Positions 1 to 64,000 of a DNA stretch of 64,000 bases are shown here, one piece after another. Source of the DNA: Alphaproteobacteria bacterium (GTDB lineage Bacteria; Pseudomonadota; Alphaproteobacteria; UBA828); the NCBI GenBank assembly GCA_965214705.1, contig OZ243972.1, positions 2,560,001 through 2,624,000 on the forward strand, written 5' to 3'. A program made the position numbers and the translations under genes. The notes below the pieces were generated by a model. It searched no databases, was not told the origin of the DNA, and worked only from the letters and a program-made list of their open reading frames with translations. How positions within the stretch are numbered: the stretch's first letter is position 1; each line of letters begins with the position of its first letter.

Positions 1-3000
1 GCGCACCGCCCCCCAGAGCGCGCTCCCGCGCGCATCTTCCGCCTCGAACACCGCTTTGCGGGTCGCCACGGTGATGCGGCATTGGCAACTGGCCTGGTCC
101 ATCCTGTAGGGCACCAGCGACTGAATCAGGGCGACGAATTGCGAGACCGCCCGCTCGCCGGTCGGGTCCTCCGGATCCCAGTCGCAGAACACATCGATCG
201 CCTGCACGTCCGTCGCCTGCGGCCACGTCTCGACCTCAAAGATGTCGCCTGACGAGAGGCCGTCGAAGGGGATTGGATAGACCGCAGGATCGTCGAGCAA
301 GGTTGCCCAGGCCCCCGCCAGGCTATCGGGCGCCCCCATCACCCAGCGGGGAGCCGGCAGAGGCGTCTCGCTCCTATCGTCCGTGCGCTTCGGCGGCGCC
401 TGAAGCAGCGTCGCGCGCCGGCCCGTCCTCAGCGCGGTCCAGCCCGCGCCGGGCTCGATGATCGCGCCGTCAGCGTGGGAAACCAGCGCCAATCCACCCG
501 CAACCGCCACCTCCCGCCAGAGCCGCCAGTCCTCTGGCGCAAACGCATCCTCATCGTGGTGGAGGAACAGGACTTCCGCCGCACCGGAGCGCAGCAGGCC
601 GGTATCGAGCGCGGAGGCCTGCCGCTCCGCCGGATCGAGGCAGTCGAAGCGCAGCGCGGCGTCTTGCGCATGGAAGGCGTCAAAGCACGTCCGCGCGCCC
701 TCCTCATCGTCGGCGACGAGCCAGAACTCGCTTTGCGTCTCCTCTCGCGATAGATGGTCGACGCACGTCTGAAGCACCGTCTGCTCAGGCTCCCTGGAGC
801 CTGCGAACTCCAATGCGTGGCAGGCACGCATGGCGGCTCCGGTGTCGTCTGCCCGCTCCAGGGCGGCAAGCAGGGCCGATGGCTCGATCTCGCCCTCGGG
901 CAGCCGGTCTGCGATCGCGGGGCCGTCGGCGACGAACTTCGGCTGCCAGGCGATGCGGTGCTTGCTGTGCGGCAGGTCGACCCGCCTGGGATAAGAGATG
1001 AAGGAGATGTACTTCTCGACGTGAAGGCTGAGCGCACCGGTCGCCTCGTCGTAGAAGTTCAACCGGCCGGAAACCCACTCCCCATTGGGAACATTGTATT
1101 GACCCTTGTCATCGACCTCGTACCGCTTGCCGCCGGGATAGGTCAGTTGGCAAACGAGGCGCGGCACCGTCGGCGCGCCCAGGAACGTCACGTTTTCGGC
1201 CCGCAGGGGAATGGCAAAGCGATCAGCGCCGAGCATCAGGTCGTAAAGAAACGACTGCAACCCGCCGTCGAGGAGGGGCGGAAAGGAGACATATCCCTCT
1301 TCTCTTGCTCCTGCCCATAGCGCCTCGTCGACGCCGACATCCAGCAGGAGGCGGCCGGTCTCCCGCTCACGCCTGAGCTTCCGAATATTCCTGAAGTGGG
1401 GGCCGTACTGGAAGGTTTCCCCGAGAACCACTTCGAAACGCTCGTAGATTTCGTCGTCGGCCGCATACTGAAGAGGTTCGTAGCCCGACGTGTTCAGGTC
1501 CGACAGCGTTTCCGGTGCGTCCAGCTCTGGTCGGGCGCTGATCAAACGCACCCTTCCGCTGCAGTGCAGCTCGCTCTTCGGATCAACCTCGTAAGGCAAC
1601 GTCGAAATCTGGAAGGTGAATTCACCGTCAGAATTGGGAACCGGATAAAGGGCTGTTTGCAGCCTGACAGGCGTCCTCGGGATGGGACAGGGCTGCAGAA
1701 ACTCGAGCACGTCGAAATGGACCGGAACGCCGCCGAGAGCCTGCAATATCAGCTCGATATAGCCGGCGGCGGGCATGATCGGCGCGTGATGGACGCGGTG
1801 TTCCGCCAGCCACGGAAAGGCTGCCTCGGAGAGCCGCGCTTCGAACAGGAGGTGATCGCTCGCGATCCGGTGGCCGACCAGCGGGCCGTGCGCGTAGTCG
1901 CTTTGTTTCAGGAAAAACTCGTCGTCCAGCCTGTCGTCGACGATCTTCTGCTCGTCTCTCGGGTGCCCCGGCAGTAGATGGACGATGGGGTCGGGGCGCG
2001 GATACTGCGCCGCGAAGTCCAGAGACACGCCCGTTTTGAAGAGGTTGCCCAGGGCCTCATGAAAGCCGAGGCAGGTATCGGTGTCCCGCATCAGCGTCGG
2101 AATGGAAACGGGCGGCGATACGGCGTCTTCCACGCACTGCGCGACGATGGGCTGCAGGGCCGAGTGAGGCGCGAGCTCCAGCACCACGTCGGGCCGGTGG
2201 TCGCGCTTGACCGTCTCCATCGCTGCTGCGAAGCGGACCGGATGGCGGATGTTGGACCACCAGTAGGCGCTGTCCAGCCGCGCCGTCTCGGCACCCGTCA
2301 CCGACGAGATGAAGGGCACGTCGGCGTCGAAGTGGAGATCGTTGAGGAAGGAGAGCGCGTCGAAAGCATCGTCGTTGATGGCGTCCATCGCCCGGGAGTG
2401 GAAGGCGATGTTGCCCGGGATCAGCCGGTTCTGGAGGCTGCGCCGGTCCAGTTCCTCGATCACCGGCTGCAGGTCGTCTCCACGACCGCAGATCACCGTG
2501 TTCGCCGGTGCGTTCTCGCAGGCGATCTCGACCTGAATGGGCCGGTCGCCGTCTAGGCGGAAGGGAATGTCCAGCCCGTCCAACAAATCCTCGACGCCCG
2601 GCCGGTCGAGGCCGATCGCCAGCATGCGGCCGGACCCGGCCACGCGCTGCTGCAGGGTGGCACGGTGGTAGACCAGGCGCGTCGCATCGACGAGCGAAAG
2701 CGCGCCGCACGCGTACGCCGCGGCCACCTCGCCGGAGCTGTGTCCCACCACGCAGTCGGGATAGACGCCCCAGGTCTTGAACAATTCCACCAGCGCGCAC
2801 TGAATCATGAAGATAGCGGGCTGGGCGAGTTGAACTTCGTCGAGCGCCGATTGGGGAGCCGTGAAGCAGGCCTCGCGCAACGAAGTGCTCGCGTGCGTGC
2901 GCCAATGCTCGTCGATGGCATCGATGGCGCGGCGGAAGACAGGATGGGCCTCGTAGAGGTCGCGCCCGCAACCGGCCCACTGCGTCCCTTGCCCGGCGAA

Positions 3001-4626
3001 CACCATGACCAGCCGACGCTCGCCCTCCTCCGCCGTGGCGATGGGGGCTTCCTCTTCCACGAAGGTGTCTAGCGCCCCGGTCAGATCGGGCAGACTGCGC
3101 GCCGCGAACGCGGTCCGTGCGGCGAAATGGGTGCGGCGGCGGCTGAGATTGCCGGCCAGCGCGTAGAGGTCCAGCGGCTGCTCGTCGAGCAGGTGGCGCA
3201 ACCGGCGCGCGCTCTCTGTCAGCGCCTTGGGCGTGCGTGCCGAGAGCGGGACCATGAAACCCGCTTGCGGCGCCAGCGGCATCGACCAGAGCCTGGGCAA
3301 TGCCGGCCGGTACTCGCGCACCACGCAGTGGCCGTTGGCGCCGCCGAAGCCGAACGAGTTGATCCCGACGGCCACGGGATGGTCGGGGAACGACTCGCAT
3401 TCCGTCTGCACCTGCATGGGGCAGGAATCGAAGTCGATCTCCGGATTGGGCACCTGGAAGTTGCTCGATGTCGGCGCGAAGGTGCGCCGCTGCATCATCA
3501 GAACGACCTTGAGCAGGGCGCAATGGAAGGCAGCAGCCTCCATGTGTCCCACGTTGCTCTTGACGCTTGACACGCGCAGCGGGACTTCGCGCTCGAAACC
3601 ACCGAAGGCCTCGGCGATGGCGTTGCCCTCAATGGGGTCGCCGACAGCGGTCCCGGTCGCGTGCGCCTCGATGTAGTCGAAGTCGAGAGGAGCGAGGCCG
3701 GCGCGGGCAGAGGCCTCGCGCATCAGCGCCACCTGGCCGTGGTGGGTGGGCGCGCTGATGAAACGGCCGGGCGCGAGGCCGGGAGTGCCGTCAGCCGTCC
3801 CTGCCGCATTGACCGCGGTCGCCTCGATCACGGCGTAGATCGGGTCCCCGTCCCGCTCGGCCGCCGCCAGGGGCTTGATGGCAAAGACGAACGAGCCTTC
3901 GGAGCGCATGTAGCCGTTGGCTTCGGCATCGAAGGAATGGCACTTGCCCTCCGGGCTGATGACCCCCATGAGGTTGAAGCCGCTGCTCATCCTGGCGCTG
4001 CCCAGATAGGTGACGGCGCCGACCAGCGCCTGGTCACAATCGCCGCACGCCAGCGCGTTCATCGCCGCGTGCAGGGCGCTCATGCCGGCGGAGCACGCCG
4101 TGCAATAGGTCGCGGACGATCCCATGAGGTTGAAGTGATAGGAGACCCGATTGGCCAGCATCGCGAGGCTGATGCCGGAGACGGAATTCTCCGTGACGCC
4201 ATGCTGCGGCCGCCAGTTGGACACGGCCGGAACCTGAGAGCCGATGAAGACCCCGGTGGGGCTGTTGCGCAAGGAGTGAAGATCCCAGCCGGCGTGCTCG
4301 ATGGCCTCCCACGCGCAATTCAGCAGCATCCTGACCTGCGGCTCGGTCTGCCGCAGCTCGTTGTGGGACATGCCGAAGAACGCGCGGTCGAAGAGCAACT
4401 CCTCTTCGTCTCGGATCAGCCCCTCGTAAGGGCTCGCGAGGCGCCCCGGGCCCGAGAATTCACCGATGGGCAGATGACCCTTGCCGTAGCGATCGGTGAT
4501 CGGCTCCTGGACGATCTCGCGCTCGGCGAGCAGGCGCCAGAAATCAGAGTCCGAGTGAATGCCGCCGGGCAACCGGTAGCCATACCCGGTGATTGCAACT
4601 CCGTCGCTGATGTCGTAAGCGCCCAT
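1..4626 (-). CDS. Reducing type I polyketide/fatty-acid synthase (KS-AT-DH-linker-KR structural part), truncated at window edge, >=1542 aa
   Basis: Manually translated from ATG at 4626; frame stays open to base 1. KS: YCTACSAG, EAHATGT, VKSNVGHMEAAA, NSFGFGGAN. AT: FAGQGTQW, GHSSG, AFHS. DH: EHRVHHAPIMPAAG, LLDGGLQ. Ends SALWGAVR. Absent from the ORF track because there is no stop in the window. Confidence 0.92.
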   Translation of the reverse strand, partial: MGAYDISDGVAITGYGYRLPGGIHSDSDFWRLLAEREIVQEPITDRYGKGHLPIGEFSGPGRLASPYEGLIRDEEELLFDRAFFGMSHNELRQTEPQVRMLLNCAWEAIEHAGWDLHSLRNSPTGVFIGSQVPAVSNWRPQHGVTENSVSGISLAMLANRVSYHFNLMGSSATYCTACSAGMSALHAAMNALACGDCDQALVGAVTYLGSARMSSGFNLMGVISPEGKCHSFDAEANGYMRSEGSFVFAIKPLAAAERDGDPIYAVIEATAVNAAGTADGTPGLAPGRFISAPTHHGQVALMREASARAGLAPLDFDYIEAHATGTAVGDPIEGNAIAEAFGGFEREVPLRVSSVKSNVGHMEAAAFHCALLKVVLMMQRRTFAPTSSNFQVPNPEIDFDSCPMQVQTECESFPDHPVAVGINSFGFGGANGHCVVREYRPALPRLWSMPLAPQAGFMVPLSARTPKALTESARRLRHLLDEQPLDLYALAGNLSRRRTHFAARTAFAARSLPDLTGALDTFVEEEAPIATAEEGERRLVMVFAGQGTQWAGCGRDLYEAHPVFRRAIDAIDEHWRTHASTSLREACFTAPQSALDEVQLAQPAIFMIQCALVELFKTWGVYPDCVVGHSSGEVAAAYACGALSLVDATRLVYHRATLQQRVAGSGRMLAIGLDRPGVEDLLDGLDIPFRLDGDRPIQVEIACENAPANTVICGRGDDLQPVIEELDRRSLQNRLIPGNIAFHSRAMDAINDDAFDALSFLNDLHFDADVPFISSVTGAETARLDSAYWWSNIRHPVRFAAAMETVKRDHRPDVVLELAPHSALQPIVAQCVEDAVSPPVSIPTLMRDTDTCLGFHEALGNLFKTGVSLDFAAQYPRPDPIVHLLPGHPRDEQKIVDDRLDDEFFLKQSDYAHGPLVGHRIASDHLLFEARLSEAAFPWLAEHRVHHAPIMPAAGYIELILQALGGVPVHFDVLEFLQPCPIPRTPVRLQTALYPVPNSDGEFTFQISTLPYEVDPKSELHCSGRVRLISARPELDAPETLSDLNTSGYEPLQYAADDEIYERFEVVLGETFQYGPHFRNIRKLRRERETGRLLLDVGVDEALWAGAREEGYVSFPPLLDGGLQSFLYDLMLGADRFAIPLRAENVTFLGAPTVPRLVCQLTYPGGKRYEVDDKGQYNVPNGEWVSGRLNFYDEATGALSLHVEKYISFISYPRRVDLPHSKHRIAWQPKFVADGPAIADRLPEGEIEPSALLAALERADDTGAAMRACHALEFAGSREPEQTVLQTCVDHLSREETQSEFWLVADDEEGARTCFDAFHAQDAALRFDCLDPAERQASALDTGLLRSGAAEVLFLHHDEDAFAPEDWRLWREVAVAGGLALVSHADGAIIEPGAGWTALRTGRRATLLQAPPKRTDDRSETPLPAPRWVMGAPDSLAGAWATLLDDPAVYPIPFDGLSSGDIFEVETWPQATDVQAIDVFCDWDPEDPTGERAVSQFVALIQSLVPYRMDQASCQCRITVATRKAVFEAEDARGSALWGAVR

Positions 4627-4964
4627 GCAAACAAGCCCCGATAAACAGCATCATTGACGCAGCACTTGCGTCCATTTCAACACAAGTCGGTAATGCCAAA
4701 TTTCCGACTTGTGTCAGGCAATTGTACCGCGTTCCAGGTCTTTTCGATTGCACCTCCTCGCGCGATTCGAACCCCCATGTTGGAATCGTATAGCCAACAC
4801 CGCCATCAACTCCAATATCGATTTCTTGGTTGTTCCATAAGTATCGCTGATCGCGGACGGGGAGCGCGACCGCGGCTCCCGGCAGTGTCAGGGCACCGAC
4901 AGTCGGCGCTTGTGTGCCCCCGGTCTCCTCCCGTATCACACTCCTGCGTGGCGTGGAGGCGCCC

Positions 4965-6101
<1,137 letters not shown>

Positions 6102-6135
6102 CCGCGCGTGCACAGGTGGCGAGCACGGACGGGTC

Positions 6136-6172
6136 TTGACGGACGCGGTCTTGTCCGTATCTAATCCGTACA
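6136..6172 (+). promoter_or_regulatory. Putative TA promoter and operator
   Basis: TTGACG at 6136 and imperfect palindrome TGTCCGTATCTAATCCGTACA (6152-6172) just upstream of the antitoxin. Confidence 0.45.
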
Positions 6173-6198
6173 TCTCACTTGAGGTCGAGGAGGGTACC

Positions 6199-6477
6199 AT
6201 GCCGGCGACTGCGGCACCGCGCGGAGAGCGGATCGAGCTTCGAGCGACCAGCGAGGAGAAGCGGCTGCTGGCCGCCGCCGCCGCTCACGAGCGACTGGAC
6301 CTCACCAGCTTCATCATGCGCAATGCGCTGCCCGCCGCGCGGGAGGTGGTGGATCGCGCGGAGCGCATCGTTCTCTCCGAGCGCGATAGCGAGCGTGTGC
6401 TGGCGCTGCTGGAGTATCCGCCCGAGCCGACGCCTGTGCTGATGGCAGCCGCGCGGCGGCGTTCTGCCCGCGCGTAG
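6199..6477 (+). CDS. DUF1778 (TacA-like) RHH antitoxin
   Basis: RIELRATSEEKRLL...LTSFIM...IVLSERD...PPEPTP; GAGGAGG RBS. Confidence 0.88.
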   Translation: MPATAAPRGERIELRATSEEKRLLAAAAAHERLDLTSFIMRNALPAAREVVDRAERIVLSERDSERVLALLEYPPEPTPVLMAAARRRSARA

Positions 6478-6482
6478 CCCCC

Positions 6483-7013
6483 TTGCTGGACTGGCGGGAA
6501 GAGCCGATCGGCCGCCATCACGACCGCAGATGCTTCGATTGCGGGGTCGAGGACCTCAACATCTATCTCAGCCGCTACGCCCGGCAGAACCACGAGTCAG
6601 GCGGCGCCAAGACCTTTGTCGCCGTGCCCGCGGCGGAACCGGCCCGTGTTCTCGGCTTCTATACAATCAGCCCCGGCGCCATCGCGTTCGCCGACGTGCC
6701 CGGCGCCTTGACCAGAAAGCTCGGCCGCTACGATGTGCCTGTCTTTCGCCTCGGGCGCCTCGCGATCGATCGATCCGTGCAGGGCAGGGGGCTCGGAGGC
6801 GACCTGCTACTGGCCGCCAGCGTGCGGGCTCTTGCCGTTGCCGCAGAGGTGGGGGGCGTTGCTCTTGCCATCGATGCAAAGGACCGGAGCGCGGTGCGAT
6901 GGTATGAGCGTTTCGGCGCCATGCCCCTGCTCGACGATCCACTCAAGCTCATCCTGCCCCTCGCCGTCATCGCCGAGGCGGTCTCCGCAGAGAGCTTGCC
7001 AGAAGGCGGCTAA
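6483..7013 (+). CDS. GNAT acetyltransferase toxin (TacT/AtaT-like)
   Basis: FDCGVEDLNIYL, LGRLAIDRSVQGRGLG, IDAKD...WYERFG; directly downstream of DUF1778. Confidence 0.88.
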   Translation: MLDWREEPIGRHHDRRCFDCGVEDLNIYLSRYARQNHESGGAKTFVAVPAAEPARVLGFYTISPGAIAFADVPGALTRKLGRYDVPVFRLGRLAIDRSVQGRGLGGDLLLAASVRALAVAAEVGGVALAIDAKDRSAVRWYERFGAMPLLDDPLKLILPLAVIAEAVSAESLPEGG

Positions 7014-7059
7014 TCCGGGTCCACTGCGCCGGGCTTCCCTCAACCGCGAAGGTTACCCC

Positions 7060-8205
7060 ATGACGCTCACCGCCAACTGGTCCTATCCCACTGCCATCCG
7101 CTTCGGCGCAGGCCGCGTTGCCGAGCTGCCGGCCGCCTGTGCCGACGCCGGCATCCAAAGGCCGCTCTTCGTGACCGACCGCGGCTTGGCCTCGCTGCCC
7201 ATGACGCAGGCCGCACTCGACATCCTGGAGGAAAGCGGTCTCGGTCGCGCGGCCTTCACCGAGGTCGACGCCAATCCCACCGACAAGAACCTCGATGCCG
7301 GCGTCGCCGCCTTTCGCGAAGGCGGCCATGACGGCGTGGTTGCCTTTGGCGGCGGCTCGGCGCTCGACCTCGGCAAGATGGTCGCCTTCATGGCCGGCCA
7401 GACCCGCCCGGTCTGGGACTTCGAGGACGTGGGCGACTGGTGGACCCGCGCGGACGCGGACGCTATCGCGCCGAGCGTGGCAGTGCCCACCACCGCCGGC
7501 ACCGGGTCCGAGGTGGGCCGCGCCAGCGTCGTCACCAACTCCGAGACGCGGGTGAAGAAAATTATTTTTCACCCAAATGTGCTGCCCGTGGTGGTCATCT
7601 CCGACCCCGAGCTCACCGTCGGCATGCCGAAGCCGATCACGGCGGGCACGGGGATGGACGCCCTGGCTCACTGCCTGGAGGCCTATTGCTCGCCCTTCTA
7701 TCACCCGATGGGGCAGGGCATCGCGCTGGAGGGGATGCGCCTCGTCCACGAAAACCTGTGCCGCGCCTACGCCGATGGAGGCGACCTAGAGGCACGCGGC
7801 CACATGATGGCCGCCGCCAGCATGGGAGCCACGGCGTTCCAGAAGGGCCTCGGCGCGATCCATGCGCTGAGCCACCCGGTGGGCGCGGTGTTCGACACTC
7901 ACCACGGCACCACCAACGCCTGTGTCATGCCCTACGTGCTCGACATGAACCGGCCTGCGGTGGAGGAAAGGCTCACGCATGCCGCCGCCTATCTCGGGAT
8001 CAAGGGCGGCTATATGGGCTTCCACGAGCGTGTGCTGGAGCTGCGCGAGACGCTGGGCATCCCTAAGACGCTGAGCGCGATGGGCGTCACCGCCGACCGC
8101 CTCGACGACCTCACTCGGATGGCCCTCGACGACCCCACGGCCGGCGGCAACCCGGTGCCCATGACGGCGGAGAACACGCGGGCGCTATTGGAGGCGTGTT
8201 TCTAG
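7060..8205 (+). CDS. Iron-containing alcohol dehydrogenase
   Basis: NWSYPTAIRFG, GGGSALD, PTTAGTGSE, DALAH, HALSH, HHG; true start 7060 rather than 6733. Confidence 0.92.
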   Translation: MTLTANWSYPTAIRFGAGRVAELPAACADAGIQRPLFVTDRGLASLPMTQAALDILEESGLGRAAFTEVDANPTDKNLDAGVAAFREGGHDGVVAFGGGSALDLGKMVAFMAGQTRPVWDFEDVGDWWTRADADAIAPSVAVPTTAGTGSEVGRASVVTNSETRVKKIIFHPNVLPVVVISDPELTVGMPKPITAGTGMDALAHCLEAYCSPFYHPMGQGIALEGMRLVHENLCRAYADGGDLEARGHMMAAASMGATAFQKGLGAIHALSHPVGAVFDTHHGTTNACVMPYVLDMNRPAVEERLTHAAAYLGIKGGYMGFHERVLELRETLGIPKTLSAMGVTADRLDDLTRMALDDPTAGGNPVPMTAENTRALLEACF

Positions 8206-8288
8206 GCTCCCGCCGGGGCGCCAAGGCGTCGGCGGCGTTCCACCGCCGACACTGGCCTTGGCCGTTTACGCCCGCTACCGTGCGGCCG

Positions 8289-9296
8289 ATGCCGGCAGCG
8301 CCGCCAGAGAATAAGAACGCCAACCAAGGCGGCGCGCCGGATGGAGGCACGGCCGACACGGGGCGTCTGCGCGGGCGCGCCCTGGTCGTGCCGACGCTGC
8401 TCCTCCTCCTCGGCGGTATCTCCTACGGCGGTATCTTCTCGGCCAACAAGCTCGCGGCCGGGGTTTCCTTCCCCGTCTTTGCCTATACCTTCTGGATCGC
8501 GCTCTTCGCCGGCCTCGCGCTGCTGATGGTGTGTGCCGTCACCCGCAATCTGCCGCCCGTAAGTCGGGCGCACCTCCTGCAATATCTCCGCCTCGCCCTG
8601 CTCGCGGTGATGCTGCCGGTGCTGGCGACCGCCTTCGCCGCGCGCGAGCTGCCGGCCGGAGTCATCACCCTGGTGCTCACCCTGGTGCCGGGGGTCACTT
8701 ATCTGATGTCCTTCGCCATACGGATGGAGCGCTTCGAGGCGCTGAGCCTCGCAGGCCTCGCCCTCGGCGCAGGCGGCGTGCTGCTGATCGTGTTGCCCGA
8801 GCAGAGCCTGCCGGACGCCGGCGCCTGGGTCTGGATGCTGGTCGCGCTGGTGGCGGCTATCGCCGCGGCGGGCTCCAACGTCGTGGCCGCCGCCTACCGC
8901 CCGCCGCAGACGCATTCGCTCGCGCTCGCCTGCGGCATCCTGCTCGCCGCTGCGGTGGTGATGCTGCCGGTGATGCTGGTGGCGGACGGTCCCTATCTCT
9001 TCGCCGACGCGGGCTGGCCGGGCATTGCCGGCATGGCCTGGGCTGCGGCGATCCACTGCGTCACCTTCTACTGCTTCCAGGAGGTGACGCGGCGCGCCGG
9101 CGCGGTCTTCTTCGCGCAGTTCAACTACTTGGTGGTCGCCGCCGGCATCTTCTGGGCGCTCCTGCTCTTCAATGAAACGCTCAGCATCTGGGTGTGGGCG
9201 GCGCTCGGGTGCATGGTGGTCGGCATCTGGCTGGTCAACACCGGAGCCCGGCGCCGCACGGCCGGTGCCCCGCGGCGCGCAGAGGGCGCCTCGTGA
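8289..9296 (+). CDS. DMT/EamA family transporter
   Basis: About 10 hydrophobic segments; RRAGAVFFAQFNY...LFNE; start approximate. Confidence 0.82.
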   Translation: MPAAPPENKNANQGGAPDGGTADTGRLRGRALVVPTLLLLLGGISYGGIFSANKLAAGVSFPVFAYTFWIALFAGLALLMVCAVTRNLPPVSRAHLLQYLRLALLAVMLPVLATAFAARELPAGVITLVLTLVPGVTYLMSFAIRMERFEALSLAGLALGAGGVLLIVLPEQSLPDAGAWVWMLVALVAAIAAAGSNVVAAAYRPPQTHSLALACGILLAAAVVMLPVMLVADGPYLFADAGWPGIAGMAWAAAIHCVTFYCFQEVTRRAGAVFFAQFNYLVVAAGIFWALLLFNETLSIWVWAALGCMVVGIWLVNTGARRRTAGAPRRAEGAS

Positions 9297-9373
9297 TCGG
9301 CGCCGCATGCCCGATCGCGCTCACGGCTACGGTGCCTGCTACAATCGGCGGTACATAGCGATCCTGGAGGCGA

Positions 9374-10327
9374 GTGGTGCGCGCGATCTTCTTCGACTGT
9401 CCTTCCTTCCTGGCCGAGCTCTACGACGACGAGCTCAAGGCGATTGTCCCCGATCTGGCCATGACCATCGACGACGTGCCGGGCGATGACGTTGCGGCCT
9501 ACGTCGGCGATGCGGTCGGCGTCATCAACGACCACACCTACATGACGGAGGAGGTGCTCGCCGCCTGCCGCGCGTTGAAGGTCATTGTCTTCATGGGCAC
9601 CGGCGCCTCGAGCTACATCGACGTGGCGGCGACGCAAAAGCTCGGCATCGAGGTGCGCACCATCAAGGGCTACGGCGACGTCACGGTGGCCGAGCACGCG
9701 CTCGCGCTGATGTTCGATTGCGGCCGCCAGACCGCGCGGATGGACCGCGCGCTGCGCGGCGGCTCGTGGCGCACGCTGGACGGCGTCGAGTTCGCGGGCA
9801 AGACCCTGGGCGTGGTCGGCACCGGCGGCGTCGGCCGCGAGATGGTGCGCCTCGGCAACGGGATTGGCATGAACGTCATCGCCTGGAACCGGAGCGGCGT
9901 ACCCGCCGACCTCCCGTGCCAGGCGGCGGAGACCCTCGACGCGCTGCTCGGAGAGTCCCACGTTGTCTCGCTTCATCTCGGCCTCAACGACGAGACCAGG
10001 GGCATCATCGACGCGCGCCGCCTCGCCCTGATGCGCCCCGGCGCCATGCTCATCAACACCGCGCGCGGCGCCGTCATCGACGAGGCGGCCCTGATCGAGA
10101 CCATGCAGGCCGGCAGGATCCGGGCAGCCGGCCTCGATGTTTTCGCCGACGAGCCAATCGACGGGACTCATCCCCTGGCGCAACTGGAGAACGTGACGCT
10201 GACGCCCCACGCCGCCTTCATGACCGCCGAGGCCTCCTACCGCCTGTTGCGCATGGCACTGGAGCTGATGCGCGACGCGCTGGATGGCCTGGGCCTGCCG
10301 GCGCCAAGCGCAGGCGGCGGCGCATGA
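9374..10327 (+). CDS. D-2-hydroxyacid/phosphoglycerate dehydrogenase family
   Basis: GTGGVG, LINTARG, GLDVF..EP, TPHAA; stop overlaps next start (ATGA). Confidence 0.9.
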   Translation: MVRAIFFDCPSFLAELYDDELKAIVPDLAMTIDDVPGDDVAAYVGDAVGVINDHTYMTEEVLAACRALKVIVFMGTGASSYIDVAATQKLGIEVRTIKGYGDVTVAEHALALMFDCGRQTARMDRALRGGSWRTLDGVEFAGKTLGVVGTGGVGREMVRLGNGIGMNVIAWNRSGVPADLPCQAAETLDALLGESHVVSLHLGLNDETRGIIDARRLALMRPGAMLINTARGAVIDEAALIETMQAGRIRAAGLDVFADEPIDGTHPLAQLENVTLTPHAAFMTAEASYRLLRMALELMRDALDGLGLPAPSAGGGA

Positions 10328-13300
10328 GCATGGCACCCGCCCGCGGCCGGCTCGGGGTCGATGTCGGCGGCACCTTCACCGACCTGCTGCTGGTCGATCC
10401 GGACTCGGCGGGCATGCGCATCGCCAAGGTGCCCTCGACCCCGGCCGACCAATCGGACGGCTTCATGGCGGGCCTCGCCGCGCTCGGAGATGGGACAGCG
10501 GGCGGGTTCGAGACGGTCGTTCACGGCACCACGGTCGGCACCAACGCCGTGCTGGAGCGCAAGGGCGTGCGCTGCGCCCTCGTCACCACCCAGGGCTTTC
10601 GCGACACGCTGGAGCTCGGCCGGCGCACGCGGCCCAACCCGTGGGGCATGTTCGGCAGCTTCGCCCCCATCGTGCCACGCGAGCGCCGCTTCGAGGTGGC
10701 GGAGAGGATCGACGCCTCGGGCGCGGTGGTGACCCCGCTCGACGAAGACGAGGTCCGTGTGGCGGTCGAGGCGGCCCGCGCGGCCGGTGCCGAGGCTTTG
10801 GTCATTCACTTCGTCCACGCCTACCTCAATCCCGATCACGAGCGACGGGCCGGCGCGATTGCCCGTGAGGTCTGGCCCGATGCCCTGATCACGCTGGGCT
10901 CCGACATCTTGCGGGAGGTGCGGGAGTTCGAGCGGGGCAGCACCGCCGCGCTCAACGGCTACATCCAGCCCATCATGACCCGCTATCTCGAACGCATTGC
11001 GGGCCGGCTCAAGACCGGCGCGGTCGAGTCCGAGCTGCTGGTGATGCAGGGCAACGGCGGCATGATGACCGCCGGCATTGCGGGCGAGAAGGCGGTGCAG
11101 ACGGTCATGTCGGGGCCGGCCGCCGGCGTCATCGCCGCTGCCCACCTGGGTGCCGCCGCCGGCTTCCCCAACCTCATCAGCTGCGACATGGGCGGCACCA
11201 GCTTCGACATCGCCATCGTGCAGGGCGGCGTGCCGGCCACCACGACGGAGAAGGACATCGCCTACGGCATGCCGCTTCGCGTGCCGATGGTGGACATTCA
11301 GACCATCGGCGCCGGCGGGGGCAGCATCGCGCGGGTCGACGAGGGCGGCATCCTGCGCGTAGGCCCTGAGAGCGCGGGCGCGGCGCCGGGGCCGATCTGC
11401 TACGGCAGGGGCGGGCAGGAGCCCACGGTGACCGACGCCAATCTGCTGCTCGGCCGCATCGACCCCGGCGCTATCGGCGGCCTGGAGAGCCCACCGGATA
11501 TCGACGAGGTGCGCCGCATCGTCCGCGGGAAGATCGGCGACCCGCTCGGCCTCGACGAGGCGGAGGCGGCGGCCGCGATCCTGCGCGTGGTGGACCATCA
11601 GATGGCGGGCGCGGCGCGGCTGGTCTCCGTGGACAAGGGTCACGACCCGCGCGATTTCGCCCTCTTCGCCTTCGGCGGCGCGGGGCCGATGCACGCCACG
11701 GCCATCGCCCGCGAGCTCGGCGTGCCCCACGTGCTGGTACCGCGCTATCCCGGCATCACGTCGGCGCTCGGCTGCGTGCTGGCCGACGTGCGCCATGACT
11801 TCGTGCGCACCCTACACCAGCCGCTCGAAGACGTGGACCCCGAGGCAGCCGACCGCATCCTGGCGGAGCAGGCGGCGGACGGCCGCACCCTGCTCGCGCA
11901 GGAGGGGGTGACGGTCGCTGCCGTGGAGGTGGAGCGCGAAGCGGACCTCTTCTACCGCGGGCAGAGTCATGTCTTCCGCGTGTCGGTGGGAGACGAGGGC
12001 TTCGACGCGGCGGCTGTCCGCGACGCCTTCGCGGCGCTCTACCGCGAGCGCTTCGACATCGTGCTGCCGGAGATGCAGCCGATCCTGGTCAACCTGCGGA
12101 CCACCGTGCGCGGCATCCGCCCGCCGCTCGACCTCACGCTCTCCGCCGACAGGACCGGGACGACGGTGGAGGCGGCGCTGGTCGAAACCCGCCCGGTCTA
12201 CTTCGACGGCGCCTGGGTCGATACGCCCATTTATCAGCGCGAACGGCTGCCGGCCGAAGCGGCGCTAACCGGGCCTGCGGTCATCCAACAGCTCGACACC
12301 ACGATCCTGGTAGAGCCCGGCTCGCAAGCTCGCTCAGACGCCCTCGGCAACCTTGTCCTTACCGTGCCCCAAGCCAAGGAGGAGGCTCAAGCCGGTGCCG
12401 CCGGCGCTTTCGACCCGGTCACGCTTGCGGTGATCGAGAGCGGCCTGCAGCAGGTCTCGAGCGAGATGGACCTGGTGCACCAGCGCACCTCGTTCTCCCC
12501 GGTGATCTCGGAGGGCTTCGACCGCTCCAACGGCATCTACGATCCCGAAACCGGTCAGATCATCGCGCAGGGCGAGCTCGGCCTGCCCATCTTCCTCGGT
12601 GTCATGCAGTCGACCACCCAGGCGGTGATCGAGGCGCGCGACGACCTGGAACCCGGCGACATCGTGATGGTCAACGACCCCTATTTCGGCGGCACCCATC
12701 TGATGGACGTCAAGATGGTGAAGCCCTTCTTCTACAGGGGCCGGCTCTGGGCCTATCTCTCCAACACCGGCCACTGGCCCGACACCGGCGGCATGGTGCC
12801 GGGCGGTTTTCCCTCCCAGGCTACGGAAATCCAGCAGGAGGGGCTCAGGCTGCCACCGGTGAAGCTCCACCGGCGCGGCGTGCTCGACGACGACATCATG
12901 CAGATCGTGCTCGCCAACATCCGCGTGCCGGAGGAGCGCATCGGCGATATCCGCGCCCAGATCGGCGCGCTCTCGGTCGGCGAGCGGCGCCTTACCCAGC
13001 TTCTGGACAAGCACGGCGAGGAGACCGTGAACGCCGCCATCGAGGTGCTCAAGGAGCGTTCGGAGCGCCGGATGCGCGCTCACATCGCCTCCGTCCCCGA
13101 CGGCGAGTACGTCTTCTCAAGTTATATGGACTCAGACGGCGTCGACGACGCGCCGCTGGAAGTCTGCGCCAGGGTCACGGTGGAGGGCAGCGACCTGAGC
13201 GTGGACTTCTCGGACTCCAGCCCGCTTTGCCGAGGGCCGGTCAACTCGGTCTGGGCGACCACGCTGGCCTCGGTTTACTGCGCGATCAAGCACATCTTCC

Positions 13301-14094
13301 CGGACGTGCCGATCAACGCCGGCTGCTTCCGCCCCATCGCCGTGACGCCGCCGCACGGCACCTTCCTCTATGCCGAATACCCGAGGCCGGTCTCGGGCTG
13401 CGCGGCGGAGACGGCGCAGCGCATCATGGAGGCGGTGTTCGGCGCCATGGGCCAGGCCATGCCGGAACGCATGTTCGCAGCACCCGCCGGCACCAGCGGC
13501 AATTTCAGCCTCGGCGGCGAGGACCCTGCCGAGGGGCGCCGCTACGTCATGTACATCTTCTCGGGCGGCGGCTACGGCGGCTGGTGGGAGGACGACGGCC
13601 TCACCAACGGCTGTTCGTCCGTCGGCATCTCCAAGACCCAGCCGGCGGAAATCCTGGAGCAGCACTACCCGATCCTCTTCGAGGAATACGCGCTGCGCGA
13701 GGGCTCCGGCGGCGCCGGGCGGCATCGGGGCGGGTTCGGCGTGAGCTACCGCGTGCGCCTGCTGCGTGGCGAAGCCAAGGCGTCCTTCATGATGGACCAC
13801 GGCCGCACCGGCCCGCATGGCCTGGCCGGCGGCCTGCCGGGCGCCTGCAACCAAATCGAAGTCCGCCGCGGCAACCAAGTGGAGGAGCCGCCCCATCTCT
13901 CCAAGGGTGAGGGCTACGACTTGAAGCCGGGCGACACGGTGCAGGTGCGAACCCCTGGCGGCGGCGGTCTCGGTGATCCGCGCACCCGCTTGCGTTCGCG
14001 CGTCACCACCGACCTAAGCCGCGGCTACCTGACCGAGGCCGAGGCGGCGCGCGACTACGGCTACGACCCAGGCGCGGACGAGGCAGCGGAATAG
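10324..14094 (+). CDS. Fused hydantoinase A+B / 5-oxoprolinase family ATP-dependent amidohydrolase
   Basis: GVDVGGTFTD, HGTT, DMGGTS, GPESAGA; then B half NDPYFGGTHLMD, GHWPDTGG, TPGGGG; real start 10324. Confidence 0.92.
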   Translation: MSMAPARGRLGVDVGGTFTDLLLVDPDSAGMRIAKVPSTPADQSDGFMAGLAALGDGTAGGFETVVHGTTVGTNAVLERKGVRCALVTTQGFRDTLELGRRTRPNPWGMFGSFAPIVPRERRFEVAERIDASGAVVTPLDEDEVRVAVEAARAAGAEALVIHFVHAYLNPDHERRAGAIAREVWPDALITLGSDILREVREFERGSTAALNGYIQPIMTRYLERIAGRLKTGAVESELLVMQGNGGMMTAGIAGEKAVQTVMSGPAAGVIAAAHLGAAAGFPNLISCDMGGTSFDIAIVQGGVPATTTEKDIAYGMPLRVPMVDIQTIGAGGGSIARVDEGGILRVGPESAGAAPGPICYGRGGQEPTVTDANLLLGRIDPGAIGGLESPPDIDEVRRIVRGKIGDPLGLDEAEAAAAILRVVDHQMAGAARLVSVDKGHDPRDFALFAFGGAGPMHATAIARELGVPHVLVPRYPGITSALGCVLADVRHDFVRTLHQPLEDVDPEAADRILAEQAADGRTLLAQEGVTVAAVEVEREADLFYRGQSHVFRVSVGDEGFDAAAVRDAFAALYRERFDIVLPEMQPILVNLRTTVRGIRPPLDLTLSADRTGTTVEAALVETRPVYFDGAWVDTPIYQRERLPAEAALTGPAVIQQLDTTILVEPGSQARSDALGNLVLTVPQAKEEAQAGAAGAFDPVTLAVIESGLQQVSSEMDLVHQRTSFSPVISEGFDRSNGIYDPETGQIIAQGELGLPIFLGVMQSTTQAVIEARDDLEPGDIVMVNDPYFGGTHLMDVKMVKPFFYRGRLWAYLSNTGHWPDTGGMVPGGFPSQATEIQQEGLRLPPVKLHRRGVLDDDIMQIVLANIRVPEERIGDIRAQIGALSVGERRLTQLLDKHGEETVNAAIEVLKERSERRMRAHIASVPDGEYVFSSYMDSDGVDDAPLEVCARVTVEGSDLSVDFSDSSPLCRGPVNSVWATTLASVYCAIKHIFPDVPINAGCFRPIAVTPPHGTFLYAEYPRPVSGCAAETAQRIMEAVFGAMGQAMPERMFAAPAGTSGNFSLGGEDPAEGRRYVMYIFSGGGYGGWWEDDGLTNGCSSVGISKTQPAEILEQHYPILFEEYALREGSGGAGRHRGGFGVSYRVRLLRGEAKASFMMDHGRTGPHGLAGGLPGACNQIEVRRGNQVEEPPHLSKGEGYDLKPGDTVQVRTPGGGGLGDPRTRLRSRVTTDLSRGYLTEAEAARDYGYDPGADEAAE

Positions 14095-14220
14095 ACCCGA
14101 GAGAAGGTCGCTAGCATCTGCCTGGTGCACTGCACAACGTTGACTCGCACGGCCTTCCTCTCCACACTCCGCCCGCTTGCTGAGGGCCGGCGGCAGAAGC
14201 CGGACGAGGAGGGAGACGGC

Positions 14221-14436
14221 ATGCGCTTTTCCGACAACGGGTATTACATCGAGCGCTACGTGAAGTGCGACAACTGCGGCGTGCTCATCTACGACGAGGG
14301 CATCTCCGCTACGGTGAAGGGCAAGGACCAGCTCTTCTGCTCCGATTGGTGCGTCCAGTGGTTCACGGCGCGGGCCAACGGCGTCGAGCAGCCGCGCATT
14401 CCGCTTCCCAAGCAGGGCATCCACGAGACCGGCTGA
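14221..14436 (+). CDS. Small (71 aa) Zn-finger protein, TRASH/YHS-like CxxC...FCSxxC
   Basis: KCDNCG-x~18-FCSDWC; strong GAGGAGGGAG RBS; inside the hydantoinase cluster. Confidence 0.75.
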   Translation: MRFSDNGYYIERYVKCDNCGVLIYDEGISATVKGKDQLFCSDWCVQWFTARANGVEQPRIPLPKQGIHETG

Positions 14437-14493
14437 GCGCGCGGCACCGCGCAACGCATCCGATCAACCCACCGGCCGACGGGGTAGGGCACC

Positions 14494-16533
14494 ATGAGCG
14501 ATCTGGTCGGGATCGACGTGGGCGGAACCTTCACGGACTTCGTTCGCTACGATCCCGAGACCCAGGCCGTCGACGTCTGGAAAACGCTGTCCACCCCGGC
14601 GGACCCGATCGACGGCATTGTCGACGGGCTGGACCGCTCCGGCGACGTGAGCGGCATCGGCAACATTCGCTTCGGCACCACCATCGCCACCAACGCGATC
14701 CTGGAGCGCAAGGGCGCGACGGTCGCCTACCTGACGACCACCGGGTTTCGCGACGTGCCCTTCATCCAGCGGGGCAAGCGCAAGAGCCATTACGACATCA
14801 CCTGGGTCAAGGCCAAGCCGCTGGTGATGCGGCGCCACTGCTACGAGGTTGACGAGCGAATTCTGGCGCGGGGCGAGGTCTACCACCCGCTCGATACCGA
14901 GCGCGTCCGCGCCATCGCCCGCGAGATCAAGGCCCTCGGTCGTGTCGAGGCAGTCGCCATCAACTTCCTCTTCTCCTTCGTGACGCCCGACCATGAGCGC
15001 ACGGCCCGGCAAATCTTCGCCGAAGAGTGCCCCGACATCCCGGTCAGCATCTCCTATGAGGTGCTGCCCAAGTGGAAGGAGTTCGAGCGCTCGTCCACAA
15101 CCATCACCGACGCCTACATCAAGCCCGTCGTGGGCCACCATCTCGGCGCCATGCGGACGCGGCTCGACGAGAAGGGCATCACCCGCCAGATCGCGGTCAT
15201 CAGATCCAACGGCGGCGAGATGACCCTGGAGGGGGCCGCCCGCCACCCCATTCAGATGACCCTATCAGGCCCAACCGGAGGCGTGGTCGGCGCCAAGCAG
15301 ATCGCCCGCAGCGTCGGCGTCGATCACCTGGTCACCCTCGACATGGGCGGCACATCGACGGATGTCTCCACCGTGGTCGGCGGCAACGAGAGCTTCACCA
15401 CGAGCTTCGAGATCGAGTTCGGCCTGCCGATCCAGATTCCCATGATCGACATCCGCACCATGGGCGCGGGCGGCGGCTCTCTGGCCTGGATCGACAAGGG
15501 CGGCATGCTGCGCATGGGGCCGGAGAGCGCGGGCGCCAATCCGGGGCCTGCCTGCTACGGCCTCGGCGGCACCCAGGCGACCGCGACCGACGCCAACCTC
15601 GTGCTCGGGCGCATCAATCCCGCAAACTTCCTCGGTGGCGCCATGGCGCTCGACGCAGGCGCCGCGTCGAAGGCCATCTCGGAGGTCGCGTCGGCGATCG
15701 ACAGGCCGGTCGAAGCAACCGCGCTCGCCATGGTGCAGATCGCCAACAACAACATGATCGGCGCGCTGCGCTCAGTGCTTACCGAGCGCGGCCTCGACCC
15801 GCGCGACTTCACCCTGCTGGCCTTCGGCGGTGCCGGCCCGGTGCATGTTGCCGATCTCATGGTCCACGCCAATATCCCGAGTGGCATCGTGCCCAACCAT
15901 CCGGGCCAGTTCTCGGCCTTCGGCTTCCTGATGACCGACGCCAGGGTCGACCTGGAGCGGACGGCGCAGATGACCTCGGCAGCCTTCGATGCGGACCATG
16001 CCAACCGCGTGCTCTCGGACCTGATCCGCGAGAGCATCGCCGCGCTCGAGGAGCAGGGCTACACCGAGAACATCGAGATCCACCGCTCGCTGGAGATGCG
16101 CTATCTCGGGCAGAACCACGAGCTCGACGTGCCCATCGCCTTCGACCGCTTCGACGAGAGCACAATGCCGGGGCTGTGGGAGGCATTCCATCGGGCGCAC
16201 CACGACCGCTTCAATTTCGACATTCCCGGCGAGAAGATCGAGATGACCTCGGTCAAGGTTACCGCAGTGTCGGTGACCGACAAGCTGCAGCTTGCCGAGA
16301 TCGGCGAGACCAAAGGCGAGCCGGAGCCGGCGGCCACGCGCCGCGTTCTGTTCGAGGAAGGCTGGGCGGAGACTCCGGTCCACGACCGCGCCCAACTCCG
16401 CGAGGGCCACCGCTTCGAGGGCCCGGCGCTGATCGAGGAACCCGCCTCGGTCACGGTCATCCGCCCCGGCCAGCCGGTGCGCATCGACCGTTACGGCAAT
16501 ATCTTGATCGGCGAGATCGCGCGTCGAGCTTGA
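14494..16533 (+). CDS. Hydantoinase A / oxoprolinase ATP-binding subunit
   Basis: GIDVGGTFTD, GTTIATN, DMGGTSTD, GPESAGANPGP, FGGAG. Confidence 0.93.
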   Translation: MSDLVGIDVGGTFTDFVRYDPETQAVDVWKTLSTPADPIDGIVDGLDRSGDVSGIGNIRFGTTIATNAILERKGATVAYLTTTGFRDVPFIQRGKRKSHYDITWVKAKPLVMRRHCYEVDERILARGEVYHPLDTERVRAIAREIKALGRVEAVAINFLFSFVTPDHERTARQIFAEECPDIPVSISYEVLPKWKEFERSSTTITDAYIKPVVGHHLGAMRTRLDEKGITRQIAVIRSNGGEMTLEGAARHPIQMTLSGPTGGVVGAKQIARSVGVDHLVTLDMGGTSTDVSTVVGGNESFTTSFEIEFGLPIQIPMIDIRTMGAGGGSLAWIDKGGMLRMGPESAGANPGPACYGLGGTQATATDANLVLGRINPANFLGGAMALDAGAASKAISEVASAIDRPVEATALAMVQIANNNMIGALRSVLTERGLDPRDFTLLAFGGAGPVHVADLMVHANIPSGIVPNHPGQFSAFGFLMTDARVDLERTAQMTSAAFDADHANRVLSDLIRESIAALEEQGYTENIEIHRSLEMRYLGQNHELDVPIAFDRFDESTMPGLWEAFHRAHHDRFNFDIPGEKIEMTSVKVTAVSVTDKLQLAEIGETKGEPEPAATRRVLFEEGWAETPVHDRAQLREGHRFEGPALIEEPASVTVIRPGQPVRIDRYGNILIGEIARRA

Positions 16534-16575
16534 CCCCTATCGGAGCCCGCGTGCGGGCGAGGAAAGGAACCGGTC

Positions 16576-18315
16576 ATGGACATGGTTGCGATGAACATCA
16601 TCGAATCCGCCATGATCGCGATCTGCCGCGAGATGGGCGTCAACGTGCAGAAGACCGCCTATTCCACGGTTTTCTCCGAGGCAGAGGACTTCACCTGCGC
16701 GCTGGCCAACACCGAGGGCGAACTGATCGCGGTGGCCGATTTCTGCCCGGCCCAGATTGGTGGCGTGCCGCTGCTCGTCCGCTCGATGGTGAAAGAAATC
16801 TCGCTCTCCGAGATCGACGAGGGCGACGTCATCGTCCACAACGATCCCTACCGCGGCGGCCTGCACACGCCCGAGCACACCATGTTCAAGCCCTACTTCG
16901 TCGATGGCGAGCTGATGGGCTTCGCCGTTGCCATCGGCCACTTCGTCGAGGTGGGCGGCATGGTGCCGGGCGGCTTTCCCGGCGAGGCCACCGAGATCTT
17001 TCATGAAGGCCTGCGTGTACCCCCGGTCAAGATCAAGAAGCGCGGCGAGGATGTGGTCGAGGTCTGGAAGCTGATGCTCGCGAACGTCCGCACGCCGCGC
17101 CAGAACTACGGTGACATTCGGGCGATGATCTCCGCCGTCGATCTCGGCGAAGCCCGGATGAAGGAGCTAATCGGCAGGTACGGCCGCGAGACCTTCCGCC
17201 GCACCGTCACCGACCTCATGGACTATTCCGAGGCCCGGATGCGCGCCGAGATCCGGGCCTTCCCCGATGGCTGCTACCGCTTCGAGGACGCGCTGGAAGA
17301 CGACGGTATCGAGGACAAGGAGTACACCATCCGCTGCGCGGTCCACGTCCAGGGCGACGAGGTGGTGATCGACTACACCGGCTCATCGCCGCAGGCACTG
17401 GGTCCGATCAATGCCACCCTCGGCGTGGCCTGGTCGGCCTCCTACAACGCGATGTTGCACCTGACCGATCAGACGATCCCGAAGAACTCGGGCTGCTTCC
17501 GTCCGATCCGGGTGATTGCGCCCGCCGGCTCGGTGATGAACGTGGACTATCCGGGCTCCGAGGTCGGCGGTAACACCGAGACCCACCCGGTCATCGTCGC
17601 CACCATCCTGGGCGCGATGGCGCCGGCAGCGCCCGACCGCGTGATGGCCTCGGAGGGCACCACGCACGGCTGCCTGGTCTTCGGCGGCTACGATGCGCGC
17701 AACGACGAGCCCTTCGGTGCCCTGGACATTTCCTACGTCGGCTACGGCGGTCGCAGCTTCGCCGATGGCAACGACGCCACCGATTCCATCAACGGCAACT
17801 GCGCCAACACGCCGGTCGAGGTGTTCGAGACCCGCTTCCCGTGGATCGTCGAGGAGTACGGGCTGTGTCCGGATTCGGGCGGGGCCGGCGCTCATCGCGG
17901 CGGCTTGGGCACGTCCAAGACCATGCTTTGCACCGGCGAGTTGATGATCAGCCAGATGACCAACAAGCACAAGAAGACCGCCTGGGGCCTGAACGGCGGC
18001 GCTGATGGCCTGCCCGGTGCTACGCTGTATCAAGGGGAAGGCGCCAATCGTTGGACCACGGTCGGCGAGGCCTTCGGCAAGGTCTCGACCACCAAGTACT
18101 CGAACGTGCCGATCCGCCCCGGCGAGCGGGTCTCGGTCAAGGTGCCGGGCGGTGGCGGCTATGGCGAGCCGCGCGAGCGCGATCCCCGTGCTGTGGTGGA
18201 GGACGTGCTGGAGGGTTACGTCAGCGCCGAGGCTGCGGCGCGGGACTACGGCTACGATCCGTCCTGGATCGCGCGCTATGGTAAGGATACGCCGCTGCCG
18301 GAGGCGGCTGAATAA
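16576..18315 (+). CDS. Hydantoinase B / oxoprolinase subunit, copy 1
   Basis: NDPYRGGLHTPE, GHFVEVGG, HEGLRVPP, DSGGAG, PGGGGYG. Confidence 0.93.
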   Translation: MDMVAMNIIESAMIAICREMGVNVQKTAYSTVFSEAEDFTCALANTEGELIAVADFCPAQIGGVPLLVRSMVKEISLSEIDEGDVIVHNDPYRGGLHTPEHTMFKPYFVDGELMGFAVAIGHFVEVGGMVPGGFPGEATEIFHEGLRVPPVKIKKRGEDVVEVWKLMLANVRTPRQNYGDIRAMISAVDLGEARMKELIGRYGRETFRRTVTDLMDYSEARMRAEIRAFPDGCYRFEDALEDDGIEDKEYTIRCAVHVQGDEVVIDYTGSSPQALGPINATLGVAWSASYNAMLHLTDQTIPKNSGCFRPIRVIAPAGSVMNVDYPGSEVGGNTETHPVIVATILGAMAPAAPDRVMASEGTTHGCLVFGGYDARNDEPFGALDISYVGYGGRSFADGNDATDSINGNCANTPVEVFETRFPWIVEEYGLCPDSGGAGAHRGGLGTSKTMLCTGELMISQMTNKHKKTAWGLNGGADGLPGATLYQGEGANRWTTVGEAFGKVSTTKYSNVPIRPGERVSVKVPGGGGYGEPRERDPRAVVEDVLEGYVSAEAAARDYGYDPSWIARYGKDTPLPEAAE

Positions 18316-18345
18316 CCCGAACGGGGACAGAGAAAGGAACCCGTC

Positions 18346-20085
18346 ATGGACATGGTCACGATGAACATCATCGAATCCGCCATGGTCGCGATTTGTCGCG
18401 AGATGGGCGTCAACGTGCAGAAGACGGCCTACTCCACGATCTTCTCGGAGGCCGAGGACTTCACCTGCGCGCTGGCCAACACCGAAGGAGAGATGATCGC
18501 CGTGGCCGAGTTTTGTCCGGCGCAGATCGGCGGCGTGCCCCTGCTGGTTCGCTCGATGGTGAAGGAGATTTCTCTCTCCGAGATCGACGAGGGCGATGTC
18601 ATCGTCCACAACGACCCCTACCGGGGCGGCCTGCACACGCCCGAGCACACCATGTTCAAGCCAATCTTCGTCGATGGCGAGTTGATGGGCTTCGCCGTCG
18701 CCATCGGCCATTTCGTCGAAGTCGGCGGCATGGTGCCGGGCGGCTTTCCAGGCGAGGCCACAGAGATCTTCCACGAGGGCCTGCGCGTGCCTCCGGTCAA
18801 GATCAAGAAGCGCGGCGAGGACGTGGTCGAGGTCTGGAAGCTGATGCTCGCGAACGTCCGCACGCCGCGTCAGAACTACGGCGACATCAGGGCGATGATC
18901 TCCGCCGTCGATCTCGGCGAAGCGCGGATGAAGGAGCTGATCGGCAAGTACGGACGCGAGACCTTCCAGCGCACCGTCATCGACCTGATGGACTACTCCG
19001 AAGCCCGGATGCGGGCCGAGATCCGGGCCTTCCCTGACGGCTGCTACCGCTTCGAGGACGGGCTGGAAGACGACGGCATAGAGGACAAGGAGTACACCAT
19101 CCGCTGCGCGGTCCACGTCCAGGGCGACGAGGTGGTGATCGACTACACCGGTTCCTCGCCGCAGGCGCTGGGTCCGATCAACGCCACACTTGGCGTGGCC
19201 TGGTCGGCCTCCTACAACGCGATGCTGCACCTGACCGACCAGACGATCCCGAAGAACTCCGGCTGCTTCCGCCCGATCCGGGTGATTGCGCCGGCCGGCT
19301 CCGTGATGAACGTTGACTATCCGGGTTCCGAGGTCGGCGGCAACACCGAGACCCATCCCCTCATCGTCGCCATCATCCTGGGCGCGATGGCGCCGGCGGC
19401 GCCCGATCGCGTGATGGCCTCGGAAGGCACCACCCACGGTTGCTTCGTCTTCGGCGGCTACGATGAGCGCAACGACGAGCCCATCGGCGCCTTCGACTTC
19501 TCCTATGTCGGCTATGGTGGGCGCAGCTTCGCAGACGGCAACGACGCCACGGATTCGATCAACGGCAACTGCGCCAACACGCCGACCGAGGTGTTCGAAA
19601 CCCGCTTCCCGTGGATCGTGGAGGAATATGCGCTGCGCCCGGATTCGGGCGGCGCCGGCGCCCATCGCGGCGGTCTGAGCATCTCCAAGACCATGCTCTG
19701 CACCGGCGATGTGATGATCAGCCAGATGACCAACAAGCATAAGAAGGTGGCCTGGGGTCTGAACGGCGGCGGCGAAGGCATTGCGGGTGCCACGCTCTAT
19801 CAGGAGGAGGGCGCCAATCGCTGGACCACGGTGGGCGAGGCCTTCGGCAAGGTCTCGACCACCAAGTACTCGAACGTACCGATCCGCCCCGGCGAACGGG
19901 TCTCGGTCAAGGCGCCGGGTGGCGGCGGCTACGGCGAGCCCCGCGAGCGCGACCCGCGAGCGGTGGTAGAGGACGTGCTGGAGGGTTACGTCAGCGCCGA
20001 GGCAGCGGCGCGGGACTACGGCTACGAGCCAGCCTGGGTCGCGCGCTACGGGGAGGACGCGCCGCTGCCGGAGGCGGCTGAATAG
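18346..20085 (+). CDS. Hydantoinase B / oxoprolinase subunit, copy 2
   Basis: Same length (579 aa) and motifs as copy 1; about 36 substitutions by my count. Confidence 0.93.
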   Translation: MDMVTMNIIESAMVAICREMGVNVQKTAYSTIFSEAEDFTCALANTEGEMIAVAEFCPAQIGGVPLLVRSMVKEISLSEIDEGDVIVHNDPYRGGLHTPEHTMFKPIFVDGELMGFAVAIGHFVEVGGMVPGGFPGEATEIFHEGLRVPPVKIKKRGEDVVEVWKLMLANVRTPRQNYGDIRAMISAVDLGEARMKELIGKYGRETFQRTVIDLMDYSEARMRAEIRAFPDGCYRFEDGLEDDGIEDKEYTIRCAVHVQGDEVVIDYTGSSPQALGPINATLGVAWSASYNAMLHLTDQTIPKNSGCFRPIRVIAPAGSVMNVDYPGSEVGGNTETHPLIVAIILGAMAPAAPDRVMASEGTTHGCFVFGGYDERNDEPIGAFDFSYVGYGGRSFADGNDATDSINGNCANTPTEVFETRFPWIVEEYALRPDSGGAGAHRGGLSISKTMLCTGDVMISQMTNKHKKVAWGLNGGGEGIAGATLYQEEGANRWTTVGEAFGKVSTTKYSNVPIRPGERVSVKAPGGGGYGEPRERDPRAVVEDVLEGYVSAEAAARDYGYEPAWVARYGEDAPLPEAAE

Positions 20086-20105
20086 CCCGAGCGGGGGCCG
20101 GGGAG

Positions 20106-20723
20106 ATGGCCGCGACCGACGGGGGCGACGAGGCGGCTCAAGCGACCATTACAATCAAGAAGTACGCGAACCGCCGGCTCTACAACACCGCCACCAGCAG
20201 CTATGTGACCCTCGACGACCTCTGCGACATGGTGCGGAACGGCCAGGACTTCGTGGTCCGCGATGCGAAGTCCGGCGACGATATCACCCGCCAGGTGCTG
20301 ACCCAGATCATCGTCGAGCAGGAAGCCAAGGGACAGAACATGCTGCCGCTCAGCTTCCTGCGGCAGCTGATCCAGCTTTACGGCGACAACGTCCAGGCGT
20401 TCGTCCCCCGTTATCTCGAAGTCGCCATGGAGACCTTCGCGCGCAATCAGGGAGACATGCGCAAGCGGATGAACGACAGCTTCGGCGGCATGTTCCCGGT
20501 CGACGAGTTCGAGGCCATGGCCGAGCGCAACATGGCGCTGATGCAGCGCACCATGGAGATGTTCTCGGGCTATCCCGCGGGCGAGCGTCGAGAGGAGCCG
20601 AAGCCCGATGGAGACGGCGACGAGTCGGTCGATGTCGGCGCCGTCCTCGACAGGCTCGACAAGATGCAGGCCCAGCTCGACGCTCTGAGCGGGCGCGGCA
20701 GCAAGGGCGCGGACGACGACTGA
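20106..20723 (+). CDS. phaR: Polyhydroxyalkanoate synthesis repressor
   Basis: IKKYANRRLYNTATSSYVTL, DITRQVLTQII, FLRQLIQLYG. Confidence 0.95.
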   Translation: MAATDGGDEAAQATITIKKYANRRLYNTATSSYVTLDDLCDMVRNGQDFVVRDAKSGDDITRQVLTQIIVEQEAKGQNMLPLSFLRQLIQLYGDNVQAFVPRYLEVAMETFARNQGDMRKRMNDSFGGMFPVDEFEAMAERNMALMQRTMEMFSGYPAGERREEPKPDGDGDESVDVGAVLDRLDKMQAQLDALSGRGSKGADDD

Positions 20724-20839
20724 CCACGCGTGACGCATTCGTGCCACGACCAGCCACACTTGCCTTTGGCCTCGGTTGCTCCGACGGCGTTCGCGCCCGT
20801 ACCATCCCGCCATCGATCACCCGACAGGCGAGGACTGGG

Positions 20840-21343
20840 ATGGTTTCAGCGACGAAGATGACCGCGGCGCTTGTCGCCGGGGCAGCGATACTGGGTGCGG
20901 CGCACATCGCGACGGCCGAGGAGAGCGGCAGCCTCCGCCTCATCCGCACCTACGTGCAGGACTACACCACCATCGAGCACGGCGACGCGCGCTACACCGG
21001 CGGCCCGCTTCAGGGGTCGGTCACCGTCCTTGAGAGCAGCGGCAGCCCGTTCGTCGCGGGCACGCATCAACGGATCACGTGCGTGGTCTTTGCCAAGAGC
21101 ACGGAGGCGGGCATCGATCTCGACGCCCCCTGCACGATGACCGCCCCATCGGGCGACAGGTGGTACATCCACTCGAAACGGCGTTCGGGTACCGTCGAGA
21201 CGGGCGGCGGCGGCCCCGGCACCATGGAGATCCTGGGCGGCACCGGCGTCTACGCCGGCATCAGCGGCACCTGCACCTACGATGTCGGCTATATGCCGGA
21301 CAACTGGGTCGCCATGATCGCGGACTGCACTTGGCAGAAGTAG
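20840..21343 (+). CDS. Secreted hypothetical protein
   Basis: Signal-peptide-like N terminus; GGTGVYAGISGTC. Confidence 0.6.
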   Translation: MVSATKMTAALVAGAAILGAAHIATAEESGSLRLIRTYVQDYTTIEHGDARYTGGPLQGSVTVLESSGSPFVAGTHQRITCVVFAKSTEAGIDLDAPCTMTAPSGDRWYIHSKRRSGTVETGGGGPGTMEILGGTGVYAGISGTCTYDVGYMPDNWVAMIADCTWQK

Positions 21344-21381
21344 CGCGGGCCGAGGCGGGCCGGTAGGGAAGGGCTTGAGCG

Positions 21382-21648
21382 ATGGTCGAGCTGGTCGCCT
21401 ATGTCGCGCTCCAGCGTCTGATCGAAGCGGCGGAGGCGGTCGGGGAGAGCCTCATGCCCAACGAGCGCGAGATGCTGCACAGCCTCAAGTCGAAGTACGC
21501 CGCGCCGATGGACGTCGATCCGTTCGACACGACCGCACTCGAAGTCATCCTGCGCAACGTCGAGGTGCGCAAAGGATACGATTTCGATCCGCGCAAGGAC
21601 GGCGGCCGGGTCATCGACCTGCCGCGCACCGGGGACAAGAAGGCGTGA
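21382..21648 (+). CDS. Hypothetical protein
   Basis: Fills the gap in a co-oriented run; protein-like composition. Confidence 0.55.
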   Translation: MVELVAYVALQRLIEAAEAVGESLMPNEREMLHSLKSKYAAPMDVDPFDTTALEVILRNVEVRKGYDFDPRKDGGRVIDLPRTGDKKA

Positions 21649-21743
21649 ACGACGCCTCCCTGGTCATGCTGGAGGGAGACGGGCTAATTTCACTTAGGGA
21701 GTCCCTGGCAACGACAACAATCAGTCGAAAGGACGCTTGAACC

Positions 21744-22319
21744 ATGCTCAAACGCACTCTCGGGGCTGCCCTGGCCGCAACCATCCTGGCTTTCTCGGCA
21801 CCAGCCGCCAAGGCCGCCGACTACACGATCGATTCGGGCCATAGCTTCGTTCAGTTCAAGATCTCCCACGTCGGCGTGTCCTGGATGATCGGCACCTTCG
21901 AGAGGATTTCGGGCAGCTTCACGTTCGATTCGGAGGCAGGGCCGGAGGCTCAGTCGATCACGGTCGAGATCGACACGGCCAGCGTCGATACCAACCACGC
22001 GGAGCGCGACAAGCACCTGCGCTCGGCGGACTTTCTGAACGTCGACGAGTTCCCCATCGCCACCTTCGTCAGCACCGGCTACGAGGGCGATGCCGAGAGC
22101 GGCGTGATGACGGGAGACCTGATGCTCCACGGCGTCACCAAGCCGATCGCCATCGCCGTCAAGAAGGTGGGGGAGGGCAAGGACCCCTGGGGCGGCTATC
22201 GCGCCGGTTTCGAGGGCTCGGTGACAATCACCCGCAAGGATTTCGGCATGGGCTACAACCTGGGGCCCGCGTCCGAATCCATGGAGCTCTTCCTCTTCAT
22301 CGAGGGCACCCGCAACTAG
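21744..22319 (+). CDS. yceI: YceI family periplasmic lipid/isoprenoid-binding protein
   Basis: Signal peptide; HSFVQFKISH, SVDTNHAERDKHLRSADF, DPWGGYRAGF. Confidence 0.93.
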   Translation: MLKRTLGAALAATILAFSAPAAKAADYTIDSGHSFVQFKISHVGVSWMIGTFERISGSFTFDSEAGPEAQSITVEIDTASVDTNHAERDKHLRSADFLNVDEFPIATFVSTGYEGDAESGVMTGDLMLHGVTKPIAIAVKKVGEGKDPWGGYRAGFEGSVTITRKDFGMGYNLGPASESMELFLFIEGTRN

Positions 22320-22354
22320 CGCCTGCGGGGTTCCGCCTTCCGTAGGGAGCGGTC

Positions 22355-22933
22355 ATGTGGCGAAGCGGTCGAGACCATTACGGGCTCGTCGCCATCGGCT
22401 TTCACTGGTCCATCGCCATCGTCTTCACGGGCCTCGTCGGGCTCGGCGCCTGGATGGTGGGCCTCACCTATTACGATCCCTGGTACAACGATTCCCTCGC
22501 GCTCCATAAGGCCATCGGAATCGTGGTGCTGGCGCTCGCGCTGGCCAAGTTCGGCTGGAAGCTGGTCGATCGCAAACCCGGCTACGGGCCGGAGGTACGC
22601 GCTTACGAACGCGCCGGCGCCACCGCCACGCACTGGATTCTCAGTGCGCTCCTGGTCGTGCTGCCGGTCACCGGCTACCTGATCTCGACCTCCGAGGGTG
22701 CGGGCATCGACATGTTCGGGCTCTTCGAGGTGCCCGCGTTCTTCGACGTCACGGCCGGGACCCGCGACCTCACCATCGACCTCCACTACTACCTGGCCTA
22801 CGGCGGCATCGCCCTGGTCGGCATCCACGCCATTGCGGCCCTCAAGCACACCTTCATCGACAAGGGATCGACGCTGATCCGCATGCTGATCCCGCGCTCG
22901 CGCTCAGAGCACGTTGATCGGTCCATGAAATAG
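22355..22933 (+). CDS. Cytochrome b561 (YceJ-like)
   Basis: FHW, LHKAIG, THW, LHYY, HAIAALKH heme histidines; adjacent to yceI. Confidence 0.9.
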   Translation: MWRSGRDHYGLVAIGFHWSIAIVFTGLVGLGAWMVGLTYYDPWYNDSLALHKAIGIVVLALALAKFGWKLVDRKPGYGPEVRAYERAGATATHWILSALLVVLPVTGYLISTSEGAGIDMFGLFEVPAFFDVTAGTRDLTIDLHYYLAYGGIALVGIHAIAALKHTFIDKGSTLIRMLIPRSRSEHVDRSMK

Positions 22934-23034
22934 AGTGGCGTTAGCCTGTAATTGCCGGCAGGGTCGTCATCGGCACGGCGCACCCATGACTGCCCGCCGG
23001 CCGACCACGCGCTGACGAGTACGACGGGCTTCCG

Positions 23035-23673
23035 ATGACCGAATTCCCGCATTCGCTGCTGCACGGCTACCAATCGTTCAAGAACGACCGCTACGCCCGG
23101 GAGCACGCCCGCTACCGCTCGCTCGCCGAGGACGGGCAGAAACCCGAGGTCATGATCGTCGCCTGCTGCGACTCCCGGTCGGCGCCGGAGACCATCTTCA
23201 ACGCGGCACCGGGCGAGATCTTCGTCGTCCGCAATGTCGCCAATCTGGTGCCGCCTTATGAGCCGGACGGCGCCTACGACAGTACCTCGGCCGCGCTCGA
23301 GTTCGCCGTGCAGAGCCTGAAGGTCCGGCACATCGTGGTGCTCGGCCATGGGCGCTGCGGCGGTATCAGTGCGGTCCTGCATCCGGCGGCGGAACCGCTC
23401 TCTCCGGGCGATTTCATCGGTAAGTGGATGAAGCTGCTCGGCCCCGCCGCAAGCGAGATCGAAGCCGGCGGCCCGATGTCCGATGCCGAGCGGCAAACCG
23501 CTCTTGAGCGCGCTTCCATCCGTCACTCGATCGCGAACCTTCGGACGTTCCCGTGCGTCTCGATCCTGGAGGACCGGAACCGTCTCAGCCTGCATGGTGC
23601 CTGGTTCGACATCGCCCACGGTGAACTCTGGACCATGAACCCGGCCACCGGAGACTTCTCCAAGGCCATGTAG
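23035..23673 (+). CDS. Beta-class carbonic anhydrase
   Basis: CCDSR, RNVAN, GHGRCGG. Confidence 0.94.
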   Translation: MTEFPHSLLHGYQSFKNDRYAREHARYRSLAEDGQKPEVMIVACCDSRSAPETIFNAAPGEIFVVRNVANLVPPYEPDGAYDSTSAALEFAVQSLKVRHIVVLGHGRCGGISAVLHPAAEPLSPGDFIGKWMKLLGPAASEIEAGGPMSDAERQTALERASIRHSIANLRTFPCVSILEDRNRLSLHGAWFDIAHGELWTMNPATGDFSKAM

Positions 23674-23706
23674 CGCCCGCGAGAGCGCAAACAGGAAGAG
23701 GAACCT

Positions 23707-24183
23707 ATGCTGCTGGAAGGCTCGTGCCACTGCCGCGCGGTGCGGTTTTCGCTCCGGTCGAGGACGCCGCTTCCATACATGCATTGCTACTGCTCGATCT
23801 GCCGGAAGACCGCTGGTGGTGGCGGCTACGCCATCAATCTCGGCGGCGAGGCGGAGACGCTGAGCGTCACGGGCAAGCGCTCGCTGAAGGTCTATCGGGC
23901 GCGGCTCGAGGACGATAGCGAGAGCCCGGCGGAGCGGCGCTTCTGCGGCCGCTGCGGCAGCGCGCTCTGGGTCTGGGACCCGCGCTGGCCGGAGCTGATC
24001 CATCCCTTCGCGTCGGCCATCGACACGCCGCTGCCGGTACTGCCCGAGCGCTGCCATATCATGGTGGACTACGCGCCGGGCTGGGTCAGGATTCCGTCGG
24101 GCAAGCGGGACCCGCACTTTCCCGAGTACCCGGACCAGTCGATCGAGGACTGGCACCGCAGCCGCGACCTCCTCGGCCCATGA
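23707..24183 (+). CDS. GFA/CENP-V family Zn protein
   Basis: GSCHC, CYCSICRK, RRFCGRCGS. Confidence 0.9.
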   Translation: MLLEGSCHCRAVRFSLRSRTPLPYMHCYCSICRKTAGGGGYAINLGGEAETLSVTGKRSLKVYRARLEDDSESPAERRFCGRCGSALWVWDPRWPELIHPFASAIDTPLPVLPERCHIMVDYAPGWVRIPSGKRDPHFPEYPDQSIEDWHRSRDLLGP

Positions 24184-24232
24184 TGTGGGCACTACCGAAC
24201 GACGACTCACTGGCAGCAAAGAAAGGGCGATC

Positions 24233-25084
24233 ATGGCATCGCAGGGAACGAACGGCGGCACCGTCAAGGCGCTCTGGCGCTATCCGATCAAGTCCATGGC
24301 CGGCACCAAGCTTGACGAGGCGTTGATCACCGAGGGCGGCATCCTGGGCGACCGGGGCTATGCCGTGATCGACAAGGCCAGCGGCCGGGTGGGGAGCGCC
24401 AAGACGCCCAAGAAGTGGGCCGGTCTGATGGCGCTTGCCGCCGATTTCGTCGAGCCGCCGAAGCTCGGCGAAGTGCTCCCCCCGGTAAGCATCGTCTGGC
24501 CCGACGGCACAGCGATTTCGAGCGACGGCGGCGACCCCGATGCGCGCCTTTCCGAGACCCTGGGACGGCCGGTCACGCTCACGACGGAGCGCCCGGAGGC
24601 GCCCAGCCTCGAACGCCTCGACCCGCTCGCCGCCGATGAGGTCATCGTCGATATAGGTGAGCTGATGATGGCCGGCCGGTTCTCCGACTACGCGGCGCTG
24701 CATCTGATCACCACGGCGACGATGGCGCGCCTTGCCGAGCTCCGCCCCGACTCCCAGTTCAGTGCCCGCCGCTTTCGCCCCAATGTGACGATCGCGACTC
24801 CCGACGGCCAGACGGGTTTCGTCGAGAACGACTGGGTCGGCCGCGAGCTCACCATCGGCGACGAGGTGCGGCTCCGCATCTCCGACCCGACGCCGCGCTG
24901 CTCCGTGCCCACGCTGGCGCAGGAGAGCTTGGAGAAGGACCCGCAAGTTCTCCGCGCCCTGGTCGAGCACAACACGCTCCCCGTCCCCGTGCTGGACGGC
25001 GAGACGCTTCCCTGCGCGGGTGTCTACGGCTTCGTCATCCAGGGCGGCACGGTGAAGAGAGGCGATAAGGTGCGGGTCGTCTAG
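24233..25084 (+). CDS. MOSC domain protein
   Basis: LWRYPIKSM, GDRGYA, RRFRPN, PRC, GVYG. Confidence 0.9.
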   Translation: MASQGTNGGTVKALWRYPIKSMAGTKLDEALITEGGILGDRGYAVIDKASGRVGSAKTPKKWAGLMALAADFVEPPKLGEVLPPVSIVWPDGTAISSDGGDPDARLSETLGRPVTLTTERPEAPSLERLDPLAADEVIVDIGELMMAGRFSDYAALHLITTATMARLAELRPDSQFSARRFRPNVTIATPDGQTGFVENDWVGRELTIGDEVRLRISDPTPRCSVPTLAQESLEKDPQVLRALVEHNTLPVPVLDGETLPCAGVYGFVIQGGTVKRGDKVRVV

Positions 25085-25449
25085 CCCGCATTTCTCACCA
25101 TGGTCACGGCCTGCGTCGCGCACTAGGCGTTCGATCCGCCAGGAGCGGGCCGAAAAGCGTATCGGGGAATACGGTTGAGGCCCGCAACGCCGCGGGCGGG
25201 CGCCTGGGCGCGACCCGAAGGGCGGCGCCTTCAGGGCGACAGGGTGCGTCGCGCCGTTTGCCCGATGTGCCCGCATCGCGCTGCACGGCGCTCCTGCCCT
25301 CTCGCCCTGAATGCGCCGCGCAGACCATGACCATGGTGAGATATGCGGGCAAGGGTACGCGGCGTCACGCGTCCAGACGCGACGCTGGGCACATCGTGGC
25401 GTGCAAACCCGAGAGAGGAGGGGAGGCGGGTATTCCCGCGCGGCGCCCG

Positions 25450-26319
25450 TCAGGCGGCCGCTGCTTCGGCCTCCCTGTACGCGCGCTCGATCTGTCGCTT
25501 GACCGTTATGACGGCCTCGGAATGAGGGGCCGGCCCCTCCAGCAACTGGATGCTGCCCCTGCCCAGCGGCGGCAGGGTCGAGGGCACGGACATCACGCTC
25601 AATGGCCTGGGTATGGTCCCCTCGGCCATGACGGTGACGCCCATTCCGGCTTCGACCGCAGCCTGGACGATCCGCGGGTCGGCGCTGCGCAGCACCTCGC
25701 GATAGGCGATACCCCGATCCTCAAACGCAGTCGCCGCCGCGGCCTGCAGGAAGCAGTTGTCCGTATTCCAGGCGACCGGGACCGGCATCGACGGGTCGAG
25801 CGCGAAGCCGGGCGCACACACCCAATGAAGCCGTGGGCGACTCAGCACCGCTTCCGCCAGCGCCTTCTCGGTCAACATGACGACGGCGAGATCCAGCGAA
25901 TGGGCCTCGGTCATCTGCTGCAGCCGCCAGCTCGGCAGGCAATGGATGTCGAGCTCGGCAGCGGCGTGGTTTCGCAGCATGTAGCCGAGAAGCTCCGGCA
26001 GAAGCGCCGTCTCGAAGCCCTCGGCAATGCCGAGTCTGACCTCGCCGATGACCCGTTTGGACTGCAAACGCCGCGCCATTCGGTCCTGCAGATCGATGAG
26101 CGAACGGATGTCGGGTAGCAGATCACGCCCTTCCGCCGTCAGGCTCACCTCGTGATGGCCCCGTTCGAACAGCAGGGCGCCGAATGCTTCCTCCAGCTTT
26201 TGGATCCGAACCGACATCGTGGCCTGCGAGCAGCCGATCTGCCGGGCAGCCTTGGAGAAGCTGCCGGTCTCCACAAGACGCAGGAACGAATGAAGCTGCT
26301 TGGTATCCAGGTCGATCAT
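25450..26319 (-). CDS. LysR family transcriptional regulator
   Basis: GSFSKAA...SQATMSVRIQKLEE, LTAEG; divergent from the dehydrogenase. Confidence 0.92.
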   Translation of the reverse strand: MIDLDTKQLHSFLRLVETGSFSKAARQIGCSQATMSVRIQKLEEAFGALLFERGHHEVSLTAEGRDLLPDIRSLIDLQDRMARRLQSKRVIGEVRLGIAEGFETALLPELLGYMLRNHAAAELDIHCLPSWRLQQMTEAHSLDLAVVMLTEKALAEAVLSRPRLHWVCAPGFALDPSMPVPVAWNTDNCFLQAAAATAFEDRGIAYREVLRSADPRIVQAAVEAGMGVTVMAEGTIPRPLSVMSVPSTLPPLGRGSIQLLEGPAPHSEAVITVKRQIERAYREAEAAAA

Positions 26320-26528
26320 TCAATTCAGGTATTCCCATATGAACTATAAGTCAACGATTGGCCCCTTTTGGTTAATTGACATGCGCCCGGCGCCTCACCT
26401 GCCCGCAGCGCCCCGTGACCACGCCTGCCGACGTCCTTCGCGGCCGCTAAACGTACTCAAGCGAGCCCTGACGCGGGCGGTCTGCTATACATCCCTAGCG
26501 CACCCATCCGCTCGTTGGCATTTCCCGG

Positions 26529-27521
26529 ATGATCACGACTCCTCCCTGCATTCTCGTCACCCACGACCCGCCGCCGGAGGCGCGCGCCGCCTATCGCCAG
26601 CAGCTCGGCTCCCAATCCGAATTGCTTTTCAAACCCGATCTCTCGCCTGAGAGCTGGGACGCGGCGCGGGCGCGGGCGCGTGTGCTGATCGCCCTGAATC
26701 CCCGGATCGAGATCACGGCCGACGATGTCGCAGCGATGACGTCGCTCGGCTTCGTGCAGCTCTTGACCGCAGGCGTCGATCACGTGCCGCTGCATCTCTT
26801 TCCGCGCGATCTGCCCATTGCCTCGAACGCGGGCGCCTACGCCGGCCCGATGGCGGAGTTCGTGCTGGCCATCACGCTGGCCGCGGTCAAGCGCCTGCCA
26901 GTCGAGCACCAGGAGATGCGGGAAGGGCGGTTCAACCAGTTCGTCGACAACAAGACGCTCAGGGGAGCCGCTTGCGCGATCCTCGGCTTCGGCGGCGCCG
27001 GGCGCGCCGCAGCCCAGCTGTTCCGGGCGCTGGGTGCAGAAATCCACGCCATCAACCGCAGCGGCGAGACCGATGAGGAGGTGGCGTTCATCGGCACCGT
27101 GGCGGCGCTGGAAGATGTGCTCCGCCGCGCCGATGTCGTCGTCGTCTCGATGTCGCTGACCGGCGCGACGGCGGGGCTGATCGGCGCGCGCGAGCTCGGC
27201 TGGATGAAGGAGGACGCGATCCTGGTCAATGTCGCGCGCGGCGAGATCATCGACCAGGACGCGCTCTATCGCCACCTGGTCGAAAACGAGCGGTTCTTCG
27301 CGTGCCTTGAATCGTGGTGGATCGAGCCGGTGCGGCATGGCGTGTTCCGCATCGAACACCCGTTCCTCGACCTGCCCAACGTGATCGCCGCGCCACATAA
27401 CTCGGCGAGCGTGGCGGGCGCGCAGGTTGAGGCGATGCGCCAGGGCGCACGCAACGTGCGCCGATGGCTGGACGGCGAGGTGCCCCGAAACCTGCTCGGC
27501 GCTGACGAACGCGGAGGCTGA
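26529..27521 (+). CDS. D-2-hydroxyacid dehydrogenase family
   Basis: AGVDH, GFGGAG, VNVARG, APHNS. Confidence 0.88.
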   Translation: MITTPPCILVTHDPPPEARAAYRQQLGSQSELLFKPDLSPESWDAARARARVLIALNPRIEITADDVAAMTSLGFVQLLTAGVDHVPLHLFPRDLPIASNAGAYAGPMAEFVLAITLAAVKRLPVEHQEMREGRFNQFVDNKTLRGAACAILGFGGAGRAAAQLFRALGAEIHAINRSGETDEEVAFIGTVAALEDVLRRADVVVVSMSLTGATAGLIGARELGWMKEDAILVNVARGEIIDQDALYRHLVENERFFACLESWWIEPVRHGVFRIEHPFLDLPNVIAAPHNSASVAGAQVEAMRQGARNVRRWLDGEVPRNLLGADERGG

Positions 27522-27681
27522 GGAGCCAGGCGTCGGTTCGCGCCCAAGCGTGGGCCATTGCTGCGGATGCAGGGCGGGTGCCGCCACCAATCCGGCAGCC
27601 GGATATGCGGGTCAGGAAACGAACGCGATGCCGTCCACGTCCGCCGCTACGCCGTCATCGGCGGCGGCCGAAGCGGGGTCG

Positions 27682-28935
27682 TCATCGATACGTCTGATCG
27701 TCCCGCCCCACGGCCTCATGCAGCCCAGCCACGAATGACGACAGGCCGGCGGTGCGGAGCGGCACGAAAGGCTTGGCGGCTTGCTTGCAGAGCGCCTTGG
27801 CCTTGAGGCAGGCGCCGTGGCCGACGCAATCGACGGGGCAGAGCACCACGTCCGCCTGGCTGAGCACGCCGCCCAGGCGCCCGATGTTGTCGTCGACCCC
27901 GCCGTCGTGGTGGCTGAAACGGCCGTTCAGGCTCTCAACCACAGCACGGAAGCGGCCGACCGCGTTGGCTCTTCCGCCGACGTAGGCGATGCGGCGGCCG
28001 CAGAGGTCGATTGCGGGTGTTTCCGCTTGTGCCAGGGTGGTCTCTCCGTCGACGTCCGCCCTTACCAACGTCTCCAGCGCCGCACATTCGTCGCGGAGAG
28101 CTTCAAGGCTGGCAGCCGCCTCCCGGTAGGCGGGCCGTAGCTCCGACAGCTCCCGCTCCAGGTTGTCGCAGCGGTGCCGCGCCCTCTCGCCCTCCCGCCG
28201 TGCGTCTTCCAACTCCGCCGCAAGCGTCTCGTTGGTGCGCTCCAGGGTGCTGTGCGCCTCGCCGCTCTCGTATTCGCGGAGCCGGGTCTCAGCTGCCGCG
28301 AGCGCCTCGCCGGCCGCTTCGGCAGCTCTGAGCCGGCTCTCCAAGGCCGCCCTTTCGTCCACATGCCGTGCCGCCGTCTGCCTGTGCTCGGCGGCCTGAG
28401 CCGCGAGATTGCGCTTGGCCTCGGCGAGTGCGGTCTCCAGGCTTTGCAGCCTCTTCGCATTGGCCCGATTGGCTGAGCCGGTCAGGTGCGAGAGCATGTG
28501 CACGTCGCCGAAGGCCCGGACGATCAACCGGTCCGTCACGAGCGGGTGCGTCACCAACGCCCAGTAGGGTCCGGGGATGTCGCCCTTGTCGACGGCGCGG
28601 GACCAGAACGCATCCAGGCTCTCCTCGCACCGCGCCATCTGGGAGGTGTGAATGGCGGCCCGGTACTTGGCATCGAGCGCCTTGTGCATCAGCCGCGCGA
28701 GCCGGTCCGGCTCCTCAGCCCGGTGCACGAAGTAGTTGTGCACATCGTACTCGGTCGCCTGCTCTGCGGGCACGAATCCGGCCTTGCGGCCGATCTTGAG
28801 CAGGTCGGCATAGCTGAGGCAGGTTCCGAGAATGCTGCAATGCAGGTCCGGCCGGATCTCCCACAGCTTGCGGCGTTGCCCTTGCGCCGATGGGGACGGG
28901 GCAATGCAGGGTTCGCACATGGCGGGATTGTCCAT
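27682..28935 (-). CDS. DUF2325 domain protein with N-terminal His/Cys domain and coiled coil
   Basis: RRKLWE..HCSILGTC, YWALVTHP, FGDVHMLSH; C-terminal YVGG, HHDGG, CPVDCVGH. Confidence 0.78.
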   Translation of the reverse strand: MDNPAMCEPCIAPSPSAQGQRRKLWEIRPDLHCSILGTCLSYADLLKIGRKAGFVPAEQATEYDVHNYFVHRAEEPDRLARLMHKALDAKYRAAIHTSQMARCEESLDAFWSRAVDKGDIPGPYWALVTHPLVTDRLIVRAFGDVHMLSHLTGSANRANAKRLQSLETALAEAKRNLAAQAAEHRQTAARHVDERAALESRLRAAEAAGEALAAAETRLREYESGEAHSTLERTNETLAAELEDARREGERARHRCDNLERELSELRPAYREAAASLEALRDECAALETLVRADVDGETTLAQAETPAIDLCGRRIAYVGGRANAVGRFRAVVESLNGRFSHHDGGVDDNIGRLGGVLSQADVVLCPVDCVGHGACLKAKALCKQAAKPFVPLRTAGLSSFVAGLHEAVGRDDQTYR

Positions 28936-29084
28936 TATTGTGCAGTCCGGTCATCGCCGAGGCGGTGCTCGCCGCCTGCGGCAATAGAGCGGATGGACCG
29001 GCTTGGGGGCCGCCCCGCAGGGGGTTGAGCGGGGCGGCCCCGGTCTGCCGTGCTGCTCTGCTCAGCAGACCGCCGGGAAAGCGC

Positions 29085-30344
<1,260 letters not shown>

Positions 30345-30368
30345 CGTCAGTACTCCTTCTTCAATGCT

Positions 30369-31418
30369 CTAGAACTCGGCCGCGAGCAGTACGGTAACGG
30401 CGGCGTCGGCGTCGTCCGCGCCGTAGGCTTCGCTCTGCGACCATTCGAGGCCGATCCCGACGCCATCCCAGACGCCCACGGAGATCCCGAGAAGCATGAG
30501 TGTCTCCGCCAGCTCTGCGGCCTCGCCGTCATCCGTTCCGCCTCCCCCGATGGCGAGGGTTGCTTCCCTGCCCATCAAGTCGAAACCGTAGGCAATCTCG
30601 GCACTCCAGGCCGTCGGTGTTGCCCCGTCCTCCGGCGTTTCGAGGGTGGTCACGTACTCGACCAGTGCCGACGCGGGGCCGAGACTGCCGCGAGCGCTGA
30701 CAGCCATGCCCTGGACGTCAATTTCATTGCCGATGCCGGTGATCCACGACACGTCGAGGCCGAACTCCGTCCCGTCGCCCTCCACGGCGAAGCCGACGGC
30801 GGCGCCATAATTCTCGGCGATTTCACCCTCCTCGGGTTGGAGGGCAAAGAGGTTCCAGTTCAACTGGCCGGCCTCGCCGCCGAGCACCAGCGACACCCCA
30901 TCTGTGTCACCGAGGTCCTTCGTGAGCGGATCGGTAATCAGGTTGGTGTCGTAGACGCCGAAGGGCACACCCTGCTGGCCCATCGCGGCGGAAAGTCCGC
31001 CACTCGCCGGCTCGTAAGTCAGGAACGCGTCGGCGAGCGCAATTGTGCCCTCGTCGTTCTCCACGACGATCTCGCCGCCCCACTCGTCGTTGATCGCAGC
31101 CGCAATGGCGAGCTCTGCCGTGTCCACGCTCCCCGTTGTACTGCTGTCACCCTCGGCCGGGCTCTCGCCAACCAACAGGAGCTCGATGGCGCCGCCGATC
31201 TCTACGCTGTTGAACCAGCCGTCGGAGAGAGCAGCCATCTCGCCTTCTTTCTCGACGATCATCTGGTCCTGAGAGGCAATACGATCCTCCAGGTACTCGA
31301 TGCGCTGTTCCATGGTCGCGAGCTTGTCCTCGACCATGTCGTCCGCCATCGCCGGCGCGTTCCAAGCGAGCGCCGCGACGGTCGCCACGCCCAATCCTGT
31401 CAAACCTATACGCTTCAT
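30369..31418 (-). CDS. Outer-membrane beta-barrel porin, LbtU-like
   Basis: Signal peptide, short coiled coil, PFGVYDTNLITDPLT, C-terminal Phe (LLAAEF). Confidence 0.72.
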   Translation of the reverse strand: MKRIGLTGLGVATVAALAWNAPAMADDMVEDKLATMEQRIEYLEDRIASQDQMIVEKEGEMAALSDGWFNSVEIGGAIELLLVGESPAEGDSSTTGSVDTAELAIAAAINDEWGGEIVVENDEGTIALADAFLTYEPASGGLSAAMGQQGVPFGVYDTNLITDPLTKDLGDTDGVSLVLGGEAGQLNWNLFALQPEEGEIAENYGAAVGFAVEGDGTEFGLDVSWITGIGNEIDVQGMAVSARGSLGPASALVEYVTTLETPEDGATPTAWSAEIAYGFDLMGREATLAIGGGGTDDGEAAELAETLMLLGISVGVWDGVGIGLEWSQSEAYGADDADAAVTVLLAAEF

Positions 31419-31535
31419 CGGTCGTCCCCTTTGCTGCAGCTAGCGCGGTGTTGCCAACGCTGGCCGGCAGCGAACCGACCTACCGCCGAGGGATGCGATA
31501 CCCCTCGCGCGGCTATCCTCCCACGCGTGGCGGCG

Positions 31536-31620
31536 TTGACAGCCTTATCCTGCGACTGATAATCGTTCCTAGAATGCTCGTCAACCTAATTGCGAAAGAT
31601 TCTCAGTGTTATTCTCAAAT
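31536..31620. promoter_or_regulatory. Divergent promoter region with Fur-like boxes
   Basis: TTGACA (31536), 16 bp, GATAAT (31558); TTGAC on the minus strand near 31580; GATAATCGTTCCTA and AATTGCGAAAGATTCTCAGT resemble Fur boxes. Confidence 0.55.
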
Positions 31621-33165
31621 CGTTTCAGCACCGAGCTAGGCGTCGGCCGCGCCCAGATTGCGAGAGCGGCCCGGCCCGCGACGCGGGTGCTCGCCGGCGC
31701 GGTCGTGCTCGTGGCCGTGGCTCACGCCCTGCCGGCAGCGGAACCGAAGGACGAGCGGGCGCGCATCGCGGCGGTCACGCAGCCCACGCAGAATTTCTCC
31801 AAGGCCGAGCCCTACGAGCGCAGGCCGGCGGGCGCGGCGACGGTGTTCAAGCGGCTGAATCGGGACGCGTTTTCGCACCCCTCCGCCAATATGCCTTTCA
31901 AACTCCAGCGCGACTTCAGGGTCGGCAACGGCATCTTCAGAAAAATCTGGGTGTCGGCGCCAAGCTCGACCACCTCGTCGGACGGCCTCGGCCCGCTCTT
32001 CAATGCGCGCGCCTGTCAGCGGTGCCACCTGAAGGATGGTCGCGGCCGCCCGCCTGCGGCCGGCGAGCGGGCCGAAACCATGCTCGTGCGGCTCTCGATC
32101 CCGCCGCAGACTGAGTCCGAGCGCGCGGCCTTGCGGGAGCACCGGCAGGCCACCATTCCCGAGCCCACCTACGGCGGCCAGCTTCAGAACTTCTCGACAC
32201 AGGGGATTCTGGCTGAAGGCGATGTAACGATCGCCTACGAGGAGATGCTGATCGCGCTGGCAGACGGCGAGGTGGTCGATCTCCGCAAGCCCACCTATGG
32301 CATCTCGGGCCTGCACTATGGGCCGCTTCACCCCGAAGCCATGCTGTCGCCCCGTGTCGCGCCGCCGGTCATTGGCATGGGCCTGCTCGAAGCGATATCG
32401 GACGCCGACATCCTTGCCGGCACCGATCCGGACGACCGCGACGGTGACGGCATCTCCGGGCGGGCGAACCTGGTGTGGAGCGACGAGCATGACCGGCCCA
32501 TGCTCGGCCGCTTCGGCTGGAAGGCGGGGCAGCCCACCGTCTCACAGCAGGCGGCGGCGGCCTTTCGCGGCGATGTGGGAATCTCGACGCCGCTCTACCC
32601 GCCCCCCCACGGCGACTGCACGACGGCGCAGGAGGCGTGCCGGCGCGCGCCGCACGGCGGCGCCTCGGCAGAGCACACGGTCGAGGCGAGCGCCGCCCTC
32701 TTCGACCTGCTCACCTTCTACACGCGCAATCTCGGCGTGCCCGCGCGGCGCGACATCGGCGATCCGCAGGTGCTCGAAGGCAAGCGCCTCTTCTACGACG
32801 CCAACTGCATCGGCTGCCACACGCCCAAATTCGTGACGCGTCGGGACTCCATCGGAGAGGAGCAGTCCTTCCAGCTCATCTGGCCCTACTCCGACCTCCT
32901 GCTTCACGACATGGGGGAAGGGCTCGCCGACGGCCGGCCCGAGGGCGAGGCCAGCAGCCGCGAATGGCGCACGCCGCCGCTCTGGGGCATCGGGCTCACG
33001 GAGACGGTAAGCGGCCACACGTTCTTTCTGCACGACGGCCGCGCACGCAACCTGCTCGAAGCGATCCTCTGGCACGGCGGCGAGGCGGAGGCGGCGAAAC
33101 AGCACGTCGTCGCCATGACGCGCGAGGAGCGGGCGGCCTTGCTCGCCTTCCTGCGCTCGCTTTGA
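31606..33165 (+). CDS. Di-heme oxidoreductase (DHOR) family
   Basis: DGLGPLFNARACQRCH, CIGCH, DLLLHDMG, WRTPPLWG, LHDGRAR; true start probably downstream of 31606. Confidence 0.92.
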   Translation: MLFSNRFSTELGVGRAQIARAARPATRVLAGAVVLVAVAHALPAAEPKDERARIAAVTQPTQNFSKAEPYERRPAGAATVFKRLNRDAFSHPSANMPFKLQRDFRVGNGIFRKIWVSAPSSTTSSDGLGPLFNARACQRCHLKDGRGRPPAAGERAETMLVRLSIPPQTESERAALREHRQATIPEPTYGGQLQNFSTQGILAEGDVTIAYEEMLIALADGEVVDLRKPTYGISGLHYGPLHPEAMLSPRVAPPVIGMGLLEAISDADILAGTDPDDRDGDGISGRANLVWSDEHDRPMLGRFGWKAGQPTVSQQAAAAFRGDVGISTPLYPPPHGDCTTAQEACRRAPHGGASAEHTVEASAALFDLLTFYTRNLGVPARRDIGDPQVLEGKRLFYDANCIGCHTPKFVTRRDSIGEEQSFQLIWPYSDLLLHDMGEGLADGRPEGEASSREWRTPPLWGIGLTETVSGHTFFLHDGRARNLLEAILWHGGEAEAAKQHVVAMTREERAALLAFLRSL

Positions 33166-33181
33166 CAACAGGTCCAACGAC

Positions 33182-34276
33182 ATGACTCGCCTCTTCCTGT
33201 CGCTCGCACTCGCCGGTCTGATCCTCGTGGGCGCGACGTCCGCAATGCGTGCGCAGGAGATCGCCCCGGCCGACTACGGCCGCGTGAATGCCGCCCTGGT
33301 GGAAACCCACGCGCTGCTTCGCTACGAGCGCCTGGCAACGGCAACGGACGCCTTCGCCGGAGCTGCGGAGGCGTTTTGTGCCGGAGGGAGCGACGCGGAT
33401 CAAGAGCGGCTCCGCGCCGCCTTTCACGATGCGATGGACACGTGGATGGGCGTTCAGCACCTGCGCTTCGGTCCGGTCGACTCCCGGATGCGCGGCTTTC
33501 GCTTCTATTTCTGGCCCCAGGCACGGAACAAGGTGGGCGAGGCTGTCGCCGAGCTTGTCGCCGCCGGCGAAGACGACGCCGCGCTCGCCGCGCGCATCGG
33601 GCGTGCCAATGTGGCGGTTCAGGGCCTGCTGGCCGCCGAAGTGCTGCTCTACGACGGCCGCTACCTCGGCGCCGACGCCAGGGGCTGCGGGCTGCTCGTG
33701 GCTCTGGCAGCGAACATGCGTACCATGGCGACGGCAATTCTGGCGGAGTGGCGGGAGGGCGACGACGCCTTCGCCAAACTGATGTCGACTCCGGGGCCCG
33801 ACAATCCGCATTTCGAGGATCATGCCACCGCCACCTTGGCTTTCTTCCAGGGGCTCCACGACAGCTTGCAACTGATCTACGACATCAACCTCAAGCCGGT
33901 CATCGGCGACAGCGCGCAATCCGTCCGTCCGGTGCTGGCGGAATCCCGCCTGAGCGGGCGGTCGCAGCACAACATCGCCGTCACCTTGGAGGCATTGCAG
34001 GCGCTCTATCTCGGCGAGGGCAGCGCCGGTCTCGGCGAGCTCACCGCCGTTGCCGATCCCAAGCTCAACCGCCTGATGCGGAAGGCGTTCCGCCTCACGC
34101 TCGCCACGGCACAGTCAATCGAAGGCCCTGTGGAGCAGGCTGCGACCGACCCCGCGCGCCGCCCGCTGGTCCAAAAGCTCGCCAAGCAGATGCGGGCGCT
34201 GAAACAGATCGTGCGGGATCGCTTGGCGCCCGCGCTTGGGCTCGCCGTCGGATTCAATGCCCTCGATGGAGATTGA
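33182..34276 (+). CDS. Imelysin family lipoprotein
   Basis: HLRFGP, FWP, VQGL.A.E.LLY, GFNALDGD C terminus. Confidence 0.88.
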   Translation: MTRLFLSLALAGLILVGATSAMRAQEIAPADYGRVNAALVETHALLRYERLATATDAFAGAAEAFCAGGSDADQERLRAAFHDAMDTWMGVQHLRFGPVDSRMRGFRFYFWPQARNKVGEAVAELVAAGEDDAALAARIGRANVAVQGLLAAEVLLYDGRYLGADARGCGLLVALAANMRTMATAILAEWREGDDAFAKLMSTPGPDNPHFEDHATATLAFFQGLHDSLQLIYDINLKPVIGDSAQSVRPVLAESRLSGRSQHNIAVTLEALQALYLGEGSAGLGELTAVADPKLNRLMRKAFRLTLATAQSIEGPVEQAATDPARRPLVQKLAKQMRALKQIVRDRLAPALGLAVGFNALDGD

Positions 34277-35405
34277 ACGCAGGGCGGCGCTTCTGCTGCT
34301 CGCCGGCGGGGTCGCCGGCTCGTTGCTGCCAGCGCCGTTCCGCGCGGAGGCCGCCACGCCCGGCACCCCGCTCTATCTCAGCGCTCGCGCCGACGCCACC
34401 GGCGGCTACCGGGTCAGCGGTATCGCGGCGGAGGGCGCCCGCGTCTTCGATTTGCCGCTGCCGGGGCGGGGTCATTCGTTCGCGGTCCGCCCCGACGGAA
34501 GCGCTGCCGTGCATTTCGCCAGGCGGCCCGGCCGTTTCGCGCTAATCCTGGACCTCGTGCAGGGCACCGTCGCCCGACGAGTGGAAGCGCCTACCGACCG
34601 ACATCTCTATGGGCACGGCGTCTTCAGCCCGGACGGGCGGCTGCTCTACGTCACCGAGAACGATTTCGAGGGCGAACGCGGCGTCATCGGCATCTACGAC
34701 GCGGAGCGCGGGTACAAGCGCCTGGGCGAGCTTCCCTCCCACGGCATCGGACCGCACGAGATCGCGTTGCTCTCCGACGGCGAGACACTGGTCGTCGCCA
34801 ACGGCGGCATCGCGACCCACCCCGACCTGCCTCGCGTCAAGCTCAACCTGCCGACCATGGCGCCGTCGCTCTGTTTCGTGGACAGGCGGAGCGGCGCGCT
34901 TCGGCGGGAACTGACGCTCGACCCCGTCCTGCATCGGCTCAGCATCCGCCATCTGGCTGTGGCCCCGGACGATACGGTCGCGGTCGCCATGCAGTACGAG
35001 GGCCCGGCGCACGACCGCGTCCCTCTGGTTGCCCTGCAGCGCGGGGAAGGCCCGCTGCGCCTTCTGCAAGGGCCGCTCAGCCTCCTCCGCGCGATGCAAA
35101 ACTACTGCGGCAGCGTCTGTTTCGACCCGAGCGGTCTGATCATCGCCGTCTCCGCACCGCGCGGCAATCTCGTGACGTTCTGGGATGTCGGCACGGGCCG
35201 CTACCAGTCATCCACCGGGGTCTCGGACGGCTGCGGCATCGCACCTGGCTTGCTTCCTGATGAGTTTCTGGCCAGCAGCGGGCTGGGCGGCGTGGTCGTC
35301 ATCGATGCACGCTCGGGTACGACACGACCGCTCGCTGTCGGTGGCCTCGAAGCCGCCCGCTGGGACAATCACCTGGTCGCCGCGTCGGTGTCCCGGCGGA
35401 CGTGA
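34266..35405 (+). CDS. DUF1513 Tat-exported beta-propeller protein
   Basis: RRAALL Tat-like signal; RGH, ARRPG, HLYGHG, GPHE, ANGGI.THP, WDNH. Confidence 0.88.
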   Translation: MEIERRAALLLLAGGVAGSLLPAPFRAEAATPGTPLYLSARADATGGYRVSGIAAEGARVFDLPLPGRGHSFAVRPDGSAAVHFARRPGRFALILDLVQGTVARRVEAPTDRHLYGHGVFSPDGRLLYVTENDFEGERGVIGIYDAERGYKRLGELPSHGIGPHEIALLSDGETLVVANGGIATHPDLPRVKLNLPTMAPSLCFVDRRSGALRRELTLDPVLHRLSIRHLAVAPDDTVAVAMQYEGPAHDRVPLVALQRGEGPLRLLQGPLSLLRAMQNYCGSVCFDPSGLIIAVSAPRGNLVTFWDVGTGRYQSSTGVSDGCGIAPGLLPDEFLASSGLGGVVVIDARSGTTRPLAVGGLEAARWDNHLVAASVSRRT

Positions 35406-35427
35406 GCGCTGAGAACGCACCTGACAC

Positions 35428-35466
35428 GAATTCTCATTGACACTCGTTCGCATTCTCTTCAATATT
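35428..35466 (+). promoter_or_regulatory. Putative Fur-like box/promoter of bfd
   Basis: GAATTCTCATTGACACTCGTTCGCATT containing TTGACA. Confidence 0.4.
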
Positions 35467-35489
35467 GGGGCGTAGAGCGGAGTGCCGCC

Positions 35490-35720
35490 ATGTACGTGTG
35501 CGTTTGCAACGCCTATCGGGACGCCGAGATCCGCGCCGTGGCGCAGAACGGTGTCCGGTGCGCGAAGAAGGCGTACCAGGAACTCGGCAACGGGCCCCAG
35601 TGCGGGCGCTGCCTGAGCTTCGCCCAGGGCTTGATCGACAGGATCCACGAAGACCGGCCGCACGGCAGCCCGGCGGCACCCATCAGGGAGCGGGCCGTCG
35701 GCGAGGGCGCGCACCCCTAA
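35490..35720 (+). CDS. bfd: Bacterioferritin-associated ferredoxin
   Basis: MYVCVCN...QCGRC. Confidence 0.92.
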   Translation: MYVCVCNAYRDAEIRAVAQNGVRCAKKAYQELGNGPQCGRCLSFAQGLIDRIHEDRPHGSPAAPIRERAVGEGAHP

Positions 35721-35922
35721 TGCACGCCTGGGCCGCGCTGAAGCCGGCGGATATCGTCCAGGCAGCGCGCGCCCTTCGCGACATGATCAGGGGTGAGAGT
35801 CCCGCCCACGAAGCGCAAGATACGCGCCCCGTCGAAGAGGCAGCTTCCGATGATGTGCGTGCTGGAGATTCGGCTGCCGCCGAGTAGCCGTCCCCCGGTC
35901 TTGCCGCCTGGTATCGTCGGCG

Positions 35923-36402
35923 TCAGTCGTCGGCCGGTTCGCTCTGTAGCTGCACGTAATTTTCCAGGCCCATCCGCTTGATCAGCTCGTACTGCGTCTC
36001 CAGCCAGTCGACGTGCTCCTCCTCGCTCTCCAGGATCTCGCGCAGGAGGTGCCGGGTCACGTAGTCGTCGACTTGCTCGCAATGCGCGATTCCCTCCCGC
36101 AGGGTGGGGATCGCCATGTTCTCGAGGGCGAGGTCGCAGTCGAGGATTTCCTTTACGTCCTCGCCGATCATGAGCTTGCCGAGATCCTGAAGATTGGGCA
36201 GGCCCTCGAGGAACAGGACACGCTCGATGATCTCGTCCGCGTGCTTCATCTCGTCAATGGATTGGTCGTACTCGTATTTCGCGAGCTTGGAGACGCCCCA
36301 GTTCCGGAGCATCCGCGAGTGCAGGAAATACTGGTTGATCGCGGTCAGCTCGTTCTTGAGCACCGCATTGAGACACTCGATGACCTTGGGGTCGCCCTTC
36401 AT
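35923..36402 (-). CDS. bfr: Bacterioferritin
   Basis: [36 protein letters not shown]; GGAG RBS. Confidence 0.97.
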
Positions 36403-36940
36403 AATCTCCTCCACTCGTTCCAACCCGTCCGGGGGCGGTGGCTGCCGACGATAGGTTGTTCCATGGTCCACTAATGATCACTAAGCCAGCATTATCTAAA
36501 GCAATAGTACAAAAGTCAGATAATGGCAAGCATTAAAGCGTGTCTCACTGATTTAATTCCAACGTATGCTCAAAATATACTGGTTTTCTCTCTGAAATCC
36601 ATTCTCATTATTCTTCTCAATAGGAATGACTAGCGTAAATTCTGGCAAAAATCGCAGTAATGAGACTGACTGTCATTTCAATTGCGATGATAAGCAGATG
36701 CCGGGCCTTGCAGGGGCTATCAAGGCGAAATGGCATTTTGTCCATCCAACGGACAAGACCGCCGCTGGAGTGTGTCTTGACCCGAGGCATAGGGGGCGCC
36801 GGTTTGCGCCCGACAGCCGGCGCCCCATCCGCTTCAACTCATGGGGCGCCCGGAGCACGAGCCTGGGGCGCTGCGGTGACATCCCGGTGACACAGCAGTT
36901 TCGGCGGTTGCGGGTAAGCCACCTAACCCATTGAAAGGAT

Positions 36941-37016
<76 letters not shown>

Positions 37017-37179
37017 ACATGCGGCCGAGACTTGCCACGATTCAGCCAGCGGTGCAACCGGCCCCCGCCGGCGGTACCGCCGAGGCGGTGGAATCTGGAA
37101 TGGCGGCCGGCTTGATGCTATATAGGGCGCGCAATTAGACGTTCAGCCAAGAGGTGAGCGGCCAAACGGCGATCGATGA

Positions 37180-37255
37180 TCCCCGGTAGCTCAGTTGGTA
37201 GAGCAAGCGGCTGTTAACCGCTGGGTCGCTGGTTCGAGTCCGGCCCGGGGAGCCA
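37180..37255 (+). tRNA. tRNA-Asn(GTT)
   Basis: TCCCCGGTAGCTCAGTTGGTAGAGCAAGCGGCTGTTAACCGC...GTTCGAGTCC...GGGGAGCCA. Confidence 0.97.
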
Positions 37256-37293
37256 GTTTCGGGGCCGCCGGAATGAGCGGTCCGCCGAAAGGC

Positions 37294-37328
37294 GCGAGAC
37301 CCCGCAGGGTGACCCTGGCGGGGTCTCG
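37294..37328. terminator. Hairpin between convergent tRNA-Asn and nitroreductase
   Basis: CGAGACCCCGCAGGGT-G-ACCCTGGCGGGGTCTCG stem; no U-tract. Confidence 0.45.
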
Positions 37329-37369
37329 TCGTCTCTGCCGGGGCGTGGTACCGACGCCCCAGGCGCGCA

Positions 37370-38038
37370 TCAATTCTGCGTGAATACCTCGCCGTCGAAA
37401 CGCTCGCGGGTCGCGATCTCCTCCACCGGACGGCGCCTCAGCTTGGTGAGCTGCTTGACCGGGCGCCCGAAGGGCATGACCGCGCAGACCGCGTGATCCT
37501 CCGGGATGTTGAGCAGCGTCTTGATCTCGGGCTCGTGGGCAATGGGGAGGGTTGTGATCGTGCCGCCGAACCCGTTCTGCCGGGCCGCCAGCAGCAGGCT
37601 CCAGGCGAAGGGATAGATCGAGGCCCCGCCGATCACGCCGACGCGGTCCAGATACTGATCGGTTGCGGCGACCACCTTGAGGTCGACGCAGACCACCAGC
37701 ACGACCGAGGACTTGATCAGCGGCTCCGTCAGCATGGCCGGCGCCGAAGTCGCCTCGATCTGCTCGGGCGTGAGCTTGGTCGGAACCCAGGCGCTCCAAG
37801 GACTTTCGCCCGCATCAATCTGGGCGCGGTAGCGCTTGGCGACCGGTATCGTCAGGTCCGAAAGCCGCTGCCTGGTCGCCATGTCGCGCACGATGATGAC
37901 CCGGTTGCCCTGGCGGTTGCCCCCGCTCGGCGAGAAGCGGGCGTTCTCGATCATCTCGTAGATCACCTCGTCGGGCAGGTGATCGTCGGTAAAGTCGCGG
38001 CACGCGAAGGTCGTGCGCATGGCCTCGTACAGTTCCAT
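37370..38038 (-). CDS. Nitroreductase family protein
   Basis: MRTTFACRDF, SPSGGNRQ, LLLAARQNGFG. Confidence 0.88.
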   Translation of the reverse strand: MELYEAMRTTFACRDFTDDHLPDEVIYEMIENARFSPSGGNRQGNRVIIVRDMATRQRLSDLTIPVAKRYRAQIDAGESPWSAWVPTKLTPEQIEATSAPAMLTEPLIKSSVVLVVCVDLKVVAATDQYLDRVGVIGGASIYPFAWSLLLAARQNGFGGTITTLPIAHEPEIKTLLNIPEDHAVCAVMPFGRPVKQLTKLRRRPVEEIATRERFDGEVFTQN

Positions 38039-38083
38039 CGATTCGTCCTCTCAGCGTTCGGCGGCGCGCCCGGCGGCGGTTAA

Positions 38084-38232
38084 GGAAGGTCTGAATAAGT
38101 GCCTCCTGCATTTCTCAGACGCGCAAGGCGGAAGCGCGCTTTCCGCTTTGCTCACATTTTCAGTGACTTACAGCCACCGAAAATGGTGGCACATCCCTGT
38201 GCCACGGGAACCCCTGATAAATCAGAGGTTCC
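38084..38232. mobile_element. 149-bp IS5-type MITE
   Basis: Flanked by TTAA on both sides; left end GGAAGGTCTGAATAAGT matches the IS5 end at 53121 at 15/17; right end TAAATCAGAGGTTCC. Confidence 0.65.
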
Positions 38233-38519
38233 TTAAAGACCACCCGGTCGCGGGCAAGGCGAAATTGGGCGGCGGTGTATGGCGAGGCCGACCACCATGA
38301 GTAGTATACAACTAACTGTATTCACGACATATTCCCGGTGGACGCTTCCTCCATCCCCACATTGATACCCGCACGCCGGGTGGCAACAGGTGGGCGCGCT
38401 TGGCAAGCTTATACGGCTGATACTCCGGAAACCAATACCCATCGTGCGCTCACCCTGGGGTTTGTAGCCGTTGATCGGCGCGTAGATTGGACGCCAATCG
38501 GCCTGCTTACTTGTTGATT

Positions 38520-38920
38520 TTACGTGACACCGTGGGGTCAAAGTTGGGTGCCGAACAACAGTCTGTCGAAGATTTGGGCGGCACACGGTAGTAGGCGAGG
38601 AAGACTGCAGGCCGCCGCCGAGCGCATCGGAAAGGCCATCGAGGCCACAATGGGACTGGACACTCAACTGCACCCCTCGGATGCGTCGAGCGACAGCTCG
38701 TCCGGGTGACGCACCCGTTTCATCCGCTTCACGGCCGTGAGTTCCCACTGGTCGAGATCAAGTCGGTGATAGGAGTGGAGTTGGTGCATTACACGGGAGA
38801 TGATGGCGTGCTGCGCAGCATACGGCGAGGCTGGACCAGCGTTGCCTGCGAGGATCCGTTTTTGCGGGTGGGGTCGGGCCGGTCGGCGTTTCGGGTGTCG
38901 GATCTGCTCGCGCCGGGGTG
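38520..38920 (+). pseudogene. Degenerate integrase C-terminus-like remnant followed by DUF5372-like fragment
   Basis: ...LQAAAERIGKAIEA; VTHPFHPLHGREFPLV...GWTSV..DPF...SAFRVSDLL. Confidence 0.5.
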
Positions 38921-39174
38921 TTGTTCGGAGTGCAATTCTGACCCCACAGTATCGAAGTACATCAATAGCTTATCGCGCCGATCGGCGTGCAACCCACGCG
39001 CCGGACAACACCATGGCGGTTGTGGAGAACGGCGATGCTTGTCACCGACGCGCTTGACGAAAGTCGGGGCGTCCCCGGCGCAGGAAGCGTGCAGGACGTG
39101 AATACGCTCGCACGCCGGCGATACGAGAGGTTCGCTGCGACATGGGGGGCGCTGGTGAAGGGGATGCCGGCCAG

Positions 39175-39300
39175 GCAGAGTGGCTGAATGAGTCTTGGCT
39201 CCTGAGCCTTGAGGATGCGCGATCCAGGTGCGAAGCGTGGCGAACGGATTGCATCGAGGTCCGTCCACACAGCCCGACGGGCCAGAAAACCCCAGTTAGG
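39175..39300 (+). pseudogene. IS3-family transposase core remnant
   Basis: EWLNESWLLSLEDARSRCEAWRTDCIEVRPHS resembles the IS3 ECLN..WF.SL..AR...E.WR..YN..RPHS motif. Confidence 0.7.
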
Positions 39301-39347
39301 CGCTTCACAGCACGCCGGCTTCGACCAAACTGGGAAGCGACATCGCG

Positions 39348-41549
39348 CTATGCGATTTCGACCGTGGGCCGGGCATCGCCCAGCTTCGGAAAGGTCTCGG
39401 CGCCCCATATCTGGCGTTCGCGAATAAACGGCAGCGGATACTGGGGATGTGGCGAATCGAACTCGCGAGCAAGGCGATGGCCGTCGAAGATCGCGTTGGT
39501 GATGTGTCTCGGCGCATGGCAGTCGCCGATGCGATACACGTCTCCGATTTCATTCTCCGCCCACTCGTCGCGGCGGGCCTTCAATCCGTCGTAGAGTTCG
39601 GTGTTCGAGACGCGCGTGGTCACCAGCACGAGCGCGTCACAGTCCAGCGGGACCAGGTCGCTGGACATGGTGCGGCCCCACTTGCCGGGCTCCTGCTCGG
39701 TTAGTGCTGCAGAATCCCGGTACAGATAGAAGAGGGTGAGCACGTTGTCTCGATAATCCTGCCCCCAGTGATTGGTGTAGGTCCGGATACCCTTCTGGTA
39801 CAGCAGGCGCTTGTTGTTCGCCATTTCCATCGTGAAGAGCGAGTACTGCACGATGTCGTGCATGTTGGTGACCAGCGAGACCTGCTTCCCCTGGTCGGCC
39901 AGCAACTCGGCCATGGCGATCCCGGTGAAGCGGCCATCGCCATCGAGGACCACCGCACTAGAGCCTGGCACGGTCTTTCCCGCCATGATCTGCTCGGGGG
40001 TAAGCACGTTGGGCAGGTCCGCGTCTGCGCCATCCATATCCGCGTGAACCTCGGCCCCGAATCCTGTCGTCGACCAGTGAGCCCCCGTCGCGATAACCAC
40101 GCGCTCGGCGCCGTAGTGCAGCACGTCGTCCACGCCGAGAGGTGCGACGCCTAGGTGAACCTCCACGTTCCTGAGCTTGGCCAGTTGTGCCTCTCGGTAG
40201 GTGATCACGCGGCCCCATTCGGCGCAGCGCGGGTAGCGCGCAACGTCCCGCCAGTGCCCTCCAAGCTCGTCCGCCTTGTCGACGAGGTGGACGTCGTAGC
40301 CCCGCTTGCCGAGCACGACCGCACACTCCATCCCGGCCGGACCGGCGCCGACCACGAGGACGGATTTCTTGTCCTCAGTCGTGGTGAAATTCTCGGGATG
40401 CCAGCCGCGCCGGTACTCCTCGCCGATGGTCGCGTTCTGGGTGCACCAAAGCAGGGCCTGCTGCTGCATGCCCGAGACGCACATGTTGCAGCCGATGCAC
40501 TCGCGGATGTCGTCGAGGCGGCCTTCGGAAATCTTGTGTGGCAGGAAGGGGTCCGAGATTGAAGGCCGGGCGGCGCCAATGATGTCGCACTGCCCGGCGT
40601 TGATGGCATCGACCATGACGTCGGGATCGGTGAAGCGGCCGTTGGAAACGACGGGCGTGTCACCCACCAGGCCCTTAACGTCCTTGACGAAGGGACGCAT
40701 CCAGTTGGTCTCGCGGAACCGCGAACTGCCGGCGTCCTCGCCCCACTCCTCGTAATCGCCGATCTTCAGCGCCCAGAGATCGACGACTCCTTCGCGATGC
40801 ATGATCTCGACGAAGCGCATTCCCTCATCGTGGTGATCGATCTTGTGGTCGCCGTTGACCGTGTCCGTCTCAAAGCGCGTCGTCACGGCGATCTCGTCGC
40901 CGACTGCGCTCTTCAGGGCGCTCATCAGCTCGATGTAAAACCGCGCCCTGTTCTCGAGCGATCCTCCGTACTTGTCTGTTCGGTGGTTGTAGCGCTTCTC
41001 TAGGAATTGCATGGGCAGGCTGCTGTCGCCTCCTGAGACTTCAACGAAGTCGAAGCCGGCAGCGACGGCGCGCTTAGCGGCCAACACGTACATGTTGATG
41101 AAGCGGTTGATCTCGTCTCCGTCAGCGACGGCCGCGTAAACGCAGCGCTCGGGGAACACGTTGGAGGCGAAGCCTGACGGGCTGAGCGGGACCTCGCGTG
41201 TTTCCATGGATGGCGAATGCAGGCCGTTGTACCAGAGCTGCACGCCCGCCAAGGCGCCATGCGTATGCGCCACCTCGGTCATCTTGCCAAGGTTGATGAC
41301 GTCTCCATCGTCCCAGAGCCGCGCGAGATCGAAGGGATAGTCGTCGGATTCCGGATGGACAGAGCACGCCTCGGTGCACACCACGCCCCAGCCGCCTTCC
41401 GCCTTCATCCCGCGAAAGTAGGCCTGCGTGCCCGGTCGCTCGGAGCCGAAGCCAGAGCAGTGGGCCGACTGCCAGAAGCGGTTCCGCATCGTCTTGGGGC
41501 CGAACGAAATGGGCTCGAACAGAATGTCGTGCCGGGGATTTCGTGCCAT
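39348..41549 (-). CDS. Trimethylamine/histamine dehydrogenase-like FMN-[4Fe-4S] flavoprotein, paralog 1
   Basis: MARNPRHDILFEP, RFWQSAHC, KAEGGW, EWGEDAG, RECIGCNMC...CTQNAT.GEEYRRGWHPE, GAGPAG. Confidence 0.9.
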   Translation of the reverse strand: MARNPRHDILFEPISFGPKTMRNRFWQSAHCSGFGSERPGTQAYFRGMKAEGGWGVVCTEACSVHPESDDYPFDLARLWDDGDVINLGKMTEVAHTHGALAGVQLWYNGLHSPSMETREVPLSPSGFASNVFPERCVYAAVADGDEINRFINMYVLAAKRAVAAGFDFVEVSGGDSSLPMQFLEKRYNHRTDKYGGSLENRARFYIELMSALKSAVGDEIAVTTRFETDTVNGDHKIDHHDEGMRFVEIMHREGVVDLWALKIGDYEEWGEDAGSSRFRETNWMRPFVKDVKGLVGDTPVVSNGRFTDPDVMVDAINAGQCDIIGAARPSISDPFLPHKISEGRLDDIRECIGCNMCVSGMQQQALLWCTQNATIGEEYRRGWHPENFTTTEDKKSVLVVGAGPAGMECAVVLGKRGYDVHLVDKADELGGHWRDVARYPRCAEWGRVITYREAQLAKLRNVEVHLGVAPLGVDDVLHYGAERVVIATGAHWSTTGFGAEVHADMDGADADLPNVLTPEQIMAGKTVPGSSAVVLDGDGRFTGIAMAELLADQGKQVSLVTNMHDIVQYSLFTMEMANNKRLLYQKGIRTYTNHWGQDYRDNVLTLFYLYRDSAALTEQEPGKWGRTMSSDLVPLDCDALVLVTTRVSNTELYDGLKARRDEWAENEIGDVYRIGDCHAPRHITNAIFDGHRLAREFDSPHPQYPLPFIRERQIWGAETFPKLGDARPTVEIA

Positions 41550-41598
41550 CGGACGGTACTCCCTCTTGGAAGGGGGCCGTAACTGTGTGTAAGGCCGT

Positions 41599-42678
41599 TC
41601 AGGCGCGCAGCCTGTCGCCGCTCGCACTGTCGAAGGCCAGGACGTACGCCGGATCGGCGCCGATTCTGATCGTCGTTCCGTGACGAAGCGCATCGTTGCG
41701 CTTGATCCTCGCGGTGACCTCGGGCCCCGACGTGGACAGGCCTACGATGGTCTCGGCACCCAGATGCTCGACCACTTCGAGGCGGCCGTCGATGGTGGCC
41801 CAGCCTTCGGGCGGATCGAGCTCGAGAAACTCGGGCCGGATGCCCAGCTGGACCGAGCCGGCCCGGCCCGCGGGATGGCTCGCCGGCAGCGATATCGCCA
41901 GGCCGTCCACGGCGACGGACAACGCACCGTTGCCGGACGTCACACGGCCATCGAAAAGGTTCATCGCGGGGCTACCGATGAAGCCGGCGACGAAGGCGTT
42001 GTCGGGATCGTCATAGACCTCGAGCGGGGTCCCCGACTGCTGTATCTCGCCCTCGTTCATCACCACGATGCGGTCGCCCATGGTCATCGCCTCGACCTGA
42101 TCGTGCGTGACGTAGATCATGGTCGCCTCGAGCCTATGGTGAAGCCTGATCAGCTCGGCCCGCATCGCGGTGCGCAGTTTGGCATCGAGGTTGGAGAGCG
42201 GCTCGTCGAACAGAAACACCGCAGGATCGCGCATGATGGCACGGCCCAAGGCGACGCGCTGCTGCTGTCCGCCGGAGAGCGTCTTGGGCTTGCGCGGCAG
42301 CACCTCGGCAATGCCAAGGGTTGTCGCCACCTCATGAACGCGGCGATCGATCTCGTCCCTCGGCATCTTGCGTAGCTTGAGCGCGAAGCCAAGATTCTGT
42401 GCAACGGACATATGGGGATAGAGCGCGTAGGACTGGAAGACCATGGCGACGTTTCGGTCCTTCGCATGAACCCGTGCGACGTCGCGCTCACCGATGAGAA
42501 TCTGACCCGACGTGACTTCCTCCAGGCCGGCGATCATGCGAAGCGAAGTGGTCTTGCCGCAGCCGGACGGCCCGACCAGCACAACCAATTCTCCGCTGTT
42601 GATGGTGAGGTCGATTGCGTCGACCGCGATGACCTCGCCAAATTTCTTGGTCAAATTTTGGAGCCTGACATCGGTCAT
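41599..42678 (-). CDS. ABC transporter ATP-binding subunit (MalK/UgpC type)
   Basis: GPSGCGKT, LSGGQQQR, DEPLSNLD, VTHDQ. Confidence 0.95.
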   Translation of the reverse strand: MTDVRLQNLTKKFGEVIAVDAIDLTINSGELVVLVGPSGCGKTTSLRMIAGLEEVTSGQILIGERDVARVHAKDRNVAMVFQSYALYPHMSVAQNLGFALKLRKMPRDEIDRRVHEVATTLGIAEVLPRKPKTLSGGQQQRVALGRAIMRDPAVFLFDEPLSNLDAKLRTAMRAELIRLHHRLEATMIYVTHDQVEAMTMGDRIVVMNEGEIQQSGTPLEVYDDPDNAFVAGFIGSPAMNLFDGRVTSGNGALSVAVDGLAISLPASHPAGRAGSVQLGIRPEFLELDPPEGWATIDGRLEVVEHLGAETIVGLSTSGPEVTARIKRNDALRHGTTIRIGADPAYVLAFDSASGDRLRA

Positions 42679-42841
42679 GCAAAAACACCGAAGTAGATAA
42701 ATTCCATCGTGACAAAGATGCAGATTCCCCAGAAGCGGAGTGCCCCGGGCGTAAAGAGATTCTTGCGCGAATTCCAAAGTCCCAGACCGACAATGAACGG
42801 GACGGAAACGCCGAAGACCGCCAGATGGGGAAGCATTGGGC

Positions 42842-43027
42842 CTATTCCCTCGGCGCCTTGAGCAGGAAGAGGAACGGTGCGGCCGCGATCAGAGGTAGAG
42901 CGAATAGGCCGACCGGAACAACCGCGACATGCGATACGCCGGCTTCAATCAGCCCACCGCACACCACGACAACCAAGAAACAATAAAGAAGCGTATAGAG
43001 AGTCGCCCGCAGGTCTCCCCGCTTCAT
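42842..43027 (-). CDS. Small two-TM membrane protein (61 aa)
   Basis: MKRGDLRATLYTLLYCFLVVVV...PFLFLLK; GGAAGG upstream. Confidence 0.5.
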   Translation of the reverse strand: MKRGDLRATLYTLLYCFLVVVVCGGLIEAGVSHVAVVPVGLFALPLIAAAPFLFLLKAPRE

Positions 43028-43281
43028 GGAAGTCGCCTTCCTCTCCCATTCCGCCGTTCGACGGCGGGGCCATGCATGGTAGGCCATCGGGACGAGACCG
43101 CTCAAGCGCCGAGTCCGGAACGTGTGGGCGGTTGGGGTCGGGAATTCCTGGATGAACGCGATTGATCGTTCGGCTATGCTCTCCAGGTCGGCTCAACCAG
43201 CACCGAAGAATGGCACGCCGGCAACGGAGGTGGAGGAGCCCGGCTAAGGGCACCCGCCCAACAAGACATGGGAGGCACTCG

Positions 43282-44673
43282 ATGAAAGCGTTCGTACGCC
43301 GGGGCGCCGTTGGCCTGTGTGCCGCTGCGGCCCTGGGACTCGGCCTTTCGAACTCGGAGGCGCAGGCCTGGTCCCTCGAAGAAGCAGCCGCACCTTACAA
43401 GGGAAGCGAGATCAATATCATTTGCGAGGGTTATCCGCCCTGTTACGCGCTGCAGGAAGTTTCGGCGGAGTTCAGTGAGATTACCGGTATCACGGTCAAC
43501 TTCGAATTCGGCGATCTTCTCGCCATCGCGCAACGAATGGTTGCCGAGCAACTGACCGAATCCGAACACTTCGACGGGATGCAGGTCCTCTCCTATCACT
43601 TGGCTCTATTCGGAGAACAGAATTTCGCGACACCGATGTCCAAGTTTCTGGACGATCCAGCCCTCAGGGATCCTAACTTCGATTGGGAAAACTTCGTGCC
43701 CGAACTGATCGCCCAAAGCTCCATGTACAAGGGCGAGGCCATCGCGCTGCCGTTCCAGTTTCTCGCCACCTTCGGCGTGATCCGCAAGGACATCGTCGCG
43801 GATCCCGGCGAGCGCGCCGCGTTCAAGGAAAAGTACGGCTACGACCTGCCCGAGCCCGGACTGATCATGGAGATGCCGAGCTACGAGAAGTGGCGCGACA
43901 TCGCCGCGTTCTTCCGCCGTGACGCGGGCGAGACGTTGGCCGGGCAGACCCTGGAACAGGATTTCTATGGCATAAGCTCGCCGTTCAAACGGCATCTCAC
44001 CGTGTTCTGGTTCACTTGGGCAAACCTGGTGGCGCACGGCGGTGAGATCTTCGATGCAGAGGGCAACGTGGCGCTGGGCAAGAACTCGGCGGCGGTCGAT
44101 ACGGTCCAGTTCCTGCTCGACATGCGCGAGTACGCGCCGCCTAGCTATCGCGAATACACTTGGGACGAGCAGTATCGCGATTTCTGCGCGGGCCTCATCT
44201 TCAGCACCACCTTCTGGCCCGATGCGGTCTACTACCTCGAAGATGCAAACGAGTGCGTCTCGGCGGGCAACATCGGCTACTTCGCTCTGCCCGCGACTCA
44301 CGCGACGCTGCCGTTTGTCTACTCCTACGTCGTGCCGCCCACTTCTACGAATGCTGAGGCATCCTTCCTTCTCATGCAGTGGGCGCTCTCGCAGGATGTC
44401 CAGACCCGGGCGACGCCGCTCGGCTGGATTTCGAGCGTGCGCAAGGATGTCATCGCCCTGGATTGGTCGCATGAGAAGCAGATCGAAGGCGACATGGCGA
44501 TCCAGAACGTCATCGGTGAGAACGGCTGGTTCTACGCCTTGCCTCACCACCCGGCGCTGATCGCGGCGCAGGACATCATGATGGATGAGTTGAGCGCGGC
44601 GGGTGCTGACGAGATCGACGCCCAGACGGCCGTCGACAACATCATCGAACGTCTTGAAAAGGTCATCAACTAG
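43282..44673 (+). CDS. ABC transporter substrate-binding protein (CUT1 family)
   Basis: Signal peptide, WSLEEAAAPYKG; GGAGG RBS; precedes two permeases. Confidence 0.88.
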   Translation: MKAFVRRGAVGLCAAAALGLGLSNSEAQAWSLEEAAAPYKGSEINIICEGYPPCYALQEVSAEFSEITGITVNFEFGDLLAIAQRMVAEQLTESEHFDGMQVLSYHLALFGEQNFATPMSKFLDDPALRDPNFDWENFVPELIAQSSMYKGEAIALPFQFLATFGVIRKDIVADPGERAAFKEKYGYDLPEPGLIMEMPSYEKWRDIAAFFRRDAGETLAGQTLEQDFYGISSPFKRHLTVFWFTWANLVAHGGEIFDAEGNVALGKNSAAVDTVQFLLDMREYAPPSYREYTWDEQYRDFCAGLIFSTTFWPDAVYYLEDANECVSAGNIGYFALPATHATLPFVYSYVVPPTSTNAEASFLLMQWALSQDVQTRATPLGWISSVRKDVIALDWSHEKQIEGDMAIQNVIGENGWFYALPHHPALIAAQDIMMDELSAAGADEIDAQTAVDNIIERLEKVIN

Positions 44674-44695
44674 GCGGCGATCGTCGCTTTGAGTT

Positions 44696-44730
44696 GCCCG
44701 GCCCGATGATTTCGGGCTGGGCTTCTTTTT
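44696..44730 (+). terminator. Rho-independent terminator between SBP and permeases
   Basis: GCCCGGCCCGA-TGATT-TCGGGCTGGGC-TTCTTTTT. Confidence 0.7.
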
Positions 44731-44773
44731 CCATGTCTGTCGGCAGCCGTCCTCGGCTCGATCAGGTAAGTTG

Positions 44774-45691
44774 ATGCAGGATCGCGGCGACACAGCGAAG
44801 GTGCGCTTAGGCAAGTTCGATCTGAATTCCGAACGGGCGTTTCTTTGGGTCTGCCTCGTCCCTGTGCTCGTTTTTTTGGCTATTGTCGCGGTTGCGCCGA
44901 CCACGGCAGCGATTATCGACAGCTTCCGCGAGCTTTCCCTTGTCTCGTTCGGTGCACGCGGCGATTTCATCGGCTTCGAGAACTACGGGGAACTTCTCAG
45001 CAGCGACCAAAAATTCTACACGGCGGTCTGGCACACGTGCCTGTTCGTAATCGTCGTCGTTCCCATCGAATTCTGTGGCGGTCTCGCCATCGCGCTGTGG
45101 ATCAACCGCGAGTTCCGTGGACGGCGCGTGATCCTCACGTTGATCATGATTCCGACGGTCATCGCGCCGATCGTGGTCGGTTTGATCTGGTATCTCTTCT
45201 TCTTGCCGACGTTCGGTCTGTTCACCCAGGGCCTGAACGATCTGGGATTGTTCCGGGATACCGGGGTGTTTTCCACGCCGGAATCCGCGCTCGCCGTTCT
45301 CATGCTGATCGACATCTGGGAATGGACGCCGTTCGTCATGCTGATCCTGTTGGCGGGGCTGACGGCGATGCCGAAGGCGCCGATCGAGGCAGCGACGCTG
45401 GACGGCGCGTCGCGGCGGCAGATCCTCTGGTACGTGCAGATACCGTTGCTCCGCCCGCTCATCGTCATCGCCCTGCTGCTGCGCTCCATCGACGCCAGCA
45501 AGATCTTCGATACCGTCTACGTGCTGACCGGCGGAGGGCCCGGCGACTCGACCGAGATGGTGACGACATTCGCCCACCGAACGAGCTTCATGACCTGGAA
45601 CCTGGGCTACGGCGCGGCGATCTGCCTGGTTCTGGCCTTCGCATCCCTGGTCATGGCGGCGATCTTCTACAGGGTCGTGGCGAGGCCCTAG
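44774..45691 (+). CDS. ABC transporter permease
   Basis: DIWEWTPF, EAATLDGA, LTGGGPG. Confidence 0.93.
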   Translation: MQDRGDTAKVRLGKFDLNSERAFLWVCLVPVLVFLAIVAVAPTTAAIIDSFRELSLVSFGARGDFIGFENYGELLSSDQKFYTAVWHTCLFVIVVVPIEFCGGLAIALWINREFRGRRVILTLIMIPTVIAPIVVGLIWYLFFLPTFGLFTQGLNDLGLFRDTGVFSTPESALAVLMLIDIWEWTPFVMLILLAGLTAMPKAPIEAATLDGASRRQILWYVQIPLLRPLIVIALLLRSIDASKIFDTVYVLTGGGPGDSTEMVTTFAHRTSFMTWNLGYGAAICLVLAFASLVMAAIFYRVVARP

Positions 45692-45701
45692 GAATCGCAT
45701 A

Positions 45702-46517
45702 ATGCGCCGCCTGCGACAGATACTCTACTCCGTGCCGATAGGTATTCTGCTGATTACCACCGTGTTCCCGTATGCCTGGGTTCTCATGGCGAGCTTCAAG
45801 GTTCATCAGGACCTTTTCTCCAGACCGATCAGGTGGCTGTTCAGCCCCACAGTCGAAAACTACGTGGAAATATTGGACAAGGGATTCGGCGGTTACTTCC
45901 TTAATTCGGTGATCGTCGGCTTCTGCAGCACTGCATTGTGCCTCTCCATCGGCACCCTCACGGCCTATGCGCTTTCACGCTATCGGGTGCCGGCCGGCCA
46001 GCATCTCTTCTTCTACATCCTGGCGACTCGCTTGGGTCCGCCGATCGCCTACGCGCTCCCGATGTATCTGATCTTCGACCGTATCGGCATCGCCAACTCT
46101 CTAATCGGCGTCATTCTGGCCCATGCGACCTTCAATCTCGTGCTCGTGGTCTGGATGATGAAGTCGTTCTTCGACGACGTTCCGCGCGAGGTGGAGGAGG
46201 CGGCCTTTCTCGACGGCGCCGGCCCGTTCCGCGTGTTCTTTCAGATCGCCCTGCCGATGACGTATACAGGCCTGGTGGCAGTCATCATCTTCGTCCTGAT
46301 TTTCTCCTGGAACGAACTTCTGTTCGCCTTAGTGCTTACCGGCGGCGAGGACCGCACGTTCACAGCAATGATCCCGTCGCTGGTGGGACATCCCAAAGGA
46401 CTTTGGCCGCAGGTCGCAGCCGCCTGTATCTTCCAGAGCGTGCCGGTTCTGGTCCTGATTTTCTTCGTGCAACGCTACTTGGTGCGCGGCCTCACCTTCG
46501 GCGCGGTGAAGGGCTAA
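45702..46517 (+). CDS. ABC transporter permease
   Basis: EEAAFLDGA, FSWNE, LVRGLTFGAVKG. Confidence 0.93.
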   Translation: MRRLRQILYSVPIGILLITTVFPYAWVLMASFKVHQDLFSRPIRWLFSPTVENYVEILDKGFGGYFLNSVIVGFCSTALCLSIGTLTAYALSRYRVPAGQHLFFYILATRLGPPIAYALPMYLIFDRIGIANSLIGVILAHATFNLVLVVWMMKSFFDDVPREVEEAAFLDGAGPFRVFFQIALPMTYTGLVAVIIFVLIFSWNELLFALVLTGGEDRTFTAMIPSLVGHPKGLWPQVAAACIFQSVPVLVLIFFVQRYLVRGLTFGAVKG

Positions 46518-46626
46518 ACCGCAATTCTCGCCAGGCGCAGCGCGAACGTCAGGGATAGCCGCCGCCGGTCGCGTCGTTTCCGCCGTCGACGGAGAAATTC
46601 GTTCCGGTGACATAGCTGGAGAGATC

Positions 46627-48292
46627 GTAACTGCCCAGGTCGCTTACTGAGGTGATTCCGGTGTTGGGGAGTTCTTGCCCGGTAGGCTCACGCGCACTTG
46701 ACGGTGGCGATGAGTTGGTCCGATGGGCTGATCAGGGCTTCGATGATGTTCCAGCCCTGCTTTCTGGCGGTGGTGATCACGCTGCGCAGGATGGCGAAGT
46801 TCTCGGCCCCCTTTGCGGATCGGAAGCCGCCGGAGATCTTCTGGCGCAGCTTCATCATCCGCAGGTCGCGCTCGGCCTCGTTGTTGGTAAACGCCACTTC
46901 GGGGTCGGTCAGGAAGCGGAGAACCGCGCATTTTCGATCGCGCAGGCGCAGGGCGAGGTTGTGGCCGATCCGCCGCTTCTTGCGTCCCCGCTTTCCGGGC
47001 TTGGGAGGCGAGAGCGGCGGCTGGCTCTCGTGGAAGGCCAGCGCCTCGGCAATGATCTCGTCGTATCGGCGCTCGATCAGCGCCACAAGCGTCGCCGGAA
47101 CGGCGATATCCTTGTCCTGCGCGATCCGGGCGGCGCGATTGGCCCGGCGCAGGAGCTGCTGCATGCGTCCGGCCCAGCCTTCCCCTTCGATGTCCACCAG
47201 CGCCTGCAACTCCCGCAGGTGGTGGGCGTTGCACAAGCCGTGCTCCACCCCCTCCAACGTGAAGTACGGCTTCCAGTGATCGTGAACGACGATACCGGAA
47301 ACACCCAAGAGCAGGTCGCCGCGCTTGGCGCTGACCCGGAATGCCGCCAGATGCGGCGTGCAGATCACATGGAGCCACTGCGTTTGCCCGCCAATCCGGA
47401 ACCCGGTCTCGTCGAGGTGCTTCACCCGCGCCGTGCCCGCCGCAAGCTCCTGTATGTGGGTGGCAACTCCCCGCAGCCGATCGGCCGCCCTCTCGCTCAT
47501 CGCCGCCAGTGTCGCAGCCGTCACCGGCGCGCCGAACAGCTCCGCCATCACCTGCGACAGCCGGTCCTCCGGCAGGAAGTGGGCGTGCTGAAGGTAGACC
47601 GCCACGCCTGCAATGCGCGACCCGTACTGCACCGGTGCCGACACCCCCTCGGGGAACGCTGCACGGGTCAGCGTGCCGCAATGCCCGCAGCACTTGGCAT
47701 GCGCCCGGTGCTCGGTCACCTCCAGCGCACGCGCCTCGGGCAGGTCGAAGACCTGGCGGGCGTGCGACACCCCTGCCGTGGCCGCCGCCGACAGGGACGA
47801 ACCGCATCCCTCGCAGGCAGCCGGAACGTGGTTCTCCACCCGGTCCGGGTGATCCGTGCGGCGCAACGTCTCGCCCTTGTGGCCGGGCTGACCGCCCGGC
47901 TTGCGCCCCGATTTGCCCCGCTGGCTTTGGGTCCGCCGCTTGGCCCTCGGCTTCTTCAACCCATCGCTCGACGGCGGCTTGGCGCTGTTGCGACTGCTCA
48001 GTCCGAGACGGCGTTCCAACTCCTCGATACGCTCGACAAGACGCGTGTTTTGTTCCTCCAGCCGCGCATTCTGCTGCCGAAGCCAGGCGTTCTCCTCCTC
48101 CAGGCGAGCGATCTTCTGCTCGGAACTTTCGGGCCGTGCCCCCGTTGAAGGGCCGCGCGGCGACTCGGGATTGCTCATGTCGTTGTTGAGTCATTTTCCG
48201 AAACTTCCGTCAACCCCCTCGTGTCAACTCCAAACTGGCCGTGCCTCAACCCCAAGGTTCAAAATGACAAATCAGACAACCTGGGCAGTTAC
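46627..48292 (-). mobile_element. IS66-family element (single-ORF type), 1666 bp
   Basis: TIRs GTAACTGCCCAGGT / ACCTGGGCAGTTAC; 8-bp TSD GAGAGATC at 46619-46626 and 48293-48300. Confidence 0.95.
46688..48178 (-). CDS. IS66 transposase
   Basis: NSAKPPSSD, GGQPGH.G, CEGC/CCGHC, DETG, VHDHW, CNAH, NNEAERDLR. Confidence 0.95.
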   Translation of the reverse strand: MSNPESPRGPSTGARPESSEQKIARLEEENAWLRQQNARLEEQNTRLVERIEELERRLGLSSRNSAKPPSSDGLKKPRAKRRTQSQRGKSGRKPGGQPGHKGETLRRTDHPDRVENHVPAACEGCGSSLSAAATAGVSHARQVFDLPEARALEVTEHRAHAKCCGHCGTLTRAAFPEGVSAPVQYGSRIAGVAVYLQHAHFLPEDRLSQVMAELFGAPVTAATLAAMSERAADRLRGVATHIQELAAGTARVKHLDETGFRIGGQTQWLHVICTPHLAAFRVSAKRGDLLLGVSGIVVHDHWKPYFTLEGVEHGLCNAHHLRELQALVDIEGEGWAGRMQQLLRRANRAARIAQDKDIAVPATLVALIERRYDEIIAEALAFHESQPPLSPPKPGKRGRKKRRIGHNLALRLRDRKCAVLRFLTDPEVAFTNNEAERDLRMMKLRQKISGGFRSAKGAENFAILRSVITTARKQGWNIIEALISPSDQLIATVKCA

Positions 48293-49350
48293 GAGAGATC
48301 GCTGGCCAGAAACAGCACGCAATTCGCAACTTCGCCGGGCTTGGCCAGACGACGCATGGGCACGCCCGATGCGAGCTCCTCCGGCGTACTGCCGGCCTCC
48401 TTCAGCATCTCGTCGACCATCTGGGTATGCACCTCGCCAGGGCAGACAGAGTTGACCCGGATGTTTTCCTGCGCGTGGTCGAGGCTCATGCAGCGGGTCA
48501 TCTGCACCACGGCACCCTTGCTCGTACAATAGGCGAGGTAGCCGGGCTCACCGTTGAGACCCCATTCAGAGGCAAGATTGATAATGCAGCCACCTCCCTG
48601 CTTTCGCATCTGAACAACCGCCGATTTGCTGATCACAAAGAGCGAGGTAATGTTGACGTCGACAATCTCGCGCCATTGCTCCTCGGTGGTTTCCACGACG
48701 TCGCCGGCGCTGAGAACGCCCGCATTGTTCACCAGCACGTCGAGAGAATCGAAGCGCTCGACGGTCGCCGAGACGAGCCTGTCCCCGACCCCGTCGTCGC
48801 GAACATCGCACGCCAGGAAATCCGCATCGGCGCCCCGGTCTTTCAGCGCCGAGACGACGGAAGCGCCGCGCGCTTCGTCGCGCCCGGTGACCATCACCGC
48901 CGCCCCGGCCTCTGCGAAAACATGGGCACAGGCTTCCCCGATACCGGTGGTCGATCCGGTGATCAACGCGACTTTTCCACTGAGGTTTATCATCGCGATA
49001 CGCGCCTCTACGGTCGAATATTGGTTTTTCCAAGGGAAAACCGTGTAACGAGACGATCAAGATAGAATTTTGCCGATAGCGGTACAAGCGCACGGTCGAA
49101 TACAGGTGGTCAGATCGCGAGAGGCTAGCCCGCCCTGGAGCCGTCGCACGGCGCTCGCCGAGCCACCGGGCTTTAAGACTCCGCTTGCTGCGTGCCGCGA
49201 CCCGTTGCGTGCCGCCCGATAGCGACGGAGATGTGATAAGGTCGAAGGATGACTTTCTCGTTGGCCTGGCCCGGCGCTATTGCCGGGACCGGCATCCGGT
49301 TCAAACGACTTATCGCAACTAGTTGACCGTTCGTTTTTCGGGGACTTGTC

Positions 49351-50208
49351 ATGAAGGAACTCAAAATCCGGCCCGAAGACATCGAGCAATTCGATCGGGA
49401 CGGTTTCATCGTTTTCGAGGAATTCTTGGACCCGGATGAGGTCGATTGCCTCAAGTCACGCTTCGAGCTGTTGTTCCACGGTCACTGGGAAACAGGACTG
49501 GCTCCAGACGAAGTCAATTGGCAGTACGGGCGCGACAGGAATGACAGGACGCGCCAGCTCTGCAACACCTGGAAGGCGGATTACGCCGTGGCGGACGTCG
49601 TGCTCCGGCCCGCGGTTGGACGCATTGCCGCAGAGCTCTCCCGCTGGGACGGAACGCGGCTTCACCTCGACAACGTCATCTGGAAACCACCCGGCGCCTC
49701 GGGGCTTGCGATGCACCAGGACGGCAGCTACGGGCATTACATGGTGCCGAATGCGATGACCTCGCTGTGGATGGCTCTCACGGACACCTCGGCCGAGACC
49801 GGCACCGTGCTCTACGTGCGCGGCTCCCACAGGTGGGGAGAAACGCCCAAGCCGGACACCTTCATCGTCGACGATCATCTGGCGCCCATGCACCAGGCCG
49901 CTCGGCAGGCTGGCGTCGACGATCCCGACGTCGTCGCTGTGGAGGTTCCGGCAGGCGGCCTTGCCGTGCACTCGACATGGATATGGCACGGCTCCGGCCA
50001 CAACACTGCCGAGACGCCACGCCAGGCGGTCGTCGCGCACTGCACGCCATCGACCGCCCGCTTCCACCCCACGAACACGACGCACGTCTATGCCCGCTAC
50101 CGGCGCCATGCGGACACGTCGATGGACGAGAGCTTCTTTCCCATCCTCTGGACCCGCGACGGCTACCGTACGCCGTGGCTGAACGACTACGTCGCGAGGA
50201 GAGGCTGA
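49351..50208 (+). CDS. Phytanoyl-CoA dioxygenase (PhyH) family Fe/2-oxoglutarate dioxygenase
   Basis: MHQDG, WMALTD, GSHRW, WHGSG.N...PR. Confidence 0.9.
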   Translation: MKELKIRPEDIEQFDRDGFIVFEEFLDPDEVDCLKSRFELLFHGHWETGLAPDEVNWQYGRDRNDRTRQLCNTWKADYAVADVVLRPAVGRIAAELSRWDGTRLHLDNVIWKPPGASGLAMHQDGSYGHYMVPNAMTSLWMALTDTSAETGTVLYVRGSHRWGETPKPDTFIVDDHLAPMHQAARQAGVDDPDVVAVEVPAGGLAVHSTWIWHGSGHNTAETPRQAVVAHCTPSTARFHPTNTTHVYARYRRHADTSMDESFFPILWTRDGYRTPWLNDYVARRG

Positions 50209-50222
50209 GAGAAAGCCTCCTA

Positions 50223-52403
50223 TCAGGCGGACGACAAGGTCGGGACGGTCTCGGCGCCCCAGAGCTGACGCTCGCGGATCCACGGCAGGGGTGTTTCGGG
50301 GTGCGGCGAATCGAATTCGCGTGCCAGCCGGTGCGCGTCGAAGATCGCGTTCATGAGCTGTTGCGGCGCACGGCAGTCGCCAACCCTGTAGATGCCGCGG
50401 ATCTCCTTCGCCTCCCACTCTCCGGCGCGCGCCTTGAGTTCTCGATAAAGTGCGGCATTCGGCACTCGCGCGGTCACGAGCACGACTGATTCGCACGGCA
50501 TCTCGATGGTATCGGTGCCCTCGCGGCGCCCGAAGCGCCCGTTGCCAAGGTCGGTCAGGTCGGGGCTGTCACGGTACATGTAGTAGAGCGTGGCTGCGCC
50601 CGGCTCGATTTTTTCCGGCCAGTGATAGGCCAAGTGGCCGATCTTCTTCTCGTGCATCATGCGTTTGAGGTTGCCCATCTCCATCGTGAAATAGGTGTAT
50701 TCCGCGACGTTAGCCGCGTCGTTCGCGATCGTCACCCGCTTGCCCCGGTCGGCCAGAAGCTCGGCCATGGCCGCCCCGGTGAAGTGATTGTCGCCGTCGA
50801 CGATCAGGACCCGTTCGCCGACCGGCTTGCCCGCCATGACCTGCTCGGGCGTGAGACAGTGCGCCAGCGCCGAGTCGGCACCCGGGATCGGGGCCTGGGT
50901 CTCGGCCCCCAGCCCGTCCTCCGACCAGTGAGAGCCCGTCGCGATCACCACCCGATCGGCGCCGTAGTCGAGCACGTCGTCCGCCGTCATGTGGCCGACG
51001 CCGAGATGAACCTCGACGTTCTTGAGCTTGGCGAGCTGGAATTCGCGGTAGCTGATGATCCGGCCCCACTCGGCGCAGCGTGGGTAGCGCGCGACGTCCT
51101 TCCAGAGACCGCCGAGCTCGCTCTCGGCCTCGCGCAGGTGCACGTCGTAGCCGCGCTCTCCCAGCGCCCGCGCACACTCCATGCCGGCGGGTCCGCCGCC
51201 CACCACGAGAACCGAGCAGGGGTCCGTCGACTTCGCGAACTTCTCGGGATGCCAGCCGCGGCGATACTCCTCCATCGTGGTGGCATTCTGGGTGCAGTAA
51301 ATCTGGCCGTTCTGCTGGAACTTCGAGACGCACATGTTGCAGCCGATGCACTCACGGATGTCCTCGGGACGCCCCTCCTCGATCTTCTTCGGCAGAAAGG
51401 GATCGGCGATCGACGGCCGCGCCGCGCCGATGATGTCGCATTGGCCTGTGTTGATGACGCCGACCATGTCGTCGGGGCTGGTGAAGCGCCCGTTGTTGAC
51501 GACCGGTATGTCGCCCATCACCGACTTGACCTGATCGACGAACGGTCCGGTCCAGTTGGTCTTGCGGAAGCGCGAGCCGCCGGCGTCCTCGCCAGCCCAT
51601 TCCTCGAGATCGCCGATCTTGGTGGAGAGCACATCCACCACGCCCTCGCGCGCGAGGATCTCGCAGAAGCCGATGCCCTCGTCGAAGTGCTGGATGCCCC
51701 GGGCGCCGCGCGTGGTGTCGAGGTTGAAGCGGGCGCAGATGGCGCTGTCGTCGCCGCAGGCTCTCTTGAGCGCGCTCAAGACCTCGATGATGAAGCGCGC
51801 GCGGTTCTCCAGCGGCCCGCCGTAGCCGTCGCGGCGGTGATTGTAGCGTCGCTCCAGGAACTGCATGGTGATGTTGCTGTCGCTGCAGATCACCTCGAGG
51901 ATGTCGAAGCCCGCCTGCTGGCCGCGCTTCGCCGCTTCCACGTACATCTCGATGAGCGCCTTGATGTCGTCCGCGTCGGCCTCGGCGCCGTAGATCGTGC
52001 GCGCGCGGTAGCCGTCGGACGGAAGGTCGCCCGCGCTGCGCGGCACCTCGCGCGATTCGAGGCAGGCCGACTGGATGCCGCCGTACCAGAGCTGGACGCC
52101 CGCCAAGGCGCCGTGGCCGTGCAGGGTGTCGCAGAGGTGGCGCAGATTGAGGATGTCGCCTTCGTCCCAGAGCCGCGCGGACACGTAGGGGTAGTCGTCC
52201 GATTCCGGATGGATCGAGCAGAACTCGGTGAACACGGTGCCCCAACCGCCTTCGGCCTTCATGCCCCGGAACGCCGCCTGCGCACCCGGACGCTCGGAGC
52301 CCGGCCCCGCGCAATGCGGTGTCTGCCAGAACCGGTTCTTCGCAACCTTCGGGCCCACCGCGATGGGCTCGAACAGGATGTCGTGCTTCGGATCACGTGG
52401 CAT
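50223..52403 (-). CDS. Trimethylamine/histamine dehydrogenase-like FMN-[4Fe-4S] flavoprotein, paralog 2
   Basis: MPRDPKHDILFEP, RFWQTPHC, RECIGCNMC...CTQNAT, GGGPAG. Confidence 0.9.
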   Translation of the reverse strand: MPRDPKHDILFEPIAVGPKVAKNRFWQTPHCAGPGSERPGAQAAFRGMKAEGGWGTVFTEFCSIHPESDDYPYVSARLWDEGDILNLRHLCDTLHGHGALAGVQLWYGGIQSACLESREVPRSAGDLPSDGYRARTIYGAEADADDIKALIEMYVEAAKRGQQAGFDILEVICSDSNITMQFLERRYNHRRDGYGGPLENRARFIIEVLSALKRACGDDSAICARFNLDTTRGARGIQHFDEGIGFCEILAREGVVDVLSTKIGDLEEWAGEDAGGSRFRKTNWTGPFVDQVKSVMGDIPVVNNGRFTSPDDMVGVINTGQCDIIGAARPSIADPFLPKKIEEGRPEDIRECIGCNMCVSKFQQNGQIYCTQNATTMEEYRRGWHPEKFAKSTDPCSVLVVGGGPAGMECARALGERGYDVHLREAESELGGLWKDVARYPRCAEWGRIISYREFQLAKLKNVEVHLGVGHMTADDVLDYGADRVVIATGSHWSEDGLGAETQAPIPGADSALAHCLTPEQVMAGKPVGERVLIVDGDNHFTGAAMAELLADRGKRVTIANDAANVAEYTYFTMEMGNLKRMMHEKKIGHLAYHWPEKIEPGAATLYYMYRDSPDLTDLGNGRFGRREGTDTIEMPCESVVLVTARVPNAALYRELKARAGEWEAKEIRGIYRVGDCRAPQQLMNAIFDAHRLAREFDSPHPETPLPWIRERQLWGAETVPTLSSA

Positions 52404-53120
52404 GAATTCGACCTCCCTGTGTCATCGCTCAGCATTCAGTCGGAATGCCTGGAGTACTGTCTTCCGATGTATAGCGGTTGCCCCAGCCAAGCCCGCTAGA
52501 CCGAGTTTGCTGGACTACGCCCCGTCATGCGACGCGGCAACGTTTCTGCAAGTCCCCTTGTCCATCACCTTGTTGTTCGGCACGTCGGTTGCGCGTCGAT
52601 CGCGCGATAAGCTATTGAAGTGGCTCGATAATTAGGGGTCACAATTGCACGCCGAGCAACAGACTGGGCGTCCAGCGCCGGCAAAATCATGCCGAATGGA
52701 TCGCGGCCTTCACCGGATGCTCAGAGTGCCAGGCTAACTGGTGGAAGGGTAGCGGGTGAAAGTCCCGCGAAACGAAAGGAGTAGCCAACCACGTTTCTCC
52801 GCGAGCCGTGCATCGTCGGCCGTGAGGCTGGGGGTGAAGCGTCGGTAGCGGTGCATGCGGGCAGGGACAGTGAACGCCGAAAACGAGATGGTCCGAAGTG
52901 CCGAGACGGTTGAGCACGTCGAAGGCAACATCTCCCGCACCGTAATATGGCGAGGTGTGAGGGAGCTTCGCGGCGTCGGGGACCCCATGCACGCATGTAA
53001 GCCCACCACCGGGACCTGGGAGGTCTTCACTCTGCCCCGATGGTCGTATCGGGGCCGCGAAGGGAAGGAGGTATCCGAAGCCTGAGATGAACGGAGTGAA
53101 GAAGTCGGACGGGGCCATAG

Positions 53121-54322
53121 GGAAGGTCTGATCAAGTCGAGTGTGCCATGATTTTCGTAGGAGTCGCAGATTGGATGATCGGGTCATGGCACAGGCGAGC
53201 TTTTCGGAACTGGAGCACGACTTGAAGAAGCGCCGGACGCGGCGCGAGCTGTTCCTGGAGAAGATGGACAAGCTGGTTCCCTGGGAGCGGCTGGAACGGC
53301 GGATCGAGCCGTTCTATCCGAAGGCGGGGCGCGGTCGGCGCCCGTACCCGCTTGCGGTGATGCTGCGCGTTCACTGCGTGCAGCTGTTCTACAACCTGAG
53401 CGATCCGGGGATGGAGGACCTGCTCTACGAGGTGGAGTCGGTGCGGCGTTTCGTGGGGCTGCGGCTGGCGGAGGCGTTGCCTGACGAGACCACCATCCTG
53501 AACTTCCGGCATCTTCTGGAGAAGCACGGCCTGGGCGAGGGTCTGTTCGAGGAGATCAATGCGCACCTGGCGTCGCGCGGCCATTGGCTGCGCACGGGGA
53601 CGATCGTTGACGCGAGCATCATCGAGGCGCCGTCGTCGACGAAGAACCGGCGCCGCGCACGGGACCCTGAGATGCGTCAGACGAGGAAGGGCAAGCAGTG
53701 GTATTTCGGGATGAAGGCGCACATCGGGGTGGACGCCGGGTCGGGTCTGGCACACAGCGTGGTGACGACGGCGGCCAACGCAAGCGACGTGACGCAGGCG
53801 GGAGCGCTGCTGCATGGCGCTGAGACGACGGCGTGGGGCGACGCGGGCTACCAGGGGGTGGAGAAGCGTCCCGAGCACCGGGATGGCGGTGTCGAGTGGC
53901 GTGTGGCGATGAAGCCGGGGCGGCGCCGGCTGCTGGCCGGGGGTGGCGCCGAAGCGGCGGCCGAGACGCGCAAGGCGTCGGTGCGGGCGAAGGTGGAGCA
54001 TCCGTTCCTGTACGTGAAGCGGCACTTCGGCTACGCCAAGGTGCGCTACCGGGGCGTGGCGAAGAACAGGCAGCGCATCGCGTTGCTGCTGGGGTTCTCG
54101 AACCTGCTGATCGCCGGCCGCTACGCGACGCAATGACAGGGGAGCAGTCCGCCCGCCGCCGGCGGGACGACGGGGAATGCGGCGGATCGACGCGGATATC
54201 GCCCGTTCGCTCCGTATCCCGCGACAAAAGCAGCCCCCGGCCTGCCGGCAATATCGTCGAGCTTCAAATCCAAGCCCCCTCTCCCCCTCGAAGCCGCCAA
54301 GATGGGGTTGTTCAGACTTTCC
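53121..54322 (+). mobile_element. IS5-family element, 1202 bp
   Basis: TIRs GGAAGGTCTGATC / GTTCAGACTTTCC; 4-bp TSD ATAG at 53117-53120 and 54323-54326. Confidence 0.93.
53186..54136 (+). CDS. IS5 transposase
   Basis: RTRRELFL, LSDPGMED, PDETTILNFRHLL, VDAS, FGMKAHIGVD, GDAGY, RAKVEHPF. Confidence 0.95.
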   Translation: MAQASFSELEHDLKKRRTRRELFLEKMDKLVPWERLERRIEPFYPKAGRGRRPYPLAVMLRVHCVQLFYNLSDPGMEDLLYEVESVRRFVGLRLAEALPDETTILNFRHLLEKHGLGEGLFEEINAHLASRGHWLRTGTIVDASIIEAPSSTKNRRRARDPEMRQTRKGKQWYFGMKAHIGVDAGSGLAHSVVTTAANASDVTQAGALLHGAETTAWGDAGYQGVEKRPEHRDGGVEWRVAMKPGRRRLLAGGGAEAAAETRKASVRAKVEHPFLYVKRHFGYAKVRYRGVAKNRQRIALLLGFSNLLIAGRYATQ

Positions 54323-54327
54323 ATAGT

Positions 54328-56351
54328 GTGTGCTGGGCAGCGCCCAGATCAGGTGGGTTCAAGTCCCACTGGCGCTCGGGTAAGGGGCGCCATATCCAAA
54401 AGTGGGGGTAATTCCTCACTGGCCGGAGTGAGCCGATAAGCGAAACTCTAAACGGGCACGAAGCCGGAAACGGCGGAGACAGCCAAGGGAGGAGCTAAGT
54501 TGGTCCACTGTCGAAAGACAACCGGAAGGCAGGGTGTCCACCGCGAGGTGGAATCTGAAGGGCTTGCGGAGAAGTACCGGGCCGTAATCGAGGGGGCCAC
54601 CCCATGATGAATCGGTCGGCCAAAGACGGGGCAAGGTCGAGCCGGCACTATGGCGGCGAAGGCGTTCTTACCCACCCGTCGCACCAAGGTGTTTGCGAGC
54701 GGCACGGTACGGAAGATCTGGACGTGACCCCAGGAGGGCTCGCCGCGTTCCCGGGTGGCACCGGGATAACGGACCCTATAAGCCGAAAGGCGAAATGGGA
54801 AAGGATGCGCGGCGAGCAATCGGACAACCGAATAGTACCTGAAGCCCGGCGAAAGCCGGGTGACCGCGCGAGCGGCGGCCGTGTGGGCCGGGGAAGTCGG
54901 TTGGCAGAGGTGGTCGGCGAGAGACAGCGATGAGTGAGTAAGGACCATGACGCGGACAAGTTCCTTGAGCGAAAGACCCGGACATCATGGCCCGAGGAGA
55001 CTCATCGACTGGATCAACCCGGCGGGTGACAGGAAGGTCCACTCACTGGTGGACAAGGTGTACAAGCGGAAGAACCTTGAGGTGGCCTGGGAAAAGGTGA
55101 AGCGCAACCGGGGTGCCGGTGGCGTGGACGGAGAGGATTTAGCGGCGTTCGAGGCATCGCTGGATGCAAATCTCGATCGCCTGCACCGGGAGTTGCGGGA
55201 CGGTGAGTATCACCCGCAGCCGGTTCTCCAATGCCTGATCCCCAAGGCGGGCCAGCCGGGGAAGTTCCGCCCGCTCGGCATCCCGACAATCTACGACCGG
55301 GTGTGCCAGCAGGCGCTGCTGAACCGGCTGGAACCGATCTTCGAGCCGGTGTTCGACGATGCCAACTACGGGTACCGGCAAGGAAGGTCTGCCCATGGAG
55401 CGTTACGCAAGATATGGAGGGAACTGGACGAGGGCAACGAGTGGGTTCTCGATGCGGATTTGAAAGACTTTTTCGGGTCCGTGGACCACGAAAAGCTCCT
55501 CGAACTCGTCAACCAGCGAGTCTCGGATGGCCGGGTATTAGGTCTGCTCAGGCAGATGCTCACGGCCGGGGTGGTGGCCGACGGTAAGAGGCTGCCGACC
55601 GAACAGGGCACTCCGCAGGGCGGCATCGTTTCACCGCTGCTCAGCAATATCTTGCTGACCCCGTTCGATTGGGAAATGCGTCGTCGCGGCTATCGACTAA
55701 CGCGATACGCCGATGATTGGCTGATCACGTGCCGCACACGCGGGGAAGCCCGCGCAGCACTGGAGACGGCCAGGCGGATTCTGGCAAAGCTGGGTGTGTC
55801 CCTCAACGCCGGGAAGACCCGCATTGTCCATGTCAGGCACGGGTTTGAGTTCCTCGGCTACAAGATCAAGCAGGGCGAGCGGCCTCTCCGGCTGTCGTCC
55901 TCCAAGATCAAGAGCGGGGTTCGCGGGGGAGCGCGCTACGCGGTTCCGCGTGAGAAATCCATCCGGCACTTCAAGGACCAGATTCGCCAGCGTACCCGGC
56001 GCAAGGCTCCTGTCAGCACGCAGGAGCTGATTGACGAGATCAACCCGATCATTCGGGGATGGGGCCAATACTATTGCAAGGCCCACGTCCGCGGGCTCTT
56101 CCACCAGCTTGACGGCTGGATCGTGCGGCGGCTCTGGTCGCATCGTCGCAAGCGCTGGCGCAACGCTGGCTGGAAACAGTTGCCGGAGCGCAAGCTGATC
56201 GACGAATACGGGCTTGTTCGCCTGATCTCACTGGTTCCGTCCTTGAACCTTCGTTGAGACACCTTTGTGAAAGCGGCTTACGGGAAAACCGTACGGGCCG
56301 TTTGAGCGGCGGACGGAGGCTAGCCTCGCGGGGCGCCTCCTCCGACCCGAC
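54328..56351 (+). mobile_element. Inner group II intron, apparently complete (2024 nt)
   Basis: 5' GTGTG; domain V AAGCGGCTTACGGGAAAACCGTACGGGCCGTTT; domain VI ending CCGACCCGAC; removal restores CCATAGT/ACCGATGAAG. Confidence 0.92.
54947..56257 (+). CDS. ltrA: Group II intron reverse transcriptase/maturase, no endonuclease domain
   Basis: GAGGVDG, RPLGIP...DRVCQ, DADLKDFF, GTPQGGIVSPLLSN, RYADD, FLGY, NPIIRGWGQYY. Confidence 0.95.
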   Translation: MTRTSSLSERPGHHGPRRLIDWINPAGDRKVHSLVDKVYKRKNLEVAWEKVKRNRGAGGVDGEDLAAFEASLDANLDRLHRELRDGEYHPQPVLQCLIPKAGQPGKFRPLGIPTIYDRVCQQALLNRLEPIFEPVFDDANYGYRQGRSAHGALRKIWRELDEGNEWVLDADLKDFFGSVDHEKLLELVNQRVSDGRVLGLLRQMLTAGVVADGKRLPTEQGTPQGGIVSPLLSNILLTPFDWEMRRRGYRLTRYADDWLITCRTRGEARAALETARRILAKLGVSLNAGKTRIVHVRHGFEFLGYKIKQGERPLRLSSSKIKSGVRGGARYAVPREKSIRHFKDQIRQRTRRKAPVSTQELIDEINPIIRGWGQYYCKAHVRGLFHQLDGWIVRRLWSHRRKRWRNAGWKQLPERKLIDEYGLVRLISLVPSLNLR

Positions 56352-56850
56352 ACCGATGAAGCGGGCGAACAAGGGGGCGCGAGCCCCTGCGGAACCTGTG
56401 GAGGGAAGGGCCTCGACCAAGGGGAATCCGCGAAGCGAAAGCACGCGCCGGACGCAGGGCCGGGAAAGCGTGACCCAGGCCGCCGAGCGGATACGTCAAG
56501 CTGCAACGAGGAAGCCGCAGGAGAAACTGACGGCGCTCCTGCACCATGTCACACCGGACGCGCTGCGCTGGGCCTTCCACGCGTTGAAGCGGGACGCCGC
56601 GGCGGGGATGGACGGCATGACATGGGCTGAGTACGCGAACGGTGTTGTTTCCCGCTTTAGCCGGATAGCGGGTCGGCGATTTTTCTCACATTGATCGGTT
56701 CAGGGATTTCCCCGGATGGTGGGGGAAAGCGGGAGATCGGCGAGCATCGCGGCTTCGGCGGTTGGCGGTGCCGGGGCGGGACCGTAGTCTCGGGCTGACG
56801 AGGAACAAGAAAGAGGCCCGCGCGGGCTGACTCCCGCCGGGCCATGGCCG

Positions 56851-57486
56851 GTGCAGCTTCGCTACGAAACGGGGCTTACCGGCGAGGAATACGTTAGGGC
56901 CGAGGCGTGGCGCGACGCAAGGCTTGAGCGCTGCCCGAATCACCCGCACGGCGGATGTTCCGTGGGAAGCCACGGCACCTACGGGCGGAAGACCCCGCCC
57001 GGCGCGAGGGTTCCTCGCTGGTATTGCCGCGAGAGCCATACGACGATCAGCCTTCTGGCCGACTGCCTGGCGGCGCGGCTGCCGGGCACGCTCGACGATC
57101 TGGAAGCGGTTGTCGTCGCGGCCGAGGGCGCGAAGAGCCAGGAGGAGGCGGCGAACGAGGTGCGCCGCCCCGAGGACGATGACGCCATCGAGCTTCCCGG
57201 CGCGCTGCGCTGGCTGCGCCGGCGGGTGGATCTCGTCCACGATGTCCTTTCCCGCGTTATCGGCCTGATCCCCGACAAGCTCGCGGGCTGCGCCGCCACC
57301 ATGAGCGCGGTGCGCGACAAGCTCAAAAGCAACCGCGCATTGATGGCGCTGCGCGGCCTGGTCGCCGGGCAGCTGCAGGCGCTGCCCGCGCCGTTGGGCT
57401 TCCAACCCCACGGAACCGGCGCGAGGAGTCGCAAGCCGGGCCTCCAACACTCGATGGGGCCTGATCCGCCCCCGCCAGGCGCCTAG
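56851..57486 (+). CDS. Transposon accessory protein with putative Zn ribbon
   Basis: CPNH...C...HGTY.R...RWYC...TISLL. Confidence 0.65.
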   Translation: MQLRYETGLTGEEYVRAEAWRDARLERCPNHPHGGCSVGSHGTYGRKTPPGARVPRWYCRESHTTISLLADCLAARLPGTLDDLEAVVVAAEGAKSQEEAANEVRRPEDDDAIELPGALRWLRRRVDLVHDVLSRVIGLIPDKLAGCAATMSAVRDKLKSNRALMALRGLVAGQLQALPAPLGFQPHGTGARSRKPGLQHSMGPDPPPPGA

Positions 57487-57530
57487 CGTCATGGTCCCGG
57501 GCCCGAGGGGCCGCGAACGAGGACCGTGAC

Positions 57531-58850
57531 ATGAAGGAATCGGATGACGACCTCCGCCAGGCGATCGCGCTCTTCCGATACGGCGTGATCGCCGATCTGG
57601 TGCATCTGCCGCTGGGCACGAAGGGCGTCGGCGACAGGCTTCGCGAGAAGGCCAGCCAGCCCTATGCCATCCCCGGAACCGACCGGACCCGGGTTGCCGC
57701 CGACACCATGCGGGAGTGGATCAGGCACTACCGCGATGGCGGCTTCGAGGCGCTCTACCCCAAGCCGCGCACCGACCGGGGCAAGCCCCGGCGGCTGCCG
57801 CCCGAGGTCGCCGAGCGCCTGGTCGCGCTGAAGGCCGACAACCCGGCCTGGCCGGTGCGCGCGATCATCCGCGCGGCCGCCGAGGAGGGCATCGATCACC
57901 CGCTCGCGCCCTCGACCGTGCACCGGCTGCTGAGCCGCGAGGGGCTGTTCGACAGGAAGCCGCCGGACGGCGCCGACCGCCGCCGCTTCGCCTTCCGCGA
58001 GGCCGGCGAGCTGTGGATGAGCGACGTCATGCACGGGCCCAAGGTCCGCTTCGGCCGGAGCCGGCGCAAGACCTACCTCATCGCATTCATCGACGACGCC
58101 ACCCGGGTCGTGCCCTTCGCCGCCTTCGCCACGGCCGAGAACGTCCAGGCCTTCCTGCCCGTGTTCAAGAATGCGCTGATCCGCCGCGGGCTGCCGCAGC
58201 GCCTTTATGTCGACAACGGCGCCGCCTACCGCTCCCGCCATCTCGCCCTGATCTGCGCAAGACTGGGCGTCGTGCTGGTGCATGCGAGGCCGTATCAGCC
58301 AGCCGGAAAGGGCAAGATCGAACGCTGGTTCAGAACGCTTCGCGCCGGCTGGCTCGCCCATCTCGATGCGCCGGTCCTGGACAGCCTCCAGACGCTCAAC
58401 CGCAGCCTCTGGGCGTGGATCGAGGGCGAGTATCACGACACCCCGCATCGCGGCCTCGAGGGACGCACGCCGCTGGAGCAGTGGGCGTTGGCCTCGGCCG
58501 CGGTCCGCTACCCCGACGCCACGCTCGACCTCGACGACATCTTCCTCTTCGAGGCCAGGCGGCTGGTCCACAAGGACCGCACCGTCAGCCTCAACGGTCG
58601 CGTCTACGAGGTCGACGCCATCCTGGTCGGGGAAAGGGTCGTGCTGCGCTACGACCCGGAGGCACCGCCCGGCCGGCCGCTCGACGTGGTCTGCGACGGA
58701 AAGCCCGCCGGCCAGGCAACCCGCCTCGACGCCTATGCCAACACCGCGGTGAAGCGCGGCCACTACTCCAAGAAGATCGAGCCCGACGACCCGGCGCCCG
58801 AGCCGCCGCCCTCGCCGCTCAAGATGCGCAAGTTCAAGGAGGACGACTGA
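57531..58850 (+). CDS. DDE transposase (HTH + rve core + Mu-like C terminus)
   Basis: LWMSDVMHG, FIDDATR, YVDNG, GKGKIERWF. Confidence 0.92.
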   Translation: MKESDDDLRQAIALFRYGVIADLVHLPLGTKGVGDRLREKASQPYAIPGTDRTRVAADTMREWIRHYRDGGFEALYPKPRTDRGKPRRLPPEVAERLVALKADNPAWPVRAIIRAAAEEGIDHPLAPSTVHRLLSREGLFDRKPPDGADRRRFAFREAGELWMSDVMHGPKVRFGRSRRKTYLIAFIDDATRVVPFAAFATAENVQAFLPVFKNALIRRGLPQRLYVDNGAAYRSRHLALICARLGVVLVHARPYQPAGKGKIERWFRTLRAGWLAHLDAPVLDSLQTLNRSLWAWIEGEYHDTPHRGLEGRTPLEQWALASAAVRYPDATLDLDDIFLFEARRLVHKDRTVSLNGRVYEVDAILVGERVVLRYDPEAPPGRPLDVVCDGKPAGQATRLDAYANTAVKRGHYSKKIEPDDPAPEPPPSPLKMRKFKEDD

Positions 58851-59650
58851 TGTACCAGCGCCACTTCGCCCTGACCGGCATGCCCTTCGAGACCCCGGCA
58901 CAGACCGACGAGCTGTTCGAATCCTCGGCCCGGCGCGAGGCCGAGGCCAGGCTCGGCCACCTCATCGAGCTCAAGGGCATCGGCCTGCTCACCGGCGAGG
59001 TCGGCGCCGGCAAGACCACCGTCTGCCGCCACCTCACCGACCAGCTCCACCCGGGGCTGTATCGCGTCCATTACGTCTCGCTCACCACCGGCAACGTGCT
59101 CGACACCTACAAGGCCATCGGATGGGAGCTCGGGCTGACCGTCGAGCGATCCCGCTCCTCGGCCCATCACGCGATCAGGACCGAGATCTCCCGCCTCGCC
59201 AAGGAAGCCAGGCAGCTCCCCGTCCTCGTCGTCGACGAGGCCCACCATCTGCGCAACGACGTGTTGGAGGATCTCCGCCTGCTGACCAACTTCGCCATGG
59301 ACTCCGAGAACCGCATGTGCCTCATCCTGGTCGGCCTCACTGAGCTCAGGCGGCGGCTGTCCATGGCGGTGCATGAGTCCCTCAGCCAGCGCCTCGTCGT
59401 GCGGCACCACCTCACCGGCCTCGAACGCGACGAGGTCGACGCCTATCTGACCCACCGCCTCCGGCTCGCCGGATGCGAGCTGCCGCTGTTCGAGGAGGCC
59501 GCCGTCGAGGCCCTGTTCCAGGGCACCCGCGGCCTGCCGCGCCAGATCAACCGCATCGCCCATTACGCGCTGTCGGCCGCCGCCCTCGACAAGGCAAAGA
59601 CCGTCAACGCCAACCACATCCAGACCGCCCTCGACGAGCTTCAGCCATGA
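58850..59650 (+). CDS. ExeA/TniB-like AAA+ ATPase (transposition helper)
   Basis: GEVGAGKT, VVDEAH, LVG, GLPRQIN; TGATG overlap with the transposase. Confidence 0.88.
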   Translation: MYQRHFALTGMPFETPAQTDELFESSARREAEARLGHLIELKGIGLLTGEVGAGKTTVCRHLTDQLHPGLYRVHYVSLTTGNVLDTYKAIGWELGLTVERSRSSAHHAIRTEISRLAKEARQLPVLVVDEAHHLRNDVLEDLRLLTNFAMDSENRMCLILVGLTELRRRLSMAVHESLSQRLVVRHHLTGLERDEVDAYLTHRLRLAGCELPLFEEAAVEALFQGTRGLPRQINRIAHYALSAAALDKAKTVNANHIQTALDELQP

Positions 59651-60714
59651 ACAGCGTCGCCACCGAGGGCATGGCGATGACCGGCTTCCCGACGCGGGCG
59701 CCGATCGAGCTGGAGGACCGGCCGCGCCAGCAGCAGTGGCTCATCGACGGGCTCTGGGGGCGCCAGGCCGTCGGCATCGTCGGCGGCGAGCCGAAGTGCG
59801 GCAAGTCCTTCCTCGCGCTCGACATCGCCGTCGCGGTCGCCGCCGGCGTCCCATGCCTGCGCCGCTTCGCCGCCGACCGGCCGGGCCCGGTCCTGCTGTT
59901 CGCCGCCGAGGACGCCGGGCACATCGTGCGTGCCCGCCTCCAGGGTATCGCGAGCGCCGCCGGCGCCCGCTTCGACGCCCTCGACATCGCGGTCATCGAC
60001 GTGCCCGCGCTGCGCCTCGATCATCGCGCGGACCGTCAGCGCCTGGTGCAAACGGTGGAACGCGTCCGGCCCCGCCTCGTGGTCCTCGACCCCCTGGTCC
60101 GCCTGCACGGCATCGACGAGAACACCGTCGCCGAGGTCGCCCCCATCCTCGGCTTCCTGCGCGACGTCCAGCGCCGCTTCGAGACCGCCGTGCTGCTGGT
60201 CCACCACGCACGAAAGAGCGGCGCCGCCAGGCCGGGCCAGGCCCTGCGCGGAAGCAGCGAGCTGCACGCCTGGGGCGACTCCAATCTGTACCTGCGCCGG
60301 CGAGACAGGCAGATCCTCATGACCGTCGAGCATCGCGCCGCCCCCGGCCTCAACGACATCGAAATCGAGCTCGCCGACGACGGCAAGGGGCCCGCGCTGC
60401 GCCTCCGCCAGGTCGAGACCGGCGATGCCGCGCCGCGGCCCGAAACCCCTGAACGGCGCATCCTCCAGGCCCTCGCCGAAGCCGACGCGCCGCTCTCCCA
60501 GCGCCAGATCCGGGAGCGCGCCGCAACCCGGCACAAGACCGTGGGCGCCATCCTGCGAAAGCTCGTCCGTGAGGGACGCATCCGGCACGACGCCGAGGGA
60601 CATTACAGCCTCGTCACAGGCGAAACCGAGAACGCCGCGCCGGACGACGCCGCCAATGGCAGCCGCCATCCGGACGCCTCGCGGTTCCCGCCTCCCGGTT
60701 CCGCCCATCCCTAG
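59647..60714 (+). CDS. AAA_25 / RepA-like helicase with C-terminal winged helix
   Basis: WLIDGLW, GEPKCGKS, AAED, VVLDPL, LVHH.RK, LRGSS; ATGA overlap with the ATPase. Confidence 0.78.
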   Translation: MNSVATEGMAMTGFPTRAPIELEDRPRQQQWLIDGLWGRQAVGIVGGEPKCGKSFLALDIAVAVAAGVPCLRRFAADRPGPVLLFAAEDAGHIVRARLQGIASAAGARFDALDIAVIDVPALRLDHRADRQRLVQTVERVRPRLVVLDPLVRLHGIDENTVAEVAPILGFLRDVQRRFETAVLLVHHARKSGAARPGQALRGSSELHAWGDSNLYLRRRDRQILMTVEHRAAPGLNDIEIELADDGKGPALRLRQVETGDAAPRPETPERRILQALAEADAPLSQRQIRERAATRHKTVGAILRKLVREGRIRHDAEGHYSLVTGETENAAPDDAANGSRHPDASRFPPPGSAHP

Positions 60715-61515
60715 GAGTTCGAGCGGGAACCGCCCGCCGGAACCGCCCCCCAGGCGCCTCTCGGGCTCAAAAAACGACAATGCGTCGAGCGATCGGCCCG
60801 TGGCCGAAAGCTCCGCTTACGGCCATGGATGCACTTCGTCGGATGGACGGCGGCGGGTCACCCGAAGGGCCGTAGCGAAGCGGAGGAGCCGCGCAGCGGC
60901 TTGACGCGCCGACGGCCGTCCGACACCCCGGCACCCTGTCCCCCTTCCGGCAATGACCGATCAGTCCGGGAAATACGCGCGCCCGTCACCCGAAATAACC
61001 CGGGAAATCCGTCGTCAATCAATCCGGGAAACAACAACGGGCTGGAAGAGCGGCTGCTCGACCTGCACCGGCGCGTGCAGTCCGGGGCGTATCGAGCGCC
61101 GCCGGTCCGGCGGGTAGAGATACCCAAGCCGGACGGCGGGACACGACCGCTCGGCGTTGCCGCGCTGGAGGACAAGATCGTCCAGAAGGCGGTGACGGAG
61201 ATCATCCTGACGCCGATCTACGAGCCGGTCTTCCTCGGCTTCAGCTACGGGTTCCGACCGGGGCGCGGGGCGCATGACGCGCTCGACGCGCTCGCTGTCG
61301 CCATCAATCGGCGGAAGGTCAACTGGGTGGTCGACTGCGACATCCAAAGGTTCTTCGATACCGTTTCGCGGGACTGGCTGGTCCGGTTCCTCAAGCACCG
61401 GATCGGGGACCGGCGGGTGATCAGGCTGATCGTCAAGTGGCTGAAAGCCGGCGTCATGGTCGATGGCCGGTGGCAGGACACCTCGCAGGGCACGCCACAA
61501 GGGGCGATCGTTTCG

Positions 61516-61547
61516 CCGCTGTTATCGGAACGTTCCGATAACAGCGG
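61516..61547. repeat. Perfect 32-bp palindrome at the RT/RIT junction
   Basis: CCGCTGTTATCG-GAACGTTC-CGATAACAGCGG. Confidence 0.95.
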
Positions 61548-61642
61548 ATATGGGAACCTTATGATTCTGGGAACCTGAGCCGCTGCGGGCGTTGATTATC
61601 AAGGGATTGGGCACGGCTCAGGTTCCCATAAGATTGGCGGGT

Positions 61643-62635
61643 TCAGGTGCCTGCAAGCATCGCGAGCACCTCGTCCTGCGCACCCTTGAACACGCCCTTC
61701 CGGAGGCTGGGAGGGCGCCATTTGTCGAGCGTATCCAGCTTGTCGGTGGGATCCGCCTGCAGGTACATCTCGGTGGTCTGAACGCTGGAGTGCCCGAGCC
61801 AGAGTGAGACCTTCCTGACGTCGCCTGTCGCCTCGAGAGTGTGGATCGCGCAAGCGTGCCGCAATAGATGGGGAGATACGGTCTTGCCGGCGATCGACGG
61901 CACGCTGCGCGCAGCGGTTTGCGCATGCAGGACAATCCGTTTGGCGAAGCCGCGCCGGGTCATGCCGGTGCCCATGGCATTGAGGAAGAGATGCCGGTCG
62001 GCACTCTTCGGCCGGATAGCGAGCCAGTCGCGCAGGGCACCGCGGGTTTCCTTCCACAGCGGCAGGATGCGTTCCCGCCGGCCCTTGCCGATGACGTGCA
62101 CCTCGTCGAGGGCCGGCATCTTCAGATCGTCGAGCGCGAGCCCGACCAGCTCCGAGACCCGCAGGCCGGCGTTGTAGGTGAGACACAGCATCGCGCGGTC
62201 CCGTGTTCCAGCCACCGTGCCCGGATCCGGCGCGTCGAGCAGAGCCTGCGTTTCCGCCCGGTCGAGAGAGCCGATGAGGGGCACGTCGCCCTTCTTCACC
62301 GGGATCTCACGCACCTGTGCGGCGAGGTCGAGATATCCCGGGTGCCGGAACTCGAGGAAGCGGAAGAAGGCCTTGATGGCCGCGAGCCGGGCATTGCGTG
62401 TACGCACCCCGTTTTCCCGATCCCGTTCGAGATGTTCGAGGAACTCAAGAAGGGTCGCTATGTCGAGATGACCGATCTCGAGCTTGCAGGGCCGAATGCC
62501 GTGCTTATCCGCCACGAAGACGACCAACAACTTGAAGCACAGGGCATAGCTCTCAACGGTATGCCGGCTCGTGCCCCTGTCGCGTGGAAGATATTCCCGG
62601 AGGAACATCGCAAGGGGAGGAGCGAGTTCAGCCAT
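61643..62635 (-). CDS. Tyrosine recombinase, RitC type
   Basis: RTRNARLAAI, GLRVSE, GKG, HLLRH, LGH, Y; start MAELAPP. Confidence 0.9.
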   Translation of the reverse strand: MAELAPPLAMFLREYLPRDRGTSRHTVESYALCFKLLVVFVADKHGIRPCKLEIGHLDIATLLEFLEHLERDRENGVRTRNARLAAIKAFFRFLEFRHPGYLDLAAQVREIPVKKGDVPLIGSLDRAETQALLDAPDPGTVAGTRDRAMLCLTYNAGLRVSELVGLALDDLKMPALDEVHVIGKGRRERILPLWKETRGALRDWLAIRPKSADRHLFLNAMGTGMTRRGFAKRIVLHAQTAARSVPSIAGKTVSPHLLRHACAIHTLEATGDVRKVSLWLGHSSVQTTEMYLQADPTDKLDTLDKWRPPSLRKGVFKGAQDEVLAMLAGT

Positions 62636-63554
62636 CGTTCTTCCTCCCCTCATGCAGCCGCTCGGTTGCCTGCGATACCTGTCGCAGCAACACAGGCGTC
62701 GCTTCGAGGTACCAGTAGGTGTCGGCGATGTTGGAATGGCCGAGATAGGTCGACAGCGCCAGCATGTGACGGCCGACATCCCGCCGCTCGGCCGAGACCA
62801 TATGTTCGAGCGCGCGAACTGCGAAGCTGTGCCTGAGGTCATGAAGGCGCGGCCCGGGCTCGCCTGGCCCGCCTCGAAGCCCGACCCGCCGTGCCAGCTT
62901 GATGAAGACGGTACAGAGATAGACCGGGTGCATGGGCCGGCCCGTCGAGAGCACGAACAGGTGGTCGTCGGGCCCACCGCGGCGCTTCCTCTCCGCGAGA
63001 TACGTCTCCATGGCCCGATGGACGCTGTCATCCAGCGGGATGAGGCGGCGCTTGCCGAACTTCGCCTTCCTGATCAGCAGGCCATCCACCGTCAGGTCCG
63101 TCAGCAGGAGGCCGGTCGCCTCCGAGCGCCGCAATCCGGTCGCGGCGATCAGCCCCAGGATGTAATGGAACGTCAGGGGCGTGATCGAACCGGCCGGCGG
63201 CAGCTCCAGCGCCGCATCCATGATCAGCCCGATCTCGGTCAATGACAGCAGATGAGGCGATGGCCGCCGTGATACTGCCTTGCCCAGGGCGTCGCGGTCA
63301 GGCACCTCGTGGCGTTCGTCTTCGGCGTGCAGGACGCTGGCAAGATCGCACACGTAGCGCAGCTTGACCTGCGCCTGGCGGGGAGACGGCGTTGTCGATG
63401 CCCAATCGAGGACCGTGCTGCTGCGCACGAAGCTGTCACCATGGGCCTCGGCGTAGGTCGCGTAATCCTGCAGGCACCGCGCCTGTTCCACATAGGCGTG
63501 GCCCAGAGCCCGGCGGAATATAACGTAACGCTCCACATGGTCGGCCAGGGTCAT
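62628..63554 (-). CDS. Tyrosine recombinase, RitB type
   Basis: TGLRRSE, KFGK.R, HDLRHSFA, LSTYLGH...TYWYL. Confidence 0.9.
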   Translation of the reverse strand: MTLADHVERYVIFRRALGHAYVEQARCLQDYATYAEAHGDSFVRSSTVLDWASTTPSPRQAQVKLRYVCDLASVLHAEDERHEVPDRDALGKAVSRRPSPHLLSLTEIGLIMDAALELPPAGSITPLTFHYILGLIAATGLRRSEATGLLLTDLTVDGLLIRKAKFGKRRLIPLDDSVHRAMETYLAERKRRGGPDDHLFVLSTGRPMHPVYLCTVFIKLARRVGLRGGPGEPGPRLHDLRHSFAVRALEHMVSAERRDVGRHMLALSTYLGHSNIADTYWYLEATPVLLRQVSQATERLHEGRKNDG

Positions 63555-64000
63555 CGTGCTTCTCCCGCGTCCGGCCAGGGCTGGGCCACTTCCCGGAGCA
63601 TTCGGACATCGACCCGCGCATAGATCGCCGTTGTCTGCGTGGACTGATGACGCAGCAGGGTGCCGATGACTTCCAGCGGCGTGTTGTCGCGCAGCAGATT
63701 GGTCGCCGCGGAATGCCGGAAGACATGCCCCGCCGGCAGACCCTCAGCCTTGACGCCGGACCGCTTGATCGCAGCCTGCGCGACCGCCGACACACCACCG
63801 CTGGCCAGGGGCTGATGGAGCGGCGGCATCATGCGCAGGAACACTTTCTCGGTATCCACGACAGGTCGGGCACGGAGGATGTAATCCTTGACCGCGGCGC
63901 CGACGTCCTGCGGCAACGGCAAGACCGCGGCGCGGCGCGATTTGCCGCTGACCCGAACGACGGCCTTGTCCCAGTCGATATCGTTCAGCCGAAGATTGGC
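63551..64000 (-). CDS. Tyrosine recombinase, RitA type (C-terminal part only)
   Basis: HVFRHSAAT, LLRHQ..QTTAIYARVD...QPWP. Confidence 0.85.
   Translation of the reverse strand, partial: ANLRLNDIDWDKAVVRVSGKSRRAAVLPLPQDVGAAVKDYILRARPVVDTEKVFLRMMPPLHQPLASGGVSAVAQAAIKRSGVKAEGLPAGHVFRHSAATNLLRDNTPLEVIGTLLRHQSTQTTAIYARVDVRMLREVAQPWPDAGEAR

Follow-up and report, generated by a model that had tools for sequence, protein, structure and literature searches.

The window, by which we mean the whole 64,000-nucleotide stretch of DNA analysed here, carries a group II intron nested within another group II intron. The inner intron belongs to a lineage that, with our inferences included, very probably targets the domain III loop of other introns by pairing through its EBS1 loop and moves by reverse splicing. 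The initial annotation had proposed homing into a conserved ribozyme motif of other introns, and this is borne out both in the intron's own genome and across phyla, the motif being the domain III internal loop. Relatives were found at 63 loci, with RTs that are 56-93% identical and record titles from many phyla, and a tabulation of their insertion sites returned mostly host introns. Among the 34 testable loci with a 5' junction, 30 either are followed by a host RT or are preceded by an Rfam D1D4 match (D1D4-6, -4, -3/-1 or -2), while host-intron evidence is missing at the other four (L050, L054, L056, and L081) and at 6-7 of the 17 loci with only a 3' junction.

The inner intron and its locus

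Read directly from the window, the inner intron is complete, lacks an endonuclease, and occupies 2024 nt on the plus strand (54328-56351). Its 3' end had earlier been given as 56362, which is wrong: the intron runs from GTGTG to GAC, with ends common to 21 5' and 20 3' junctions at ~100% identity, and the 3' end ...CCGACCCGAC is shared by all 20 of the 3' junctions in the genome. Empty sites in the same genome, which read ...CCATAGTAGC... without interruption, agree with an end at 56351, where the 3' flank ACC (56352-54) begins. The GUGUG at 54328 and the terminal GAC at 56351 conform to the 5' GUGYG and 3' AY ends of group II introns. Domain IV holds an open reading frame for a reverse transcriptase/maturase of 436 amino acids (54947-56257, plus strand), in which Pfam recognizes RVT_1 (3.1e-40) and GIIM (2.2e-19) and nothing else, so that an endonuclease domain is absent from the Pfam assignment. 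The nearest solved structure to this protein is the GsI-IIC RT (6ar1, E 9.9e-64).

The 3' part of the ribozyme was located by folding 56240-56351 (-47.2 kcal/mol, z -2.1), which gives a predicted domain V that begins with AGC at about 56271-56303 and a predicted domain VI at about 56308-56347 (both on the plus strand); the latter has its bulged A at 56345, at a distance of 7 nt from the 3' end. The Rfam model of domains V-VI, RF00029, does not report the window copy at its gathering score or at E<=1, and it matches the same region in nine relatives with 40.8-47.5 bits. Similarly, domain I of the window copy scores 21.4 bits against RF02001, for which the gathering score is 32, and the relatives L063, L066, and L078 score 33-34.2 bits. 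As judged from its sequence, the inner element is a group II intron with a IIB-like ribozyme and an En-minus RT, and it would be mobile.

The outer intron begins on the same strand with domains I-II and domain III up to its internal loop (52724-53120, ending ...GGGGCCATAG), and is recognized by a match of 159.6 bits to RF02005 (group-II-D1D4-6) at 52759-52985. Alignment with the genome's host families a-c puts its 5' end approximately at GAGTGCC. An IS5-family insertion sequence (53121-54322, plus strand) lies in the host domain III loop, just 1 nt before the splice site of the inner intron. The terminal inverted repeats of the insertion sequence, GGAAGGTCTGATCAAG and the reverse complement GGAAAGTCTGAACAAC, agree at 13/16 positions, its target duplication ATAG is found at 53117-53120 and 54323-54326, and its ORF at 53141-54136 encodes DDE_Tnp_1 (1.8e-27) and DUF772 domains. 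The flank as now read, CCATAGT (IBS1, 54321-54327, plus strand), is thus a composite, in which CC are the last two bases of the IS5-family element, ATAG is duplicated host sequence, and T is host. Before this insertion, the outer intron read GGGGCCATAG+T, so the target motif is unchanged.

Downstream of the inner intron, the host resumes (56352-56658, plus strand) with the remaining 3' portion of domain III, followed by domain IV and the N-terminal portion of its RT. Its 3' flank, ACCGATGAAGCGGGCGAACAAGG..., matches host families a-c, and by tblastn the region is 70% identical to amino acids 31-150 of the family-b host RT. The insertion at CCATAGT|ACC inside an outer intron, as originally reported, is therefore upheld, with a host D1D4 model before the inner intron and a host RT after it, both on the same strand. 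The similarity to the host RT ends near 56658 and restarts at 61036 (tblastn), on either side of an inserted element of ~4.4 kb (approximately 56659-61035, plus strand) with one ORF carrying rve, HTH_32, and Mu-transpos_C domains (57531-58850) and another carrying AAA_25 (59473-60714). The host RT continues at 61036-61527 on the plus strand (amino acids 144-307 of the family-b RT, 80% identical; RVT_1 9.9e-20) and is then lost. With an insertion sequence 1 nt upstream and a host RT that is both split and truncated, the copy in the window is a dead nest.

The guide loop and its target

The hairpin GCCGGCACTATGGCGGC (54641-54657, plus strand) has a 4-bp stem and a 9-nt loop, GCACUAUGG, which includes ACTATGG at 54647-54653. 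As RNA, this putative EBS1 (ACUAUGG) pairs at 7/7 positions with the 5' flank CCAUAGU; the complementarity of loop and flank (54647-54653 and 54321-54327) had been noticed earlier and is confirmed by direct reading. A given 7-mer is expected ~0.03 times by chance in the 480 nt of domain I (474/4^7). The stem covaries among 28 sequences (column 22/32 is GC in 11, UA in 10, CG in 6, and UG in 1), and the hairpin aligns to the variable-loop hairpin of RF02001 within the match of 21.4 bits mentioned above (gathering score 32). All 14 distinct sites in the genome fit EBS1 when G.U wobble is included, with Y at -7 in 12/13, C at -6 in 12/14, R at -5 and TAGT thereafter in 14/14 each, and A at +1 in 13/13.

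It is noteworthy that loop and flank also change together in the relatives. L052 has the loop ACUUUGG and the flank CCAAAGU, and L041, from the same assembly and in a near-identical host, has ACUAUGG and CCAUAGU. Likewise, L067 and L068 have ACCAUGG with CCAUGGU, and L048 of the same assembly has ACUAUGG with CCAUAGU. Further pairs are ACCAUGC with GCAUGGU in L056, AUUAUGA with ..GUAAU in L042 and L043, and CCACCGU with ACGGUGG in L060. Full pairing of loop and flank at -6 to -1 is found in 22/27 cases. The assignment of EBS1 function to this loop in the initial annotation is well supported by the 14 distinct sites and by these compensatory changes, and we predict with confidence that 54647-54653 is EBS1.

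No EBS2-IBS2 candidate with a constant register emerged when all 5-7-mers of intron positions 1-520 were compared with positions -30 to -7 of 13 sites, and this pairing may be absent or the upstream region may be read by the protein. The best candidate, GGCUU at intron position 234, fits 9/13 sites but does so in five registers and lies in a stem, and was rejected as EBS2. As for EBS3, the U at intron position 365 (54692, plus strand) is a tentative candidate for reading the target +1 A; two relatives are informative, L056 with C and a +1 G, and L060 with A and a +1 T.

The position of the target within the host can be read from the RF01998 consensus structure, GcC[AUAGUA]gccgcc...ggcggc[GAAG]GgC, in which it makes up the 5' strand of the internal loop of domain III. 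Folding puts the motif in this same internal loop both in four unoccupied host copies and in the inner intron's own domain III. On the 5' side of domain III, the 5'-ACUAUGG of EBS1 is complementary to the first five bases of the internal loop (AUAGU|A) together with the one or two bases that end the basal stem, and the DNA target, of which the host type reads ...GGCCATAGT|ACCGATG..., would be set mainly by the EBS1 loop. The conservation of the domain III loop in several intron classes allows a single element to invade many families of hosts.

The genome contains 21 5' and 20 3' junctions of essentially identical inner copies, which represent the 14 distinct sites. Other group II introns, of at least nine host families, hold 17/21 copies (10/14 distinct sites). 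A match to Rfam D1D4-6 or D1D4-4 lies just upstream in 10 of the 19 scanned loci, in addition to the window locus, and a group II RT (27-44% identical) starts 129-290 nt downstream on the same strand, or about 2.3 kb downstream in one locus. The remaining 4/14 distinct sites are outside introns: one lies within a Hydantoinase_B gene in antisense orientation, two homologous ones lie beside NikA-like and S24-peptidase ORFs, and one has no assigned context. There are 579 unoccupied CRTAGTA sites in the genome, only nine of which are followed by a host RT within 900 nt. About 17/26 intron sites are therefore occupied compared with 4/~574 other sites, which amounts to a roughly 60-fold preference for intron sites, counted by host RTs and so missing ORF-less hosts. 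Unoccupied copies of host families b (2), c (2), and h (5) coexist with occupied ones. The presence of identical inner copies in diverged host families, together with empty host copies, points to recent independent insertions and to an inner intron that appears to have been active recently. Some sites share identical flanks of at least 70 nt on each side (five in family a, two in family b, and three in family c), and such identically flanked copies, e.g., the five of family a, may not be independent events. In the sister species G004, both of the two sites read like the host domain III motif, and one of them (L044) has a D1D4-6 match upstream and a host RT downstream.

The inner intron is always inserted in the sense orientation relative to its host intron, so it is transcribed with the host, and its excision would restore host domain III. 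Its position in the domain III loop suggests sequential splicing, with the inner intron leaving first. To move, the intron would reverse-splice into DNA and use priming at replication forks, the route that a review describes as established for En-minus introns (PMC4424553, section 8). The strong preference for intron sites suggests an extra determinant beyond EBS1 and the +1 base, for which the conserved GAAGUCAG of the host J2/3 region is a candidate.

RNA libraries provided a further view of the intron ends. Six of them contained 7-16% of the sampled words, and four were examined for joints. In three, two from one study (X15 and X16) and one from another (X17), one contig each joins L003 at 1500->3525, skipping exactly 2024 nt with the ends GT..AC. 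As unoccupied DNA copies exist and RNA libraries can hold DNA, this joint represents an empty or a ligated form; it confirms the ends and is not proof of splicing.

The intron's own motif and rival explanations

The inner intron has its own equivalent of the target, CCGAATAGTACC (54828-54839), and its GAATAGT (54830-54836) pairs with its own EBS1 at only 5/7 positions, just as had been stated before; the own-type site reads ...CCGAATAGT|ACCTGAA.... RNAalifold with 28 members places this motif in the intron's own domain III (54825-54903, plus strand), with a basal stem of 54825-54830 and 54898-54903 and the loop GAATAGT|A at 54830-54837, and the single-sequence fold agrees with this structure. 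Within the basal stem of the 28 members, column 6/88 is AU in 17, GC in 8, and CG in 3, and column 7/87 is AU in 15 and GC in 13. The own motif is mismatched at -6 to -1 in 27/28 members, L047 alone pairing 6/6 with its own EBS1, and no self-nesting at the own motif was found among the 21 genomic copies and 36 aligned 5' halves. This pattern of mismatch without self-nested copies is consistent with the self-avoidance that the initial annotation had suggested, but the mismatch could equally be inherited. L047 can pair with itself, and L058 and L042 are inserted at sites with A at -6, the same kind of mismatch as in the own motif. From the sequences at hand, we consider it evenly balanced whether the G-A at -7/-6 of the own domain III would lower insertion by sibling copies.

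Not quite as probable as not is the alternative that the homing specialization is real and the own-motif mismatch is neutral and inherited, with -7/-6 lying at the closing end of the basal stem and free to vary, and -7 being paired. The own G at -7 does pair with C in 28/28 members and the neighbouring stem pairs covary freely, the A at -6 occurs in most members and could be ancestral, and the insertions of L058 and L042 and the fully self-pairing L047 fit as well. However, hosts keep C at -6, as in the 12/14 distinct sites here and as upper-case C in the Rfam consensus, whereas full self-pairing is confined to 1/28 members. The four members that do have C at -6 are each mismatched elsewhere, through either a changed loop base (L054, L061, and L064) or a changed EBS1 (L056), 8/28 own motifs deviate from the otherwise conserved AUAGU, and the lack of self-nested copies among the copies and 5' halves surveyed also speaks against a neutral mismatch.

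A second alternative concerns how the nesting arose. The nested copies might be due mainly to events at the RNA level, i.e., reverse splicing into host RNA that was then copied back, or to duplication of composites, with independent DNA retrohoming being minor. Host intron RNA would offer the domain III loop single-stranded, the preference for intron sites is far above what a match of 7-8 nt explains, and identical flanks occur in families a, b, and c. We nevertheless regard this explanation as improbable, because the same inner sequence occurs in ten distinct host contexts and at four non-intron DNA sites, and occupied and unoccupied copies of the same host families are found side by side. 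Moreover, a host ribozyme with 2 kb in its domain III would be unlikely to be mobile, and the antisense insertion in a protein gene indicates that DNA targets are used. Finally, that loop and flank are complementary by coincidence, the element being an ordinary intron located in another one by chance, has a negligible probability; a single window can reveal one junction only, but the same motif is present at 14 distinct sites in the genome, two in the sister species, and dozens in other phyla, and loop and flank change in a compensatory manner. Targeting of the host domain III loop in DNA by EBS1 pairing is the reading that we retain.

Relation to known nested introns

Spliceosomal introns are presumed to descend from group II introns, which also serve as programmable tools for gene targeting. 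Those of Methanosarcina acetivorans reportedly home into related intron ORFs in one archaeon, and RmInt1 of Sinorhizobium meliloti differs from the present intron in that it targets a transposase gene in an insertion sequence rather than a ribozyme motif. Homing of introns into introns is already known from Thermosynechococcus and Methanosarcina; what is new here is that the target lies in domain III, that a broad range of hosts is used, and that EBS1 tracks the target. In the open-access articles searched, we found no account of bacterial introns that home, as a lineage, into domain III of other introns.

The closest parallel is Thermosynechococcus elongatus, in which F3 TeI3 introns lie inside F1 TeI4 introns, with identical inner copies in diverged outer copies as in the present case (Mohr, Ghanem and Lambowitz 2010, PMC2882425). 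As that article presents them, these twintrons are interpreted as a way to reach new harmless sites. The two systems differ in the site, which in Thermosynechococcus falls between the first two ATGs of the host ORF in domain IV and here is the domain III internal loop. They also differ in the protein, the Thermosynechococcus inner introns being ORF-less and using that of the host, whereas the present intron has its own En-less RT, and in the hosts, which there are close relatives within one genome and here comprise at least four Rfam D1D4 types, with a lineage found in many phyla. The nested group II introns of M. acetivorans (Dai and Zimmerly 2003), as summarized under 'Twintrons' in a review (PMC4424553), likewise home into other group II introns, but the review's account does not include a domain III loop target, tracking by EBS1, or a wide host range. 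RmInt1 is an En-minus intron (PMC4496777, PMC8914252). It resembles the inner intron in its endonuclease-less RT, its target inside another mobile element, and its dependence on replication-fork DNA, which for the inner intron is presumed. In Trichodesmium, sequential splicing has been described for a bacterial twintron at a single locus in a host gene (Pfreundt and Hess 2015, PMC4649490), and that description does not mention a lineage aimed at domain III. As annotation pipelines are described as discarding nested introns, such lineages are probably under-counted (PMC4028801, PMC8919778).

The lineage bears on how group II introns find safe sites and on how their number is controlled. It also offers a natural and easily tested system for studying the target rules of En-less introns, in which the guide is 7 nt long, the targets are defined, and an 'immune' variant exists in nature. 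A broader reading, which we consider possible but rather doubtful, is that the lineage consists of obligate 'introns of introns' across phyla. Their guide loop would be matched to the consensus of the domain III internal loop, which ranks among the most conserved single-stranded parts of the group II ribozyme; many classes would therefore be parasitized, and host escape would be tracked by compensatory changes of EBS1, as in the pairs L041/L052 and L048/L067, each from a single assembly. One member would have been re-aimed at the domain V/VI junction, and the intron's own domain III would be out of reach. If so, the lineage would be a hyperparasite in an arms race played out in 7 nt, and it would brake the spread of host introns, because the host ribozyme is broken by the insertion for as long as the inner intron has not been spliced out. 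More generally, a lineage aimed at a conserved ribozyme loop would show that an RNA motif under structural constraint can be a near-universal DNA homing site, that target tracking can be read straight from the covariation of loop and flank, and that one changed stem-closing position can suffice for the self-protection of an element.

A group II intron nested in a dead host

Direct reading places the 2024-nt inner intron between GTGTG at 54328 and ...CCGACCCGAC at 56351; the 3' end at 56362 proposed in the initial annotation lies 11 nt too far. In the fold of its terminal 112 nt, a domain V hairpin that begins with AGC is followed by domain VI, whose bulged A lies 7 nt before the end. The intron encodes a 436-aa reverse transcriptase (RT; 54947-56257) with RVT_1 (3.1e-40) and group II maturase (GIIM, 2.2e-19) domains, and a domain search of this ORF found no endonuclease (En) domain. 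Among solved structures, its best match is to the En-less RT of GsI-IIC (6ar1, 9.9e-64). The sequence elements from which homing into an intron motif had been proposed are all present, namely the hairpin GCCG-GCACTATGG-CGGC (54641-54657), the 5' flank CCATAGT (54321-54327), and the intron's own equivalent of the target, CCGAATAGTACC (54828-54839), in which GAATAGT pairs with the loop at 5 of 7 positions. As a whole the observation is confirmed, and its homing interpretation is supported by the results below.

The host is itself a group II intron, starting near 52724 (5' end set by alignment) and matching RF02005 (D1D4-6) at 52759-52985 with 159.6 bits. The same host domain III loop holds an IS5-family element (53121-54322; 53117-54326 with its ATAG target duplications) that has inverted repeats alike at 13/16 positions and a transposase with DDE_Tnp_1 and DUF772 domains. 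As this element ends 1 nt before the 5' splice site of the inner intron, the 'CC' of the present flank comes from the IS end, which recreates CCATAGT; the pre-IS host sequence was GGGGCCATAG plus T, in which the motif is identical. Downstream of 56351 the host continues with what remains of its domain III, followed by domain IV and the N-terminal part of the RT, until its RT is interrupted near 56658 by an element of ~4.4 kb (about 56659-61035) that encodes a protein without Pfam match (56851-57486), an rve/Mu-type transposase (57531-58850) and an AAA_25 protein (59473-60714). Beyond this element, the host RT picks up again at 61036-61527 and is then lost. With its RT split and lost and an IS in its loop, the host of this copy is dead. 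At a second copy in the same genome (contig C1, 1694283), the 5' host flank is likewise replaced by foreign sequence, ending in ...CCTATAGT. Unrelated to these elements, two divergent tRNA genes lie at 36944-37016 (-) and 37180-37252 (+) (RF00005, 74.8 and 66.9 bits).

The guide loop and its target in domain III

The hairpin aligns to the variable-loop hairpin of RF02001; the window copy scores 21.4 bits, short of the cut-off (32), and three relatives reach 33-34 bits. Its 4-bp stem covaries across 28 sequences of the lineage. Stronger evidence that the loop acts as EBS1 comes from its covariation with the flank. Within one assembly and in nearly identical hosts, loop ACUUUGG stands with flank CCAAAGU (L052) and ACUAUGG with CCAUAGU (L041); within another, ACCAUGG stands with CCAUGGU (L067, L068) and ACUAUGG with CCAUAGU (L048). 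Further pairs are ACCAUGC with GCAUGGU (L056), AUUAUGA with ..GUAAU (L042, L043), AGUAUGG with CCGUAUU (L040) and, with a wholly different loop, CCACCGU with ACGGUGG (L060). Flank and loop pair fully over -6 to -1 in 22 of 27 cases. For EBS3, only two informative sequences point to a candidate, the U at intron position 365, and a search of the inner intron found no EBS2.

The curated Rfam consensus RF01998, GcC[AUAGUA]gccgcc...ggcggc[GAAG]GgC, describes domain III as a basal stem of 3 bp that leads into 6 nt of internal-loop strand, then a hairpin and the opposing loop strand, with insertion at AUAGU|A. When four unoccupied host copies were folded to minimum energy, the motif fell in the same internal loop, as it did in the consensus fold of the inner intron's own domain III (28 lineage members), in which the basal-stem pairs covary. 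The target therefore comprises the end of the basal stem and, on its 5' strand, the internal loop of domain III. That this loop is constrained fits with a passage of PMC4476101 in which Robart et al. are cited.

Insertion sites within the genome and across the lineage

In the 7.9-Mb assembly (3 contigs) that carries the window, essentially identical copies of the inner intron have 21 5' junctions and 20 3' junctions. The 21 represent 14 distinct sites, with Y at -7 (12/13), C at -6 (12/14), R at -5 (14/14), TAGT (14/14), A at +1 (13/13) and C at +3 (11/13), a pattern that the loop ACUAUGG would recognize with G·U wobble allowed. Other group II introns harbor 17 of the 21 copies (10 of the 14 sites), always in sense orientation. 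D1D4-6 or D1D4-4 lies just upstream in 10 of 19 loci scanned with Rfam, as well as in the window, and a group II RT 27-44% identical to the inner RT begins 129-290 nt past the junction (about 2.3 kb at one locus). Where host families b, c and h lack the inner intron (2, 2 and 5 copies, respectively), their sequence runs on unbroken as ...CCATAGTAGC... or ...CTCGTAGTAGT..., which confirms the intron ends and the lack of target duplication. Group II introns are unusually abundant in this genome: among 57 tblastn HSPs to the inner RT, 24 are the inner intron and 33 are other families (26 below 40% identity, 7 at 40-95%). Contigs 90-99% alike from four metatranscriptome libraries cover the ribozyme half (L003, 1506-2610) far more than the ORF half, although expression cannot be ranked from contig depth and some DNA may have been carried over.

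One of the four non-intron sites (contig C3, 2019164-2021187; L002, 1501-3524) lies antisense within a Hydantoinase_B/oxoprolinase gene, with profile positions 1-370 and 375-519 flanking the copy, an insertion that should inactivate the gene. Two others are homologous to each other and adjoin NikA-like and S24-peptidase ORFs; the surroundings of the fourth were not recognized. Unoccupied CRTAGTA sites number 579, versus 670 expected from base composition, and only 9 of them have a host RT within 900 nt downstream. As about 17 of 26 intron sites are occupied versus 4 of about 574 other sites, the intron must read more than the 7-8 nt match. A candidate is the conserved upstream GAAGUC(A/G)G, part of the RF01998 consensus; a similar GAAGTCGTAG precedes the hydantoinase site. 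Upstream of this antisense copy we also noted GAAGTCGTAGC, as in host introns.

The sister species G004 carries a 91% identical intron with the same loop, at two sites that both resemble the host domain III motif, one of them (L044) backed by Rfam and RT matches. A scan of one genome per species gave 63 loci with RTs 56-93% identical, three of which repeat G004 sites and several of which share assemblies. By record titles they belong to Alphaproteobacteria, Gammaproteobacteria, Acidobacteriota, Planctomycetota, Chloroflexi, Gemmatimonadota, Nitrospirales, Desulfobacterota-type groups and others. Homologs at various sites outside introns, the outcome that the initial annotation had named as speaking against its reading, were not seen: with a defined 5' junction in 35 loci and testable flanks in 34, host-intron evidence, either D1D4 upstream (types -6, -4, -3/-1 or -2) or a host RT downstream, was found in 30, and neither in L050, L054, L056 and L081. 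Loci with only a 3' junction have such evidence in 10-11 of 17 cases. Domain III is the type of site in 29 of the 30, and a host domain V/VI junction in one, L060. The latter (RT 69% identical; 1915-1953, 3903-3945) follows ...CACGUACGGUGG, which forms the 3' strand of a domain V-like hairpin in a D1D4-3-type host, and lies just before domain VI-like sequence; domain III of this host (403-483, loop AUAGGA) is unoccupied. In L077 (about 3259-3452) and L078 (about 3277-3522) the RT match ends at aa 257-261 and a D1D4-2 match follows directly, so that these introns apparently have themselves been invaded within the ORF by another intron type.

Possible self-avoidance and a likely route of spread

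Within the domain III of the lineage itself, 28/28 members have at -7 a G that pairs with C, and most have A at -6, whereas hosts carry C at -6. Four members have C at -6 and are each mismatched elsewhere, through a changed loop base at -2 (L054), a changed EBS1 (L056) or changed loop bases at -4 (L061, L064), and AUAGU is departed from in 8 of 28 own motifs. Only in L047 (EBS1 ACUAUUG) does the own motif pair fully with its EBS1 over -6 to -1, and there the mismatched partner is the actual flank. No copy was nested at the own motif among the 21 in this genome or among 36 aligned 5' halves, nor were any of the 10 copies broken by other insertions interrupted there (intron position 509). The sites of L058 and L042 carry a -6 mismatch, which is thus no absolute bar to insertion. 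Simple inheritance of the mismatch through shared ancestry would give the same pattern, and we put the chances that it is an adaptation against self-insertion at about even.

Homing of group II introns into group II introns is already known. As described in PMC2882425, F1 intron ORFs (domain IV) of Thermosynechococcus elongatus take up F3 introns between the first two ATGs, an arrangement discussed there as a proliferation strategy, and the 'Twintrons' section of PMC4424553 describes nested arrays from repeated homing into intron sequences in Methanosarcina. In contrast to the domain IV target of T. elongatus, the present lineage targets a ribozyme loop in domain III. Our search of the main text of freely accessible papers found no report of a conserved domain III ribozyme loop as target, of a host range over several Rfam D1D4 types, of cross-phylum spread of such a lineage, or of EBS1 variants tracking host-loop variants within single assemblies.

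The most likely route for the spread of this lineage begins with reverse splicing of the RNP into domain III of a host intron, on the sense strand of the DNA. This step would be guided by EBS1, as the covariation shows, and tentatively by a reader of the +1 A. By analogy with En-minus introns, for which replication-fork priming is established (PMC4424553, section 8), the En-less RT would then be primed at the replication fork. Once inserted, the inner intron would be co-transcribed with its host, and its splicing, requiring the same EBS1-IBS1 pairing, would presumably restore the host loop.

Follow-up and report, generated by a model that had tools for sequence, protein, structure and literature searches.

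A 32-bp palindrome between a RIT element and a group II intron reverse transcriptase gene, probably the core of the element's own recombination site

A recombinase trio beside an interrupted reverse transcriptase gene

Toward the right end of the window (the whole 64,000-nt stretch of DNA analysed here), a truncated reverse transcriptase (RT) gene of the group II intron type is followed by a perfect palindrome, a long terminal inverted repeat (IR), and three tyrosine recombinase genes, ritC, ritB, and ritA, all of which lie on the minus strand to the right of the palindrome. A further intact RT gene nearby carries an unoccupied version of the same insertion site. The features are as follows.

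54947–56257: intact group II intron RT gene, containing at 55634–55639 (plus strand) the unoccupied target TCA CCGCTG CTC AGC
61036–61515, plus strand: 5' RT fragment, group II intron-type, ending ...PQGAIVS (Pfam RVT_1, profile positions 1–129 of 205, E 9.9e-20)
61516–61521, plus strand: junction hexamer O, CCGCTG, of element type; the local target is CCCATA (empty-site joint and right junction)
61522–61541, no strand: 20-bp centre, TTATCGGAAC abutting GTTCCGATAA, invariant, with two mirrored half sites that resemble recombinase arms
61542–61547, plus strand: mirror hexamer O', CAGCGG (CCGCTG reverse-complemented), lying between centre and IR
61546–61631, no strand: left terminal IR, 86 bp, 100% identical to the far end at 65156–65241
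61643–62635, minus strand: ritC-type tyrosine recombinase, 330 aa (Pfam Phage_integrase 6.9e-29 plus a SAM-like domain; HLLRH...Y)
62628–63554, minus strand: ritB-type tyrosine recombinase, 308 aa (Pfam Phage_integrase 5.9e-17; HDLRH...Y)
63551–64000, minus strand: ritA-type tyrosine recombinase, 3' part (Pfam Phage_integrase 4.2e-29 on the full ORF)

On these sequence features, the element is a RIT (recombinase in trio), a widespread type of element. Its three genes overlap (4 nt, ATGA, between ritA and ritB; 8 nt between ritB and ritC), its 86-bp IRs are perfect, the insert measures 3,724 bp, and the genome holds three copies, two of them identical. The full ritA reaches about 65107, outside the window, and the far end of the element is at window coordinate 65241 (genome position 2,625,241), likewise outside it. 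A pattern search for HxxR followed by a C-terminal Tyr finds HVFRH...IY in RitA, HDLRH...WY in RitB, and HLLRH...MY in RitC, so that this part of the catalytic R-H-R-Y set is present in all three proteins. In RitA (518–526 aa), Pfam recognizes a single SAM-like domain at residues 236–310, with ≈230 residues upstream that match no Pfam domain; the N-terminal core-binding region of RitA is described as doubled (PMC8138268). An Rfam search of the RIT region found no RNA family.

The inserted unit is ordered as target-5', O, 20-bp centre, O', IR, ritC-ritB-ritA, IR, O, and target-3'. Within the left IR are three GGGAACC sites, two in direct orientation (61549–61559 and 61566–61576) and one inverted (61620–61630). 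The direct repeat TGGGAACCT, which had been noted in the initial annotation, occurs in two copies starting at 61551 and 61568, and the inverted pair noted alongside it is also present (61565–61582 and 61614–61631), with arms of 18 nt rather than 14.

The sequence from 61513 to 61547 reads TCG CCG CTG TTA TCG, then GAACGTTC, then CGATAACAGCGG. It had been described as a 12-8-12 palindrome, and the letters are as described; because the 8-bp "spacer" is itself palindromic, 61516–61547 is one ungapped, perfect 32-bp palindrome with arms of 16 + 16 and a gap of 0. It sits between the truncated RT gene and the 86-bp terminal IR, which it overlaps, as does the palindrome at one end of the RIT elements in Van Houdt et al. 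2012. Shuffling the window 100 times never produced such a palindrome, even when up to 3 mismatches were tolerated. The 7.9-Mb genome contains 26 perfect palindromes of at least 24 bp, nine of which are RIT-end palindromes, as are six of the eight longest; together, the shuffles and the genome-wide count exclude a chance origin. As single-stranded DNA, 61506–61640 folds with −38.8 kcal/mol (z = −8.5), a value equalled by none of 200 shuffles.

The inner 20 bp of the palindrome, TTATCGGAACGTTCCGATAA, is invariant element sequence. It occurs in this genome only at the three RIT junctions, and it is identical, or differs at one base, in a copy from another alphaproteobacterial genome and in six distinct metagenome junctions (see below). 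Each half site of this centre is identical to the IR tip, ATATGGGAAC, at 8 of 10 positions, and the inverted arms around the hexamer, GTTCCCATAT-CCGCTG-TTATCGGAAC, likewise agree at 8 of 10 positions after one is reverse-complemented. The palindrome is likely to be the core of the RIT element's own recombination site, carried along with the element.

Copies, empty sites, and the shared target codons

The three RIT copies are A, in the window; B, on contig C3; and C, at the extreme end of contig C1, where the assembly cuts it off. Over 3,732 nt, copies A and B differ at only 3 nt, all of which fall in the right-junction hexamer. The hosts of the three copies are three different RT genes in three different introns, with pairwise amino acid identities of only 42–51% (relative to the host of A, 42% for that of B and 51% for that of C). 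In each copy, the insertion point directly follows the Ser codon of ...PQGxx(V/I)S-P-x, and the RT 5' side is followed by a hexamer, the constant centre, CAGCGG, and the IR. The host left arm of copy A is the fragment at 61036–61515, and the 3' half of the gene resumes in frame beyond the far end of the element (...P ILANVYLHYVLD...RYADDVVVGF). The group II intron identity of the host follows from this YADD-containing 3' half, from the intact sister at 54947–56257, which has both RVT_1 and the group II maturase domain GIIM, and from intron RNA domains near such copies, among them Rfam group-II-D1D4-6 upstream of the host RT of copy B. The intron of copy A is itself cut at 61036 by another repeat. 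We also considered whether RITs spread as cargo of retrohoming introns; this idea is unsupported, the three copies being in three different introns.

Natural empty sites fix the ends of the insertions. The intron family that hosts copy B has 18 intact sisters, including the one with its site at 55634–55639, all of which read TCA CCGCTG CTC (AGC), whereas copy B reads TCA-CCGCTG, the 20-bp centre, CAGCGG, and the IR on one side and IR-CCGCTG-CTC AGC on the other, the hexamer forming a 6-bp direct repeat. From this comparison, CCGCTG is the only part of the palindrome that is target-type sequence. For copy A, contigs from two public sequencing runs join 61515 to 65240 and skip 3,724 bp (one of these, X1, spans 351 nt with 0 mismatches). 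The empty site reads GTT TCG CCC ATA CTG GCG (S-P-I-L-A-N), like the relatives of the host RT of copy A (78–80% amino acid identity), which read S-P-I-L-A-N-V at the insertion point. Occupied copy A has CCGCTG on the left and CCCATA on the right, which differ at 3 of 6 positions, whereas its empty site holds a single CCCATA. The different left and right hexamers imply that no target duplication took place, and the direct target repeat that a transposase would leave at both junctions is absent from copy A. Two other readings were rejected. A joint from 1487 to 5220 in contig X4, which has 8 additional letters, comes from another organism's related intron and is not counted as an empty site, and the right-junction sequence CCCATACTG of copy A is not a 3-nt indel relative to CCGCTG, since CCCATA followed by CTG, in register, fits the empty-site contig.

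These comparisons bear on the initial annotation, in which the palindrome arm was built from RT codons. That description holds for the first 6 nt, CCGCTG, which are target-type, and not for TTATCG, which belongs to the element and only by coincidence reads Leu-Ser: the empty-site contig and the downstream 3' half of the RT gene (CCC ATA CTG GCG AAC) show that TTATCG does not belong to the host RT. Reading the end of the element as a mirror of its target is therefore correct for the outer hexamers alone, and even there it holds only in evolutionary terms.

Insertions of this RIT lineage invariably fall at one set of conserved codons in group II intron RT genes. All 11 independent insertions that we found lie at the same RT S-P codons, with a constant centre, so that the fixed arm with similar targets envisaged in the initial annotation is borne out. 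The set comprises copies A, B, and C, insertions in two other genomes, and six distinct metagenome junctions; because the search patterns lay inside the RIT element, they gave RT flanks no advantage. When genome collections were scanned with the IR tip, three DNA stretches emerged, which represent two further junction sets. One, from G007, a genome of the same genus, is of the right-junction type and reads IR followed by CCGATG CTC TCG AAC GTC (S-P-M-L-S-N-V). The other, from an alphaproteobacterial metagenome-assembled genome (MAG), is a complete relative of the RIT, about 91% identical, with a left junction of ...TPQGAPIS-CCGCTG-centre-CAGCGG-IR and a right junction of IR-CCACTG GCC AGT AAC. 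A metagenome scan with the 20-bp centre found 32 loci, eight of which have an IR of the GGGAACC type and represent the six distinct junctions; 19 of the 32 are left unassigned in this count. All eight come after ...PQGxxxS together with a Pro codon.

The hexamers themselves vary around the constant centre. At left junctions we see CCGCTG, CCGATG, CCTACA, CCCACG, and CCAATT, and the reverse complements of O' are CCGCTG, CCCACT, CCTACA, CCCTGT, CCTCTC, and CCAATT. All are of the form CCNNNN, a Pro codon and then a codon that could plausibly come next in an RT gene, and because they vary within this constraint they behave as a crossover region exchanged with targets. In seven readable junction pairs whose hexamers differ (copy A, the MAG, F2a and F2c of a second RIT family described below, L025, L027, and L028), only the left hexamer is a mirror of O'. 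This pattern, with a target-type hexamer on the right, is not universal: copy C, L074, L078, and L079 deviate from it, as do L056 and the RIT at about 4.092 Mb on C1, where the pattern is opposite or mixed. The left hexamer of copy C is one base (A for C) away from a mirror; this base may be target-type, relatives reading CCGATG, or could be a later mutation, the closest intact relative (97% amino acid identity) reading CCGCTG. The identical core of classical integrase systems is not found here, given the mismatch of CCGCTG with CCCATA in copy A, of CCGCTG with CCACTG in the MAG, and of ATGCAC with ATGATA in F2a.

The interior of the element occurs in both orientations. The centre adjoins the ritC end in copies A and B and in the MAG and the ritA end in copy C, and it is always on the RT 5' side in either interior orientation. 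On low-GC metagenome contigs, the same centre borders two RIT trios identified with Pfam (L096 and L076) that have other, non-RT flanks. The left flank shared by this low-GC contig group is a hairpin plus GCTTGCC. At L073 and L084, the neighbours of the centre are IS91-type and IS3-type transposase genes, the contigs show no RIT, and in these lineages the centre might belong to the target.

The same design recurs in unrelated RITs. A second family in this genome, with three copies and 90-bp IRs, has an unrelated sequence that reads IR-ATGCAC-GTTATGCCGAG abutting CTCGGCATAAC-GTGCAT, a 34-bp perfect palindrome with the hexamer ATGCAC and a ATGCCGAG motif. Its palindrome is at the ritC-side end in F2a and at the other end in F2b. 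This family targets the last codons, at the 3' end, of a gene of the YAcAr/SLOG family that exists in many copies, and the hexamers at its right junctions are of target type (ATGATA, and ATGCAG, which an empty relative shares). Among the 12 RIT lineages with a recognizable IR pair, one of which comes from another family of the same phylum, a palindrome of 28–34 bp with at most 2 mismatches abuts exactly one IR clearly in nine; of the other three, one (L024) has an imperfect palindrome and two (L057 and L058) have none abutting. The RitB loci at C3 767k, C1 4099k, C2 580k, and C1 1531k, which showed no IR pair, and L054 fall outside this count. L054 contains a 683-bp inverted duplication. A palindrome at one end only is a general RIT feature.

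A joined-end model for integration and its alternatives

The junction anatomy, insert size, lack of target duplication, site specificity, invariant centre, variable hexamers, and both interior orientations can be read directly from the sequences. The mechanism that we consider probable is conservative integration, by tyrosine recombinases, of a form of the element whose joined ends make up a long perfect palindrome with two mirrored core sites. When joined, the ends would read IR-O-centre-O'-IR, a perfect palindrome of ≈200 bp in which two mirror-image cores, GTTCCCATAT-CCGCTG-TTATCGGAAC and its reverse complement, would abut. This intermediate is probably circular. RitA, RitB, and RitC would catalyze strand exchange with the target across the 6-bp O, through a 6-bp stagger that would then be resolved, at a target directly after the Ser codon of ...PQGxxxS-P-x in an RT gene. 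The symmetry of such a junction, either core of which would be usable, would account for the interior being found in either orientation while the centre always stays on the RT 5' side; both interior orientations would be explained equally well if the IRs mediated an inversion. Hexamer identity would be dispensable, and mismatched hexamers would segregate, so that the element carries the hexamers of earlier targets. Both hexamer patterns are what a staggered, mismatched exchange followed by replication would be expected to give.

Target recognition may operate through protein contacts with arm-like sequence (TCGAAC in the target and TCGGAAC in the element). The right arm of the target, CTC TCG AAC GT, resembles the element arm TTA TCG GAA CGT, a resemblance that appears only after a shift of 1 nt and that is poor for copy B; a search for element-like arms in the left arm of the target gave nothing convincing. 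One natural RT gene reads CCG CTA TTA TCG AAC GTT, with rare codons identical to the element arm, which could be fortuitous, point to a choice of arm-like targets, or mark a footprint that the element left.

The same junction anatomy would result if the mobile form were a folded single strand or a hairpin-ended molecule that presents a folded recombination site, as integron attC does, and we give this alternative a small chance. It draws on the strong single-stranded fold of 61506–61640 and on the internal 18-nt inverted pair that each IR possesses, and Nielsen et al. 2017 proposed hairpin intermediates after finding exonuclease-protected RIT DNA without circle-junction reads (PMC5737581). A perfect palindrome of ≈200 bp at the circle junction would, however, itself defeat short-read junction mapping, so the negative result for circles in that study does not discriminate between the two forms. 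Both orientations and the exchange of hexamers can be explained without folding, and the present data show no strand bias. Still less probable is a role for the palindrome outside transposition, for example as a ritC terminator or a chance structure. It does form a stable hairpin 96 bp downstream of the ritC stop codon, but it is found at the ritA end in copy C and in F2b and falls exactly at the insertion boundary in all copies, and we regard this possibility as negligible.

Two further alternatives derive from the initial annotation. In one, the 12-nt arm acts as a guide-like determinant of specificity: it pairs with or matches the RT target, and exchanging it could redirect the element elsewhere. 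An arm that is constant across copies, every one of whose targets is an RT gene, agrees with this proposal, as does the fact that CCGCTG encodes the Pro-Leu codons of many RT genes and is carried by 20 unoccupied sites in the genome; in addition, TTATCGGAACGT of the element resembles ...TCGAACGT of the target, and the natural RT gene with the arm-like codons can be cited in its favour. Against it, copy A integrated at CCCATA despite the mismatches, related elements with the same 20-bp centre have six different hexamers, and the twenty perfect CCGCTG sites are still empty. The centre, moreover, is identical in unrelated RT genes and beside RITs with other, non-RT flanks, and no RNA or other pairing device is evident. 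An arm that covaries with the target and needs to match it, as nucleic-acid-guided targeting would entail, is not what these junctions display, and the notion of a reprogrammable guide is accordingly hard to sustain; we hold it to be improbable. In the other alternative, each integration copies local target sequence into the end of the element through a hairpin and makes the palindrome anew. Target sequence does enter the end, inasmuch as the hexamers on either side of the centre, which vary from element to element, are of target type (CCNNNN). The left arm of copy A, however, is not local target sequence, its CCGCTG differing from the local CCCATA at half of the positions, which rules out a hairpin copy at that integration. 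The inner 20 bp is identical in insertions into different introns, and overlap strand exchange accounts for the hexamers without hairpin synthesis, which leaves this alternative very unlikely. The inner 20 bp is absent from all empty sites (the 18 intact B-type introns and the X1 and X2 contigs), and the free element would be expected to contain the whole palindrome already, a situation that the initial annotation had itself named as speaking against its two proposals.

Joined-end integration has implications that we put forward tentatively, their combination being rather less likely than not to hold in full. The whole RIT family could use a palindromic joined end of ≈200 bp with two mirrored cores, which could extrude as a cruciform and thereby offer a ready four-way junction to the three recombinases. 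The hexamers could then be a swappable record of earlier targets, and the present lineage could be a parasite specialized on group II introns, one that recognizes the DNA of the most conserved RT motif and may leave silent footprints in RT genes.

The predicted palindromic junction is a possible reason why short reads missed circle junctions in the earlier mobilome study (PMC5737581). The natural before-and-after pairs supply a working set of exact ends, a target of ≈30 bp, a mismatch-tolerant 6-bp crossover, and this predicted junction, with which the movement and target choice of RITs, a long-open question, become directly testable. Specialization of one mobile element on the most conserved codons of another provides it with dozens of safe, multi-copy landing sites per genome.

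Comparison with known systems

Among other site-specific elements, Tn554 (TnpA/TnpB/TnpC) inserts site-specifically without target duplication, has asymmetric junctions, uses several proteins of the recombinase family, and carries over a 6–7-bp junction sequence from its previous site. To our knowledge, it has neither long terminal inverted repeats nor a palindromic double core. Integrases of the Tn916 and CTnDOT type have coupling or overlap sequences that tolerate mismatches in a crossover of ≈6 bp, and flanking bases travel with the excised form. The circles of strand-biased circularizing elements (SEs) similarly carry 6 bp of left flank, according to PMC10214605, in which a comparison table gives RIT target specificity as "not tested" (2023). 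In behaviour, these mismatch-tolerant overlap elements, Tn554, Tn916/CTnDOT, and the SEs, come closest to this RIT. Tn916, CTnDOT, the SEs, and GInts nevertheless differ from it in having other gene sets and, so far as is known, in lacking a perfectly palindromic joined end with two mirrored crossovers, as predicted here, and integrative and conjugative elements (ICEs) of the Tn916/CTnDOT type also carry large cargo. With the attP/attB sites of phage and ICE integrases the RIT shares inverted core-type arms around a short overlap, element sequence beside the target at one product site, and conserved genes as targets. Unlike them, it appears to require no core identity and to be independent of orientation, and we recognized no arm-type layout of the lambda kind.

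The closest match in composition is with the RIT elements already described (PMC3414803 and the CH34 genome paper, PMC2864759), in which the three tyrosine recombinase genes likewise overlap by 4 and 8 nt. They too are about 3.5–3.7 kb long, have terminal IRs, are present as multiple identical copies per genome, and insert in genes of other mobile elements; their known targets are radC of ICEs and the transposase genes of IS66 and Tn6049. In PMC8138268, the Rit proteins group apart from TnpA, in subgroups of their own. According to PMC3414803 and PMC10214605, RIT movement had never been demonstrated experimentally. Van Houdt et al. 2012 reported "sequence variation at the ends" and an "overlapping palindromic sequence" beside one end, neither of which was explained there or matched to a known site layout (PMC3414803). 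Our literature search, which covered neither Ricker et al. 2013 nor the supplementary tables of Van Houdt et al. 2012, both of which may bear on this point, turned up no paper in which RT genes appear among RIT targets or in which a two-core palindromic junction is described. Relative to the known RITs, what is new here is the definition, from natural before-and-after pairs, of the ends, the empty sites, the crossover hexamer, and the RT S-P-x target.

Nesting and target sites around RIT copy A

The group II intron that hosts RIT copy A has lost its 5' part to a 2,036-bp repeat, which comparison within the genome (G000) places, at 100% identity, at two sites on contig C3. Because the RIT host intron is itself cut by this repeat, mobile elements are nested at the copy A locus. 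Elsewhere in the window, an RT-maturase gene is intact with its RIT target site unoccupied, and at least 43 RT gene copies in G000 extend to the RIT target motif.

Intron and repeat features of the window
52759-52985, Rfam RF02005 match to group II intron RNA domains, 159.6 bits
54947-56257, intact RT-maturase gene, RIT target site unoccupied
59001-61036, the 2,036-bp repeat
59473-60714, ORF within the repeat with an AAA_25 domain match

Copy C and a related RT gene

The third RIT copy, C, is split by an assembly break at the end of contig C1 (4169758-4170122), and its remainder is absent from all G000 contigs. The genome measures 7.9 Mb with a contamination estimate of 8.7%; the same-genus relatives listed span 2.8-6.3 Mb, the smallest of them 67 and 62% complete. 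The G000 assembly may be mixed or collapsed.

An RT of the copy C host family in another genome (L064, on contig C2 of G020) reads CCG CTA TTA TCG AAC GTT at the RIT site, where its rare leucine codons match the element arm, TTATCG, exactly. The match could be a footprint of RIT excision or a coincidence.

RIT sequences and the palindrome centre in metagenomes

Over positions 1000-5473 of L017, the stretch spanning copy A, contigs from two sponge-metagenome runs, X2 and X4, carry RIT sequence with 90-99% likeness, and the copy A empty site is also present among the X2 contigs. In a further metagenome RIT, L075, what comes after the far end, ≈3.7 kb downstream of the left junction, is another palindrome of variant sequence (TTACCGGAACGTTCCGGTAA) in place of the RT 3' half; a tandem or nested RIT is a possible reading of this locus.

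The invariant 20-bp centre of the RIT-end palindrome is common to a set of low-GC metagenome contigs (L072, L073, L076, L084, L087, L090, L094, L096-L098, and L102), in which a stem-loop and the box GCTTGCC with four variable bases come before the centre. RIT genes lie on the other side of the centre in some of these contigs (L096 and L076), and others carry IS91-type or IS3-type transposase genes (L073 and L084).

A second RIT family and possible further ones in the genome

A second RIT family, with one copy on C1 and two sister copies in G000, inserts into the final codons of a YAcAr/SLOG-family gene (...LGIPVMQIKAA*) that occurs in multiple copies, and this target bears, 6 nt off the crossover, the CTCGGCATA motif that the element itself has. 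Other perfect palindromes like those at RIT ends, centred on GAGCTC, occur on three contigs.

Additional RIT-related features of G000
C1 4085663-4089397, one copy of the second RIT family
C1 1526456, GAGCTC-centred palindrome
C3 2305631, GAGCTC-centred palindrome
C2 576217, GAGCTC-centred palindrome

The GAGCTC-centred palindromes match those of RITs in relatives (L028 and L025), a sequence likeness that suggests extra RIT families, or remnants of them, in G000.
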